Source: Paramecium tetraurelia
Lineage: Eukaryota
Reading direction: 5' to 3'
Assembly (NCBI GenBank): GCA_000165425.1
Contig: CT868085.1
Coordinates: 248,001 to 312,000, forward strand
DNA length: 64,000 nt
How positions within the stretch are numbered: the stretch's first letter is position 1; each line of letters begins with the position of its first letter. This document shows, one piece after another, positions 1 through 64,000 of the stretch. Both the position numbers and the translations under genes were made by a program. A model generated the notes under the pieces. The model saw only the letters and a program-made list of their open reading frames with translations. It was not told the origin of the DNA and made no database searches.

Positions 1-1274
1 TCACTTCCATGCTAAACTAATCTTAACTATATCAAACCTTAAGCAAGATAGTTATTTGCCAAACCATTTATTAAAAAACAAAAAAGTCTTGATCATGTAG
101 TTTAAATATGCTATTCAAATAAATAATTTGCTTAATTAAAAGAAGGTGCGAGTTTAAAATGCTTGTTCAAAACTTTAGTTTTTAAGGAAGAGAATTATGA
201 TAAAATATTAATAATTTAATTTGAAAGTAATAAATTATCTATAAATTTAGATCTTTTATTAAAAAGATCATGTTCTTTTTGGGAAAACCAGAATGAAGTA
301 ACTAATTGTGGTATCAATTTAGGAACAAACAATTAAGAATAATGTGAGAATTCCTATTGCATTTGTAATTTAAGGAGAGAATTCAAAAATACATTAAAAA
401 TGTACATCCATTATATTAAAAAAGATTGTCAAAGGCTTTCATAATAATTTTCTTGGTATAAAATGCTAATTTTATGATAAAATGGCATAAATATCTGTAG
501 GAATAAAATTATTACTATGATGCATTATACTAAATTAGAATAGCAAAAGATGTTCACATTGGTGGCATATAATTGAATAAAGTTTTTAATGATTTCTAGA
601 AATTTAAATTATCTAAAATAATTTACTTTGATTCAATTGATATATCAAATTCATCCAAATTGCATCCCGAAGACTTATAGTATAAAATACCAATAACTAA
701 TTTCAACTTAGAAACATCGATTTTTCTATTTAAGAAAAATATACAATAAAAGTAGTTTGATTCGAATTTGCTATATAACTTATCCATGGCATTTTTTTAA
801 GGCAAGGAACATGTAATAAGCAAAAAATAAGTTTATTTTGAAAATATCGATTTACATTTTGTATTTGAATATTATTCTTCCTAAAATTAAATTAAGAAAA
901 CTATCTAATTAAGAAAACTTAATGAGTTAAAACAAAAATATTAGAGCATATTACATACATTAAATTAATCTCAAAATATACAAATTGAAAAGGATGAATA
1001 TTTAATTTAGTGGATATCAGCAACAAGGAATGATTTTATAAACGATTTTAAAATGAAAAAGAATGAAAGAGTTCCTCAATTCTATTTTACAATAGGAGAT
1101 GTTATTGTTAGGAATTAAAAATTAAAATGGTAACATTTTAGTTATAAGAGTGAAAAATTATAAATTGGATACGAACATCTTTGTAAATAGATAACTAAAC
1201 TAAATTAGGATCATGAAAATTTTGAAAAGCATTAACATTCAATAAAAATTAATTGTATTCTTTGTATTGAATGA
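1..1274 (+). CDS. 3' part of a hypothetical protein with a Cys-rich GPS-like segment followed by a hydrophobic stretch (5' end outside window)
   Basis: Table-6 frame 1 is open from base 1. A 23-nt GT..AG intron (402-424) joins it to frame 3, which is open to TGA at 1272-1274. Contains CSFWENQ...NCG...YCICNL. Confidence 0.65.
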
Positions 1275-1341
1275 TATTTCTATATACTTTAGCTATATTA
1301 ATTGTACAATTAATATTATTTGCCTTATTTTAATAAATAAA

Positions 1342-3946
1342 TCAAAATAATTTCTTTTAAAATTTTTAGAAATAAACATTCGGGAAGAGCAAATAGGGCA
1401 TAAATTTAGAAATTATGTCGTCCCTACTTCTTAAATTTGCTACATATATCATTTTATCATCATTATGTTCTGGATAGTAATCTGTATATGATTTCTTTTA
1501 CTCAAAATTTTTCAACTCTTTTTTCTCAAACTTTTTGAAATTTTTGTATTTCATGATCAAAAATGATATTGCCTCTCTGTCTTTTGGAGGCAGATTCTTA
1601 TAATTCTTTAATTAATAGTATCTTTATTTCAATTAATCTTCAATTGCATCGTTAATTATGTTATCTTATTCAGGATCATAATTAATAATCTACTGGTTAT
1701 TTTATCTCACATAATCGATTGGATTTTAAGGTCTTCCTATTATACTTATTGAATGCTTTAAGCCTTGCACTTAATTGAAATTAAACGGATCATTAATATT
1801 CATTTAAGAGTTTTTTCGAGACGGTGCTGCAGGTGAGGAATGCTATATGATAATTTTAGGGATTTAAATAAGAGTTTTATCTTCGCTTTATGGTTTTTCT
1901 TAAAAGTCAAAATGATATTTCTTGTAATATTCATTTTAAATCTTCTTCAAAATTTCTAGATCTAAAGTATTATTACACTTTCTGGTTTTTCTTGTAAATT
2001 TGGTTCTCCTTTATTTGTGATTGAATTAATATCTTTTAATGATAAGATCTTTTTATGGTATATAATGCAACATAGGACAGTTAATAATTGAATGTGAAGG
2101 TGATTGACATGATAAACATTATTCATCCCAAACAATTTCCGAAAATTGTATTCCATCTCTTGTTTTGCAATAGAGTTCGAAATCTCTTGGAAATTCTTTA
2201 AGAAGTTGCATAAAATCATATCTACAAATCATTAGTAATTTCGAAAAGCCAACACTCTTATAGATTTCATTAGTGGGTATTCCTAAAACAAAGCTTTTAA
2301 GTCCAAAAGTTTCCCCTACCATAACTTACTTGATTTGAATTTTATTTTATCCCTCAGTACATACCGAAATTTCCCCTTTTTCAACATAACATACAAATTA
2401 ATCTAATTCTTTACGAAATTCATTTTCTGGCAATAAATCAACAACACTTATTCGTTTTGATAAAGCTTTTTAAAATGGTCTACTAAATTAAGAAAAGAAG
2501 GGCATTTCTCTAATAACTTGTGTGTTGACCTACCACATTAATTGTTCTTGTAGTTTTTCTGACAATTGATTTATGATGGCTTTTTCTTCCATAGTTTCCT
2601 CTTCTTGCTGTTACATCCAATATTGTTTCAAATACTATCGAATTTATTCTTGGAATGCATATGGAATTCTTTTTTTGTGTAAATAAGTATTAATGATTCT
2701 TATATTCTTTTTTTATAATTCTGTTTACGAGGTGATTTCTGAAATTACATTTCCGACTGTATTAATAGAGTATGGCAATTGAACACTGGACACCATAATT
2801 AGCAATATTGCTATAATTCGTTCCTCGTCACTTTTTGGTGTGATATCTCCATAACCAACTGTAAACATAGTGACACATGCATAGTAAAATGATGACAAAT
2901 ACTGAATATTCCACGACTTATCCAACAGATTTCGATCATCTATCCAACTATCATCTCTATATAGTTCACTAAATTGACCTCCCTAAATAAATTAGTAAAT
3001 AAATTACCCAAAACCAAAGACACCCGAAAATGTGGATCACATAAAATATTAACAATGTAAATTTGAATAGTTATAATATCGACGAAGCCTGTCTGGTGAA
3101 GTTTAGAGCCATTTCATATTATTTTCCTTTGTTCTGAACATTCTTATAATGTGATAAAAATAGTAATAGAATTAGGTAATAGGGATTTTGATTGATGTCT
3201 ACTTTAGTATCCGTTGAGGCGGAATAGATGAACAGTATAAAAACTATAAAAGTTGATATCCACTCCAAACCAAACGACTACCATAATACGTTTTTAATTA
3301 TTTAAATTCTTTTAGTAACAATTTAGCCAGCTTCATAAAATACAGTGTTCAAACTTATAAATAGATCCACCAATAATATAATTATCATTATCAAAGTGCT
3401 TATGAAATAATTGCCAAATAATAATTATTCTTGAGTCCAACAGATGTCAACTGGAATCATGTATAAAAAATAGAGTCTTGCGATTGTGGCTAAGACATCC
3501 CATATAGTTTTGTATAAGCTTTAAGGATATATTAATGGAATTTTATTTATTTTCTTTGCAATCCATGAATATATTGGATGACAATAATTACTTAAATGCT
3601 TTTTAAGCACTTTATTGTTCTCATCCACACTTTGTATCATGGCTGAGTATTTTTCGTTCAATATTCTGTAATGGTATTCTTTAAAATGGATTTGAAAAAA
3701 TTTCCGAGCTAACAATCGATCTATAAACATTTTGACATATTTGTTCTTGGTGGCCAGGTTTTTGTAGATGAGCTTCGATTGAAAGTCCTTTGTTGCTTAT
3801 CTCGTTAGGAAACTGATCATCCTGTGTTTTAAGTTACTTTGCCTAGAGCTTTCGGTAACGTAGAGACTTTTCACATTTTTATTGAGAAAAGACTCTCTGC
3901 CATCCTGATTCGAAGATTTAATATCCTATCTGCATGAGCTATACAT
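1342..3946 (-). CDS. 6-TM K+ channel with C-linker and cyclic-nucleotide-binding-homology domain (KCNH/CNBD superfamily)
   Basis: ATG at 3946 (MYSSCRQD...), pore VTMFTVGYGDITP, CNBD-like GETFGLKSF, one 25-nt intron at 2983-3007, TGA at 1342-1344; spliced length 860 codons. Confidence 0.92.
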
Positions 3947-4063
3947 TTTATAAATTGATAATCAAATTAAATATATCAGATCATTATGCTAAGAATAATC
4001 TTTTTGAATGAAATATAAATACAATAATGTAAAAAAAGTGATATTTTAATATCAATCATATGC

Positions 4064-7000
4064 TCAATTATCTTTTTCAACGAAGCTTCCCCTAATAGTA
4101 GTATTCTTGGCCTATCTGATACGATCAAAGAGAGTGAAATTGGTTTTAGTTCTTTTCATTTCTCTCATATCAAATTCCTGTCTTTTTTCGTTTTATTTTT
4201 CATAATAAATATTAATCCTATCTATTACAATTTCAAGGTTGAAATCAGGAAAATAGAATTTCGACGACTTGGCATTGTCCATATCCATTTCAAAGTGGAC
4301 TCGAACTATGTCTTGTATTCTCTTCTAAATTCCATCCATTGATTAGCCCACATGCACACTATTGCTATCTCCATTGTTATCATATTTGTTGTTGGAATCA
4401 ACCAGAGCTGAATTACTAGGTACTCCAGCCGTATACACACTAGAACTATAGGCTTCATTGTTTAGAACACTTTTTTCTGCTTTCTTATTTGATTTATTAT
4501 CAACTTCCGATTGTTGGAAGAACTATAATAACTATGTGGTTTTTCTCCTTTTCTTCCTACGAGTGACTTCAATACTTTAAAATGTAAATTGAACAAATAC
4601 TTGCTGGTTTTCTTGGAAATGATACTATTTTCCCTTGCCTCTATTCTTTGTTTGATTTCAATTTCCTATGAATAAGAGGGAGGTGATTGATCGAAATTAG
4701 TCTCACTTCCCTTACTAACTTGCTTTAATAAATGGTTCGCTTTATTATCTAGTTAATTTAAATATCAAATGAAAACCTAGATGCTAATTAGTGCCACTAT
4801 CAAATTCTAGCCATGATACTTTTCTGATTCCTATGTTTGGATTGTTATTGAGTTTGCTTTTGACTACCTTCAGTTTGCTATGTATATAATTTTGTGATCC
4901 TGCATTGGCATTTTTAATTTTATCTTCCTCTTGAATCAAAGATTCATCCAAGAGATCAACTGGCCCATTGTTATTTTGATGATATTTCCCTTTCAATGAT
5001 TGGAGAGTCTTGCCTCTATCTAAGCCTTGCAGTTTTATTCTATTAAGACTCCTTCTAAATTGACTGCCCTGATCCCAATCTAAGACGCTTTCCTAATAAT
5101 CCATAAGACAGATAGTTTTACATTTGTCATACTAGGCCGTTGACCATCTTTGAGAAAGATTGCTGTTTGATTTTAGGACTTTTGGTCAGCAGGTAACACA
5201 GTCTATATTGAAGGTTATGGAACTGGCTATTAAAGATTGTTTTCAAATTAGGACAATATTTTCTAATCTTTGAATAAGGAATTCTTCTTATTTCCAACCA
5301 ACTTCTATAGTTCATCCTCCCTATCATTCAACTCAAAACCGAGATTAATCAGATAAGTATCATTTATTTCTCTTGAATATTTATCAATTGTACCTTTCCG
5401 GTATTATATTGTTCAAGACTATATATCCCAATGCTGCTTCTTAGACATCAGGGAGATTATTTTTCCAATTCGATTTCGGCAATGTCCTATAAGGAAATAC
5501 CAATCGTTTATTAGTTTTCGTTTAAGCAAAAGAACTGGCGATTTTATTTTTGTTCGGTTACAGAAATACGAATGGGCATCTATAGAAATATTACAAATTA
5601 GACTTACTAAATAAATCGATGAGTCCATCCGCATATTTCGCAGATCTAACCAAAACCCTTGTAATTGGAATTAAATAATAGATTGTCTTTAGCCAAACAG
5701 TACTTCTCGAATTCCTCGTTGTTCTCTTATAGAATTAGATAGAATTGCTAATAACTAATTCAAAATGAATTCAAAATAATACTCCACAACTAATAATTGA
5801 GTAAATTTGGTTGCTCTGGCATTGTATTCATAGGGTGTTTGCGAAATGAATTCTCGTTCTCCAATGACAGCTCTATAAAATGATGTTGAGTATTATATAT
5901 TTACCCTTGAGTTATCTTCTTCAAGAAGGTTTCAGTGTAAAAGTGTTCATCCTCATCTAAAAGCATTACTTGACATTTATACTTTAATGGTCAGCAACAT
6001 ATTCCACCGCACCGGATAAAACAAACCAAAGTGCTTTTGGAGAATCGTTCCTCTAGAATAGTAATTATTCAGGATATAATTTGGTTTCTTTAACTACCTA
6101 ACACAACCTATGGATAGTTTCATCACTAAAGTTCTCTCTCAAGAAACGTGATTGAGTCAATGTTTTACTGTAAATATCAACCAGAACCTCTTCTCTTAAA
6201 TGTTTTGTTAATTACTCAATGAATTATTCGGCATGTTGATCTTCCTCTTACTTAACCTTGAAGAAATACTCGAAATATTTTTTAACCTAAATTGATTCCA
6301 ACTGACTACCTTTAATTGCAAATTGTAACTCAACCCTCTCTTTCTAATATGTTGATTGATTTCCCTAATTCTCTATTTGTAAATAGCCTTTTTATCAGAT
6401 ATTTATTTAAAGATGTTTCCAATGTTGGATAAACAATAACCAAAAACACCACAAATCAACAAAGTAACAACTATCACAAACACTCTCTCCACTGTTGTAA
6501 CTGGAACAATATCACCATATCCTACGGTAACGGTTGTGATAACACTCCAATACAAAGAAATGATGTATCTATCAAACCAATAGTAATCCATAGCATTAGG
6601 ATCATATTTAGTCAACCAAGTTTATTCCTAATTATAATTTTCATATTCTATCACTGCAACCCAATGCCATGCACATCCACAAAAGTGTCCTGTGAGCAAG
6701 AGGAAGAATATCAATTTTAACAAATCCAAAAAGACTTACATGTTATCCTAATTCATAACTTTGAATATATTACTTCCAAATTTAATACTTCTTCGATACT
6801 TGTCATTAATGGAGTCAATCTCGTTAATCTCAATAACAATGTATATCTAACGAATGGGATATCCATGTTTGAAATTAAAAATGGAATTATGACTATTAAA
6901 TCCCAGAAAAAGTTCCCCTTCACATAATGCTTCATTATCTACTTGCGATCTTCATGCATCAACCCTTTATCGTAATAGGCAGTATTGAAATTCAACAATA

Positions 7001-8116
7001 TCTCAGCAACAAATACCCATGAGGGCAATAAATCAAAAATCCATTCGAAAACTCCTTATGATCTCACATCGAAACTAATGTAGATGGGTATGTAGAAGAT
7101 GTTCACCACAATAAATAGCAGTAATACTATATCCCATATTATTTTGAATAAACTATCAGGTTTTATTACTTTCACATATTTTCCAATGAATGCATTTATT
7201 AATTCTATCCAATTTAGAAGCTTAAGAGCTTTATTTTAAATTTAGTCAAAAATAATTAAACTGATACTAGGTTTTTATTTAATTAATCTATTTATTAACA
7301 TATATTCGAAATTTGCACTGTTATCGCAAATTACCTCAAAAATTCTTTTAGTAATTAATCTGAACTTTATTCTTTCTGTCTTTGTTTTTAATTGTTGTAT
7401 AAATCGAGAAACCAATCTAATAATTATTAAGGCTTTTTAAGTCCAGACTTCATTTAAACTAAAATTTACTACGAAATCAATACCCTGTTTTCATCTCTTT
7501 GCTTCTGCCTCTCTATATCAATGATTGCTATTTTATAGTGTCTCTGTGAACTTATGCTCGCTTTGTTCTTTCGTTCTGCTCCTGCTCATCTTCTATCTAT
7601 TACACAAACGTCTAATATTTTGCTATCTTAGCATCGGATTTCAATCCCAAATTGATTGTACCATTGATCTAAAGTGGAGATGATATCACAAAGTCATCTT
7701 ATTCGAATTTTTATTAATTTTAAATAGTTTTGTTAGATTTAATTATTGTAGTCTTTCTTAATAGAGGTTATTAGGATTTCAAATTGCAACTTATTGAACT
7801 TATAGAACCTTAAGGTTCGCTCCTTTTACCACTTTAATATCAAATCTAAATACCTTAAATTACTCATTAGACAGTCCTCCTCATTCACATCAGCCTTGTG
7901 GCCTAGATTTATGGCATTCTTGTGACTGTTATCAAATATGTCCCTCTTCATCCTCACAGCTTCTAGTTACTACAATTAAGAAAACTCAAGTGTTGGATCT
8001 AATTGCTAACCTCCAATAGGACTAGCCTAATCGATATCAACCAATTGCCCAGATGAGATGTTATTGCTCTGAATTCCACTTTCCAAATCCTAGAATCCAG
8101 TGTCTCGATTAATCAT
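4064..8116 (-). CDS. 6-TM K+ channel with CNBD-homology domain and long N- and C-tails
   Basis: ATG at 8116, S4-like RYTLLLRLTRL, pore ITTVTVGYGDIVP, CNBD-like VIGEREFI, several tiny introns (e.g. 6748-6773), TGA at 4064-4066. Not every intron was mapped. Confidence 0.9.
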
Positions 8117-8164
8117 TAATTTATATTATTAAAAATTAAGTAATAATTATAATAATACTTGTTT

Positions 8165-9294
8165 TCATGAATCATTATTCCTAATTTCTATGTAAGACTT
8201 CAACAACTCAGTTTAGGTTAGGTTATACACTATTAATTTTTATATCTTCCCTCGAAAATCGTTATCATAAAAGTATCTATCTACCAATCCTTCAATGTGT
8301 GCTCCAACATCCGTGATATACTGACTCTTAACCACATTCGTTGTCTTTAGTAGATGTACCTAATTAATATACAATCGAATTTTACAAGCGATGTAGCGAT
8401 ATCATCACTCACTTTTCCTTGGTTATTTGAGTTCACAAGCATCACTGCAAAGGATAAACAACCAGCAGATATCTCACTTTAGTAATAGATACTCTGTAGT
8501 TTGTAATCGAAACAACACAACTTCAATGTAAAGTAAGCTATCTCAATTATATCATTCTCCTTATCCTTTATCTTACTCAAATATAGTCTTAATAATAAAG
8601 TTAAAAACAAAAAACCATTAGAAAAGTTAAGTTAATGATCTAAACTTTCAAAAATTTCTAACTCTCTCTACAAAATCTTAGTTCGAGCCAATCTATTATG
8701 TGAAATATCTATTGCTTAATCTAATCTTAAAGGTATAACATCGTTAAACTTTGATGCCAGATATATACAACTCACACCTGTTAAGTGGAGATTATCTTTA
8801 GTAACACTATCATCTATTATTAAAACTTACTTTAGAGTTATTTTTTAATATTCATCCAAAATAGAACAAACTATGAAAAATGTTGAATAATTCATTGAAT
8901 ATGCCTGTGTGATCTCTACCAACCAATTCAAAAACCTAATTCTCTCTTCATCATCCAAACCCTTGGGGTCTATAAATAAGTATTCGGTAGGCTTATTTTG
9001 TTTTTCCAAATAACTTTAAAGTACTAAATTATAAAATTCATCAGTTTTCCCATTCTTCTAAATAATCATGCTTAAATCTAGTTTGAACTCCAATGGACTA
9101 TGGATTTCTTCTGGATTTTCTATTTCGTTTTGATTCTCTGACTCTGTTGGCTTTTATTCTATTGCACAAGCTAGCTCTCCTAATTAGGCGACAATTGCCA
9201 CCTTGTCCGATTTCACTGATACGCCAGAACTGAAATCGGAAACTGAATCACTTGCAATGATGGAGGAGGATTGCTTTGATTGTTTTGATTTCAT
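8165..9294 (-). CDS. Cyclin (cyclin-box protein)
   Basis: Cyclin box ERIRFLNWLVEITQAY...ILDEY...LHLTGVSCIYLASKFNDVIP; introns 8807-8830 and 8360-8385; ATG 9294, TGA 8165-8167; 360 codons. Confidence 0.9.
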
Positions 9295-9663
9295 TTATTT
9301 AATTTTTAAAGGCATTCAACCGCTCAATAATATAAATTTTATATCACAGTACAAATTAAAAATTAATTTCCAAGCTCCTATTTTCCTATTATTTAATAGA
9401 ACTCTACTATCCCTTCTCTTTAATTCTCAAATTCCATTCCTTCAATAATTATTTATTACTTTGTCTTTCAACCGAATTTCGCTTCGAGGAGTAAAAATAC
9501 AAGATTACTTTTTATTTTTAGATTACTTTACTATTTGATAGCTGATTCATTCGATTTTGATATTATAGTGATTTTTTTGGATTTCAAATATTTAATTAAT
9601 AGATGTGATAAAGTTATTATTTTTTAGATGAATTAAAAAAATAAAATATCTCTTTCAAAAAGA

Positions 9664-12600
9664 ATGAAGTTAGCAACAAGAGAATATCTTGCATATTTTT
9701 AATTTTTAATGTTGAGAGATAACTTTGAAGTCACTCTAAAGAGCATTTTATGGTTTCGATTCCTTTATATAATTAATACTATACAAGTTGTTTAATTAAT
9801 TAATGGCTAAAATGTGTAAAATATTCATATTCAAAATTAGCTTCATTTAAGAAATGCTAACCAAATATAGAATAAATCTATTAATTTATTTTGGGAACAG
9901 CAACTATTTGATTTTTGCCTACATCATTATTTTAAGCATTTTTTTTCATATAGCTACTACTAAATTTTTAATCAAAATGAAAATTTCAGTCCATCAATGT
10001 ATTGGTTCCTTTGTTGTTTAAACGATATATTACATATTGTCTATGCCAATAATTTTGAACTCCCTGTATGCCATTTTAAATTAAGATCAATACGCCCATT
10101 TTATTTTGTTCCTCTTGAATGTTTTATTGAATGTCATGTATATTTACTTCAACTGCTAAACAAGTTTTTATTAGATTGACGGTAGTTTTTCAAGATAATC
10201 AGATGAAATTATTATCTATCTCTTTCGAATTATTTTATGCATATTAAAGATCAAAATACCTATAATCGAATTGCAATTCACAATAATACTCCTTGAATCA
10301 ATTTTGTTGACTATATTTTAAATGAAAAATACTGAATCGAATAGTCATTTTATTTTAAATTTAAGAATATTCCTATTAGTATTTGGAATAGCAGGGATAG
10401 CCAAATTAGATTGGATCTTTATATTATTACTCTACGTATTCCTTAAGAATATTATACAATCTTATAAAAATAGAGTTTAAACTAATTAATTGTTTATCGA
10501 TAAAAATTAAGGTTAATTAAAATTATTGATTTCCTAAATTGTAAATTATAATTAAAATGATGAGACTTTTAAGCTTATACTGATTTAAAGATATTTTAAA
10601 TTGAAGTTTTCCAATCTACAACCAAATCCTTATGATGATGTTAAGCTCTAAGATAGATTAATGATAGAGCGATATTTTTAACAGAACATATATAAGTTGT
10701 ATTTTCTATTGTTGTCATAAAATTAATAAAAAATGAAATTTTTAGATTTTGTATTTGTGAAAGCTTACACTTATTTAATTTAACAAGAATGCTAATCGAA
10801 ATCTAAGAAAGATTAATAAGACAACTCATGGCTAATTCGAATTTTCGTATAATAAGAGACCAACTTTGATATTTTGGAATAAGCTAGAATAACAAAGTTA
10901 ATTTATTTTTAAAACTTAATTAAGACAAATATCAATGAATCTAAATATTTTAAGATGATTAAAAATTAGACTTCGTAATTTTGTATAAAAATGTAAAAAT
11001 TAAAGAAGAAACTTGAGACTAACATTGATTTAAAATCCTAAACTCTTTAAAATTCTGATATTGTTGATCTTAAAACCATTTAAGCTATTTAAAAATACTA
11101 CTATGTCTTTTATGGTGACCATGAGAAAGTATCACAAAAATCTAATATATTAGGCTACTCAAATTGGAATGAAGGCTAAGGATTAATTAGGGTGGGATCG
11201 TAGTTTAAACAAAAAGTTATAAAAAAGTAAAAGTTTTCATTCGATATTTAGATTAAATCTTTCTAATTTAAGTAAGTTATTTATAAAAAAAATGGAAAAT
11301 TTTGAACCCTAAAGCAAAATATTTGGAAGAATATTTTAAAAATCAATATTTGGATAATGTTTTGGATCTATTTCCATAATTTTTAAGGGGACATTATGAA
11401 TAATAATTAATTAATTACGTAGAAACTGAATTTGTCGACAAATATCAATTAAAGACTTTTATATTGAAAAATAATTATATAATTTCTTGTAGAATTTCTT
11501 TTTATCACGAAGTTTTAGATAATGACTTAATTATCAACAATGTAATAGAGATTGAAGATAACAATAATTTTCTATTATTTGATTAATTTGGCAAAATTTT
11601 TGGGATTTCAGAGTAACTCTTCTATGAACTTTAAAAACTTGATGAATATTCTACCCAGGAAATAAATTATTCAACCTTCCTCGATAAAGCAATGATATAA
11701 TTTTATATTCCAGGCATAGAATATTAAGTTCTTTAACTTACTTCATTTTAATAATGTAATTAAATTGAATTTTAATCATACTTTTCCAAAAACCTTAACC
11801 TTGATGATTGCTTATAGTTGAAAATAAATTTCAACTTATCAGAGGAACTTCTACCTTCGATTAAACGTAGTTCATCATAGAATTTTAGAAAAATAATTCA
11901 AGATGACAATCAAACTTAAAAGAATAAGAAAATATAACTTTTGAATCCTAAATTTTCGATGTAGTTTGAATAAACCCAATAGTGTCTAAATTAAGATTAA
12001 AATATATTTTCTCAGAATTTTCAATTAGAATATATTCAATTAAATAATTGTGATTATTATTATTTTATCCTCCATTTTTCTGATTTAAAAAATAATTTGG
12101 AAAGTTAAGATAGGAGTTTGAAATTAGAAACAAAGACAATAAGCAAGAATCGTGTTATTGAAAATAACATAAATATGTCAGTTATTGAATAAATAATAGA
12201 AAAAAAGAAAATATCAAGGAATTTAAAGCTGTAAATAATGCTAATAATTATTCTTATCGTTTATGTGGTTTGTAGTATTTTTGTCAACAAATAGTCAGGA
12301 AACAGTGAAATCAAATCTTATTAAACTTCAATTAATTTCTTAATCAATCCTTAAGCCTTAACTTTCTCATATGCAGGATCATTTCTTTTATAGTGGAATA
12401 GATACTGTGTAGAAAGTGGTTTATATAATATGTCTTAATATATAGAATTTTAAAGGCAATCAAAATTAAATTACGCTTTTACATTATGGAAAGGTATACA
12501 TATCAATTATACTTTGAATCTAAGTAAAAGAAGCAGAGAATTAGGGATGGAAATGGTTGATGTAATAGAATATGACAAAAACAATAATAAAATCATAACT

Positions 12601-14016
12601 CAAATGGACTATTATTCATTTTATACTATATCCAGAGAAAAAATGGTTAGAGTATAGAAAAATACTAATTATTCAAATATTTCAACTCATGACTATTCTA
12701 TATTTAAAGCAAATGGATTTATTAGGCAGAACATTTTGACTATCTTTAAATTTCATGATATAGTGATAAATGATGAAATTGAATATTTGAAACAAAAAGT
12801 AGAATTCTCTCAAACAAATTTTTATTTGATAGAAATAATTTAGATAGGTTGTGCAAATGTACTTTCAACTGCTCTCATTTTTTTTATTTATATACAAGTC
12901 AAATTAAAGAATAGAATATTCTTTTTATTATCCTTGATAGAGATTAATTCGATAAAAGCTTAGATAATATAAACAAAAGAGTTATCTTAGTTTACAAATT
13001 ATTCCTCAAAATCGAAGAAATAATATTTAATTAATAATAAAGATTCAACTGAAGATTTTTAATAATAGAAAAATAACCATACAATTTAAAGATTACAGAA
13101 TATTAAATTCTCTACTAAATTGTATTTAATTATACCGATTGTATTTATGGTTTGTTATGGTTCATAAATGATTGGAGCCTATTATTACAGAGCATTTTAC
13201 TATAATAATTATAAGAATTCATTATTGATGACAATGAATTACATCAAATTTAAGAAGCTATTTGATAGTTCCATCTTACTTGGTGAATTAATTAAAACAG
13301 AACATCTAATACCATCAAATCCTCATTATTTAATTAATGAAACTGAAACTGTAGAATTATATTTGATGTATGCTGACAATTCAACTGATTTGTTTAATAA
13401 AATACTGGATGATTTAATCGTATCAGATTATTTTAACTATACAATGAAAAATCTAATATTAAGTGCTTTTAGAAAGGATTTGTGTTTGAATTTTACAAGA
13501 TTTCTCGTCTTTTGTAATATAAGTTAGATTAAACTACCTTACAAAGCCAGTGATTCTTATTTATCCATCACATAAAATGGTATAGGGGGAGTAATATAAA
13601 ATTACAAAAAGATGGTGTAATAAGATTATTTTATAGAGAGGTAGACTTTGAAATATTCAAAAAACAATACTTAATTTATTAATTCTTAGATTCACTAGAA
13701 TTTCTATGTTCAATATGCCTAAGATATTTAATCATGCTTTTTCACTTGTTTTAGTTACTTCATTAATGAAAGCATCTATTTAAGTGATCTATTTATTGAA
13801 GCGATGTCAGATTACTTTAACTTAACTGGAATAATGTAATTATTTCTAAATTATTTAAGTATTTTGCTACTATATATTCTATTCTCTGGGTTTTGGATCG
13901 TCTATCAATATTTACAGATACATTAGATAAAATTTGTTTTACTCTTACTTGAACCAAAATTAGTATAGAAAAAAGGAATTCATCCAATGTTAGTGAGAAT
14001 TATGAATTAAATATGA
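9664..14016 (+). CDS. Large multi-pass membrane protein with degenerate PAS-like motifs (TmcB/TmcC-like ciliate family)
   Basis: Table-6 frames from ATG 9664 to TGA 14014-14016 with short introns (about 10182-10203 and 11227-11251). N-terminal hydrophobic helices, PAS-like VLDLFPQFLRGHYEQ and FLLFDQFGKIFGISE, C-terminal TM segments. Family assignment is by motif resemblance. Confidence 0.65.
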
Positions 14017-14094
14017 TTAAATATTGTAATAAAATTCACTTACATTTCTATTTGCACATTTTGAAAATTGTAAAAAAATTTAAAATCTTTTATA

Positions 14095-17000
14095 ATGACT
14101 ACAAAGCAAAGAGAAAATTTTATTTTGAAATTAAATTATCTATTATTTGAAATGCTTGAAAAAATTCCTAGTTTTCTTTAGAAACTGATTGAAAATTATC
14201 TAGATTTCTTTGCTGCTGCCTGCTACTAAAGAAATCAATTAGCTGTGTAATTGTTCAGAATAGCTGTGATAATTAATGGATTACAAGAATTGTCATTAAT
14301 GGAAGACAACTTACACTAAAGCGACACGATGTATTTAGTATTTCAAATTTTCTAGACTATTCTATTCCAGTCTAAAAGAATCTCTACCTACAACTTAATT
14401 AATTCGATATGAAAGCAAATCTACTCTATCAATACTTCTAATCACACACATCATCATTAATTTCTTAATATTTGTGAACTTATTTTTTATTAAGAAACAA
14501 TCATATTTCCATACAGTAACTTTATCTATAATATTGGTTGAAAACTACATTCTTTTGTATCCTACCCTTAAGGCAATTTTTTATTTTAATAAATTATAAG
14601 CAGACTACGAGATTTATTTAATTTCAATTTTTAATCTAATAATGTACGTGCAAATTGCAATCACATAATACTCTTGGAGATAAACTAAATTAATTGATTT
14701 ATAAGGTTTGGTAAGAACAAACAATCTTAAATTAGAATTGCTATCTCATTTGATTCTAATGTTAGCTGTTGGGTTTAATGAACTATCAAAAATTGGGTCC
14801 TACATATTGATAATGATTAAATAAATAATTAAATTAGGATTGAGTTTTGATTAGTATAACTAAAATAGTTAATTCATGCTCTATTAAAATGTAACATAAA
14901 TCATATTCATGACTGTATTGTACTTCAACATCAACATGATTTACACCCTATTAATTTTTGCATTTGTAATATAATTAATACATAAAGTTTAATCCCTTTT
15001 ATTTGAGAATCATTTAATATAATTTGAAATATCCCTCAAGAAATGTTAAATTTATGAACTAATATTTAATTAATCTGAAAATACATCCAAAATTCTTTTA
15101 TTGTAGTCCTTATTATAAAAAAGCTTTTAACAAAAGTAAAAGAGTAAAACCAAGAAAAAGTAGACAGATTTCCTTTTTACCAATCAATAGGATATCCTAC
15201 AATAGTTGATCAGATAATCCCATTTTAAAAAGAAGATGTTGATTTAAATTTTTTGTAATTACGACCTTCAAAACAAACCTCAAAAGACACTTATTTAGTT
15301 TATGAAATATTATAAAGTATAGAATATATACGATAGAGCATATGGCAAAGCATTATAAAAGCAATTAAATTACATCATTAATTAAAATTAGTCATATTTT
15401 AATTCAAGAGTTTAGTCCATAAATATGATGGATAATGAAACAACGGTGTAAGCATTAATTAAAAGTGAAAATGCAATAGATTGTATCCAAAAAGTAGTTT
15501 AGAGTAAGATTTCTTTGTTAGAATCACTTCGAAAAGGGTTTTAGTAATAAATTGAAATTTTAGATTAAGTTGATGATTACACTAACAATATCTTTAAATG
15601 CAGAAATTTCATTTTATAATCTTATGATTTGAAAAGATACAAATTGACAGGCTGTTAATGTACTGATATTCTTAGTTTAAGAATCTTATAAATGTATTTT
15701 GGAATTATTTTGAATGATATAAAAGAAGTATTTACTTATTAAAAATTAGAGTAAAGTTATTGAAAAGTTAATTGAAGACATAATAAAGGCTGACAAAATA
15801 CTATAAGATACAACAATAAATAATCAAATTTTACTATAAAGTATATGATTCATATATTCAAATTAGATCGATTTATGGTATTGAATACTAGCTTAATCAA
15901 TTAAAGAGGAAAGCTGATCAATTGTAATAAATAATAGATCTCTTAATTTTTTGGATGTTCACAAGAAATAATGCAAAATTACTAATATATACATGAATTT
16001 ATGCCTGACTTTATTGCTTAGATTCATGATGAATTAATTGATTAGTTTATTGATAACGGATACACATAATTGATGAAAAGTGGCAAACTAACTTTCATTT
16101 AGGATCCATAAAATTATCTAATGCCAATTTATATTCATTTGTACAATCCAAATATTTAAGATGATTTCACCTTATATTCTATATTGACAACATAATTCTA
16201 ATAGTAAGACTATGTGATTTTTGATTCAGAAGGAAAAATTTAAGGAATTTCTAAACGATTTTTTGAGTACACAAAACTATCAAAGTCATTCGCATAAGAT
16301 ATAAATATTTACGACATTGTTCACAGAGGAAGTAGTATTTTGTATTATTTTCCTAATGTTATAAGTTTGATAAAAGATCTAAAAAATAATATTGATCATA
16401 ATATTAATAATACATTAAATAATGTAAGATCATTTTGGTAAATTCCTGATAATCACTTGGAATGTCTATCATAAACACATTCGCTAATTAATTACTCTTA
16501 AAGGATGGAGTTTCAACCAAATTTAATTTTGGGTTAAAATATAAAGTTATTGGATTAAGCTTATTCATAATCTTTCATTAATACAATTAAAAAAAAATAA
16601 AATAATTTAGATTCAGCCGAAAATCATATTGAAATGCTACATAACCTTTCACTCTACATTATTGGAGATCATATATTCTTTTTGATTACAATAAAGGAGT
16701 ATAAGCTAGCAGATTTTACTAAGACTTACACATCTAACTCAATACATCAACAATAGAATCCATTTACATCCTTTTCTACACATTTTACTTAATTAGATTA
16801 ATTGATGTCTGAGAAATAGTTAACTACAGATAATGGCACAATTTAGGATATTAAATAATTCTGCACTTTTCAGCATTCTTAAATAATTGAAAAACTATTC
16901 AAAGATGATGATATGAGTGGCAGATTTGTAGTTGATATTACTTAAAAATAGTAATTAAATGCCAGTCATTCTTAATCCAAATTGCCTTTCTTATCTTCTA

Positions 17001-19155
17001 GATAACCTTTGTCAAATAGATAATTACTATAAACTGGTCTAGTATCTATACGGATGGTTTAACCATAGTTTCATTTACCATCGATAGACTCTAAGAAAAA
17101 AATAGAAGATTATTAATTATACGAATTGGAGGAGGATATGAAGGAGATAGCAGGGATGGAAAGTATCAAGTAAATTTAAGTCATGTAAAATGAATAAGAG
17201 ATTGCCAATTAGAAATAAGAAAATATTAATTTTAATCGTTATGATAGTAATGTTAATGAAGATTCAATCAAGATGTCTGAAAAATAAAATGACTCCTAAG
17301 TTTAGGCATTAGTGTAAAGCTAGATTCAACAAGGCTCTTAATTGTAAATGATTTAACAAATTGTAAATTTTAATGGAACTATGAAAATGGTGAACATCGG
17401 CATAATTCTAAATCTGTTTTTGGCATTATGGATATTTATTATGCTCTTTGTAAATGAATACTTAATAAATAATGAAATCCAAACATATTTTCATCAGCTT
17501 ACTAATAGTATTGGTTATTAAAGTTTATAATTTTATATTGGAATACCTTATACAATACTCCTATAACTCTATATGAATGATAAGGAAATCCTTAATTTTA
17601 GCCCAGCATTGTTATAAAATACAATAAGTAAAGTGCCGTTTTTATATGGGTATTCATAAATTCAATAGTCTTCATTTTAAGATATAGTTTGTAGTTAATC
17701 TAAATATTATGATGAGCATTTTGCTGATGATAATGAATGCTCTAATTATTTCATTCAATTTCATACTGCAATTTTATAATCATATCTTCAGTATGAAATT
17801 GATGAAACATTTGATTACGAATTGTTTAAAGCCAATTCATTTTATAGAAATTAATCATTTTATGGTTAGAAAATACTATTAGATTCTTTAACCAATTTTA
17901 TAAGTTCTTTCTAGAAGGTTACGCTAAAAGATACTTTTTTAATATTGCTAATGATAAACCTATTGGTGGTTACAATTATATATGTCACATAATTTTAAAT
18001 GACAAAATCTAAATAAAATTTAAAGCAAAAATTCTATTAAATTTTGAATAGATTGTCATTTGATGAAATAGTGGAATTGATAGCTCGATTTAGTTGTTTT
18101 AAGGTAGCCTTAGGAGAGAATGCATGGAAATTGATAAATTATTACGATATGATAAATTATAATAACATTGCGAAAGAGAAATCTAATTTAAATGCTCATA
18201 AGAAATACATTTAGTTAAGCGACTCAAAGCTTAAGAAGAAAACAGATGTATTTCAAATTATTACAATAGTGTCATCGTTTTGTTGTTGGATCCTCTTTTT
18301 TGTATTGGGGTTCCTCCTTTTTTATTTTTTATTTGAAGAATTTGCTCCTAGTTTTAGAATAGCCTAAAATTTTGTAGCCTTCAAATAGAAGCTTGATCTC
18401 TCATTGTGCATTGGATTTTGGATAAAAACAGATCCTTTGACCAATATGAGAAGAGACACATCGGAGTAATAGTAGATGATTAGTTTGTTTTTGAATTTAA
18501 CAGACAGTTTGTAACTTCTTTTAGATGAAATTTCAACTGATTTAGTAAAATCAACTTATTTAAATGAAGAAAAGATGAAAGTTATCCAACAAACTCTAAA
18601 TTCTGATTTATGTCCTTCTTATTAATATCTCTTTTGTTATCCAGAGGAATTATCAGTACATCATTATTATGATTCTGAATCATATGCTTCAATATTAGCA
18701 GGTGGAATCACAGGATTTGTAGCCTAAGTTTACAAATTTTCAGTATCAGAATTCACAATAGAAAAAGAGACATTGCAATATTCTCCATATCTAGATGAAC
18801 TATAGGTAGTAGTCTAGGAGCAAGTGTTCAAAAATTTATTTGTTTAGTACATTTAAGATATTCAATACACTATGTATAGTCTTTTTTCTTAGTTTAATGA
18901 TGGGAATTCATATGCTGGTGAAACTCTACTTTCTTACATGAACTATTATAGTTTTGGGTTTGGAATTAGGTATAATTATAAATTTGATATAATAGTTTAA
19001 TTGTAGTTTATAATATTATTGATTTCATAAGAATTAGATAGGGTGTTAAGGAATTAGATTAATTAAAATTTATCCTCTTGGTTCTGCCAGAACAAAAGTT
19101 TGAAAATTAGATTATAAAGTAAAAGATCACAGAAATAGGTAAATATTTCTTTTGA
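14095..19155 (+). CDS. Large multi-pass membrane protein with PAS-like domains (TmcB/TmcC-like), tandem relative of the preceding gene
   Basis: ATG 14095, intron about 14332-14356, PAS-like HEFMPDFIAQIHDELIDQFI (about 15990-16060) and YVIFDSEGKIQGIS (about 16210-16250), C-terminal TM helices, TGA 19153-19155. Internal introns not fully mapped. Confidence 0.7.
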
Positions 19156-19199
19156 ATTAAATGGAATTTGTATATATATAATAACAACAATAACAATAA

Positions 19200-20292
19200 T
19201 CATGCAAATTATTTTATAATCGTCATATATTCAGCTGCCAATGCTTCTAGATGAACGATACCCTTAGATCCCTATCTTGCTCTATTTTCACATTTTGCTG
19301 TTGATTTTATGAGTTCATACAGAATTATCTTATTTGCATGATCTTTATATTAATTTAGCACTCCTTGAAGCATTTCAAACATAATTCTATCAACTGGAAT
19401 GCAGTTGACCAAAAGTTGGTAGAATTTTTCTCTGATTTCTTTCATTGTTTCAACTAATTGGTTCTTTACTATAGGCATGACGATATTATGTTAAATGTGT
19501 AGTTTCCATTCTTGAGCTGCTATATTTTGATCATCTTTAATGCATGTGTTATTGACTCTAGTAGATTGCAAATATAAAATGGCTTCTCTAAGATTACCAT
19601 TACTTGCAATAGCAATTTTATTGATTAGTTATTGGCTGATTTTGCAATTATATTATGCACTAATCTTATCTAAGATTTGAGCCACTTGAGTTTGATCAGG
19701 AGCAGGTACTCTAATTAAAAGGCACCTGCTTCTTATAGGATTAATGATTTTAGCCAAAGATTCGCAAATCAAAATAATTCTGCATCTCTCTATATACTTT
19801 TCCATTGTTCTTCTCAGTGATGCTTGAGCCTCCTTTGTAAGATTGTCGACTTCATTAATAATTACAACCTAATATAGTGTTCAGATGTACTTTGAAATCT
19901 TTGGTTTATTTGCTATTTACTTGATGTGAACTTGCAACTTCCTTAATTAGTTTCTGGATGATCACTTTATCGTGATGATCAGCATCTGATGGTGCAACAT
20001 CAATGTGAAATTTGGATGATAATACAGTGCAAGAAGTAGTGGTATTTGAGGTTTCATTTATTTTATACTCCTTTTCTTCTTCAGTGACTGTGTATACACC
20101 TGATCCATAAACTTCCTTAAGAAATGCAAGCACTCTTGTTTTCTTTCCAGCTCCATTTGGACCATAGAACAATAAATGAGGGAAATCGGAATTTTTGGCA
20201 AGTTTTCTCAGGATTTCACTGATTTCTGAATGATAATCCAAAGAATCAAGTGATTTTGGTTTAGTTGATTCAGTCCATAACTATTGAAGCAT
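19200..20292 (-). CDS. RFC3: Replication factor C small subunit (human RFC3 / yeast Rfc5 type)
   Basis: MLQQLWTESTKPKSLDSLDYH...DFPHLLFYGPNGAGKKTR, VVIINEVD, AQASLRRTMEKY, PIRSRC. One 22-nt intron (19869-19890); 356 aa. Confidence 0.93.
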
Positions 20293-20340
20293 TTTAGAGC
20301 GGGAAATTTATATATATAATTAAATAAATATAAGCAAAAG

Positions 20341-22953
20341 TCATTTAAAAAAGTAAGTATTCATTATTCTTTCTAATTCAGATTTAGTGGCTGGTTTTAC
20401 AATGTAATCATCCATATATTATAAACATTCTTTCTTTTCTTTTTCTTCAGCATATCCACTACATCCAACTATTGTCACTGGAACATTCATGGTTCTATAA
20501 AAATTCTTAATGTTTTTAGAGGTCACTATTCCATTTTAGATTGGTAATTCCACATCCATAAATATCAATCTATAAGGATGACATATATGCTATTATTTTG
20601 AAAATCGCTATTATACTTTTTATTCAGCCAATTACCCAGAGATTGTATAATCTATTTTTATTAAATTTTGAAAAGTTCGATTGAATCTGAGTAAAAATGA
20701 ATCTACATTAAAATGATTGTCTTCTACCAATAATATTTAAGGACAAGAACAGAAATTCTTTTAGAGAATAAACTTTTTTTCATTCATTGATTATCTTCTA
20801 AAATCATTTAATTTTGTCTCCAAATCTACATCTATTTCTTTTTTAGAATCTTCATAATTTTCTATTTCATTTGTATATGTTTATTTATTGTTAGTCACCA
20901 AAAAACAAAATGTTGTGCCTTCTTAATACACTGATCTAAAACCTAACCCTCGCTATTCAGAATTCAATTAAGTGGCTATTGAATTACTTATCAATAATCC
21001 TAATCCCACACCCTAAGCATTCATTTAACTTGTCTCTTTATTTTCAATCTTAGCAAATGCTTTGAATAACTTAGGTTAGTCTTCTTCTCTCATCCCCACA
21101 CCAGTGTCCTTGACTTCTATGCAAATTTCATTAGGTGCATCCAAGTAGGCTCTCAGAGTTATTGAACCTTCCAAAGTAAATTTCAAGGCATTCCCTATCA
21201 AATTTATTGTTATTTATCTTATTCTATTTAAATCACTCCAAATATCTGTTGTCAACGACTTATCATAATAGTAATTCAATTAAATATTCTTCTTCATTGC
21301 TTATATCTCAAACATACTAAGACAATCCCTTAGAAGTGACTTTAAATCGAAAAGGGTATTTCGAATCTTAAATTTACCTGCTCGAATCTATGCCAAATCT
21401 AATAAATCATTTGAGAGATTAAGTATGTATTTAGAGTTATCTAATGCTGATTAAATAAGTTATTATTCACTCAAATTTAAACTGGATTTATTTTCTATAA
21501 CTTCTTCGAGCATTTATATGATACAGGTTAAGGGAGTTCTAAATTCATGACTTACAAAAGATAGAGTCTTCGATTTTTGGGAATTGTAATCTTTTAATAC
21601 TTTAATGTAATCCTTATGATTCACATCTCTGAGGATTATTACCAACATAGGCTTATTGTAATGCAAAGCACTAAAGACTTTAAGGTCCAAACATTGTTTT
21701 TTCTATTATTTTTTTATGTTGGTTACAAATGCATTACTTTCATGAATGTAATAGAGAGGTTAATTTTAGTAATTCACGACCTTCTCCTTAACCAATGTGT
21801 GCAATTATTGCCAAATCTATCCCAAGAGATAATGAAAGGAGTCGGCATCTTCTAAGGACTTTTTGTGTGAAGTTGCATAATTAATTGAAGGAGAATTGGA
21901 ATGATTCAAGTTGTCGTTTTTTGTTTATGCACTTGGAAATACTATTTACACCTGAGGAAATTGGAGACAAAAGTCATGATTGGATTGAGGTTGTTATAGC
22001 AAAAATTCTTATTTTTAAGAGCTTGATTGATTCTCCAAAATGAATTATTAGGACAATTTAAAGCCTGACTTACAATATGACTATTATTTAGGTATTATCT
22101 TAAAACTATTTCTTCTCACACTCTACTGAGATTAAATGCTGAATGAGTACTTATAGAGATGTTCTTCGCTTTTCTGTTTTTGAGAGGCACTTTTTAAATC
22201 AAATAGTTCTTATAACATCTAATCGTGATCATCAGAATCTACTAGGTATTTGGCTGCAGAATTTGAATATTTTATTGTAAAATCCTCCTTTGTGTTTTTT
22301 TCAAGAATTATAATTCCTTCAGGTAATACATCAAAAGTCTTAAAAAGCTTCTGGGAATCCTGCGGCTCGTATTCAAAGTTGATGCTTCGAGGTACTGATG
22401 GTTCCATTTCTTAATTATTTAATTTCTGAGCTTCCTTTAATTAATTACATTCCTTTTCGTGTTCTTATCTAAAGTGATACAATAATAATTTCAGTAAGAT
22501 CGATGAACATAATGCTTTTATTAAATCAGTAATTTCTTAATTATGAAATCCAACCCGAAGAAATACATAAGCATTAATAACCATCGCTCCCAAAAATAAC
22601 ATATATTACACTATTTTTTTTTTTTCATTTCTATTGAAAAACACAGCATCGAATATTGCCAATTATAAGAAAATTAAAAACTCGGTATCAATTTGTAATT
22701 CCACAGAGAATAAGGTCAGTATAAAATATTAACAATATATGATGAGCTATGTTCTCATTGTACTAAAGTAATAGGATAATACCTGATATATTATCATCAC
22801 CAACAAAAAAATCAGAGAAATCATTATAAATGGTCCTCTGCTTTGAATTAAATTTTCAATAATTTATGCAAATATTATCAAACTATTAAAACATATCAGC
22901 AGATCTTTGAATTTATAGCTATCCAGACTTCTAAATTGTTTTACACTTTCCAT
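20341..22953 (-). CDS. Membrane-bound hybrid histidine kinase (TM - PAS-like - HisKA - HATPase_c - receiver)
   Basis: H-box FVSHEFRTPL, N-box QITINLIGNALKFT, G1 VKDTGVGM, F-box LFKAF, G2 GVGLGL; receiver ILLVEDN, IFMDVELP, GMDDYIVKP. Span is 871 codons, apparently intronless. Confidence 0.93.
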
Positions 22954-24287
22954 CAATAAATTAAAAATAATTATTTTATTATTATGATTAATAAGTACTA
23001 ATTATTAAATTGAACATTTAAAAGCCCTTACTCTATTATGAATCTCTAAAGAGTTTAGTATTCTGAGTGCTGATTAAAAATGGAATTCAGAAAACTATCA
23101 TATAGTTCATGAATTTTAGTAAATATCAAGATTAAAGATAATTTAAAAATAATAGCTCAAATTAGTGTCAAATTTTTATATCAAAATTATTGATTTCAGT
23201 CATTGTCATTTAATTAATTATCAGAGATTGTTTATCAATTAAAATGACTCCTTGTTTGAATTTCACTTTGCTATTGATCGCAGAATATGAAGATAACTTT
23301 ATATTCAAATAAATCATTCTTATTCTGATTTGAGTGTCATTAATGCTTTGCTATTATTAGAAAACCTTATATTTACTGTTTTGAGCATCATAATTTATTC
23401 TTTCTGCTTATACAACTCTTTTCATAATTGGGCTGTTCCATTTGAAGAAGTAAATAAACTTATATTATAAATTTATTCTTAATATTAAAATTCATGGTTA
23501 TTAAGATAATATATCATCGAATTGTAATATTTTCTTATAATTTGAAATTGCATCCTTATAATTTGGTTGAGAATTCCCATTCTGATATTATTTTTTATTT
23601 GAGACCTTTGAAAGTACAGCTAATAGAACCATATAATAATTAGGCTTAAGAAATTGTTATTCCAATTCTATTGATTCACTTTTTTTCCTTTAGCAATAGT
23701 ATTAATCATTTCATAATTCTGCCCACTAATTTTCATCTATTCTTATTTGAAGAGGTAATATTACTAAAAAAGAAAATAATGATCAAAATGAGTATAGGAT
23801 TATAGTAAATTCGAAATGATTATAATAATTTTAATTTAAATTAAAGAATTTTATTATTTTATAATGATCATTAATAGTTATTCATGTAAGACCAAATTTT
23901 CATATATATAGTTATTTTAAATTAATGAAGATCCTTTCATTTAGAGATAATCAAAAGTTTTCATTAAAAAATAGTCAGATTTTTCAATTAAATCCTTCTT
24001 TATCTTCTTAGTTTATTATCTTATTTCAGCCTATGTTTAACTATGAATTAATCTATTAATATTATACTTTTTACAGAGTTCTTACAGTTACTTTACTTTT
24101 GCTTGCAGGGTTTAAATATAAAAATAATAATGCTAGTATAATAAGCTTAGTGGTTCATAAAATCATTGTTTTTAGAATTTAAAAGCATTTAAATTAAAAA
24201 TACAAAGTTAAAATTTACTTTTTATTGAATAACAATATATATATATAATTAACTTAAAATTGTGATAAATATTTATATTAAAGAAAT

Positions 24288-26013
24288 ATGTAATTAAAGA
24301 GAGATTATTATGAAATACTTGGATTGGAGTAGAATTGCGATCAAGAATAAATCAAAAAGGCATATAGGAATATGGCATTGAAGTGTCATCCAGATAAGAA
24401 CTAAGCAGAAGATGCAAAATAAGTGTTTTAAGAAATCCAGGAAGCTTACTCAGTTCTTTCTGACCCTAATGAAAGAACTTGGTATGACAATCACAAATAG
24501 TAGATCTTGAATCCTGATCTTGACAAAGCTGATTTAGAAACTATGGAAGGATTTGGTTTTAATATATGGCATTATTTTTCGCCACATTATTTTGGTTTTG
24601 GAGATGATCAATAAGGTTTGATTTAATATTTATATTTTAGGATTTTACGCCTTTTATCGAGAAGCCTTTGAGAAAATTAAATTTGAGGAAGAATCAGCTT
24701 TTAATAACAAATAGTTGGATTCAGAAGAAGAAGACTCAAATACTGAATTTGAAAAACTTCCAGGTTTTGGTGCCTCAAATATGCCAATTGAGTAAGTCCT
24801 CAAATTCTACATCAAATGGGAGAATTTCACAACTTATAAATAATTTGCATATGCTGATAAATACAATCCCAAGGATGCCCCTAATAGATGGGTAAAAAGG
24901 GCAATTATTAAAGATAACAAAGTAGAAAGAAGGGAAGAGAAGAAAAAATATCTGAAAACAATTAAAAAGTTAGTAGAAACAGTGAAAAATAAGGATCCCA
25001 GATATAAAGAATATTTGGAACAATTAAAAAAGGAACAATTCATCAAGGAATAACAAAAGAAAAAATTCAAAGAAGAAGAAAAAATACATATGCAAGAAAT
25101 ATTAAAATAGGCTAGACTTGAAGAGTAGGAAAGGTTTAAAGAAAATGAAGAGTATTTTAAGGAGAGACAACAATTTTAGGTCATTACAGAAAAATAAGAG
25201 AAATCTTCAGATGTTTTCTTTTGTGAGATTTGTGATAAGGAATTTAAATCAGAATCATAATTTAAGAATCATCAAAATTCAAAGATTCATAAATCTAACC
25301 TAAAGGACATAATTTCTTAGATTACTGTAGATAAGAGGGAATAAGAAGAATTATTAAAAAAAAATGGAGTTAGTAGTGTGAGTGCTTAAGATTTAGAGGA
25401 AACCTAAAAATAAATTTAAGAGTAGATAAATAAAGAATTAGAGAAAGAATAATAAAAATAATAAAAATTAATTGAATAGTAGACAAAACAAAAGGAGAAG
25501 AAAAAGAATAAAAATAAAAAAAAGAAATCTTAGTAATAATAAAAATAATAGGACCAAAAAGAAGAGAATAATAGCAGTGACGATGAGTAGTAGAAAGATA
25601 CAAAAAATGTAGAAGATGATTATGTAAATAGTGATGACGATGATCATTTTACACAATTATTAAAAAATAAGAAAACCAATCCAATTAATTAATAATAGGA
25701 TATTAAATAAACCACAAATGTTTAATAATAATAAAATAATGAGAAATAATAATCTGATTCTAAATTCTTAGTTTAATAAAGTGATTCTGATGATGAAAAA
25801 AATACTGTTCAAGATAATAATAAAGAAGTTGAAGAAGCTTCAACAGAACCAAAGCAACTTAATAAAGCAAAGTTAAAAAAATTAAAAAAAAAAGAAAAAG
25901 AAAAATAAAACGAGTAAGAAAAATTCAAATGCAATATTTGCTAAGAGGTTTTCTAATCAAAAACTAAATTATTCAAACATTTAAATGAATCTGGTCATTA
26001 AAAAGCAAAATGA
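24288..26013 (+). CDS. DNAJC21: J-domain co-chaperone with two C2H2 zinc fingers (DNAJC21/Jjj1 type)
   Basis: RDYYEILG...KCHPDKN...EAYSVLSDPNERTWYDNH; zinc fingers CEICDKEFKSESQFKNHQNSKIH and CNICQEVFQSKTKLFKHLNESGH; intron 24616-24640; 567 codons. Confidence 0.88.
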
Positions 26014-26899
26014 TGTTTATTAATGTTTTCTATTGTAATTTAACCATAAGTTTATCAATAATTCTATATAATCTCACTGTTTATTCAATTTATTTTATTA
26101 TTGTAATTAAATTTTTATTAATTAGAATTAGTCAAAACATTAAAATATTCCTCAAGAATAATGATCTGTTATAATTAAATATATTAAATTGTTGTAAATT
26201 ATAGTATTAGAATGATTTTTATACCTCCTTAACATGATTTGTCGCAATTCTTAAAATAATATTATAGTTTACATTAGCAGTATTTAAACTCAAAATTTTT
26301 ATTAAAATTAAATTTTTCATAATAAATTTGACTTATTTAAAGTAAATTTAATAAAACTTAAAACGTATTTTATATTTCAAATTTGGATTAATATGATAAT
26401 CTTTATCAAACATCTATCATAGCCTAAATAACAGATGATAAAATGTTTAGAAATAAATTTATATTCTATTTATATTATTAGAAATGAAAAGTTATGTAAA
26501 TTTTGAAAAAATAATTAGAATGTGGAATCGCAACAAACAATTCTATTAATATACAAATAGATAATAAGGAATTTCTTAGTTGATTTAGTATTAAATATTT
26601 ATAAAACTAAATTTTAGGATAATATTTTAATTAATAATAGAAAGAATTATTCATAAAATTTATTATAGAGTATATTATGCAATTATCAATACCCAAAATA
26701 TTAGACCTGAGAAATAAGATATTCAAAGATAAAATGTCAATATAATATTCTATACTATACTTAAATTATTCTTACTTATTTAAGCAATACTAATAATACT
26801 ATTCCAAATTAAGATTGATGTATGTTTCTCGTAGGAATTCGCTTATAATATAATTAAGGTTCAAGCCATTTTATAATTAATAATAAATATAAAAATAAA

Positions 26900-28161
26900 A
26901 TGTACGAATTAAATGTTCACAAGTGTGCTAAATTCCGAACATTTGAAAATAAAGCTGATACTCGACGTGCGATGGTTTTCTTGAAGTTATTGGATAACGT
27001 ATCATAAATTTAATATTAGAGTTGTCCAAGAGAGGAGGCATTAAAATTTTGTAAAAAAAGAATATGTCGATTTGATACTACCAAAAAATTAGAAGGACCT
27101 CCCAAGTTTAGATTGATAAGAAATGCAACTACTAGTAGGGGATGGATTTTTCCTGAGGAGATCAAGTATGATCTTGGTAAAAATTACGAGAGACCAAAGA
27201 CAGAAGAGGATAAAGCATTTTAAAAGTTCTTTTAGTCTAACAAATTAAAGATAGTGTAAGAATAACAACATCAAGTGGAGGTTGTGAACTAGTTTATGAA
27301 GGAAATAGACGGATAACTGAACATGAAATATAATAATTTAAAGGAGTTAAAAAATAAGGTTTAGGATGTCAGAATTAAATAAGAGTAGTATAGAAACACT
27401 CCTGTAAATTACTTGAAATTCAAAGGGCAACGATTCATTTAATTGTATGATGTGTACTAATTCATAATTATATTTAAGATTCAAGAAACATTATGACAAT
27501 GATTTGTTGGGATTTGAAAAACAATTTCCAGTGACAGTTTAAGAAAAAACAAAAAGAAACGAAGACTTTTTTGTTAGAGCAAACAAAAAACTTGAAACTG
27601 ATAACTTGTAAAAGAAATTTATAAAATTATAAAATGAAGGAGAGATAATAGCCAAACTAACTTAATCTGAAGGGAATAAGGATTAAGGTATATCGATTAA
27701 ATCATTTTAACACATCAATGATGTAAAGAATCTTGCCATGGAATTCAATAAGACCTAATATGTTTTTGATGATGATAAAATAAAGAAAAAGAAGAGAAAT
27801 TCTTTACATCAGTTAAGACTGAATAATAAATATCGAAAGAATAATAATCAAAAAGATATTAAAATTGGGGATTTCGATGAGAAGTTAGAGAGAATAGTAA
27901 CAAATAGAATAGACTCCATAACTAGAAGTGGAAATGCAACTAATGTGGATTATGATCAAATAAATTCTTTAAAACAAGTAAAAAATTGAATATCATAAGA
28001 AAACTGAAACGGCTAGAAATAAAGAATTTAACAAGATCAAATCTCATTTCACTCCAAGATCAATCAAATAGAATTAAAGAGCATATACTACTTAATAGTC
28101 AACAAGAAAGTTAGAATTAAGAAGTAATAGATCATACAAGTAATTATAAAAATAAGGTTGA
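26900..28161 (+). CDS. Hypothetical basic/coiled-coil protein; one intron has an aberrant acceptor
   Basis: ATG 26900 (MYELNVHKCAKF...), candidate introns 26999-27019, about 27454-27478, 27688-27710 (ends TAA) and 27978-27999; TGA 28159-28161. Confidence 0.6.
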
Positions 28162-28365
28162 GTTATTTAATGTTTATTAAAACTCGTATTTGCTTATAAA
28201 ATTTTGAATGAAATTGATATTAATGAATTATATTAAAATGATAATGGATCGTACAAGAAATAATTATGTTAATTTTAGTATTTAATTAATAAATATACTG
28301 CAAACAAATCTTGTTAAAAACTGCAAATTTTTGATCTTTATTAATCATACATTTTTTAAAGAATA

Positions 28366-31331
28366 ATGCAATATCTTCAACCTGTTCTTTGTACAGAATA
28401 GCCAGCTGAAGAATCAATATTGCTTTAATTCAATTAATCATCTCAAGCAAAGGCAGCATTACAAAGTCCAATTTTGCAAAACGAAAATTACTTCATTAAT
28501 TCGGCTAATAAGGACTTAATCAAACTTCATGACACGTAACCATGTTTATTATACTGTATTAGTATAGCAATAAAGGAAAAGGCAGGGTCATCGTTGATCC
28601 AATACTTTCATATAAGACATTTTATTCATTCAATTATGAAGAAGCGAAAATACTTGACAAAGTTTTCGAGAATTCATTTTAACCTAATAAATGATAGCGC
28701 TTCATTTTTCAATCTAAAATTACTAAAATAAAATGCCTTGTCGTTGAAACCAATTTCTTAGACAATTTAATAAACAATGAGATAAAACACGAGAAGCCTA
28801 AAGAAAAAGAATGAGTGTTGGAATAAGATAGCTTAATCATGTGAAAAGTGCTTAAATATGATACCCTTAGTATATCCGGATGATAAATTAAAAGTGAGAT
28901 GGGATTGCATTTTAGTCTTGCCTCGTTTTTATTTTATGTGTATAATCCCGGTTGATTTGGCTTGGACTAAAGAGCAAGTATTGTTTGGCTATGCTTTCAT
29001 TCCAACTCTGATATCTTTAGGACTAATTATCATAGATTTCTTCTTTGGTTTTGCCTGTAGTTATTATGAAGATGGACAAGTAATGGTAGATAGAAAAAAA
29101 GTGTTCTTGCATAATCTCACAAAATCATATGGAATTGAATTAGCATCAACTGTGGTTTTGATTATCTTCTTAATCTTCCAGGTTGGCTATGATTAATAGG
29201 TCGATATCTCAAAAGACATATACTACTTACTATTATTATTTTCCTTAGTGTAGTACAGAAACATAATGAAGATACGAGAACAATTGGAGGAAGCTTTAAA
29301 TCTTTCAGAATATGGCAGTTCCATTGTAGAGCTCGTCAAATTGTTGTGTTTGGTCTGTTACGTTATTCATATTTTTGGCTGTTTATGGTTTTGGGTATTT
29401 TTTATTGGTCATAACAAAAGGTTGGATATTACGGTTCGACATACTTAAACGAGGGTTGGCTGGTTGGATAAGAAGTTGTAACGGCAAATTTTGGTACCCA
29501 ATACTTAAGAGCCATTTACTTTTCTACCGTTACTATGTTCACAGTTGGATACGGAGATATAACTCCAAAGACTGAACCTGAATACATACTGGCAATTATC
29601 TTTATGATGGTCAGTAGCATTCAATTATCATACAGTGTGAGCACTGTGGGGGCTGTTCTTGAGAAAATCACATCCTTTAAGGAGATTAAATAAAAAAAAC
29701 TTAGTATTATAAATAATTTCATGGAGAAAAAATAAATAAACTCCAAACTGTAATTTTAAGTAAGACAATATTTGAACTATTATTGGAACAAGCAATAAGA
29801 CGAAGAGACTTAGGCTGAATAAACAATCATAGATTAATTGAGTCAAACTCTAAAAGAAAAATTAACCTATGAAGCCAATTCTAGGATTCTAAATTAATGT
29901 CGATTTATCAAAGATAATTTTTCGGATAAATTCTAAAAGAAATTAGTTGAAAAGATAAGTTCTCAGTATTTACAGCCAGAAAACATTATAGAATTTTAGA
30001 AGTTTTTCAAAAGAATCAAAAAAATTGAGAAAACTGAATTTTAATGTTTATGCTTCATCGAGATGGGAAAAGTTGAATCATTTATTGAAGATCCCAACAC
30101 CTAAAATGTTATTGCTTCAAATATCACTAATTATTTATAAGGAAAATGCTTCAATGAAATATCATTTCTTACTGGATAAGATTTTAAGGAAAAATTCAAA
30201 ACTGTAGAATTTACCAAATTACTTATTCTATCAAGAAGAGATTTTCTAGCCACAATGAAAGATTTCCCTCAAGACTTTGAAAAATATAAAGAACTTGTAG
30301 ACGATTTTAACATAAACAAAGAAATGTCGATGTTAAAAATTTAATGTCAATCATGTGATTCATACAAACATTTAACTGTTGATTGTCCAATTGTCCATTT
30401 TGTTCCAGAAAGAGAGGTTATTATTAAAAGATCTGCTTATTCATAATTCTAATAAAGAAGGCACATAAAGAGATCCAGAACCAGAACCAAACCAACTATC
30501 AAGATTCAAAGATTAGTGGCCATGCAAGCGAACAAAATGTACAATTAAGTTACCATCGATCCAACCTATTGCAATATCTATGAAATTCCAGATGAGCAAA
30601 TATTTACAGGGGCTGAAGAACCATAACTGTTAAATCAAAATCCTTAACATGTTTAGATACAAATAATAGGTTCTTAAGCCAATAGCTTCGTTTAAAATTC
30701 TATATCCGTTCTACCCCAATAACCAGAATCGCCTAAGCAAAAGAAAGGCTAAAAGACCTTTAATCATCTTAGTGCAAGAGCAATTAGACATAAAAGTAAT
30801 CCCAAAAAACTATTTCGCTTGGGATTTAATGTGGTATCAGGTGCAAGGTTTTGGTCTAAAGTAACGAAGATCAGGAAAAATAGTTCATTATCATTAGAGA
30901 ATATGAATAAGGAATTGCAATTAAGAAGGACATTGATAAATGACTAAATGGATTTAGTACCCAAATCCATTTTGGATGATATGTTCTTTGCAGAATAACT
31001 GTTTTAATAACTTCTGACGCAGTAGCAAGTTGAAGATTAATTCGATTAAGTAAGAGAATGCAAACGGTACAAACCTTAAGATAACCTAAACTAACAACTC
31101 TGTAAATAGGATTTGATAAATGAAAAGTGTTCACCTAATGAATTGGCTTTCTTCCAAAAGATTAGAGAAAAATTGTCATAGTTTATGTGTTTCCCGCATC
31201 AGTATATTTTGAGATACAAATATCCCTTATCTATATCATCTAAAATTGGGTTAGTGGTAGATGTCAGGAAAATTAAAAGGTAAAGCAAAAGTAAATCCAA
31301 GATTGGGAAGTCTATGACGGGAAAGAGATGA
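28366..31331 (+). CDS. 6-TM K+ channel with CNBD-homology domain
   Basis: ATG 28366, IPLVYPDDKLKVRWD, pore VTMFTVGYGDITP, intron 29395-29420, CNBD-like GKCFNEISF, TGA 31329-31331. Confidence 0.92.
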
Positions 31332-31411
31332 TATATTATAAAATTAAAATAACATCAATGTGTATATTTTAAAAAAGGAAATATATTATATATTATAAAT
31401 ATATTAAAATT

Positions 31412-34098
31412 ATGAAACAAAGATTGGCACTCCCTTTTGCTTTTGAAGCTAAATTGCTATCAGAACAAAATGAGTCTAATTTGCTTAGTAGTAAAATTCA
31501 AAATAGCAAATTAATGTAGTATCGATCTGCTCAGTTTTAAGCTGATTTTTGGTGTTTACCTACTAATGATAAAAAATAATTAAACTACGAAAAGAAAAAC
31601 GATTTCATAAGGAGGTTTATTGATAATATGCTTGATCACATTCGAAAAGTCAAGAAATTAACCAACTTTCACATATCACTAATTGGCGACTAAGGAGCCT
31701 CTGAAGAGGTTTTTGTAAAAAGGAAATCTTCTACGCTTCATCATTTAAATTAGTAACAATTGAAGTTTTTTTAAAATGTTAAAAAATCCATAATTATTTA
31801 ATTAGAAAAGTTACCACTTATACACCCTGGTTAATACATTAAAGTGATTTGGGATATTATTGCTGTGACTGCTCGTTTATACTTTTTATATATAATCCCT
31901 ATAGACTTGGCATGGGTTAATCAACAATTTATATTCCATGACTTGAGCTACATTTCAATAACATTTTTACTTATATTGGTTTTTGATTTGCTATTGAGTT
32001 TGAATACTATATATTTTTAAAACGGAGAGGCAGTGGAATCTAGAGTTCATATAATAAAAAATAGCTTGTATAATACTTACGGATTGCAATGGCTCTCAGT
32101 GTTTTAATTATTAATTTATTTCGTTATTTCAGCTTTTACGGATATTTCGTTGGATATTTCCAATAATATATTTAATATAGGTTTACTTATATTTTTAGTT
32201 CACCATAAGACAATTATCAACTATGCCACTAATTACGAAGAAGGTTTGAATTTGTCAAAGCAAACCTCAACGATATTAGCCTTACTAAAATTGATAGCAT
32301 TTCTATTCTATGTGATTCATTTATTTTCCTGTTTTTGGTTTTGGGTAATCCTATTCACTAATGATTTTAGGTTGGTAGATATAGCATAGATAATTATGAA
32401 GGGAAGAGTTGGCTAGTCTCTACTAACATGCTTGAATAGACTTTTAATACTCAATATCTTCAAGCTTTCTATTATACCGCTGTTACGATGTTTACAGTTG
32501 GTTATGGAGATGTAACGCCATAGTCCAATATTGAAAAAATAGTTTCAGTTATTTTAATTATGATATCAAGCATCCAATTACCATATAGCATTAACACTGT
32601 TGGTACAATTATAACAGAAATTTCTGCGTTTTCAGAAGAAAAAAAAAGAAAATTAAGAATCATTAACTCATATATGAATAAAACTTCCTTGTCCTCTGGT
32701 CTATAAGTTTAAGTAAGGAAATATCTTTCTTATTATTGGGAAAATAAAGTCGTTTCTTAATCTGAGGAGGAAAAAGAAATTATAGATTCCTTATCTGAAT
32801 TCCTAAGACAATAATTGATTAATGAAGCTCATCAAAATATTTTTGACTAATGTACTTTGTTTCGGATACCTTTTACTGAATAATTCAAAAAGCAATTAAT
32901 CAAAGAGGTTGAAGAGGTTCTCTTATCTCCAGAATAGGATTTGAAATAATCCAACGATATCTTATTGTATTATATAGAGGAAGGCTCTGTATAAATATGT
33001 TTATAATAAGGAAGAAAAATAAACCTAGGGATAGTTAACAAAGGAGCTTCTATTGGAATGAAAAATTTTATTACAGGCACTGAGTCTCTTGAAACTTTGA
33101 AGAGTGTTGGATTCACAAAAGCTATGTTACTCAAAAGAAGGTGCTTTTTAAAGATATTGCAAGATCATCCTGAAGACTATGAATTATTTTGTTCCATTAG
33201 AGACAAATTAATATTTCAAAAGGATGATCAATATTTTAATGTGAAATGCTTTTCTTGTGGAAAAGAATCTCACAAATTAATTGAATGTCCTTTGATTAAA
33301 TTTATACCAGATAAAGAATTCATAATTAAACAATATTTATATCCTAAAGCTTAAGAAAGAGTAGAATTTGCAAGAACCAGAAGGAAGGTTTAAAGTTTAA
33401 ATCAAAATAGAAAAAAGTTAGAATAGTGCGCACTATTAATTTAGAAGGACAATCCCTAATTATTTTAATTATATAGATTCGATAATATTTTGAATATAGA
33501 TGAAGAATAGTTAAAGCAATACATAAAAAGGTCTAATACAATCCAAAATATAAATACTCATAAACCAAAAATTAAAAAGAAAATTATCTCTGCTTTTGAA
33601 TAAAATCAAGATCCGATAAAGAAAAAATTTAGATAATTAGTAAATAAATTAATTTCGATAAATAAAATATACCCTTATTTTTTAATATAAACGTATGTAG
33701 AATTTGAAAAAATGATTGAATAAAGATCTATTTCATTAACTCTATAGATTTTGGAATAAAGATTAAAAAATATCCATTAATTAGATAATAAACGATTTGA
33801 TATCTACCTAAGTGATATCAACTTTATCATCTCCAAGTTATCCAATAAAACATATATAGACGATTAAGAATTTGAAAGTCCTCAAAGTTATAAATATTAT
33901 TTTAGGAAAGATAATTTTTCAATTGTCAAATAGAAGAATTTTTTATAAAATCTAAATGTTTTGAAAAAATTTATACATTATGTTCAATACCCAGGGGATT
34001 TAATTTAGAGATTCAATTTAACTCAAATCGGAATGTTGTTAGTGGTAAATAAGAGAAGACAAAACTTTTGTCTATCAGCAGTTTAGCCAATTAAGTGA
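31412..34098 (+). CDS. 6-TM K+ channel with CNBD-homology domain (tandem paralog)
   Basis: ATG 31412, pore VTMFTVGYGDVTP, intron 32345-32370, TGA 34096-34098; 887 codons after splicing. Confidence 0.92.
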
Positions 34099-34349
34099 AT
34101 TAATATTTCAAAATTAATATAATTGTTTTTCTCAAGATTTTGGTCTTATAAAATGTACAACCTTTTTAGTTAAAAATATAAATTAATACGATTACATACC
34201 TAAGTTAGTTTAAGGTTAAAATAATTTAGACTATTAATTAGGAATAAATGGGATTAACATTCTAATTCAAAAAATTAAATTTATTTATATAGTAATACAT
34301 TACAAATAGTAGATTTAAAATATATTAGGTTTATAAAGTATTGTATTGA

Positions 34350-37300
34350 TCATTATTTTTTTCTTGCACTTAATAATGTACCCTATTGATATTCATTTTA
34401 TAAAGATAGATCATATTAATTTCTGTATATTGGCAATTATTCTTATTCATAAATTTCTTAACTTTGTTGAGTAGTTTAATGTTTTATTTATCCAAAATAT
34501 TCTGTTGGATCAATGATTCGTTCATTTAAACTAACTTTTTAGTTATACTTGTTCTTATGTTTGATTTTAACATTTTTTTTGAAATTGTTCTTTATTTAAC
34601 TTTTAGGACTACTCCTTATACTACTGCTATACTGCATTTGATTCAAAGTATTAGTGAACATCATTTAGGATAACTATTTGCTCTGTTGATTTGATGTCAA
34701 ATTCTCAGAATCAGACATTTCATCCTCATAATCATAACAATTGAAACTAATGTAATTACAATATAGAATACTTTTGTCTACTGACTTTATCATTTTAAAT
34801 GCTTATTTCATCACTGTCTGAAAATTTGCCTTCTTTTTCTATTTTGATAAACACTAATTTAGAGTAAGATTCCCAAGTTTTGAATAGGATTAAAACTGTC
34901 AAATAATCATGTAAAATGTTGAAATTAGCTCTTAATTGTTTACTAGAACTAATGTTTGTTCTCTCTAATAATCTATTTTTTCTATAGTACATCAATCTCA
35001 ACTACATTTCATTATTGAATTATTTGATCTTGACAATCGAAGATTCAGTGCCTTCTTTGAATACTTCGTTGATAAAACATCTTCGAAATAGTTCATACAT
35101 CAATTAGTTATATTAAATATAGCCATAATGATCACTAGGATAGAAAAGATAAATACCATTTTAATTTGAATGAAGAAGCCAATTTAGCTACATCCCAGAG
35201 ATTCTCTTCTTTGCTTCCTCCTAAAGGTTTGCCAATATCCAACAGAAACTTGCATAAGAACTTATAATTCATGGCTTGTCCTTGAGTTTCTGATGAGTAT
35301 TTACACCATACAGTCTTAATCTTATCCACATTTTCAACATATGTTTGAATAAGCGAATTTTGCAATTAAAAGAATTGTTCAAATTGTTCTATAAGACCAA
35401 GTACAAAGAGATTGAGCAAAACATAATTTGACAAGAGCATGAACAAAAAGAAAAAATATTAATTATTAACACTACCACAATATTTGGGGTCTTCTAAACA
35501 CAAAGGATTATGTTACATAGTATCTGTCATTATTGTCCTCCAATCATCTCCAGAAGCGCATTTAAACAAAGCAAGAAGAGCCTAAGCTACATTTTGAAAA
35601 TTGATTTGATCATCCATCACAGCTCCACCATCAATCTCACCATACAATTAGCATCCAATCAATGCAAAAATGAGCATTGCTATCATTAGGATTGTAAAGA
35701 TCTTGCCTAAAAAAGGCAACGCAAATACCATCACTCTCATCAATCTTTACAAATTGATAAGTCCTTAGAAGATCAAAATCACTCTTAGACTTCTCAAAGA
35801 GAAAAACAATCTCAATAATTGATATCCATTATCATAAGGTGTTGATTTATAATAGATCATAATCCAATCGATCGAATAATCTGCTATAAAATCTATTATT
35901 GATACTATTATTAAAAAGAAATAAAATCTTCTCCAATAATTATCGAAAAATCTACCAATACCCAAAGCCAAAAATAGCAAAATCACCCAGATCACATATA
36001 ACACAGTCAAAGCATTATGGATATTATTGACTGATCTAAAGTACTCTTCACTCATATCTGATTCAAACAATAACAGAATTATCAAGTCCAATATCAAAAA
36101 CAAATACATACAAATTAACAAATATGTATTGTTAGTAATATCTGATGCCAATTTTCTAATACCATTTGTAGGAGGAGAACTGAATATTGGAAAATCTTTA
36201 ATTATAATTGATGCAATTTCTTAGAATTCCTTCTAAGACTGAGTCTCATCTGTCATCTCTATTTTTTATTAATTTTCTTTCAAATTTGAATACAATACTC
36301 CTGTGAATAAACTCAAAAAGAACATTGAACCTATGAAAACAAATATGATAAAAAAGAAGTAAGTGTATACATAACTATTGAATGCCTCTGGTCCAATACT
36401 TGCTAATTAACTGTTTTCAGCGATTTAATATATTTCTCCCCAGCCATCTAATGTTGATGTTACAAATAATGAGGGTATTGCAACTGTTATATTATCAAAA
36501 TTATGTTTGTAGTTAATCCAATGTCTATTTTCTCTTATACATTATTCATAATTAATTTTAAAATTCATTTTGTCATCACAAAATCCAAATTGTCCTTCAT
36601 ACAATATAATAGCATATACTCCAAACATAATCCACACTGCTAACATTGTAATCAAAACATTTGTGATATCTACTAAAGAATACCCTAATGCAATTCTTAA
36701 TTAAGTCAGCCAACTTATCCTAAATAACAATTTCATCGGTCTCAAATACCCTAAATACAAGCAAACATCAAAGATTGGAGCATAGTGATCTGAAGAATTG
36801 CTGAAGGTAATGAAATGTGAAATGATGTATATTACATCTAAAATTTACCACACTGACACAAAATATGATCCCTTATCTAAAAATAACCCTTTTGCTATAA
36901 CATTGATTATTATATCTAAAAACATTTGAATGTTGATTATTAACTGAATCTAATCACAAACTATATTGCTAGTATCCTCATAATCATAGTATGTATTCAT
37001 TATAAAAGTAACCAATGAAGTGTACAACACTAGATCCATAAAGTAAATATAAGTTTTAGATGTTGCTAATCTAGTGCATATCATTCTTAAATAATTAGTC
37101 TTTTCAAAAATGTAAAGAGAGGTTTAACATTCAATTCCTGTATATAGCTTTGGTGATTTATTGAGCAATTCCTTATTTAAAGATCCTAAGTTGATTAAAC
37201 ATATATTTAGTACTTATTGATTTAAAAAAGTTGGTTATGAGACCAATCTTAGATTTTCCTTAAGTTTAAGTTTGTTCTAGCATAATATTAGTTTAAGATG

Positions 37301-40300
37301 CTTGTGGAGTCAAGATTGTCTAATATACTTATTGTTCTAATTCTTAATTGGAATTCTAAGTCAATTGAGCATTTTCTTCATGTACGTGTGTACTTTCAAT
37401 TGATTAGTCTAGATACTTCCCAAAACCATCAAGTAGAATAGCCATAAATAGACCATAAGTTAAATAATTCAATATGATAACCATCGAATAAGAATATATT
37501 ACTGCGAAAGTGTAATTAATATCACTTCCCATTACATACACTCCATACCAATCATCATTGGTCATTATGTTAAATATTGTCATGAATGCTTTAAATATGT
37601 TATCATATGAATGCAATTGTCCTAAAGAATCAGCCTAATCAAACTTACCTGCATACATCTCCATTCCAACCAAAGCATACATAAAAATCACTAAAAACAT
37701 CAAAAATGTCAAATAAATGTATTGTTTGAAAGTCATTGATGCTATGTGTCCTATTTTAACAGCCATCGCATTGTATTTTAGACACCGATAAAATAACAAA
37801 CATTTTGTACCTCTAATCAATCTCAAGTTTTATTATCCCAAACCAATTAACAGATTCTTAATAGTTAATTCAACTATATTCAATATAACAATTGCTGCTT
37901 AAAGTAAGTAATTAGGATTGCTGGTAAAATTTTTTATTGAGATTGATATCAATCTTAGAATCAATTCAAAGGATAGTATGATAGTTGAAACGTTTTCAAC
38001 TGAATGGATTGTAGTAGAATCTACAATATTCCATAATGCCAAAAATGTAAAATTTATGAAAATAATCAAGTCAAAAAATGTTTGACTAGTTGAACTTGTA
38101 ATTATAACATTGGTATGTTTGTTAAAATTTAGAACCATTCCTTTGAGACCTTTCATCCAAATTAGGATGTCCTTTCTGTTGAGTTGAAGGAAAATTTGAC
38201 TAAACATCTAATAGTTTTTTGTATTTAGAGTTAATACGTCTTTACCTGACCAATTGCTTGAAGTGATCAGCTTTCCATTTTAAACTTCTTTCTCTCTTAT
38301 TTTTCTATATTTAAATTGATTACTTGTTTAATTATCTTTGATAATTGGGATTTTCAAATTAATTTTATCACGAATTTCTTTATATGAAAGATAATAACCC
38401 TACACATAAACAGCCTATTCACCATTTATAATTTTTATAAATTTCTTTGATTTTTTTTTAATTGATGTATTCTTTTCAAAACAAAAATTCAGTTTTTATT
38501 CAGGAGATCTTTCAAAATCATCACAAGAATTTTTGCTTGTTTCTTATTCTTTTTCATCCTCTATTTTGATGGTAGTATTCCATTTATTACTTTTCTTTTA
38601 TCTATAAGGGAACTTATTCTTCTTAATTTCAATAGATCTTTGAGCCTATTTCTTTAACTTCTCTACTTAACCCTGCCAATCAGGATATTAATGCTTAAAT
38701 TTAATTTTTCTCATTTTTTCTGGATTGAATTTCTTTTCTTCTTACAATGCTAAATCAATTTCACTAATTTATTAAATTTAAATACATAAACTTTAACAAA
38801 ATGTCATGTTAGCTTGAATAATTTTAATCTATTTATTAATTCACTTAAGATTATAGACATGAATATGATATATTTTACAACTTTTATAGAATTTCTAGTT
38901 CTAGAGGATCATCTGAATACTTTTTAATATTTATCTTTTGTTATTGGTATTTCAATACACGAAACTTAGTCAATAAAAAATTCTTGGTTGTAAATTACCT
39001 TAGTTTATTTTAAAAACTTAAATTCTCTACATTCTATGAAATATCATTTATTTCTTACATATTAGTTATTTAATTTTCTCTATGCAGCTGATAAGGTTCT
39101 AGCTTCAATTATTGTTTTATTCATCTAAGCTTCTGATTCCAAATTCCAACTTAAAACAGATCTTCTCTAAAAAGACTCTCGATATTTTTGAATCGTAGCA
39201 AAAAACCCAATATCTCTTAAAAATGCTACATCAAAGACATTTATTAACTCTCTCTCTGGATATTCTTGATTATCTTTAATCAATTTCTCAATCCTAGCTT
39301 TTTCCTATTGCTTTTCGCTTTCTTCAGCAGCCTCTGAATAATGAGTCTTCAACACAGCTATAACCAAATTAAAACCAAAAAAACCACCCACAAATATAAT
39401 CAACAAATAGTAGACCCAAATCCAAGGATGAAATATTCTCATAGTAAAAAACATCACCCAACTCCAATCATCCATTGTTATAGTTCTTAAAATCTGACCG
39501 TATGAATATATCACATTATTAAATGATGTGGGCATTTTAGGGGTTTCCTCAGTGTACGTACATGTCATGCCATCTTGATAACACTAATTTTGATGACACT
39601 GAATCCACCCATCTGTTTCATCACCATTGTCATATTCACATCGGAAATTAAATAATCCTTAAAATAGAAATACACCAAATATTGCAAAGAATAAGGAAAA
39701 GAGTCCAACTATCATCAAGGCTTCCAATAAAAATTTAATTGATTATTTCAAAGCCAATAACATAACTCCCAATCCTACAAATATATCTCCAAGATAAAAA
39801 AGAAGTGTAATCATTCTTAATGGTGAAATATCTATTATAAAAATCTCTGGATAATAAAGATTAATTGTAGTAGCAAATATCAATGTGAAATCATAAATAT
39901 CCTAAATGTTTCGAAAGAATGCATTTTTTGTAAAAAAAAATCCTGAAACGAAGATTCTCATCAAAATTTCAATTATGAATAGTATAGTTACTGCCTATTC
40001 AATTTCAAATGTGTCTTCTCTATGCTCTGTCTTAACAACTATAAATAAGCAAACATTAAATAATATTAGGATTGTCATAAGCATTTTGTATATTCTGGTA
40101 TTCATCATTCCCTTTGCTAAGATCGGAATCACTAACGAAATAAAAACAAGACATTTGCGAATCTGCAAAAATTTTACATTATCTTAGTATTTCTCAATAT
40201 TATAATTACATATACCTTTAATTCATAAAATAATCTGCTTAGACCCTATAGTGGTACTAATATAATATAGTATGGATCTTGAAAAGGATTTCGCTAGATT

Positions 40301-40873
40301 TGTTTCTCATATCTTTTGATTATCTTCTAGTAAGCTATTTCATTTTCCTGTGGTTCCTCTTGTTCTATAGCTAATAGTTTAGTAATTTCCAACAATTTGT
40401 CTCTATTCTGCAAATCTTACATCTCATAATCACACTGGGGATTGGCATTCAGGGATTTTACATTAAGATTCTCGATAAACTTTTTTGACGTTTTTCTTGA
40501 TTCATATGAAATATATTGAATGGTTAATATAGTTTCTTCGGAATAATCAGATGAATTTAAATTATACTCTTCACAACCCTCTAATTCTTTATCTTATTTT
40601 TTTCTACTTTTAAAAGCAAATAATTAACTTTTTTTATTTAACCAAAGAGGAGCGAGAATTCAAGGATGAATCTATTGATTCTTTTCTATTCTCCTTTTCT
40701 TATTTAATCACTTTTTATGGAGATCCCTATTTTACTATTTGAGTGCCGGCTAATCAAAATGAAAAACATAGAATACATTAAAATTACTAAATAATGCTCT
40801 ACTTTCTTTAAGCCAATTCTTTCGAAATTGTTTATCGTTTTTTGTTATTCCTGGGTTAGTGCTATTAATCCAT
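34350..40873 (-). CDS. Four-domain (24-TM) voltage-gated-type cation channel alpha subunit, D/D/D/D filter; copy A
   Basis: Four pore loops TMDDW, TNDDW, TLDGW, SGDDW; S6 motifs FNLVIAVL and LNLFVLGLIEQF; EF-hand-like C-tail; TGA 34350-34352. The start codon (40873) is tentative because the 5' exons are ambiguous. Confidence 0.88.
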
Positions 40874-42517
40874 GAAGAACAATAAATAATAATTTAATAG
40901 TAAATACAAGTTAATATTTTCAAAAAACAATAAATCAACAATAGAAAATAAAATAGAGACAATGATAATCCTTTTAAAATTTTTATCTCAAATGATCCAG
41001 AAATTTGTTCTTACTTTGATAAAATATAGAGTCTTATATAATTTACTGATCATTATTGAACAATCTAATATAATTGCATTATCCGAATATCTAGTTAATA
41101 TAAATGCCAATATCAAAGAAAAATTGTGATAATTTATATTTTCAATTTCAAACATTGACTTTTTTATTAAAGTTATTAATAAACTATTTGTACTCTTTAC
41201 CCTTCCCATAATCCAACTATTTTTAAATTATCCTTATTCAACTGCAACTCATTCTAATCGACCTTCCCTCATCAACTCTTTAGAGAACATAGGTTTTCTT
41301 TATTAATTAAGATGGCATACTATATATATTTCCTAATCCTTACACAATTAAGTTTCTTAACCTAATGCTTTTATATTCATTCCTAAGTAATATTTTCACC
41401 TCCAAATCCATATTGATTGACTTTTCATTCAAAGTTCTTGACTTGATCATTATGATTTTAATTATCACTCAATCAATTTATCATTTTCCAAAAAATAATA
41501 ATTATTTACATACTCTCTTCTTTTCAACTCTAGTTAAGTAATTTGTTGCACTTTATTGGTGGCAAACAAACAAAGTGCATTTTATTCTATTGATAGTATA
41601 ATTTATAAACACTACTTATATATTTTGGATGTTTATTGTTTTTAATGTTATTCTTAAACTTTTAAATTTAAAGATCGTCTTATTTCATTCATTTTTAAAT
41701 TAGAAGGACTATATTAGAATTATTATTATTATTTTTAATAATCATACTATAATTAAATTATTTTGACTCAATCCCAAGTTCTATTTTAACATTATCATTC
41801 TAACTTTCTCTTTACTTTTAATTTTGATATATAAATTAGTATTTTCTAATTCACATATTTTAAGATGACTATTCACAATTTCTAAGTTTCAGAAATTCAC
41901 TAAAATTAAAGACTTTATAATAATTTCTTAAAAAATGAATATTTTTAAATTATATATTAATTACTAATTCCTATTAAATTTATATCAGAGTGTCCTCACT
42001 AAGGTAATTTCTAAAAAATTTAATTATGAATGCTATAATTATTATGTCTTTAATATTTCACCCACAAATGTTTCGTTTACTTTCATAATTTCTATCCTAA
42101 TTTTAACTTGAATCTTAAAGTTTTATCATAATTGATTAAATAGATTGAGTGAGGAGTAATTATAAAGTCCTTAATTGAGCAATTATAGGAATTACTATTT
42201 TGTTTAAATTGTTAAAAATGTCTTAAAATTGTTAGAACTTGATTTAAAGGAATTCCTTTTTGGTATTTTAGATGAAGTTTTCTAATTTTAATGCTTAAAT
42301 CATATGCAGTAGATTAGTTTATCTTGAAATTTATTTTAATTTAGTTAAATCAAAATATTTCAAATAATTTATATCTGATGTCATTGAACAAACCCTATGA
42401 TATGCTAAAGATCCTAAATGGAATGATGAGATTAGAATAAGATTAAGATAAGGCGATATGATGATTGAGTTTTTGATAAACTACAATGATTAAATTATAT
42501 TAATTTTTCAATAAAAC

Positions 42518-45500
42518 ATGCTTGTAAAGGATAATTCATCACCATAAAAGTTTTCAGCTTAGCAACAAGAATTCAAAAAACAAAAGAGTCAACGATTTAC
42601 TATTTCTAATTAAATGAAGAAAAAGAGTCCTACAAGATATTTTAGGGAGATGAAGAGTCTAAAATAACATCGTCAATAAACGATATTAAAGAGTTCAAAA
42701 AGTTTTCAGCCTAAAAGATAAAGTTAAGATAACTCCTCAGAATCAAGCGAATGCGACAATATTGACGAGAAATCAGACATGGAAGAAAAAATTATAGCAG
42801 TACCTAATTTGAGTTTTAAAGAAGGGCTAATGGTTACACATGAATAACCAGAATAATTAACTCATAATTCTTCTGATCCACAGCATTCATAGAATCAGAA
42901 ACATCATATTATCAAAAATATCAAAAAATGCTAAGGTGATCATAGCCTGATGAGTGATATGAATTCATAAGAAAACTTACTTTCTAGAGATTAGGATTCT
43001 TTTCAGAATAGAAGCTTTTAAAATTTCTTATAAGTGTAACCAATAGAAGACAGATAAGATTTTTATGAAGAGCTTGATCCAAGAATACTCAAAAAATATT
43101 AAAAACATGCAGAGCGTAATCCTTTCGAAGATTCATATTATGTTGTGCTTACACCACTTCATGGCTTAGAACGCCTTAGATATGAATTAAATGTAATAGA
43201 TATAATTATTAATCTTAGAATTACAATGACCATCTAAATTTACTCAAACTAAGAAAATACATTGTTTATTCATTCTTATGCATACCTATGCATTTTTAAA
43301 GAATTGTAGATAGTGTCTAATTTAAAATTATCAATGGTATTCTCATTATTTGCAATTTAACTTTTTTCACTTTGAGCAATTCATCTCCACCAGTTACAAA
43401 TGAGGAATACAAATAATTTATCTTTTATTGTTTTGCTATTGAAATCGGAATAAGAATTATTGCTGCAGGAGGAATCTATCCAACCATTCATTTTTTATGC
43501 AGCAAAGAAGACATGTTTAATTTGCTATGCACATTAATTACATTCCTACATTATTTTTATCCTAAACATATTTCATTTGATCTATCACCATTAAGAATAA
43601 TTACAATATTATTATATTTGGGAGATGGATTATTACGACTTAAATACATGTTGATAGCTCTCAAAAAATCATTAATATTTTTGGCGGAGGCTATTTTTAT
43701 ATTACTTATATTATCTCTCCTATTTTCAATAATTGGAGTGTCTCTGTTTTAAGGATTATTTAATTACCGATGCTAACCTATGGTAGGAGAACCTATTGAT
43801 GAATGGGTTCAATGTTATTAAAATATTTGTCCTGATGGCATGATTTGTGTGTTTTCATCAGAGACTCCTAAGCTTCCAACTTCATTCAATAATGTGATTT
43901 TTTCCTTTGGTTAGATATTAAGAACAATAACAATGGATGATTGGAGTTGGGTTATGTTTTTCACAATGAGGATATTCCATCCTTAGATATGGATTTATTA
44001 TTTAGGAGTCATTTTTTTATGCGGTTTCTTTTCTATAAATTTAATGATAGCTGTTCTTAAGATTCATTATTCTGAGGCCACAGCAGAATGTGAAGATTAT
44101 GAGAAGTTATCAAAATAGAAAAACGATCACAGCTTAATGCGGCAGGAGATGTTTTTAAGTAAAGACCTTATTACTTATTTCGACTTGTCATTTTTAAGAT
44201 ATATTGGATTTTATTCTGTTTTGAAAAAACATAAATTATTGCTTAATACTGCCAAACCCTTAACTGAATTGATTGATGACGAGAATAAAGTCGATAAATT
44301 TAATAATTAATTGCGATTGTTGTCGTCTAAATAAAAGAAGATTTTAGACGAAGCCAAGTAGGTATTATTATGACTTAATTTTAGAAAAGTCTAAAGAAAT
44401 CTTTTTGGAATTAATTTAAAAATTTTTCTATTAAATAATGGATGCTGCCCAAATTTAAAGATCTATAAATAGAATAAAATAAAATAAATATTAAGATGTA
44501 TTCTGATGATCCAATTGAAATTTCCATACTTTTGAAATTAAGCGAATATTAATTCACTTAATTCCACAATTCTGTTAATTATCATGTAGATTAAAAATTC
44601 AAGAGTCTTAAAGATGTTTTCATATAAAAAAAGAGGTATAATATATGAATTTACAAGCTAGAGTTGCGCATAAAGAAAAAATCAAAATATATTATCAACC
44701 TCTTTTCACTAAGAAAGAAATCAAAATCATACCTCGTTAATAATCAGATGTTTCCCTAAGTCGTTATCCAATACACAAGAGTACTCGTAGAATAACTGTT
44801 TAAAGATCATTTAGTATTAAGGATGACAGTCATGGAACATAATCACCTTAAGTTAGAAAAAGATAGAATGATATTTTTGGAACTGTGAACATTAGGTCAA
44901 GAGTGGAAAGAAAATTACCATTTCAAATTTTAAGGGGAACGAGAAAATATATATATATTCATGGATTTTATATTGATTATGAGTAGATATAGGAGAAAAT
45001 AAATACAAAAATACCTAAAACAAAATAAGTTTTAGATTCAAATGAGGAGGTCTATTTATAAATTTTTTAAAGGGAAAGAGAATAAAAACTCATCAAGTCA
45101 AAAAATTGGTCAGGAAATAATGTTCTCTCTTTGAATCCTAATAGAATGTAGTAATTTCAGGAGATATTCAATAGTTTAAATAATTTCAACCATCTTATAT
45201 GGATGCCAACCTTTGGTGGCAAATTACTGATTTTACGAAGATACACTCTTATAATTATTGATAACAAGATTACTCAATTTTTCTTTGATTTCATAATTCT
45301 AATCAACTTCATATTCCTTTCATTATATGGAATAGCTGATGCTCGTATAATATCGAAATTTGAAGACATATCTACTATAATTTTATTGATTGAAATAGGG
45401 TTTCAAATGTTTACATACCCTTTGCATCGTTTCTTTTCTAGCAAGGAAAATGTGCTTTAAGCTATTATTATGATTGCAAGTTTCATTGAATTCAGTTTCA

Positions 45501-48500
45501 GTGATTATTTAAACTTAACCTAATAGTACTTAAGAATGATCAGAGGAACTAAATGCATTTTATTTTATAGATGCTTAAAATATAATTAAATGGCTGTACT
45601 CATAGGTAAAATAGCTTCAATAACATTTAAATAATACATCTATTTGACAATATTTATGTTCATTATGATTACTATATATGGGCTAATTGGAATGGATCTT
45701 TATGCTGGATAATTTGATCAAAATGAGCCCTTAGGATAGTTACACTCTTTTGATAATCCTTTGAAAGCTGGTATGACTATTTTCAATATAATGACAAATG
45801 ATGATTGGTATGGAGTATATGTAATAGGATCTGAACTCAATTTAACAGCAGCTGTAATTTTTTCATTTTCAATGGTTTTAATTTTAAATTATTTAACATA
45901 TGGATTAGTCTTGGCAATTTTATTGGATGGGTTTGGGAGATATTTAGAAGAAAAACATGATTAGGATGGAAATTAACAATAATTATTGACATCTTAAGCT
46001 TCAAACAACAGAGATGAAGAAGCCCTGAATACAGAAATAGATTCTATGTTTGATTAGAAAGTTAAGTCTTAGTATTTCTCATAAGTTTAAATTTTTGATT
46101 AAAATGAAGAGAAGGAATAACCAAAAATTAAACTTGATATTATTAAATCATTCCAGAGATCTCTAAGTATTAAGTCTTAATTATATTAGAGTAATTAAAT
46201 AAATAGATACTAATGTCGAATCCAAAGTTATATTAAGATATAGAATGCGAAACTGCTTTGTATTTCTTTGCCAAAAACAGTAGGATTAGAGTTATTTGTT
46301 GCAATATCTGCACATCAAAGAGATTTTCATGGTTTTCAAACACAGTGATGGTTTCCTCAATATTTCTTATGATAGTCAGAACATATCATGATTATGAAGA
46401 TGAAAAGAGCTAATATCCCTATATAATATTAGCAATTTTGAATGTGCTTAAGCTATTTGAGGATATCATTTCGATAATAGCTAAGGGATTATTTATGGAT
46501 AAGGGTAGTTATTTAAATTATTCCTGGTAAGTGGTGGATCTAATTTATTTGTTTGCTTTCTTTATTGATACATACAAATAAAATCCAATAATAGACGTGT
46601 GTTTATTTTTTGGACATTTTAGGCCAATGAAGCTGATGTATAGAATCAAATGGTTAGATAATATAAGGGCTGCATTAGCATAATCTTTATTGGACATGCT
46701 TAAGATTTTGTTAACTTTGATTTCTGTTTGGATAATGTTTGGAGTTTTTGGCATAATCTTATATGAAAGTTAATTTGGATTTTGTGATGATAAAATGCAA
46801 TTCAATGTTAACTAATAGGAATGCATTGAAAATGATAGGAAATGGATCAATTATAAACATAATTTTGACAATATAACAATAGCCTTGCCAACATTATTTG
46901 TAGTATCAACATTTGATGGATGGGGTGAAATAATGTAAGTGGCAGAAAATAGCAGATAAAGTAATTTAGGTCCTGCACCATTTGCATCATATTTATCAAC
47001 CTATGGTTATTTCATGTCCTTTTGTTTTATAGGTTCAATGTTCTTTTTAAGCTTTTTTACAGGAACACTGTTTTCTAAATTAAGAGTGAATTAATAAAAG
47101 ATAGAAATGTAGAATGTAACAAGGTCTTAGAAAGAGTTTGTTGAATTATGTCCTATGATACTAAAAGACTCTCCTGGTTTTTCGACTCCACCTACTAGAT
47201 TCATGGGAAGATTGTCATCATTTATAGTTAACAATTCTATTAGTTAGAAATTCATGTTTTTATTACTATTGGTTGATTTAATATGTTAATTGCAATACCA
47301 CTATGGCATGAATATAGATAAAATAAGAACCCTGAATCTAATTTAAAGGTTTTTAATTCTATTTTATGGCATATGGATAGTTTTACTATTTATGTAATTA
47401 GGTATTAATAGATACTTTGACAATTATTGGAGAAGATATTATATTTTTTTAATTTTTATCTCTCTATGTGATATCATAGCAGATTTTCAATATGATTGGG
47501 TCATCCTTTATTATGAATCCAATGTTTACACACCCAACTATTAGATATTAAGACTGGCCTTTATGACAAGATAGTTGAGACTCTTAGGAATCTTTCAGGG
47601 ATTAAGTAATTTATCAAGATTGATTCGAGTCATGGGTTTTGCTATTCCTTTTTTAGCTAAACTTATCTCTATTCTCATTATTACAATGATCATTTATGCT
47701 TTGATTGGGTGTGAACTATTTGGTAAAATTAAACAAGGGGCAGTCATTGACGAATACATAAACTTTACGAATTTCGAATATGCATTATTGGCATTATATA
47801 AGTGTGCATCAGGGGATGATTTTAGAACAATAATGACTGATACGATGCACCATAATCCATATTGTTTAGAGAACTCTGACAATTGTGGATCAGATTTTAA
47901 TTAATTATATTTCATTACTTTTATGCTATTCTCCAATTATGTTCTATTAAATTTATTTGTTCTTGGATTGATAGAATAATTTGAGGAATTCTTTCAGGTA
48001 TAGAATTCAATGATTCAAACTTACGTAGAGTAAATTGATAAGATTAAAACTACTTGGTGTAAATATTCAGCCGATAATAATGGTGAAAGCATGCATTATA
48101 AATTCCTATGTCGATTCTTACTAGATATTGGCTAACCATTGGGAGGAGGGAATGAAGATAATCTTTGGGATGCTGCGAAATTGGCATCAAAATTAAATCT
48201 TAGATGGTATCTTTATATCTATGCATCTTAGTGATCCATATGGGTATATTCAATATAATCAATTATTGTATCATTTATTTAGAAGTTGCTATCATGATGA
48301 AATCTTTAAGGATGGATCTCAAGAGTCCATCAAAAAGATTAAACAATTCAATAAAGAAATGCATACAAGATTGTATTATTATAGAAGAAACAAAACTCAG
48401 AAGAGGAGCAATATTTGTCTAAATAATTTACAATTTAAATCTAATTTTAACATTCTTCATGATTATCTAAATGTTTTAATCTTATTTAAAACTTGGTAGT

Positions 48501-48866
48501 CATACTCAAGGTTATTAGTTTAAAAAATAATCAGAAGATAAGATGATTACACAGAAAATGATGAAATGACCATTGATATGGAATATTTCAGTCCATAATA
48601 GTAAATAATTTCATTAATTTATTAGTCGGCAAACTGATTTTATATCTGATGGTTTTAGCTCAAGGAGAACAACTGATATTAAGTTCTAAGAGAATTTGAC
48701 TGGCCATCATGTATCTAGATAGAGTCATGAATCTTAGCAGCAATAGCATTAGTTACCTATTTATTAAAACACTCTGTAATAGGAAACAGATAGAATATAC
48801 GGAGGGTTTGATGAAAATGTAATTTTGGGTTTCAAAGAAATTAGATTTAAAAATTGTAATTAATGA
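42518..48866 (+). CDS. Four-domain (24-TM) voltage-gated-type cation channel alpha subunit, D/D/D/D filter; copy B
   Basis: ATG 42518, pore loops TMDDW, TNDDW, TFDGW, SGDDF; introns including 43193-43218, 44636-44661, 48207-48231 and 48601-48625; TGA 48864-48866. Confidence 0.9.
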
Positions 48867-48884
48867 TTGTAGACTATTAATTTA

Positions 48885-50210
48885 TCATACTTTTTTATTT
48901 TAGATTTGCATTTATGATTCTTGAAGTTGCTTGCTTTTACTAAAAAAATGTCTATTAGTACCAATATATAATTCTTGAGGAACCTCCTCACATTCAAATT
49001 ATAGCCCTATTTACAACAATAAAATTACTTGCATTTTTAAAGTTCGATTGACAATTTGAATTAATCTATCTATCATCAAAATTAATTCCACAAAAAGTGC
49101 ACTGCAGTTTATATTTATTTAGTTCTTCTTAATATTTCTCCTCAATATTTTACCATTTTTAATACTCTTACTAAACTTATTATTCTAACTCAGCTTTGAT
49201 TTTCAATATCTCTGCCTTAGAATCATTCATCAATTTCCAAATCATTTCATTCTTAAATTCGATCATCTATTATTATATGATACTCTATTAGTAAGACTAT
49301 TTCAATTAAACAAACTCTTATGGTAAATCGTTTGAGTAAATGTCAATTTAGGTTTTGATCCTCACCTTGGCCATTCTTTCTATGTCCCCAAGTATCTTAA
49401 TTGAGGGAACCTATTCCTGATTATTTAAAGCGTAGGATTATAGAGAATCAATATATTCAATATTACTTTGAAATTTATAATTCCAATTTAATACCTTATA
49501 AGTTCATCTTTATCTTGATATAATCTTTACAGTTTTTAATTTTCAGTTGATCTTAATCTTTCTATTATACAATCAAACTCTTCTCTAGTCATATTTTCAA
49601 TTTTTTAGGTTTGATATTTGATTTCTTCAATCCTATTTTCTATCTAATTCATCATATAAAGTACTAACCTTTTAGATTTAATAGAGTATTTCCTGTCTCT
49701 TTGGCAACAGATTTTAATTAATCTAGTTTCTAATGCTTTCAAATCGATAATCGTTTTAGTCTTAATTTCCCATATGATAATGTTGTTTGTGATAATATTG
49801 TTAATAATTTTACATTGGTTATGTCTGCTATTAATAATAAGGAATGTTATTTAATTAGCTACGATATTCTTCTTAAGTTGAATCTGACGTGAATTAATTT
49901 GTATTATAATCGGTACTTCTTTGAAAATTATTGCTCAATTACTATTAACTTTAAATTCCAGAAAAATTATTCATCTATGAAACACCATTAGAATAAGAGG
50001 ATGTGAAGGTTTGCATATATGGATCATCCTCATTATTGGCTATGATGTTATTTAATTGATACCTAGATTTTTGGTTTCTTTATCCCCTCCTCTGCTAATT
50101 ACTCTTGCTATCAATTGAGATTGTTCTAAATCAGGAACACTTTAAATTTTGGTATCCTTTTTTTCTAATTTAGCTGTTTTCTTCTTTTTATCTTTATCTT
50201 TTGAAGACAT
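48885..50210 (-). CDS. Hypothetical coiled-coil protein with C-terminal Cys/His motif
   Basis: ATG 50210 (MSSKDKDKKKK...), four tiny introns restore one frame, Q/E/K-rich heptads, LQCTFCG...NSNC...GTNRHFF, TGA 48885-48887. Confidence 0.7.
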
Positions 50211-50449
50211 TCAGTTATTAAATTTATAAAAATTATAATTCTTAATCACAATGATCTTTTTTATAGTCATAAACATACTTATATAAATTAATAATTTAAA
50301 TGAACTTACAGAAAGGGCATTAAAATGTTAAATCTAATGTATTTTATAAAAAGTGTGAAAATAAACTTCACTTTTTGATATTATTTTATTATAATTTATA
50401 GAATAATTGTTATATATAAATAGTTTAAAATAATTGAATAATTAAATAT

Positions 50450-53400
50450 GATCTCGATTTTGAATATTTAATTAAAAGGGATTAATAAAGTTGGATTATA
50501 CGAATGACATGACGCATTAATTAATGAATGATATATTATAATTTCATTTCTTTTCATTGATCAAAATAAATAAAATTAAGAAAATGAATAAGCAATAATA
50601 GAGTGTTTCAAATAGTTTAACGTCCATATGGAGTAAAAGGACTTCTATTGAAACAATCTAAAATGAAGCTCTTTCTCCTGAATTCGAAAATAGTACTTAA
50701 GACATTTCGAAATATCATTTTGTCATTGGAATTTTAAAACCTGGATAAAAAAGGATAGGCTTAATAGCTATTAACAAAAATAAACTATCAATTGCAGGCA
50801 TCCTAGGAATAAAAAAAATATAGAAATGATGCATTTCTAAATAATTGATAATCTCAATCTAAGTTGTTATTTTAATAAATTAATAATCTATATTCTCTTT
50901 TATTTTATTGACAGTCAATTTATTCAATGGCTTCTTCTATATGTAATTGAATCTTAAATTTTAATCATTTCAAATCACTTTTGGCATTCTATGATTTCTG
51001 TGAAAAACAAATAAAATGGAGATATCCTTATTTGATGCAAAAAGGAGATGAATATTTGAATCATGCTTTAAATATATTTATGTATATTAATTTTATTAGC
51101 CATATAAATTAATTAAAGTTTCTAGATAAAAAATAAATTCCGTATTTAAAATTTTAAGGATAGCTTTAATTAGGGAAAGTATGATCTTATCCTAAATCTT
51201 AAAGTTAGGCAGGTAGGTGAGAGAGAGCATTACTCTCCTGACCTTTTACTTGAGCAGACTCATTTCCAAAGCAGCCAGAATTATTGTCAAACCATGATAG
51301 GGATTCCTATGCCAATAAACAAGTTCTAAATTAATTAATTCTTTGATTCTTTCTCATCCTTCAAGAATGTTTCCAATAATAATAGTAATCTATCAAATAT
51401 TTTATAAATCAATTCTTATCCATACATTACTAGTAGTTTGTATTCTTAAGTATTATAATACGCATTAACTTAAAGTGTATTAATCTGTTATTCCTAATAT
51501 TGAATTTAATAATACTAGCTCAAAAATGTTTGATAATTAAACTACATCTTCTGTAGGATATCCAATGTTCCCTTCAAACCAGTATTAAAGTAATCAAATT
51601 ATTACTATTGTTAATATAGAGTGTCTTAAGTATAATAACATAAGTTATCCTTTAGCAAATGATTTATTTCACTCAACACACTTAATTGTTGTATTTAGGG
51701 CAACCTCGATTGATATTACTCAGAAGTGACAATAATTTTTGAGGAATTCGAATCATATCCATAATCTAAATTCAATTACTCTAAAAACTTTGACATATCA
51801 CTAATGTATGATTTGATTTTGCTAGTGTCAGAAGAGATTGTTAGGAGAAAGTAAGAAATCTATTAATCGTAATAGAAATTCAATAAAGTAAATTGTGTGG
51901 GGATACTGGTAGATTACATATTTAAATATCTTTAAGTAGTGATCGATAATTTTGAAATTAAGCTTGTAGTATATACACTTGTGCTAACAGTTTAATCGAA
52001 ATAGTCTATAAAAGGAGTAAATGTATTGATTTAAGTTTGAATAATAATTATAGAAAATATTAAATAGCCAATAGAAATTGATGAAATCATAACATACAAT
52101 CCCATGTCTTACCAAATGCTTAAAGTAGTATCACTTAATTTGGAATAAAAATAAGAGCTTTCATTTCCTTTTGATTTGACATTACCATTTTTAGTGTATT
52201 TCCCATTTAAATCAATATCCTTACTTTTATTATAAAAGATGAGTTTGACTTGGTTTTGTATGACTACAAAGATATTGACTAATTCATCCTCATTATTTAA
52301 TTTTTCATCATCTTCTTATAAGTCTCCTTAACTCGTGATATTATTGCTAGTAATTGAATTAGATCCTGAAGGAGTACTATGTCCACTTCTTTTCATGTCC
52401 TCCTTTTCAGAATTTCAGAGTTTTCTCTGAAACTTTGCTCTTGTGATTCAAATTAATCATTTTTTACTTCAATATTTGATACTCTCCTAAGATTTAATCT
52501 ACCAAACAACTTTGCAAATAGAGCTGTAGGACTTGAAAAAGAGTTCTTCCTTTCCTCAGGAACAGAGAGTGAGGAGGGCTATTTCTCTCTTTATTATTAT
52601 TATTATATAGGTTATAAAAAGGATGGAGCATTTAGAGTAGTAGGAGTTTCAGAAGGAGGATCTTTTGGATTAAGAGCCTTTTCTATCTTCTTTAAAAAAG
52701 ATAACTTAAGTTTTTTCTTTGGTGGTTCTTCCTTTAGTCTGAGAGACTACTTGATTATTCCTTTAGATATTCTTTACTTTGAATTGACATCTATTTAATT
52801 TTTTCAATAGAATTTTACCTCTTTAATTATGGGACGTTTAAATTCAATGATTGAGTCATAGAATGATTGCCACCTTTTGGAATTAGACTTTCTTTCATTC
52901 ATTTTCAATATCAAACGAGGACTCATTTAATTTTTGATTTTGAGCTACAAAATTGACTTTCATGTTTGGTCCATCGTCTCTATCTAGTTAAGTTAGATAT
53001 GATCTGCTATCTGGAATAGCCAAAGTGACAATGATTGGTTAATCAATATCTCCCTTATATTTAATTTATTATTGAGGAGTACCGAAACTCTCTTATTTTG
53101 AATGGATAAAGATCTTTTAGGCTTCTCTTTGTCAAATGAATCCAAGGAAGAAGCCTATTAAATCAAGCTTTTCCTTAATTCTTCACCTCAATCAAATTAT
53201 TGATTTTTTTCTTTCTTCATATGAATTTTTAAAACATCCTTTCTTTTTGCTGTTTATAGATTTAATGATCATAATCTGCACACAAAATATAGGAATTGAT
53301 CTTTTTCGCTTGCTCCTCCAACTCCTACATCAATTGAAGAAACACACTTGTACCTAACTTACTGCAGTAATTTGGCATCATGAGATTCTAAGGCTTCTTT

Positions 53401-56400
53401 TAATAAGGCTTTAGAATAACATTTTCTCACTTAATTATCAATAAAATCTTAGAATTCAGCATCGAATAAGTGATAACAATTCTACTGTTACTTAATGTAG
53501 GCATATCTGTTCTACATTTGCTATCTACGTATATATTTAATTTCCATATCATTCTTACTCTCCATAAATCGCTCTCCTGCATCATGAAAATATTCAATTA
53601 ATTCATTATAATTCTTAGGCACATAGAGGATCAATCTTTCATCTTGCAATAAGGACATGTTCTTTTTCATCAATGAAATTGTTCATAATGAAGTTTCTAT
53701 ACTGATCTTTACCTAACATAGCACTGGATAATCCAACTTAATTTAAGCTCTGTTATCGATCAATAAATTGACTAATTTATCTTTATAACATATTACTAGC
53801 CTGACTTTCAAATAACTTATTATTATTTTATTGTTAGACATCTTAGTTTTTCTGATTGTCTGTTAACTGATTAAATTATTCTTGAGATTCTCTTTATAAT
53901 AGATGTCTTTGGCCAGTAAATCTGTAATAGTTTTTCCAACCTAAGTCAAAAAGTGTTAGATACTTCCAAATTGTAACAAAATGTCTGATGGTTTTTGATA
54001 TGTTCTTTTCAATTAAAATTTTGTTGTGCCTAATTTTTAATGCGTAGTTATGGTTTTCTTAAATAATTTAGCATTTTTATCTCTGGCTATGTTATGTAAT
54101 AAGGCATTTTTCAGATGTCCAAGTTTCTCCATTTTTTAATTTACAGACTTATACTGGACCATCCCAAATTCATCCAAAGCTCCTTTCAATATCAATTTAT
54201 CAAAAGTATGCAAGGAAACACCTAAGATACGAACCCATTAATCAAAAATAAGATATTCATCATCATCTTTAATTTTCAAAATAGATCCTAAAAGTGTAAA
54301 ATCAGACAGAGTTTAAAAATTAAAAGATAAGTTGGTGTTGATTGGAAATACAAATCTTTAGGCATCACATGCATAAGAATTGATTGGTTTGTCATAATAA
54401 TAAGTGTATCCCCTTTGTATGAATCTAGAAATGAAATAATTGTGAGAGGCAGTCAAATATGGAGGCATAATGCTTGAAATTTGTAATTTGTCTGAGTTCT
54501 AACTCGAATTAGATGATTGTAGTCCCCTAATACGTAGATTTTGAATCATATCCTCATAATTTGCATATCCCAAAATATCAACTAATCTATTTGAGACTCC
54601 CTTAAGGATTTAGCCACTCTATACTCCAGCACTTACTTCTAAAGTCACTAGATCTCCTGAGAGCCATTAGAAATGCCAATCTATCCTTATTTATGAGCTG
54701 CTCTACTCAACTACCATGAATCTTCTACTTTCCTTTAGAAAACGACTGCCTATTTATAATCTGAATCAAAAAAGAGAGATCTAAAGCATTGATACTTCAA
54801 ATAGTATCAATAGTTCTTTTGAACTTGATTGGTGAAGCCACTCAATATTATATCTACTTTGTTCCTACTCTGTTCAATTTAAAGTGAAATTTTGATAATA
54901 TCATCGAGAAATCGATTCATATTCTGAATATCTCCAGAACATAAATTCTCCCAAAATGTTATCTTTTTCCTCAACACAGATACAATACTCTTAACAATAT
55001 CCTCTTTAACCATTTCCAATCGCAAAATTTCAGTCACATTCATTTTGACAAGGTCATAATATGAGTTTTTGTCTTCGAAGTGTTTTAATTTTAAGAGCAT
55101 TAATAAATTATGATTCTTGTACTTTGGTAACATTACTAAAGAAGTAAGAAAATTGAACAGTTCTACTTTGTATTTGTTTGATTTTGGTGAGAGATTAAAG
55201 GCTGTTTACTTGAAGAAGAACATAAAGAAATGTACTTCAATGATAAATATTCAACTTCATCCAAATGCAAGGAAAATGACAATTATTAAATAGTTTAATG
55301 GAACTATCTTTTGTCATATTATGAAATAAGATCTTCGTTGATCGTATTATTCTTGATGAATTTCATTGGTTAAAATTAGATGGTCAAAGGTTTGCTATTC
55401 AAACTGAGGATGACCTCCACCAGCAAAGGAATCATTTTTACGACTTCCATCTTTGATAGTCTTCTGAAATTAACTGACATCCAAATTTTGAGAAATGTTC
55501 CAAGGATTACTGTTTTTATCTCCATTGCTCAACAGAGCTGTTTTAGATGAAAATGATGATCTGTGACTCATACTTTCTTAATTTTGAGTTTTGGATTAGA
55601 TAAATCTTCTTTGCATTCACAATTTGGATCATTGCAGTTTTGAGTGTGATATTTCAACACATAGAGAGACAGCATGAATATATATGAATCCATTCCGGCT
55701 TACTCCACATACCAAACAAGAGCTTCTAAAGACGAACACAATTTCTTTATGTCCATCTATTTCATTGATCCAGTTAGAGTTTACAATATTAAATCCTTCA
55801 ATTTCCTGCCCTAAAGCGATTAGATAAATATAAGAATATTGGAAATACCAAGAGGAAAGTCTCAAAGATGTTATCCCAATTATTGAAGGGTAGATCTAGG
55901 AGAGGGAACCCAAAAAGGATACTATGAATAGGCCTGTTGTTCCAAACATATAGACTTTGTTTCAAATGTTACCTTGTATGGCAGGAACAACATTATGTCC
56001 ACCAATTTGAAAATGCTGAGCAACCAAAAAATATATGGCTGGATCTGCATGTCTGTGTTCCAATCTATGGCTACTATAAATATCACAATCAGATAATAGC
56101 AATAAGATATTAGATTTTATGTTCTATACAATCTCAATTAATTGAATTGATAACTGCGATAGAAGTAGAAGTAAATTAACACAATAATGGAGTGCAGAAA
56201 TATGTTTATGATTGGCAATGCACTCCAAGCACTACTTTGTTTATAGAGCAACCCAAAGTTGATAGATAACTAGAATTTAATCAAGTGCCTAAAATTGGAC
56301 AGCTAAGCTTCACTGCACTTTCAATTCCCTATGACAGTAAGATGTGCAATCTATTGAATTTTTTTCCGACATAATTATCTTGTTCTAATTCTAAAGTTTC

Positions 56401-56712
56401 AAGTACGACATCAGCAGTAGACAGCCATACAAAAACATGTTTAGTATCAGATTTAAGATACAGATTGGTACAAATAATATATTTGTTGGTCTTGCGAATA
56501 TACTTAAAAACTACAATAACCATTTAATATTACATGAGTAAAATATTCATAGCCTTGGTTTTATTCAAATTTCAAACTGAAGCTCATCAACGAAACAAAG
56601 TGAACTAGTACTAGAATTAACGCTTTAGTCCCGAACATATTTTGTTATCTGCAATTTTAGTAATCTCTATTGACAAGACTTGGCCAAAACTTAATTCTTA
56701 ATATTAATTCAT
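50450..56712 (-). pseudogene. Probable pseudogene of a TmcB-like PAS multi-pass membrane protein
   Basis: Family motifs persist (ISSIMPPYLTASHNYFISRFI, EYLIFDQWVRILGVS, HTQNCNDPNCECK), but the protein-like reading switches frame repeatedly without typical introns and contains in-frame TGA (e.g. 54807-54809, 53269-53271). Boundaries are approximate. Confidence 0.7.
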
Positions 56713-57439
56713 TTTTCTAATTTAATTTAATATTTCAGACTCTAAGATCAGAATTTTACACTAATAAATATCTACAATCAAATTATATTCACTTTTGTAA
56801 CTTTATTATTCAAACATATCCTGGTTTCTATCAACCTCTAAATATATCAATAACAACAAATCAAATCAATTATATATCATCAAATTAATTTCAGAACCCA
56901 ACAACTAGGGAGGAATGGTCTCAACAATAAAAATTCACTAGAATTATGTTAGGTTGGTAAAGGATTCTTTTATATATGCTAACTTTATAACTTAAACCGA
57001 CCTTCCTTTGTTTTTAAGCAACTTTAAAAATATATTAAATTTCTATAGTATGAAACAAAAAGGGTACATTTCATAAATGTATCTTATGAAAAATAATATC
57101 TTACTAAAATTAGAAATTTTCAAGTGTTTATTTACAAAATGAAATGCTACATCTAAAGGATGTTTTGTTCTAGAGAATTAAAATGAATATAGCAATAATT
57201 ATCTAAAAATAGTCTAAAATATGCAAGGAATAATAGCAATTTAATTATTGTCACTTCAAATTAGGCAATTATCTAATTCTCTTGATTATTTTTATATCTA
57301 CTTTTGACTCGGAGATCAACTACCAGTTTGTAAAAGCAAGAGAAAATAAATTGATTGATTTCAACTAATGAATGAGTTATTTCGTAATGGATTTCTAAAG
57401 ATGAGAGTAAAATTAATTATTAAAATTGAAATTGAAATT

Positions 57440-59226
57440 ATGTCTTAATAATAATAAAAATCCATGAATGATACTCTCTTCGATACTAAGGTTTTAGATA
57501 ACTTTGAATAAGAGTTTTAATAGGTTCATGATGATATAAATCCAAAAGTTCACTCTCGTATTGCTCCTTTGGTATATGCAATTAAGGGATTGAAATAGGA
57601 AATCAATCAAGTCTTTGCTGATTTCATTCGAGAAACAAATAGAGCAACTGATGTTATGAGGATTAAGGATATGTTTGAAGCAGTGTTGATGGAATATAAT
57701 CTCAGAGAGAAGGAAAGCAACAAATTAATGGAGGCCATCTTATAAAACGATTCCTAATAGATAAGATAGATATCTCAATTACTCAAAGAAATTCGTGAAC
57801 TCCAACTTGAAGTAAATCATTTTTAAAGACAGAGCGAAGTCAAACGACAAAGGTAATGTGGTATATTTAAAGGAAATCCAACAGATTTCAAGAAATAAAA
57901 TACTTCAATTATAGACGAGACCAGCATCTATGATTGGGTGGTTGACATAGATTTTATAACATCTATAAACAGTTCTGGATGGAAGGTTTGGTTGTCTCCA
58001 AAGATGATAAACCAAGAGATAATCAACATAAAAGCATTGGAAGGAGCAACGGTAGCTGTAACTGGACTGTATGACAAAGGGAAGACATTTGTATTGAACA
58101 GTCTCACCATGAGTAATTTGCCGTCTGGGAAGAAGGTTACGACAAGAGGCATTTCATTTAAGCATGTGAATGTAGATAATGGTACGAAACTTATTTTAGT
58201 GGACACAGCTGGAACATACAGTCCTGTTAAAATAGAAAATGAATTGTCTATTGTAGACAAAGAAGCCACAGAAACATTCATATCAGATCTTGTATTTGAT
58301 TTGGCAGATTACTTTTTATGCGTTGTCAATGATTTTACCAGTCTTGATCAAAGATATCTTGACAGATTGAGTCGCAATCTCTAACAAAGTCCGAACAAGA
58401 CATTTCGAGAAATTATTGTAATACATAATCTAAAAGATGTCGAATCTACCGAAATATTAGAACATGTGTGGAGTACATAAGTGACATAAATATATGCGAA
58501 TGGAACTCTATAGAAAACTAAAGTAGCTGCCCTTAATCCAATTAATAAATAACTATTGGAAAAACATGTTCTTTGGTTTAAGACTCCCTATACTCGACAT
58601 GTATGCATTGTGAATGATGATTGCAATTTGGGTAAGGGTCTCAATCCTTGGGTATTTTCATTACTCAGATATTGGTTAAAGGCAGTTTTCATTCCTGTGA
58701 ACAGAAGTTTTTCAGTTTTGGATTGTTTGTTAATTTAATCAAGATAAAAACTTGTTAATTTTTTTAGAAAGAATATTAAAATTGATCTGAAAAACACTGA
58801 CGATCCTTTGATCAAGGTCATCAAGACAGAGAATGAGTTCCAGGATAAAATTCAAATTCCTTAAGGATAAGTTGATATGAGTGGTTTAATAACAGGGCAA
58901 CAGGATTCTTTTTAACCTGCCACCGATATTATTGCAGGTGATCAATATATAATTTTGATGGATGCTCCGGGATTGACTAATGATGATGTAGACATTCAGA
59001 GACAGAATGTTGTGACTTTGGTGAAGGGGAACAAGTAGAGACCGTACATAAATCAAGGGCAATTGGAAAAGAGTGAAAGGAAATATGGGGAATTTACACT
59101 CACATTCAAAGTATTGAGTAAATTACTAATTAGATTCCTGATATATACGAAAGATAATGGTCTCATTTCGGTGTGGAGAAGGGAGTGATCACGATAAAAT
59201 ACGATAAAGATAAAGATGATATTTGA
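57440..59226 (+). CDS. Coiled-coil + P-loop GTPase + C-terminal HSP20/alpha-crystallin domain fusion protein
   Basis: G1 GLYDKGKT, G2 TTRG, G3 DTAG, G4-like VIHNLKD; C-terminal PATDII...YIILMDAPGLTNDDVDI...VKGNK...SERKYGEFTLTFKIP...EKGVITIKY. Intron 59111-59133; 588 codons. Confidence 0.85.
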
Positions 59227-59242
59227 TTATATAAATTATTTT

Positions 59243-61087
59243 ATGAGTGAAAGTCCACATTAATTGAAAGCCAAGATTGACTTCCTACATCAAGAAAACC
59301 AATAGTTGAGAGTCACTATAGAGGATTTACAAACCGTCATCAAATTGAATAAATAGTCAATGCGATCTATGATTGATTAAGACGTTGCCAATCCAAGATT
59401 TAATTAATAGACTACAATACGTGAGAATGAAAACACCGTGAAAGCACTTAAATTAGTAATTACAGAACAACAAAAAGAAATTGATCATTTGATGTCATCG
59501 TTAGAGAAAGTTTAAAAAGAGAGGGATTTTGCATAAGGCAAGGCCCTAATCTCAGAAGAGATAACCTACGCAGCAGAAAAGAGTGAAAAGAAGTTCATAG
59601 CTGAACTTGAGTCAACTATTTTCGATCTTAATCACACCATCAGTTAATAAGCTTAAAAAATATGTTAACTTGAAAAATAAGCTGATCAAAGAGATGATAC
59701 TACTGGAGTTGTTGTGAGATATAGGGATGTCATTCATCCTAATTCAGCCACTATTTTACTTCATGATGAAATGGAAACATTACACCAATTGATTGTGAGA
59801 TTACAATTATAAGTTAATTACTTAAAGAGTATTCAATTAAAATTAGTGACTCTTATCAATAAAGTCATAACTAATATATAGATGAAAATCTAAGGAGAAG
59901 TTATCGATTTAGATGAGGATTATGAAAGAGCGCAGCATGAATTCTTGGAAATCTTAGCTTAAATTTAATGTAAATAAATTAACTTAATAACTATTTTTAG
60001 AATCTAGATTACCCACTGTAGATTTGCCAGCCAGAACAAATTCCATCTAATCACCTATGAATACTGATATGATACACTCTCCAATACCTTCTCCTTTTCC
60101 TGCTAAGGCTCCCTAGGTTTTTAAAAAAAATTGTTAAAATTTAAATTAAACATTTGATGGAGGAGTAGGTCTTAATGAATCATATTAATAATATGGAAAA
60201 TAGGATGATTTTAAGAAAAACAATTCTAAGTTGCCTGTGCCAAAATTGAATTTAGCCAAAGCTTTTCAAATTTAATAGATTAATGCCAAAAGATCAACCC
60301 AATAAATCAAACTAACTGAAGATCAATTATAAAATAGAGTTCGTAAGTTAGAACAGGAACTTGAAGAAACCAAGAAGAATCTATCAAGAGAGATGATTTT
60401 ATGCAAACATTATGAAATCGAAAATGAATCATTGAAAAGACATATAAAATAAATTGAAGGAAATAATGACATTTTAGTCAAATCCAATCTCAATCTCAAC
60501 CAGAAATGGGAGAAAATTTAAAAAAGTTTTATGTTCTACAAAACATTTTTTGTCGAACATAAGGATTAGTTTGCATAATTATAAATATTAGTTTAATCTG
60601 AAAAGGAAGTATTAAATATATTTTGATTCATAGAAGGCTTAATCTTAAGAGGATTACAACGAGTTTGGTTTTAATTCTGCGAGGGTGAGTCATGCAAGAA
60701 AAGGACAGACCTAAAGAAAGAAAAACTTATTGGATTAGACAATTTCTTTATATGTTCCTGCATATTAAGGTAATATTGTTATAATAAACATATTAAGAAA
60801 GCCTGATGGATGTCGAGTCTCGATTAGCCAGAGTCAATCAATCAGAAACATACAATCAGAATAATAGAATCGACTCAAGTGTGATCGAAAACGATAGGGA
60901 TGGCGAACTTGGAAACTATTGTTTAGATAGGGATGATAGTTACATGGAGAACAATGAATGGAAGAACAATGTTAAAAAAGAATGGACAATCCTAGCATCC
61001 TAGGTTCACTCTGCAAAACCGAAAGATTTAGCATAACAAATAAAGCAATCCTAACCAATACAAAAGTTATAAAATATCAAATCATGA
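59243..61087 (+). CDS. Hypothetical coiled-coil protein
   Basis: ATG 59243 (MSESPHQLKAKIDFLHQENQQLR...), long heptad-rich frames, tiny introns (e.g. 59970-60000), TGA 61085-61087. Confidence 0.7.
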
Positions 61088-62212
61088 AATATATTATTAA
61101 TTACAATCAACATCCATCCCACTAATTATTTTTTTGGTATCATTGATTTATTAGAAAATTAAGTTCGATAATTGAAATACCTTAACATTAGGAGAGGGAG
61201 GAATTTGGGGAATAGTCTAATTCTATAAATGTCCAAAATAGTTGAGTAACTCTACTTCACTCTTTTAATCTATTATTCGAAAAATCTTATCGTTTAAGTT
61301 TGAAAGTTTCATATGAGTATCAGTCAATCTATTAACATAATTTTCTTATTAATCTATTATCGAAGGAAGATTGCCAATTTTTTCTAATAATTCGTTTTGT
61401 TTGCTATTCAATAATTGATGCATAACCTATTTGTAACTCAAAAAAATTACTTGAAATTCTTAGGCTATTTGAAGTCTCATGTGTTCTTAAATTGCAGATT
61501 ATTGAACTTGCTTTTTTTCTAAATCTTATCTGTAGTTCTCAATCTAAGTTATACATTGGTTATTTTATTCGACTTAATTTTCCAATTACTTTCTAACCAA
61601 AGGATATGACTTTTTGATTGTTTTAACTTCATGGTTCTTATGGATTCCATGAATTATACATTCAGGACATATACATTTACTATTGCAATCAAAGCAAAAA
61701 TAGGAAACCTCCTCTTCTGGATGGTCGAGACATTGCTCTCTTGAGTGTTGGATAAATGAATTTTCACTTTATTGTTTGCTCATTTGACGTTATGACTAAT
61801 GAACTGATGATTTTGCTTCTGGATTCTAAATTGCAAATTTAATTGTCTTTTCTTTTTGATTCTCCTTATTATCTTATCGAGTTTAGGATCTTGATTTCAC
61901 TTATTTCTCAGAACTTATATTCGCTTTTTAGACTAGAGCAGGTTTTCTATTAGATCGATCGTGTAATGCAGATGCTAGATTTATTTTCTCTAATTCATAA
62001 ATGCTATTAGAATCTAACTCAGTGTTCCCCTAGCAGATGTCACATACAAAAAACTTTATATTATTTTCAAACTAGTATACTTTTTTGTGCTTTTTTGTCT
62101 ATTGAATTGAAAAAGATTTGGCAGCACAATCCAAACAAAGATCATGATTACAGGTCAACATTAATATGTCATCAGGCACTTTCTAACAGTAACTACATTT
62201 TGAAACATTCAT
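61082..62212 (-). CDS. RING (C3HC4) - B-box - coiled-coil protein (TRIM/RBCC-like putative E3 ligase)
   Basis: RING CSYC...LTCNHDLCLDC...CDIC; B-box CLDHPEEEVSYFCFDCNSKCICPECIIHGIHKNHEV; then a coiled coil. Single open frame of 377 codons with possible in-frame introns. Confidence 0.85.
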
Positions 62213-62246
62213 TATTTTTAAATTTTCTTTGTTCGTTAACTAATTT

Positions 62247-62915
62247 ATGAAATAATATAAACTAGATCAATTAGCACAAATAATAAAGAGACTAGAAAAT
62301 ATTCTAGATAATCCTAAACCAATAAATTCTCAATATTCTCTCTTTCGTCTCTTACCCACTTTTTAATCTGAAGATTAGACCTCTTCGGAATCGAGTACGA
62401 ACTAAATTATTTTTGATGAGCAGCCAACTTAAGATTATACAAAGAATGAACTGAAGACTTTTTCAACGGAATCTCATAGTCTTAAACTAGATTACACGAA
62501 AATTTCAACAGAATTAAGAGGAATGCTACAGAACACGTTTAGGAGCCTTAATATAGACTAAACAAATTATATATCCCAGGTAATCTTAAAGCATACTCAA
62601 AAGGATAATCCTTTAATTGCTTTGATTATAAATTAATTAAATCTTATTCAAAGTGTAGTTGAAGCAAATTCTATTTGTCAAAAATATCATGCTTCAATAG
62701 AGAATTTATAAAGTCAAATCAATAATTTCGATTAATAACATTTTATAGCATTAGTAATCTCATTAAGATCAAAGTTTTTTTCAGAAATTAATAAACATAA
62801 AATCGATACAAGCTTGGTTCCTTAATATGATTAATTTTAGTTAATTAAAGAATAATAATTAAAAATTTAACATGTTTAACGAGCCATTGATTAGCTAATT
62901 CAATAGATTAGTTGA
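62247..62915 (+). CDS. Hypothetical protein (222 aa)
   Basis: Uninterrupted table-6 ORF from ATG 62247 to TGA 62913-62915 filling the gap between two genes; no recognised motif. Confidence 0.6.
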
Positions 62916-62965
62916 TTATTTTATTTATTTATTTTTCATAAACATAATCATATGTTGATAGTATC

Positions 62966-64000
62966 TCAAAAGTAAATATTATATAAATTATTTTACAAAT
63001 CATCAAAATCAGAATAATCTAAGAACTATTTTAATTTTAATTATTTTTAATTTAAATCTCTAACATCTTTAACATTTCTGAAATTCAATAAATAATTTTC
63101 TAAATGTAATAATTCCTATATATCGATATTTGAATTACTTGGTCTTCTTTGTTATCATAATATGAAATAATTGGGATTCCATTGTCAATTTATTTGTTAA
63201 ATGAATAGGAAGCATTGTCTACTAATAAAACATCAGAGAGTTTTCGATTTCCTAATACTCTAAAACTAAATGGAATTTACCTTAAATCTTTAATGTAAGC
63301 TCCCTCCTTTGTTTAAATGCAATGTTCCCTGAACAATCGATATGAAACCCATTATTTTTTTGGATCCAAATAATCAATAACTACATTAGCGTAACATGAA
63401 TGAGAAGCTGTAAAAATAACAATTTCAAAATCCCTTGAAAGTGTTTACAGGATTTATTTTGCATAAGGTCTAATATTAATAGAAGCCTAAATGGTTTCAT
63501 TATTTGGAAAGGTGATGGGTAATGTGATGTCTCCTGGAATTGATGTGTTCTAGTTACAATGAATCAATGTTTCATCCAGATCAAACACTATTGTCTTTAG
63601 ATTATTTGATTTTGGCAAGAATGTAACCTTATCTGGTTCAAATTGCACTTAAGATCTACTTGCATAAAGTAATCCCTAGATAAATTAATACTAAATTCAC
63701 TTGATATGTTTGTAAAAAATGATCTTTAATAAGTTCATCAAGTTCTGTAGGTTTCTTACTTTTTATAGCTTAGATTACAGTTGAAATGTAGTACAAGAAC
63801 TAGATAAGCTAAATAGCTTACAGGCTCATTTGGTTATGTGTCACTCATCTTCTTTAAATAAAAAAATTTGGAATCCATCGATTATTATCTTTCTGATTTA
63901 TTTAAATTAGAGTTTGGTGAATGTACATTGGAACCCTTTAATAATTAAGAATTCTTATTTAAATTTGTTTTAATTTAAGTGACAAAATCTTTTAGTTATC
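62966..64000 (-). CDS. CTD small phosphatase-like (NIF/FCP1-SCP family HAD phosphatase), 3' part
   Basis: KTIVFDLDETLIH, INIRPYA, IVIFTAS, YANVVIDYLDP, RLFREHC, YIKDLRVLG, LLVDN, QIDNGIPI; TGA 62966-62968; 5' end outside window. Confidence 0.92.

Follow-up and report, generated by a model that had tools for sequence, protein, structure and literature searches.

The window, a stretch of 64,000 nucleotides of Paramecium tetraurelia DNA, contains two genes for cation channels of the 4x6TM type, which are arranged divergently, head-to-head, and are complete under genetic code 6. In both encoded proteins, here termed copy A and copy B, the ring at the classical selectivity locus consists of Asp in all four repeats. 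The two genes probably encode expressed pseudo-tetrameric channels of the ciliate subclade Ic, which would be permeable to divalent cations and weakened in their voltage sensing (probability of about 0.6). Copies A and B are most likely anciently duplicated neighbour genes of a Paramecium-specific branch of four-domain (24-TM) channels.

The gene models, read in the ciliate code with introns of 22-28 nt, are as follows; together they span exactly the interval 34350..48866 given in the preliminary description.

34350..40873, minus strand: copy A gene, 9 exons, 2108 aa, four Ion_trans repeats; stop codon at 34350-34352
40873-40777, 40749-40629, 40603-40216, 40192-39059, 39033-38786, 38763-37214, 37185-35157, 35134-34772, 34746-34350, minus strand: exons of copy A
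42518..48866, plus strand: copy B gene, 7 exons, 2066 aa, four Ion_trans repeats; stop codon ends at 48866
42518-43192, 43219-44361, 44385-44635, 44662-46166, 46190-48206, 48232-48600, 48626-48866, plus strand: exons of copy B

The model of copy A is free of internal stops and shares 95.3% identity with the 2106-aa protein P0007 of P. octaurelia (2108 alignment columns, 2 gap positions). Copy B is 93.4% identical, end to end and without gaps, to the 2066-aa protein P0033 of P. primaurelia. For copy B, an alternative in-frame ATG is located at 42458. Every one of the six exon proteins gave a match to the Pfam domain PF00520 (Ion_trans), the repeat III-IV exons with two stretches apiece, and the full-length orthologues P0007 and P0033 have four stretches each. 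Each copy is one chain with four 6TM repeats, the architecture of the superfamily of Cav/Nav/NALCN type.

The copy A introns at 34747-34771, 37186-37213 and 40193-40215 are spliced out in contigs from the RNA-library run X5. In contigs of run X4 the first two are likewise missing, and one of these contigs ends at 40194, consistent with the third. For copy B, where RNA coverage is thin, the introns were deduced from the reading frame, the GTA..TAG ends and the orthologue. Stranded raw RNA reads over both genes were sense only, with a depth of 0.2-2.4 for copy A and 0-1.3 for copy B. Both copies are transcribed at a low level.

The pore motifs of the four repeats were located at the following positions.

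39464..39478, minus strand: copy A repeat I, TMDDW, filter Asp at aa 443 (HMMER to Cav1.1 and MAFFT)
37548..37562, minus strand: copy A repeat II, TNDDW (HMMER to Cav3.2 and MAFFT)
36440..36454, minus strand: copy A repeat III, TLDGW (HMMER to Cav1.2 and MAFFT)
35540..35554, minus strand: copy A repeat IV, SGDDW (MAFFT; the HMMER alignment listed is to Cav1.2 repeat II)
43930..43944, plus strand: copy B repeat I, TMDDW (MAFFT)
45794..45808, plus strand: copy B repeat II, TNDDW (MAFFT)
46909..46923, plus strand: copy B repeat III, TFDGW (MAFFT)
47809..47823, plus strand: copy B repeat IV, SGDDF, with Phe replacing the near-invariant Trp at +2 (MAFFT)

In the HMMER alignments to PDB chains, TMDDW of repeat I pairs with TMEGW of Cav1.1 repeat I, TNDDW of repeat II with TQEDW of Cav3.2 repeat II and TLDGW of repeat III with TFEGW of Cav1.2 repeat III, while SGDDW of repeat IV pairs, among the matches listed, with TGEDW of Cav1.2 repeat II. 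A MAFFT alignment of 10 sequences placed SGDDW/SGDDF of repeat IV opposite TGESW/TGEAW and led to an identical register for every repeat. The motifs are exactly those noted in the preliminary description, namely a D/D/D/D filter with a further Asp at +1 in repeats I, II and IV. The shift of the filter register that had been named beforehand as refuting was not seen, the MAFFT register covering all four repeats and the listed HMMER pairings agreeing with it. With D/D/G/D at +1, the pore contains seven carboxylates. A T/S-x-(D/E)-x-W P-loop is present in each repeat, the one exception being repeat IV of copy B with F for W, and the MAFFT alignment contains no Lys in the filter of any of the four repeats of both copies.

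A survey of DDDD filters, as had been proposed, identified D at all four called positions in 36 of 42 Paramecium homologues, with identities as low as about 45%, compared with 0 of the 118 nearest non-Paramecium representatives; positions were mapped by BLAST from four pore-module queries, which can miss a repeat, and 32 of 150 representatives were omitted because the number of called positions was not four. The homologues with the kept filter are paralogues and orthologues from five named Paramecium species, and with their number (36/42) the DDDD ring is not a matter of chance. For four of the remaining homologues only three positions were called, all of them D, and two deviate (DDRD, DDND). 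At +1, D/D/G/D was found in 34 of the 42. The library of representatives yielded hardly any close Paramecium relatives (the fragments P0080 and P0208 alone) and therefore has no bearing on the family size inside Paramecium. D-rich sister sequences outside Paramecium are P0050, P0082, P0078 and P0211.

The P. sonneborni orthologue of copy B, P0032, has a degraded filter (TTDDW/TNDEW/TFRGW/SGDNF). Because of this and the Phe at +2 in repeat IV, constraint may be relaxed in the lineage of copy B. It is decidedly unlikely that the two genes encode poorly or non-conducting proteins, be it sensors, scaffolds, internal-membrane channels or partly decaying paralogues from whole-genome duplications. 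Ca2+ and Ba2+ currents are reportedly lost when the EEEE of Cav1.2 is changed to DDDD (cited in PMC2229573), so that an all-Asp ring alone is no guarantee of Ca2+ conduction in a four-domain scaffold. Such proteins would also be in line with the low total Ion_trans scores (342 and 298 bits, where a Paramecium EEEE paralogue reaches 680 and a schistosome Cav1 reaches 830), the low RNA depth and the degraded filters in 2 of the 42 homologues. However, the filter is unchanged in 36 of these 42 paralogues and orthologues across the five species, the frames are intact with 93-95% identity to the orthologues over more than 2000 residues, and both genes show sense transcription.

For the phylogenetic analysis, a tree of repeats III-IV with SH-aLRT support was used, from whose 62 rows NALCN, Cch1, TPC, CatSper and the Paramecium CaV1a-c of Lodh are absent. 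All 13 Paramecium DDDD rows form one clade (SH-aLRT 100, stem 0.92), which contains copies A and B as well as P0016, P0023, P0028 and P0042 of P. tetraurelia. The Paramecium EEEE rows stand apart from it and group with Tetrahymena and Ichthyophthirius (SH-aLRT 100). Both the DDDD clade and the EEEE ciliate channels lie within one wider ciliate group of 41 rows (SH-aLRT 100), and the Cav3 rows P0051 and P0087 are found in the opposite half of the tree from the DDDD clade. The proposed separation from the EEEE ciliate channels is supported by this tree, in which the DDDD rows form a clade of their own and are not nested within the EEEE rows.

In phmmer searches, the best PDB relatives of the repeat III-IV exon were Cav1.2 (E 6.6e-67) and Cav3.2 (E 1.3e-66). 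Weaker relatives were Nav (1e-45), NALCN (8e-26), CatSper4 (1.7e-7) and a further CatSper match (1.8e-4), the distance to NALCN and CatSper being taken from these E-values alone.

Pozdnyakov, Matantseva and Skarlato (2018, Sci Rep, PMC5824947) defined the ciliate subclade Ic on three features, namely a D/D/D/D filter, an S4 poor in R/K in one or more repeats, and an IQ motif. In this paper a pre-IQ motif was described as not identifiable and the subclade was judged likely voltage-insensitive; in its Fig. S1 the subclade comprises P. tetraurelia sequences only. The S4, III-IV-linker and IQ strings tabulated in its supplement for Paramt34 are identical to copy B, and those for Paramt28 differ from copy A by a single residue, located in S4-DIV. 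The accession numbers of Paramt34 and Paramt28 are consecutive. Judging by these strings, Paramt28 and Paramt34 are evidently copies A and B, or their orthologues.

The D/D/D/D filter and an R/K-poor S4 are common to the subclade and to copies A and B, the tabulated IQ strings recur in both copies as a putative IQ motif, and nothing essential differs in the features given by PMC5824947. The suggestion of a possibly new channel class could not be upheld, as the class was already published in 2018, defined by the same filter; this rules out an undescribed status. DDDD filters in protists are also listed by PMC6259924, citing Verret 2010. A previously undescribed, CatSper-like class of ciliary Ca2+ channels is very improbable given these publications and the kinship with Cav instead of CatSper in phmmer, although Paramecium is ciliated and the ring Asp is present in all four repeats, as in CatSper1-4 (PMC10120453). 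Added to the description in PMC5824947 are the exon-intron models, the head-to-head arrangement, the RNA evidence, orthologues from four more species of the aurelia complex and a count of S4 charges position by position. In the literature searched, no functional work on DDDD ciliate channels was found, which is weak evidence as subscription journals were poorly covered.

The voltage sensors and the C-terminus were compared with the published strings.

39776..39826, minus strand: S4 of copy A repeat I with one Arg left (MAFFT); string as S4-DI of Paramt25/28 in Suppl. Table S2 of PMC5824947
34864..34896, minus strand: IQ-like motif of copy A, VLILFKTWESY, as tabulated for Paramt25/Paramt28 in the supplement of PMC5824947
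48473..48505, plus strand: IQ-like motif of copy B, VLILFKTWQSY, as tabulated for Paramt34 in the supplement of PMC5824947

Of the 22 positive S4 positions in the Paramecium EEEE paralogue P0276, 12 are kept (MAFFT), with 1 of 4 in repeat I, 5 of 6 in repeat II and 3 of 6 in each of the repeats III and IV. Relative to P0276, the S4 segments are R/K-poor as described for subclade Ic. Voltage insensitivity of the Ic channels is not established, because repeat II retains 5 of its 6 charges. The Pfam models Ca_chan_IQ and GPHH had no match in the orthologues P0007 and P0033, both being present in the schistosome Cav1 P0316, and the IQ-like C-terminal motif of the scanned orthologues was below every Pfam IQ model.

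The loss of S4 charges in repeats I, III and IV resembles the voltage-insensitive channels NALCN, Nax and Cch1, following the argument of PMC5824947. It could indicate a NALCN/Cch1-like leak or non-selective cation channel, which would set the resting conductance or carry Na+/Mg2+ and not a selective Ca2+ current, possibly the calmodulin-activated Na+ conductance of Paramecium. The presence of the IQ-like motif would fit, and in homotetrameric bacterial channels selectivity is not fixed by the DDDD ring, since DDDD or EEEE rings were found with Na+ or Ca2+ selectivity (PMC4436565). Such a channel is unlikely in view of a filter without Lys/Arg, unlike that of the sodium-permeable four-domain channels in PMC5824947, and of the much weaker phmmer match to NALCN than to Cav. 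In addition, Asp is found at +1 in three repeats, a feature which accompanies Ca2+ selectivity with Glu or Asp rings alike in the cases of PMC10120453.

As subclade Ic channels, the preferred reading, copies A and B would conduct divalent cations, most likely Ca2+. By analogy to CatSper and to aspartate-engineered bacterial channels, the dense acidic ring would bind Ca2+. The voltage dependence of gating may be weak or unconventional, repeat II being the best-preserved sensor, and gating could be modulated by calmodulin. The reported loss of currents in Cav1.2 with DDDD, the bacterial DDDD or EEEE rings of either selectivity, the F at +2 of copy B, the degraded filter of P0032, the 5 of 6 charges kept in repeat II, the IQ-like motif below the Pfam models and the low transcript levels speak against this reading.

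Paramecium is the classical 'swimming neuron'. Among the currents in passages of the review PMC8208649, a channel gene is tied to the ciliary Ca2+ current only, and the Ic family, being large, conserved, expressed and Cav-like with an all-Asp filter and reduced voltage sensors, is a candidate pool for the other currents. It is speculative, and rather improbable, that the Ic channels carry a conductance without a named gene in the sources used, the foremost candidate being the somatic hyperpolarisation-activated, Ca2+-inactivated Ca2+ current, which sets the ciliary beat frequency (PMC8208649). If true, Ic would correspond functionally to CatSper, but in a single 24-TM chain whose repeat I voltage sensor is mostly dismantled, and two channel types with different specialisations would underlie the conserved pairing of one slowly evolving copy with one that evolves rapidly. 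The family also serves as an experiment of nature on whether a four-domain Ca2+ filter can have Asp in place of Glu.

The AID in the I-II linker is described as restricted to the HVA Cav clade (PMC5824947). Metazoan HVA channels (Cav1/Cav2) have an E/E/E/E filter, whereas copies A and B have D in all four repeats, and the C-terminal GPHH and Ca_chan_IQ of the HVA channels are both missing from P0007 and P0033. The metazoan LVA channel Cav3 has an E/E/D/D filter, whereas copies A and B are DDDD and lie outside the Cav3 rows of the tree. In Paramecium, CaV1a-c are reportedly ciliary channels (work ascribed to Lodh et al. in J Exp Biol, 2016). These and the EEEE ciliate channels (subclades Ia/Ib) share the 4x6TM architecture and the wider ciliate group with copies A and B. 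The E/E/E/E filter and R/K-rich S4 of P0276 differ from both copies, and the same two features are given for CaV1a-c by PMC5824947. NALCN and fungal Cch1 are four-domain channels with a charge-poor S4 and weak or absent classical voltage gating (PMC5824947). The match of copies A and B to NALCN is weaker than that to Cav. The NALCN filter contains Lys (EEKE/EKEE), and its partners are UNC79/UNC80/FAM155.

TLDDW is the filter of CavAb. The change of LESWAS to LDDWAD in NaChBac ('CaChBac') resulted in a PCa/PNa of 133 (PMC2229573). The xDDW of LDDWAD, in which both the ring and the +1 position are Asp as in copies A and B, gives this bacterial channel a high Ca2+ selectivity. The aspartate-engineered bacterial channels are homotetrameric and therefore have Asp at all four +1 positions, with one more Asp thereafter in LDDWAD, whereas the +1 positions of copies A and B are D/D/G/D.

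In CatSper, which is Ca2+-selective, each of the four pore units contributes an Asp to the selectivity ring, while the +1 residue is Asp in one unit and Gly in the others (PMC10120453). A literature match for CatSper with an explicit TxDxW motif was not found. The CatSper-like character proposed in the preliminary description holds for the Asp ring in all four units but not for relatedness, and the likeness is confined to the filter because the kinship is far closer to Cav1.2 (E 6.6e-67) than to CatSper4 (1.7e-7). CatSper is assembled as a heterotetramer from separate 6TM subunits and has many auxiliary ones, whereas copies A and B are single four-repeat chains.

The window is AT-rich, with a GC content of 0.23-0.32, and its open frames are found only with the ciliate code, in which TAA and TAG encode Gln. 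The frames of copies A and B, two four-domain channel genes, are joined by GT..AG introns of 22 to 28 nucleotides, a form typical of Paramecium. The nearest database proteins belong to Paramecium octaurelia, primaurelia, sonneborni, pentaurelia and tetraurelia. Both genes are arranged head to head with a spacer of 1644 bp and share 45.9% identity; the outer ends of the pair (34350 and 48866) are those of the preliminary description.

34350-40873, minus strand: copy A gene, 2108 aa, 9 exons; 95.3% identity end to end with a 2106-aa P. octaurelia protein
42518-48866, plus strand: copy B gene, 2066 aa, 7 exons; 93.4% identity, gap-free, with a 2066-aa P. primaurelia protein

For the analysis of transcription, raw reads of two oligo-dT paired RNA runs with the same species label were placed on the window. 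The first mates were located on the plus strand only for copy A (depth per bin 0.2-2.4) and on the minus strand only for copy B (0-1.3). Assuming the usual stranded design, both genes are therefore transcribed in sense at a low level. Three of the eight predicted introns of copy A are missing, to the nucleotide, from a contig of X5, a recorded RNA library: 25 nt at 34747, 28 nt at 37185 and 23 nt at 40193. Contigs of the sequencing run X4, whose RNA status is a guess, also lack the introns at 34747 and 37185, and a contig end at 40194 fits the removal of the intron at 40193. This third intron (40193-40215, minus strand) has the 3′ end GAG instead of the usual Paramecium TAG and was spliced out in the X5 contig (depth 20.2 of 20.2). 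Intron 1 of copy A (40750-40776, minus strand) is 27 nt long, a multiple of three, and contains an in-frame TGA, so that translation would stop if it were retained. The introns of copy B are predictions based on the reading frame, on the form of the splice sites and on the alignment with the orthologue, which has no gaps.

By Paramecium standards, the spacer between the two genes is long, and it is transcribed. Its raw reads have first mates on the plus strand only, with a depth of 1.34 in run X23 at 41098-41604, and an X4 contig spans 41123-41396. Three open frames were found here:

41465-41692, minus strand: open frame of 75 aa
41238-41450, minus strand: open frame of 70 aa
40988-41209, minus strand: open frame of 73 aa

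These frames (40988-41692) may represent the exons of a small gene missing from the annotation, or else the upstream part of the transcript of copy A.

Every exon protein of both copies matched Pfam Ion_trans, and the eight pore motifs reported in the preliminary description (TMDDW/TNDDW/TLDGW/SGDDW in copy A and TMDDW/TNDDW/TFDGW/SGDDF in copy B) were confirmed exactly. In alignments to solved structures, TMDDW of repeat I is positioned opposite TMEGW of Cav1.1, TNDDW of repeat II opposite TQEDW of Cav3.2 and TLDGW of repeat III opposite TFEGW of Cav1.2, while SGDDW, among the matches listed, is opposite TGEDW in repeat II of Cav1.2 only. A MAFFT alignment including the Paramecium EEEE paralogue, Tetrahymena and Blepharisma channels, a schistosome Cav1 and Cav1-like and Cav3-like representatives placed all four repeats, repeat IV included, in the same columns. 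No shift of the filter register was thus found, and both the Asp at the E/E/E/E selectivity locus (the ring) in all four repeats and the described extra Asp at position +1 of repeats I, II and IV are upheld. The agreement gives a ring of D/D/D/D with D/D/G/D at +1, seven carboxylates in total.

In repeat IV of copy B, position +2 is a Phe where Trp is almost invariant, a replacement common to the entire lineage of copy B and the homologues P0037 and P0040. The filter of P0032, the P. sonneborni orthologue of copy B (83.6% identity), is degraded to TTDDW / TNDEW / TFRGW / SGDNF, with Arg as the ring residue of repeat III. Together, the degraded filter and the lineage-wide Phe may reflect relaxed constraint or an altered function in the partner copy.

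Using the repeat III-IV exon of copy A as query, 54 proteins were found, 42 of them from Paramecium. D was identified at all four called positions in 36 of these 42, and a further four had three called positions, all D (protein truncated or one repeat missed). Deviating filters were restricted to P0032 (DDRD) and P0041 (DDND), and the +1 pattern D/D/G/D was present in 34 of the 42. The all-Asp filter is not a chance pattern. A representative library of 1.84 billion proteins gave 5854 matches at E values up to 0.001, the best non-fragment match having an E value of 9.4e-82 and 27% identity. Among the best 150 of the 5854, the four filter positions were callable in 118, of which none was DDDD, 67 were EEEE, 11 EEDD and 11 EDEE. 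A set of named ciliate channels (Blepharisma query), comprising Blepharisma, Stentor, Tetrahymena, Ichthyophthirius and six Paramecium proteins of 2098-2367 aa, had Glu at every called position with the exception of one Blepharisma EADE; four positions were called in most rows and three in partial Stentor and Ichthyophthirius rows.

Judged by equal size of the longest contig (in brackets), six homologue pairs seem to share one contig each: P0008 and P0033 (716483), P0012 and P0034 (516806), P0025 and P0037 (523000), P0029 and P0038 (314896), P0016 and P0042 (312801), and P0030 and P0048 (246856). In the tree, most pairs combine a member of the group of copy A with one from a group that evolves faster (type B, P0037 or P0040). 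The pattern points to an old tandem pair that whole-genome duplications multiplied, with the two members diverging asymmetrically.

The phylogenetic placement was determined with a maximum-likelihood tree of the repeat III-IV region (62 rows, LG+G4, quick search), a single-region, midpoint-rooted tree with SH-aLRT support only, no bootstrap and several rows of deviant composition. The 13 DDDD rows of Paramecium fall together in a single clade with a support of 100 and a long stem (0.92). Their nearest neighbours, with a joint support of 99, are four D-rich environmental sequences from JGI/Logan proteins with approximately 27-30% identity to copy A, namely P0050 (SDDE), P0082 (DDE, three called repeats), and P0078 and P0211 (both DDD, repeats II-IV), which may extend the Asp-filter lineage outside Paramecium. 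All of these fall into a ciliate-type group of 41 rows (support 100), together with a Paramecium, Tetrahymena and Ichthyophthirius EEEE clade, a Stentor/Blepharisma EEEE clade and a eukprot EEEE pair (support 100 each). The metazoan Cav1/2-like, Cav3-like and Nav-like rows occupy the opposite half. In this layout, computed without NALCN, Cch1, TPC, CatSper and the CaV1a-c of Lodh, the DDDD proteins are separate from the Paramecium EEEE clade, and the nesting within it that had been considered as an objection is not seen. Distant families were compared by phmmer E-value only, using the repeat III-IV exon: Cav1.2 6.6e-67, Cav3.2 1.3e-66, Nav1.5 1e-45, NALCN 8e-26, CatSper4 1.7e-7 and CatSper3 1.8e-4.

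The same layout is found in Fig. S1 of a survey of eukaryotic four-domain channels (Pozdnyakov, Matantseva, Skarlato, Sci Rep 2018; PMC5824947). Its well-supported clade I is ciliate, with E/E/E/E filters and R/K-rich S4 segments in Ia (Ichthyophthirius, Tetrahymena, Paramecium) and Ib (Oxytricha, Stylonychia), and with Ic containing P. tetraurelia sequences only in that figure. The survey characterises Ic by a D/D/D/D filter, one or more S4 segments poor in R/K and an IQ motif. According to its supplement, the Ic entry Paramt34 (XP_001438029.1) equals copy B in four S4 strings, the III-IV-linker QNVT and the IQ string. Between Paramt28 (XP_001438028.1) and copy A, three S4 strings, the III-IV-linker TDET and the IQ string are identical, and S4-DIV differs by one residue. 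The consecutive accessions fit the neighbouring position of both genes. Copies A and B therefore almost certainly belong to ciliate subclade Ic as published (probability about 0.97). The observation on the sequence in the preliminary description was correct and the proposed channel class is distinct, but it is not new, having been in print since 2018 (PMC5824947). The survey also reports D/D/D/D channels in Chlamydomonas and gives E/E/E/E for the ciliary channels characterised in Lodh et al. 2016. With reference to Verret et al. 2010, a 2018 review likewise counts DDDD among the filters of protists (PMC6259924). A full-text literature search, with most subscription journals outside its scope, found no functional study of DDDD ciliate channels.

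S4 charges were counted in the MAFFT alignment, with the Arg and Lys positions of the Paramecium EEEE paralogue P0276 as reference. In copy A, repeat I retains 1 of 4 charges, with an Asp directly after the lost ones. Repeat II retains 5 of 6, and repeats III and IV retain 3 of 6 each; in repeat III the missing charges are the outer three, and K0 is changed to Asp. The pattern is the same in copy B. In HMMER alignments, some S2 and S3 features (Phe-x-x-Glu/Asp in S2, Asp in S3) appear to be preserved in repeats I and III. The total Ion_trans scores of 342 and 298 bits are half of those of EEEE channels (680 and 830), and neither GPHH nor Ca_chan_IQ domains were detected in the Pfam search. The term "voltage-insensitive", used for Ic in the survey (PMC5824947), should be softened because the S4 of repeat II is nearly intact; the chances that classical voltage gating is lost appear about even. 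As a best guess, voltage dependence would be weak or unconventional, and calmodulin would act through the IQ-like motif.

The chain is Cav-like with 24 TM, an all-Asp ring, three further Asp one position above and eroded voltage sensors. NaChBac with Asp at and beside the ring (LDDWAD) reached a PCa/PNa of 133 (PMC2229573), and a review of the "beacon" residue describes the +1 Asp as always accompanying Ca2+ selectivity, with ring Glu or Asp alike (PMC10120453). Because of these two reports, permeability of the Ic channel to divalent cations seems somewhat favoured, and by the same analogy it would probably be Ca2+-selective. However, changing EEEE of Cav1.2 to DDDD abolished Ca2+ and Ba2+ currents (reported in PMC2229573), and the ring alone does not set selectivity in bacterial homotetramers (PMC4436565).

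Membership in Cav1/2/3 was rejected, since neither the filter nor the C-terminal domains nor the clade agrees. The match to NALCN is weak (8e-26), and the filters of copies A and B contain no Lys. The ring residue of CatSper1-4 is Asp (PMC10120453), and this part of the suggested likeness to CatSper stands; membership was rejected, as both copies are single-chain proteins whose sequence resembles CatSper only remotely. By analogy, the nearest functional counterpart of copies A and B would be a Ca2+ channel with a filter of the CatSper type.
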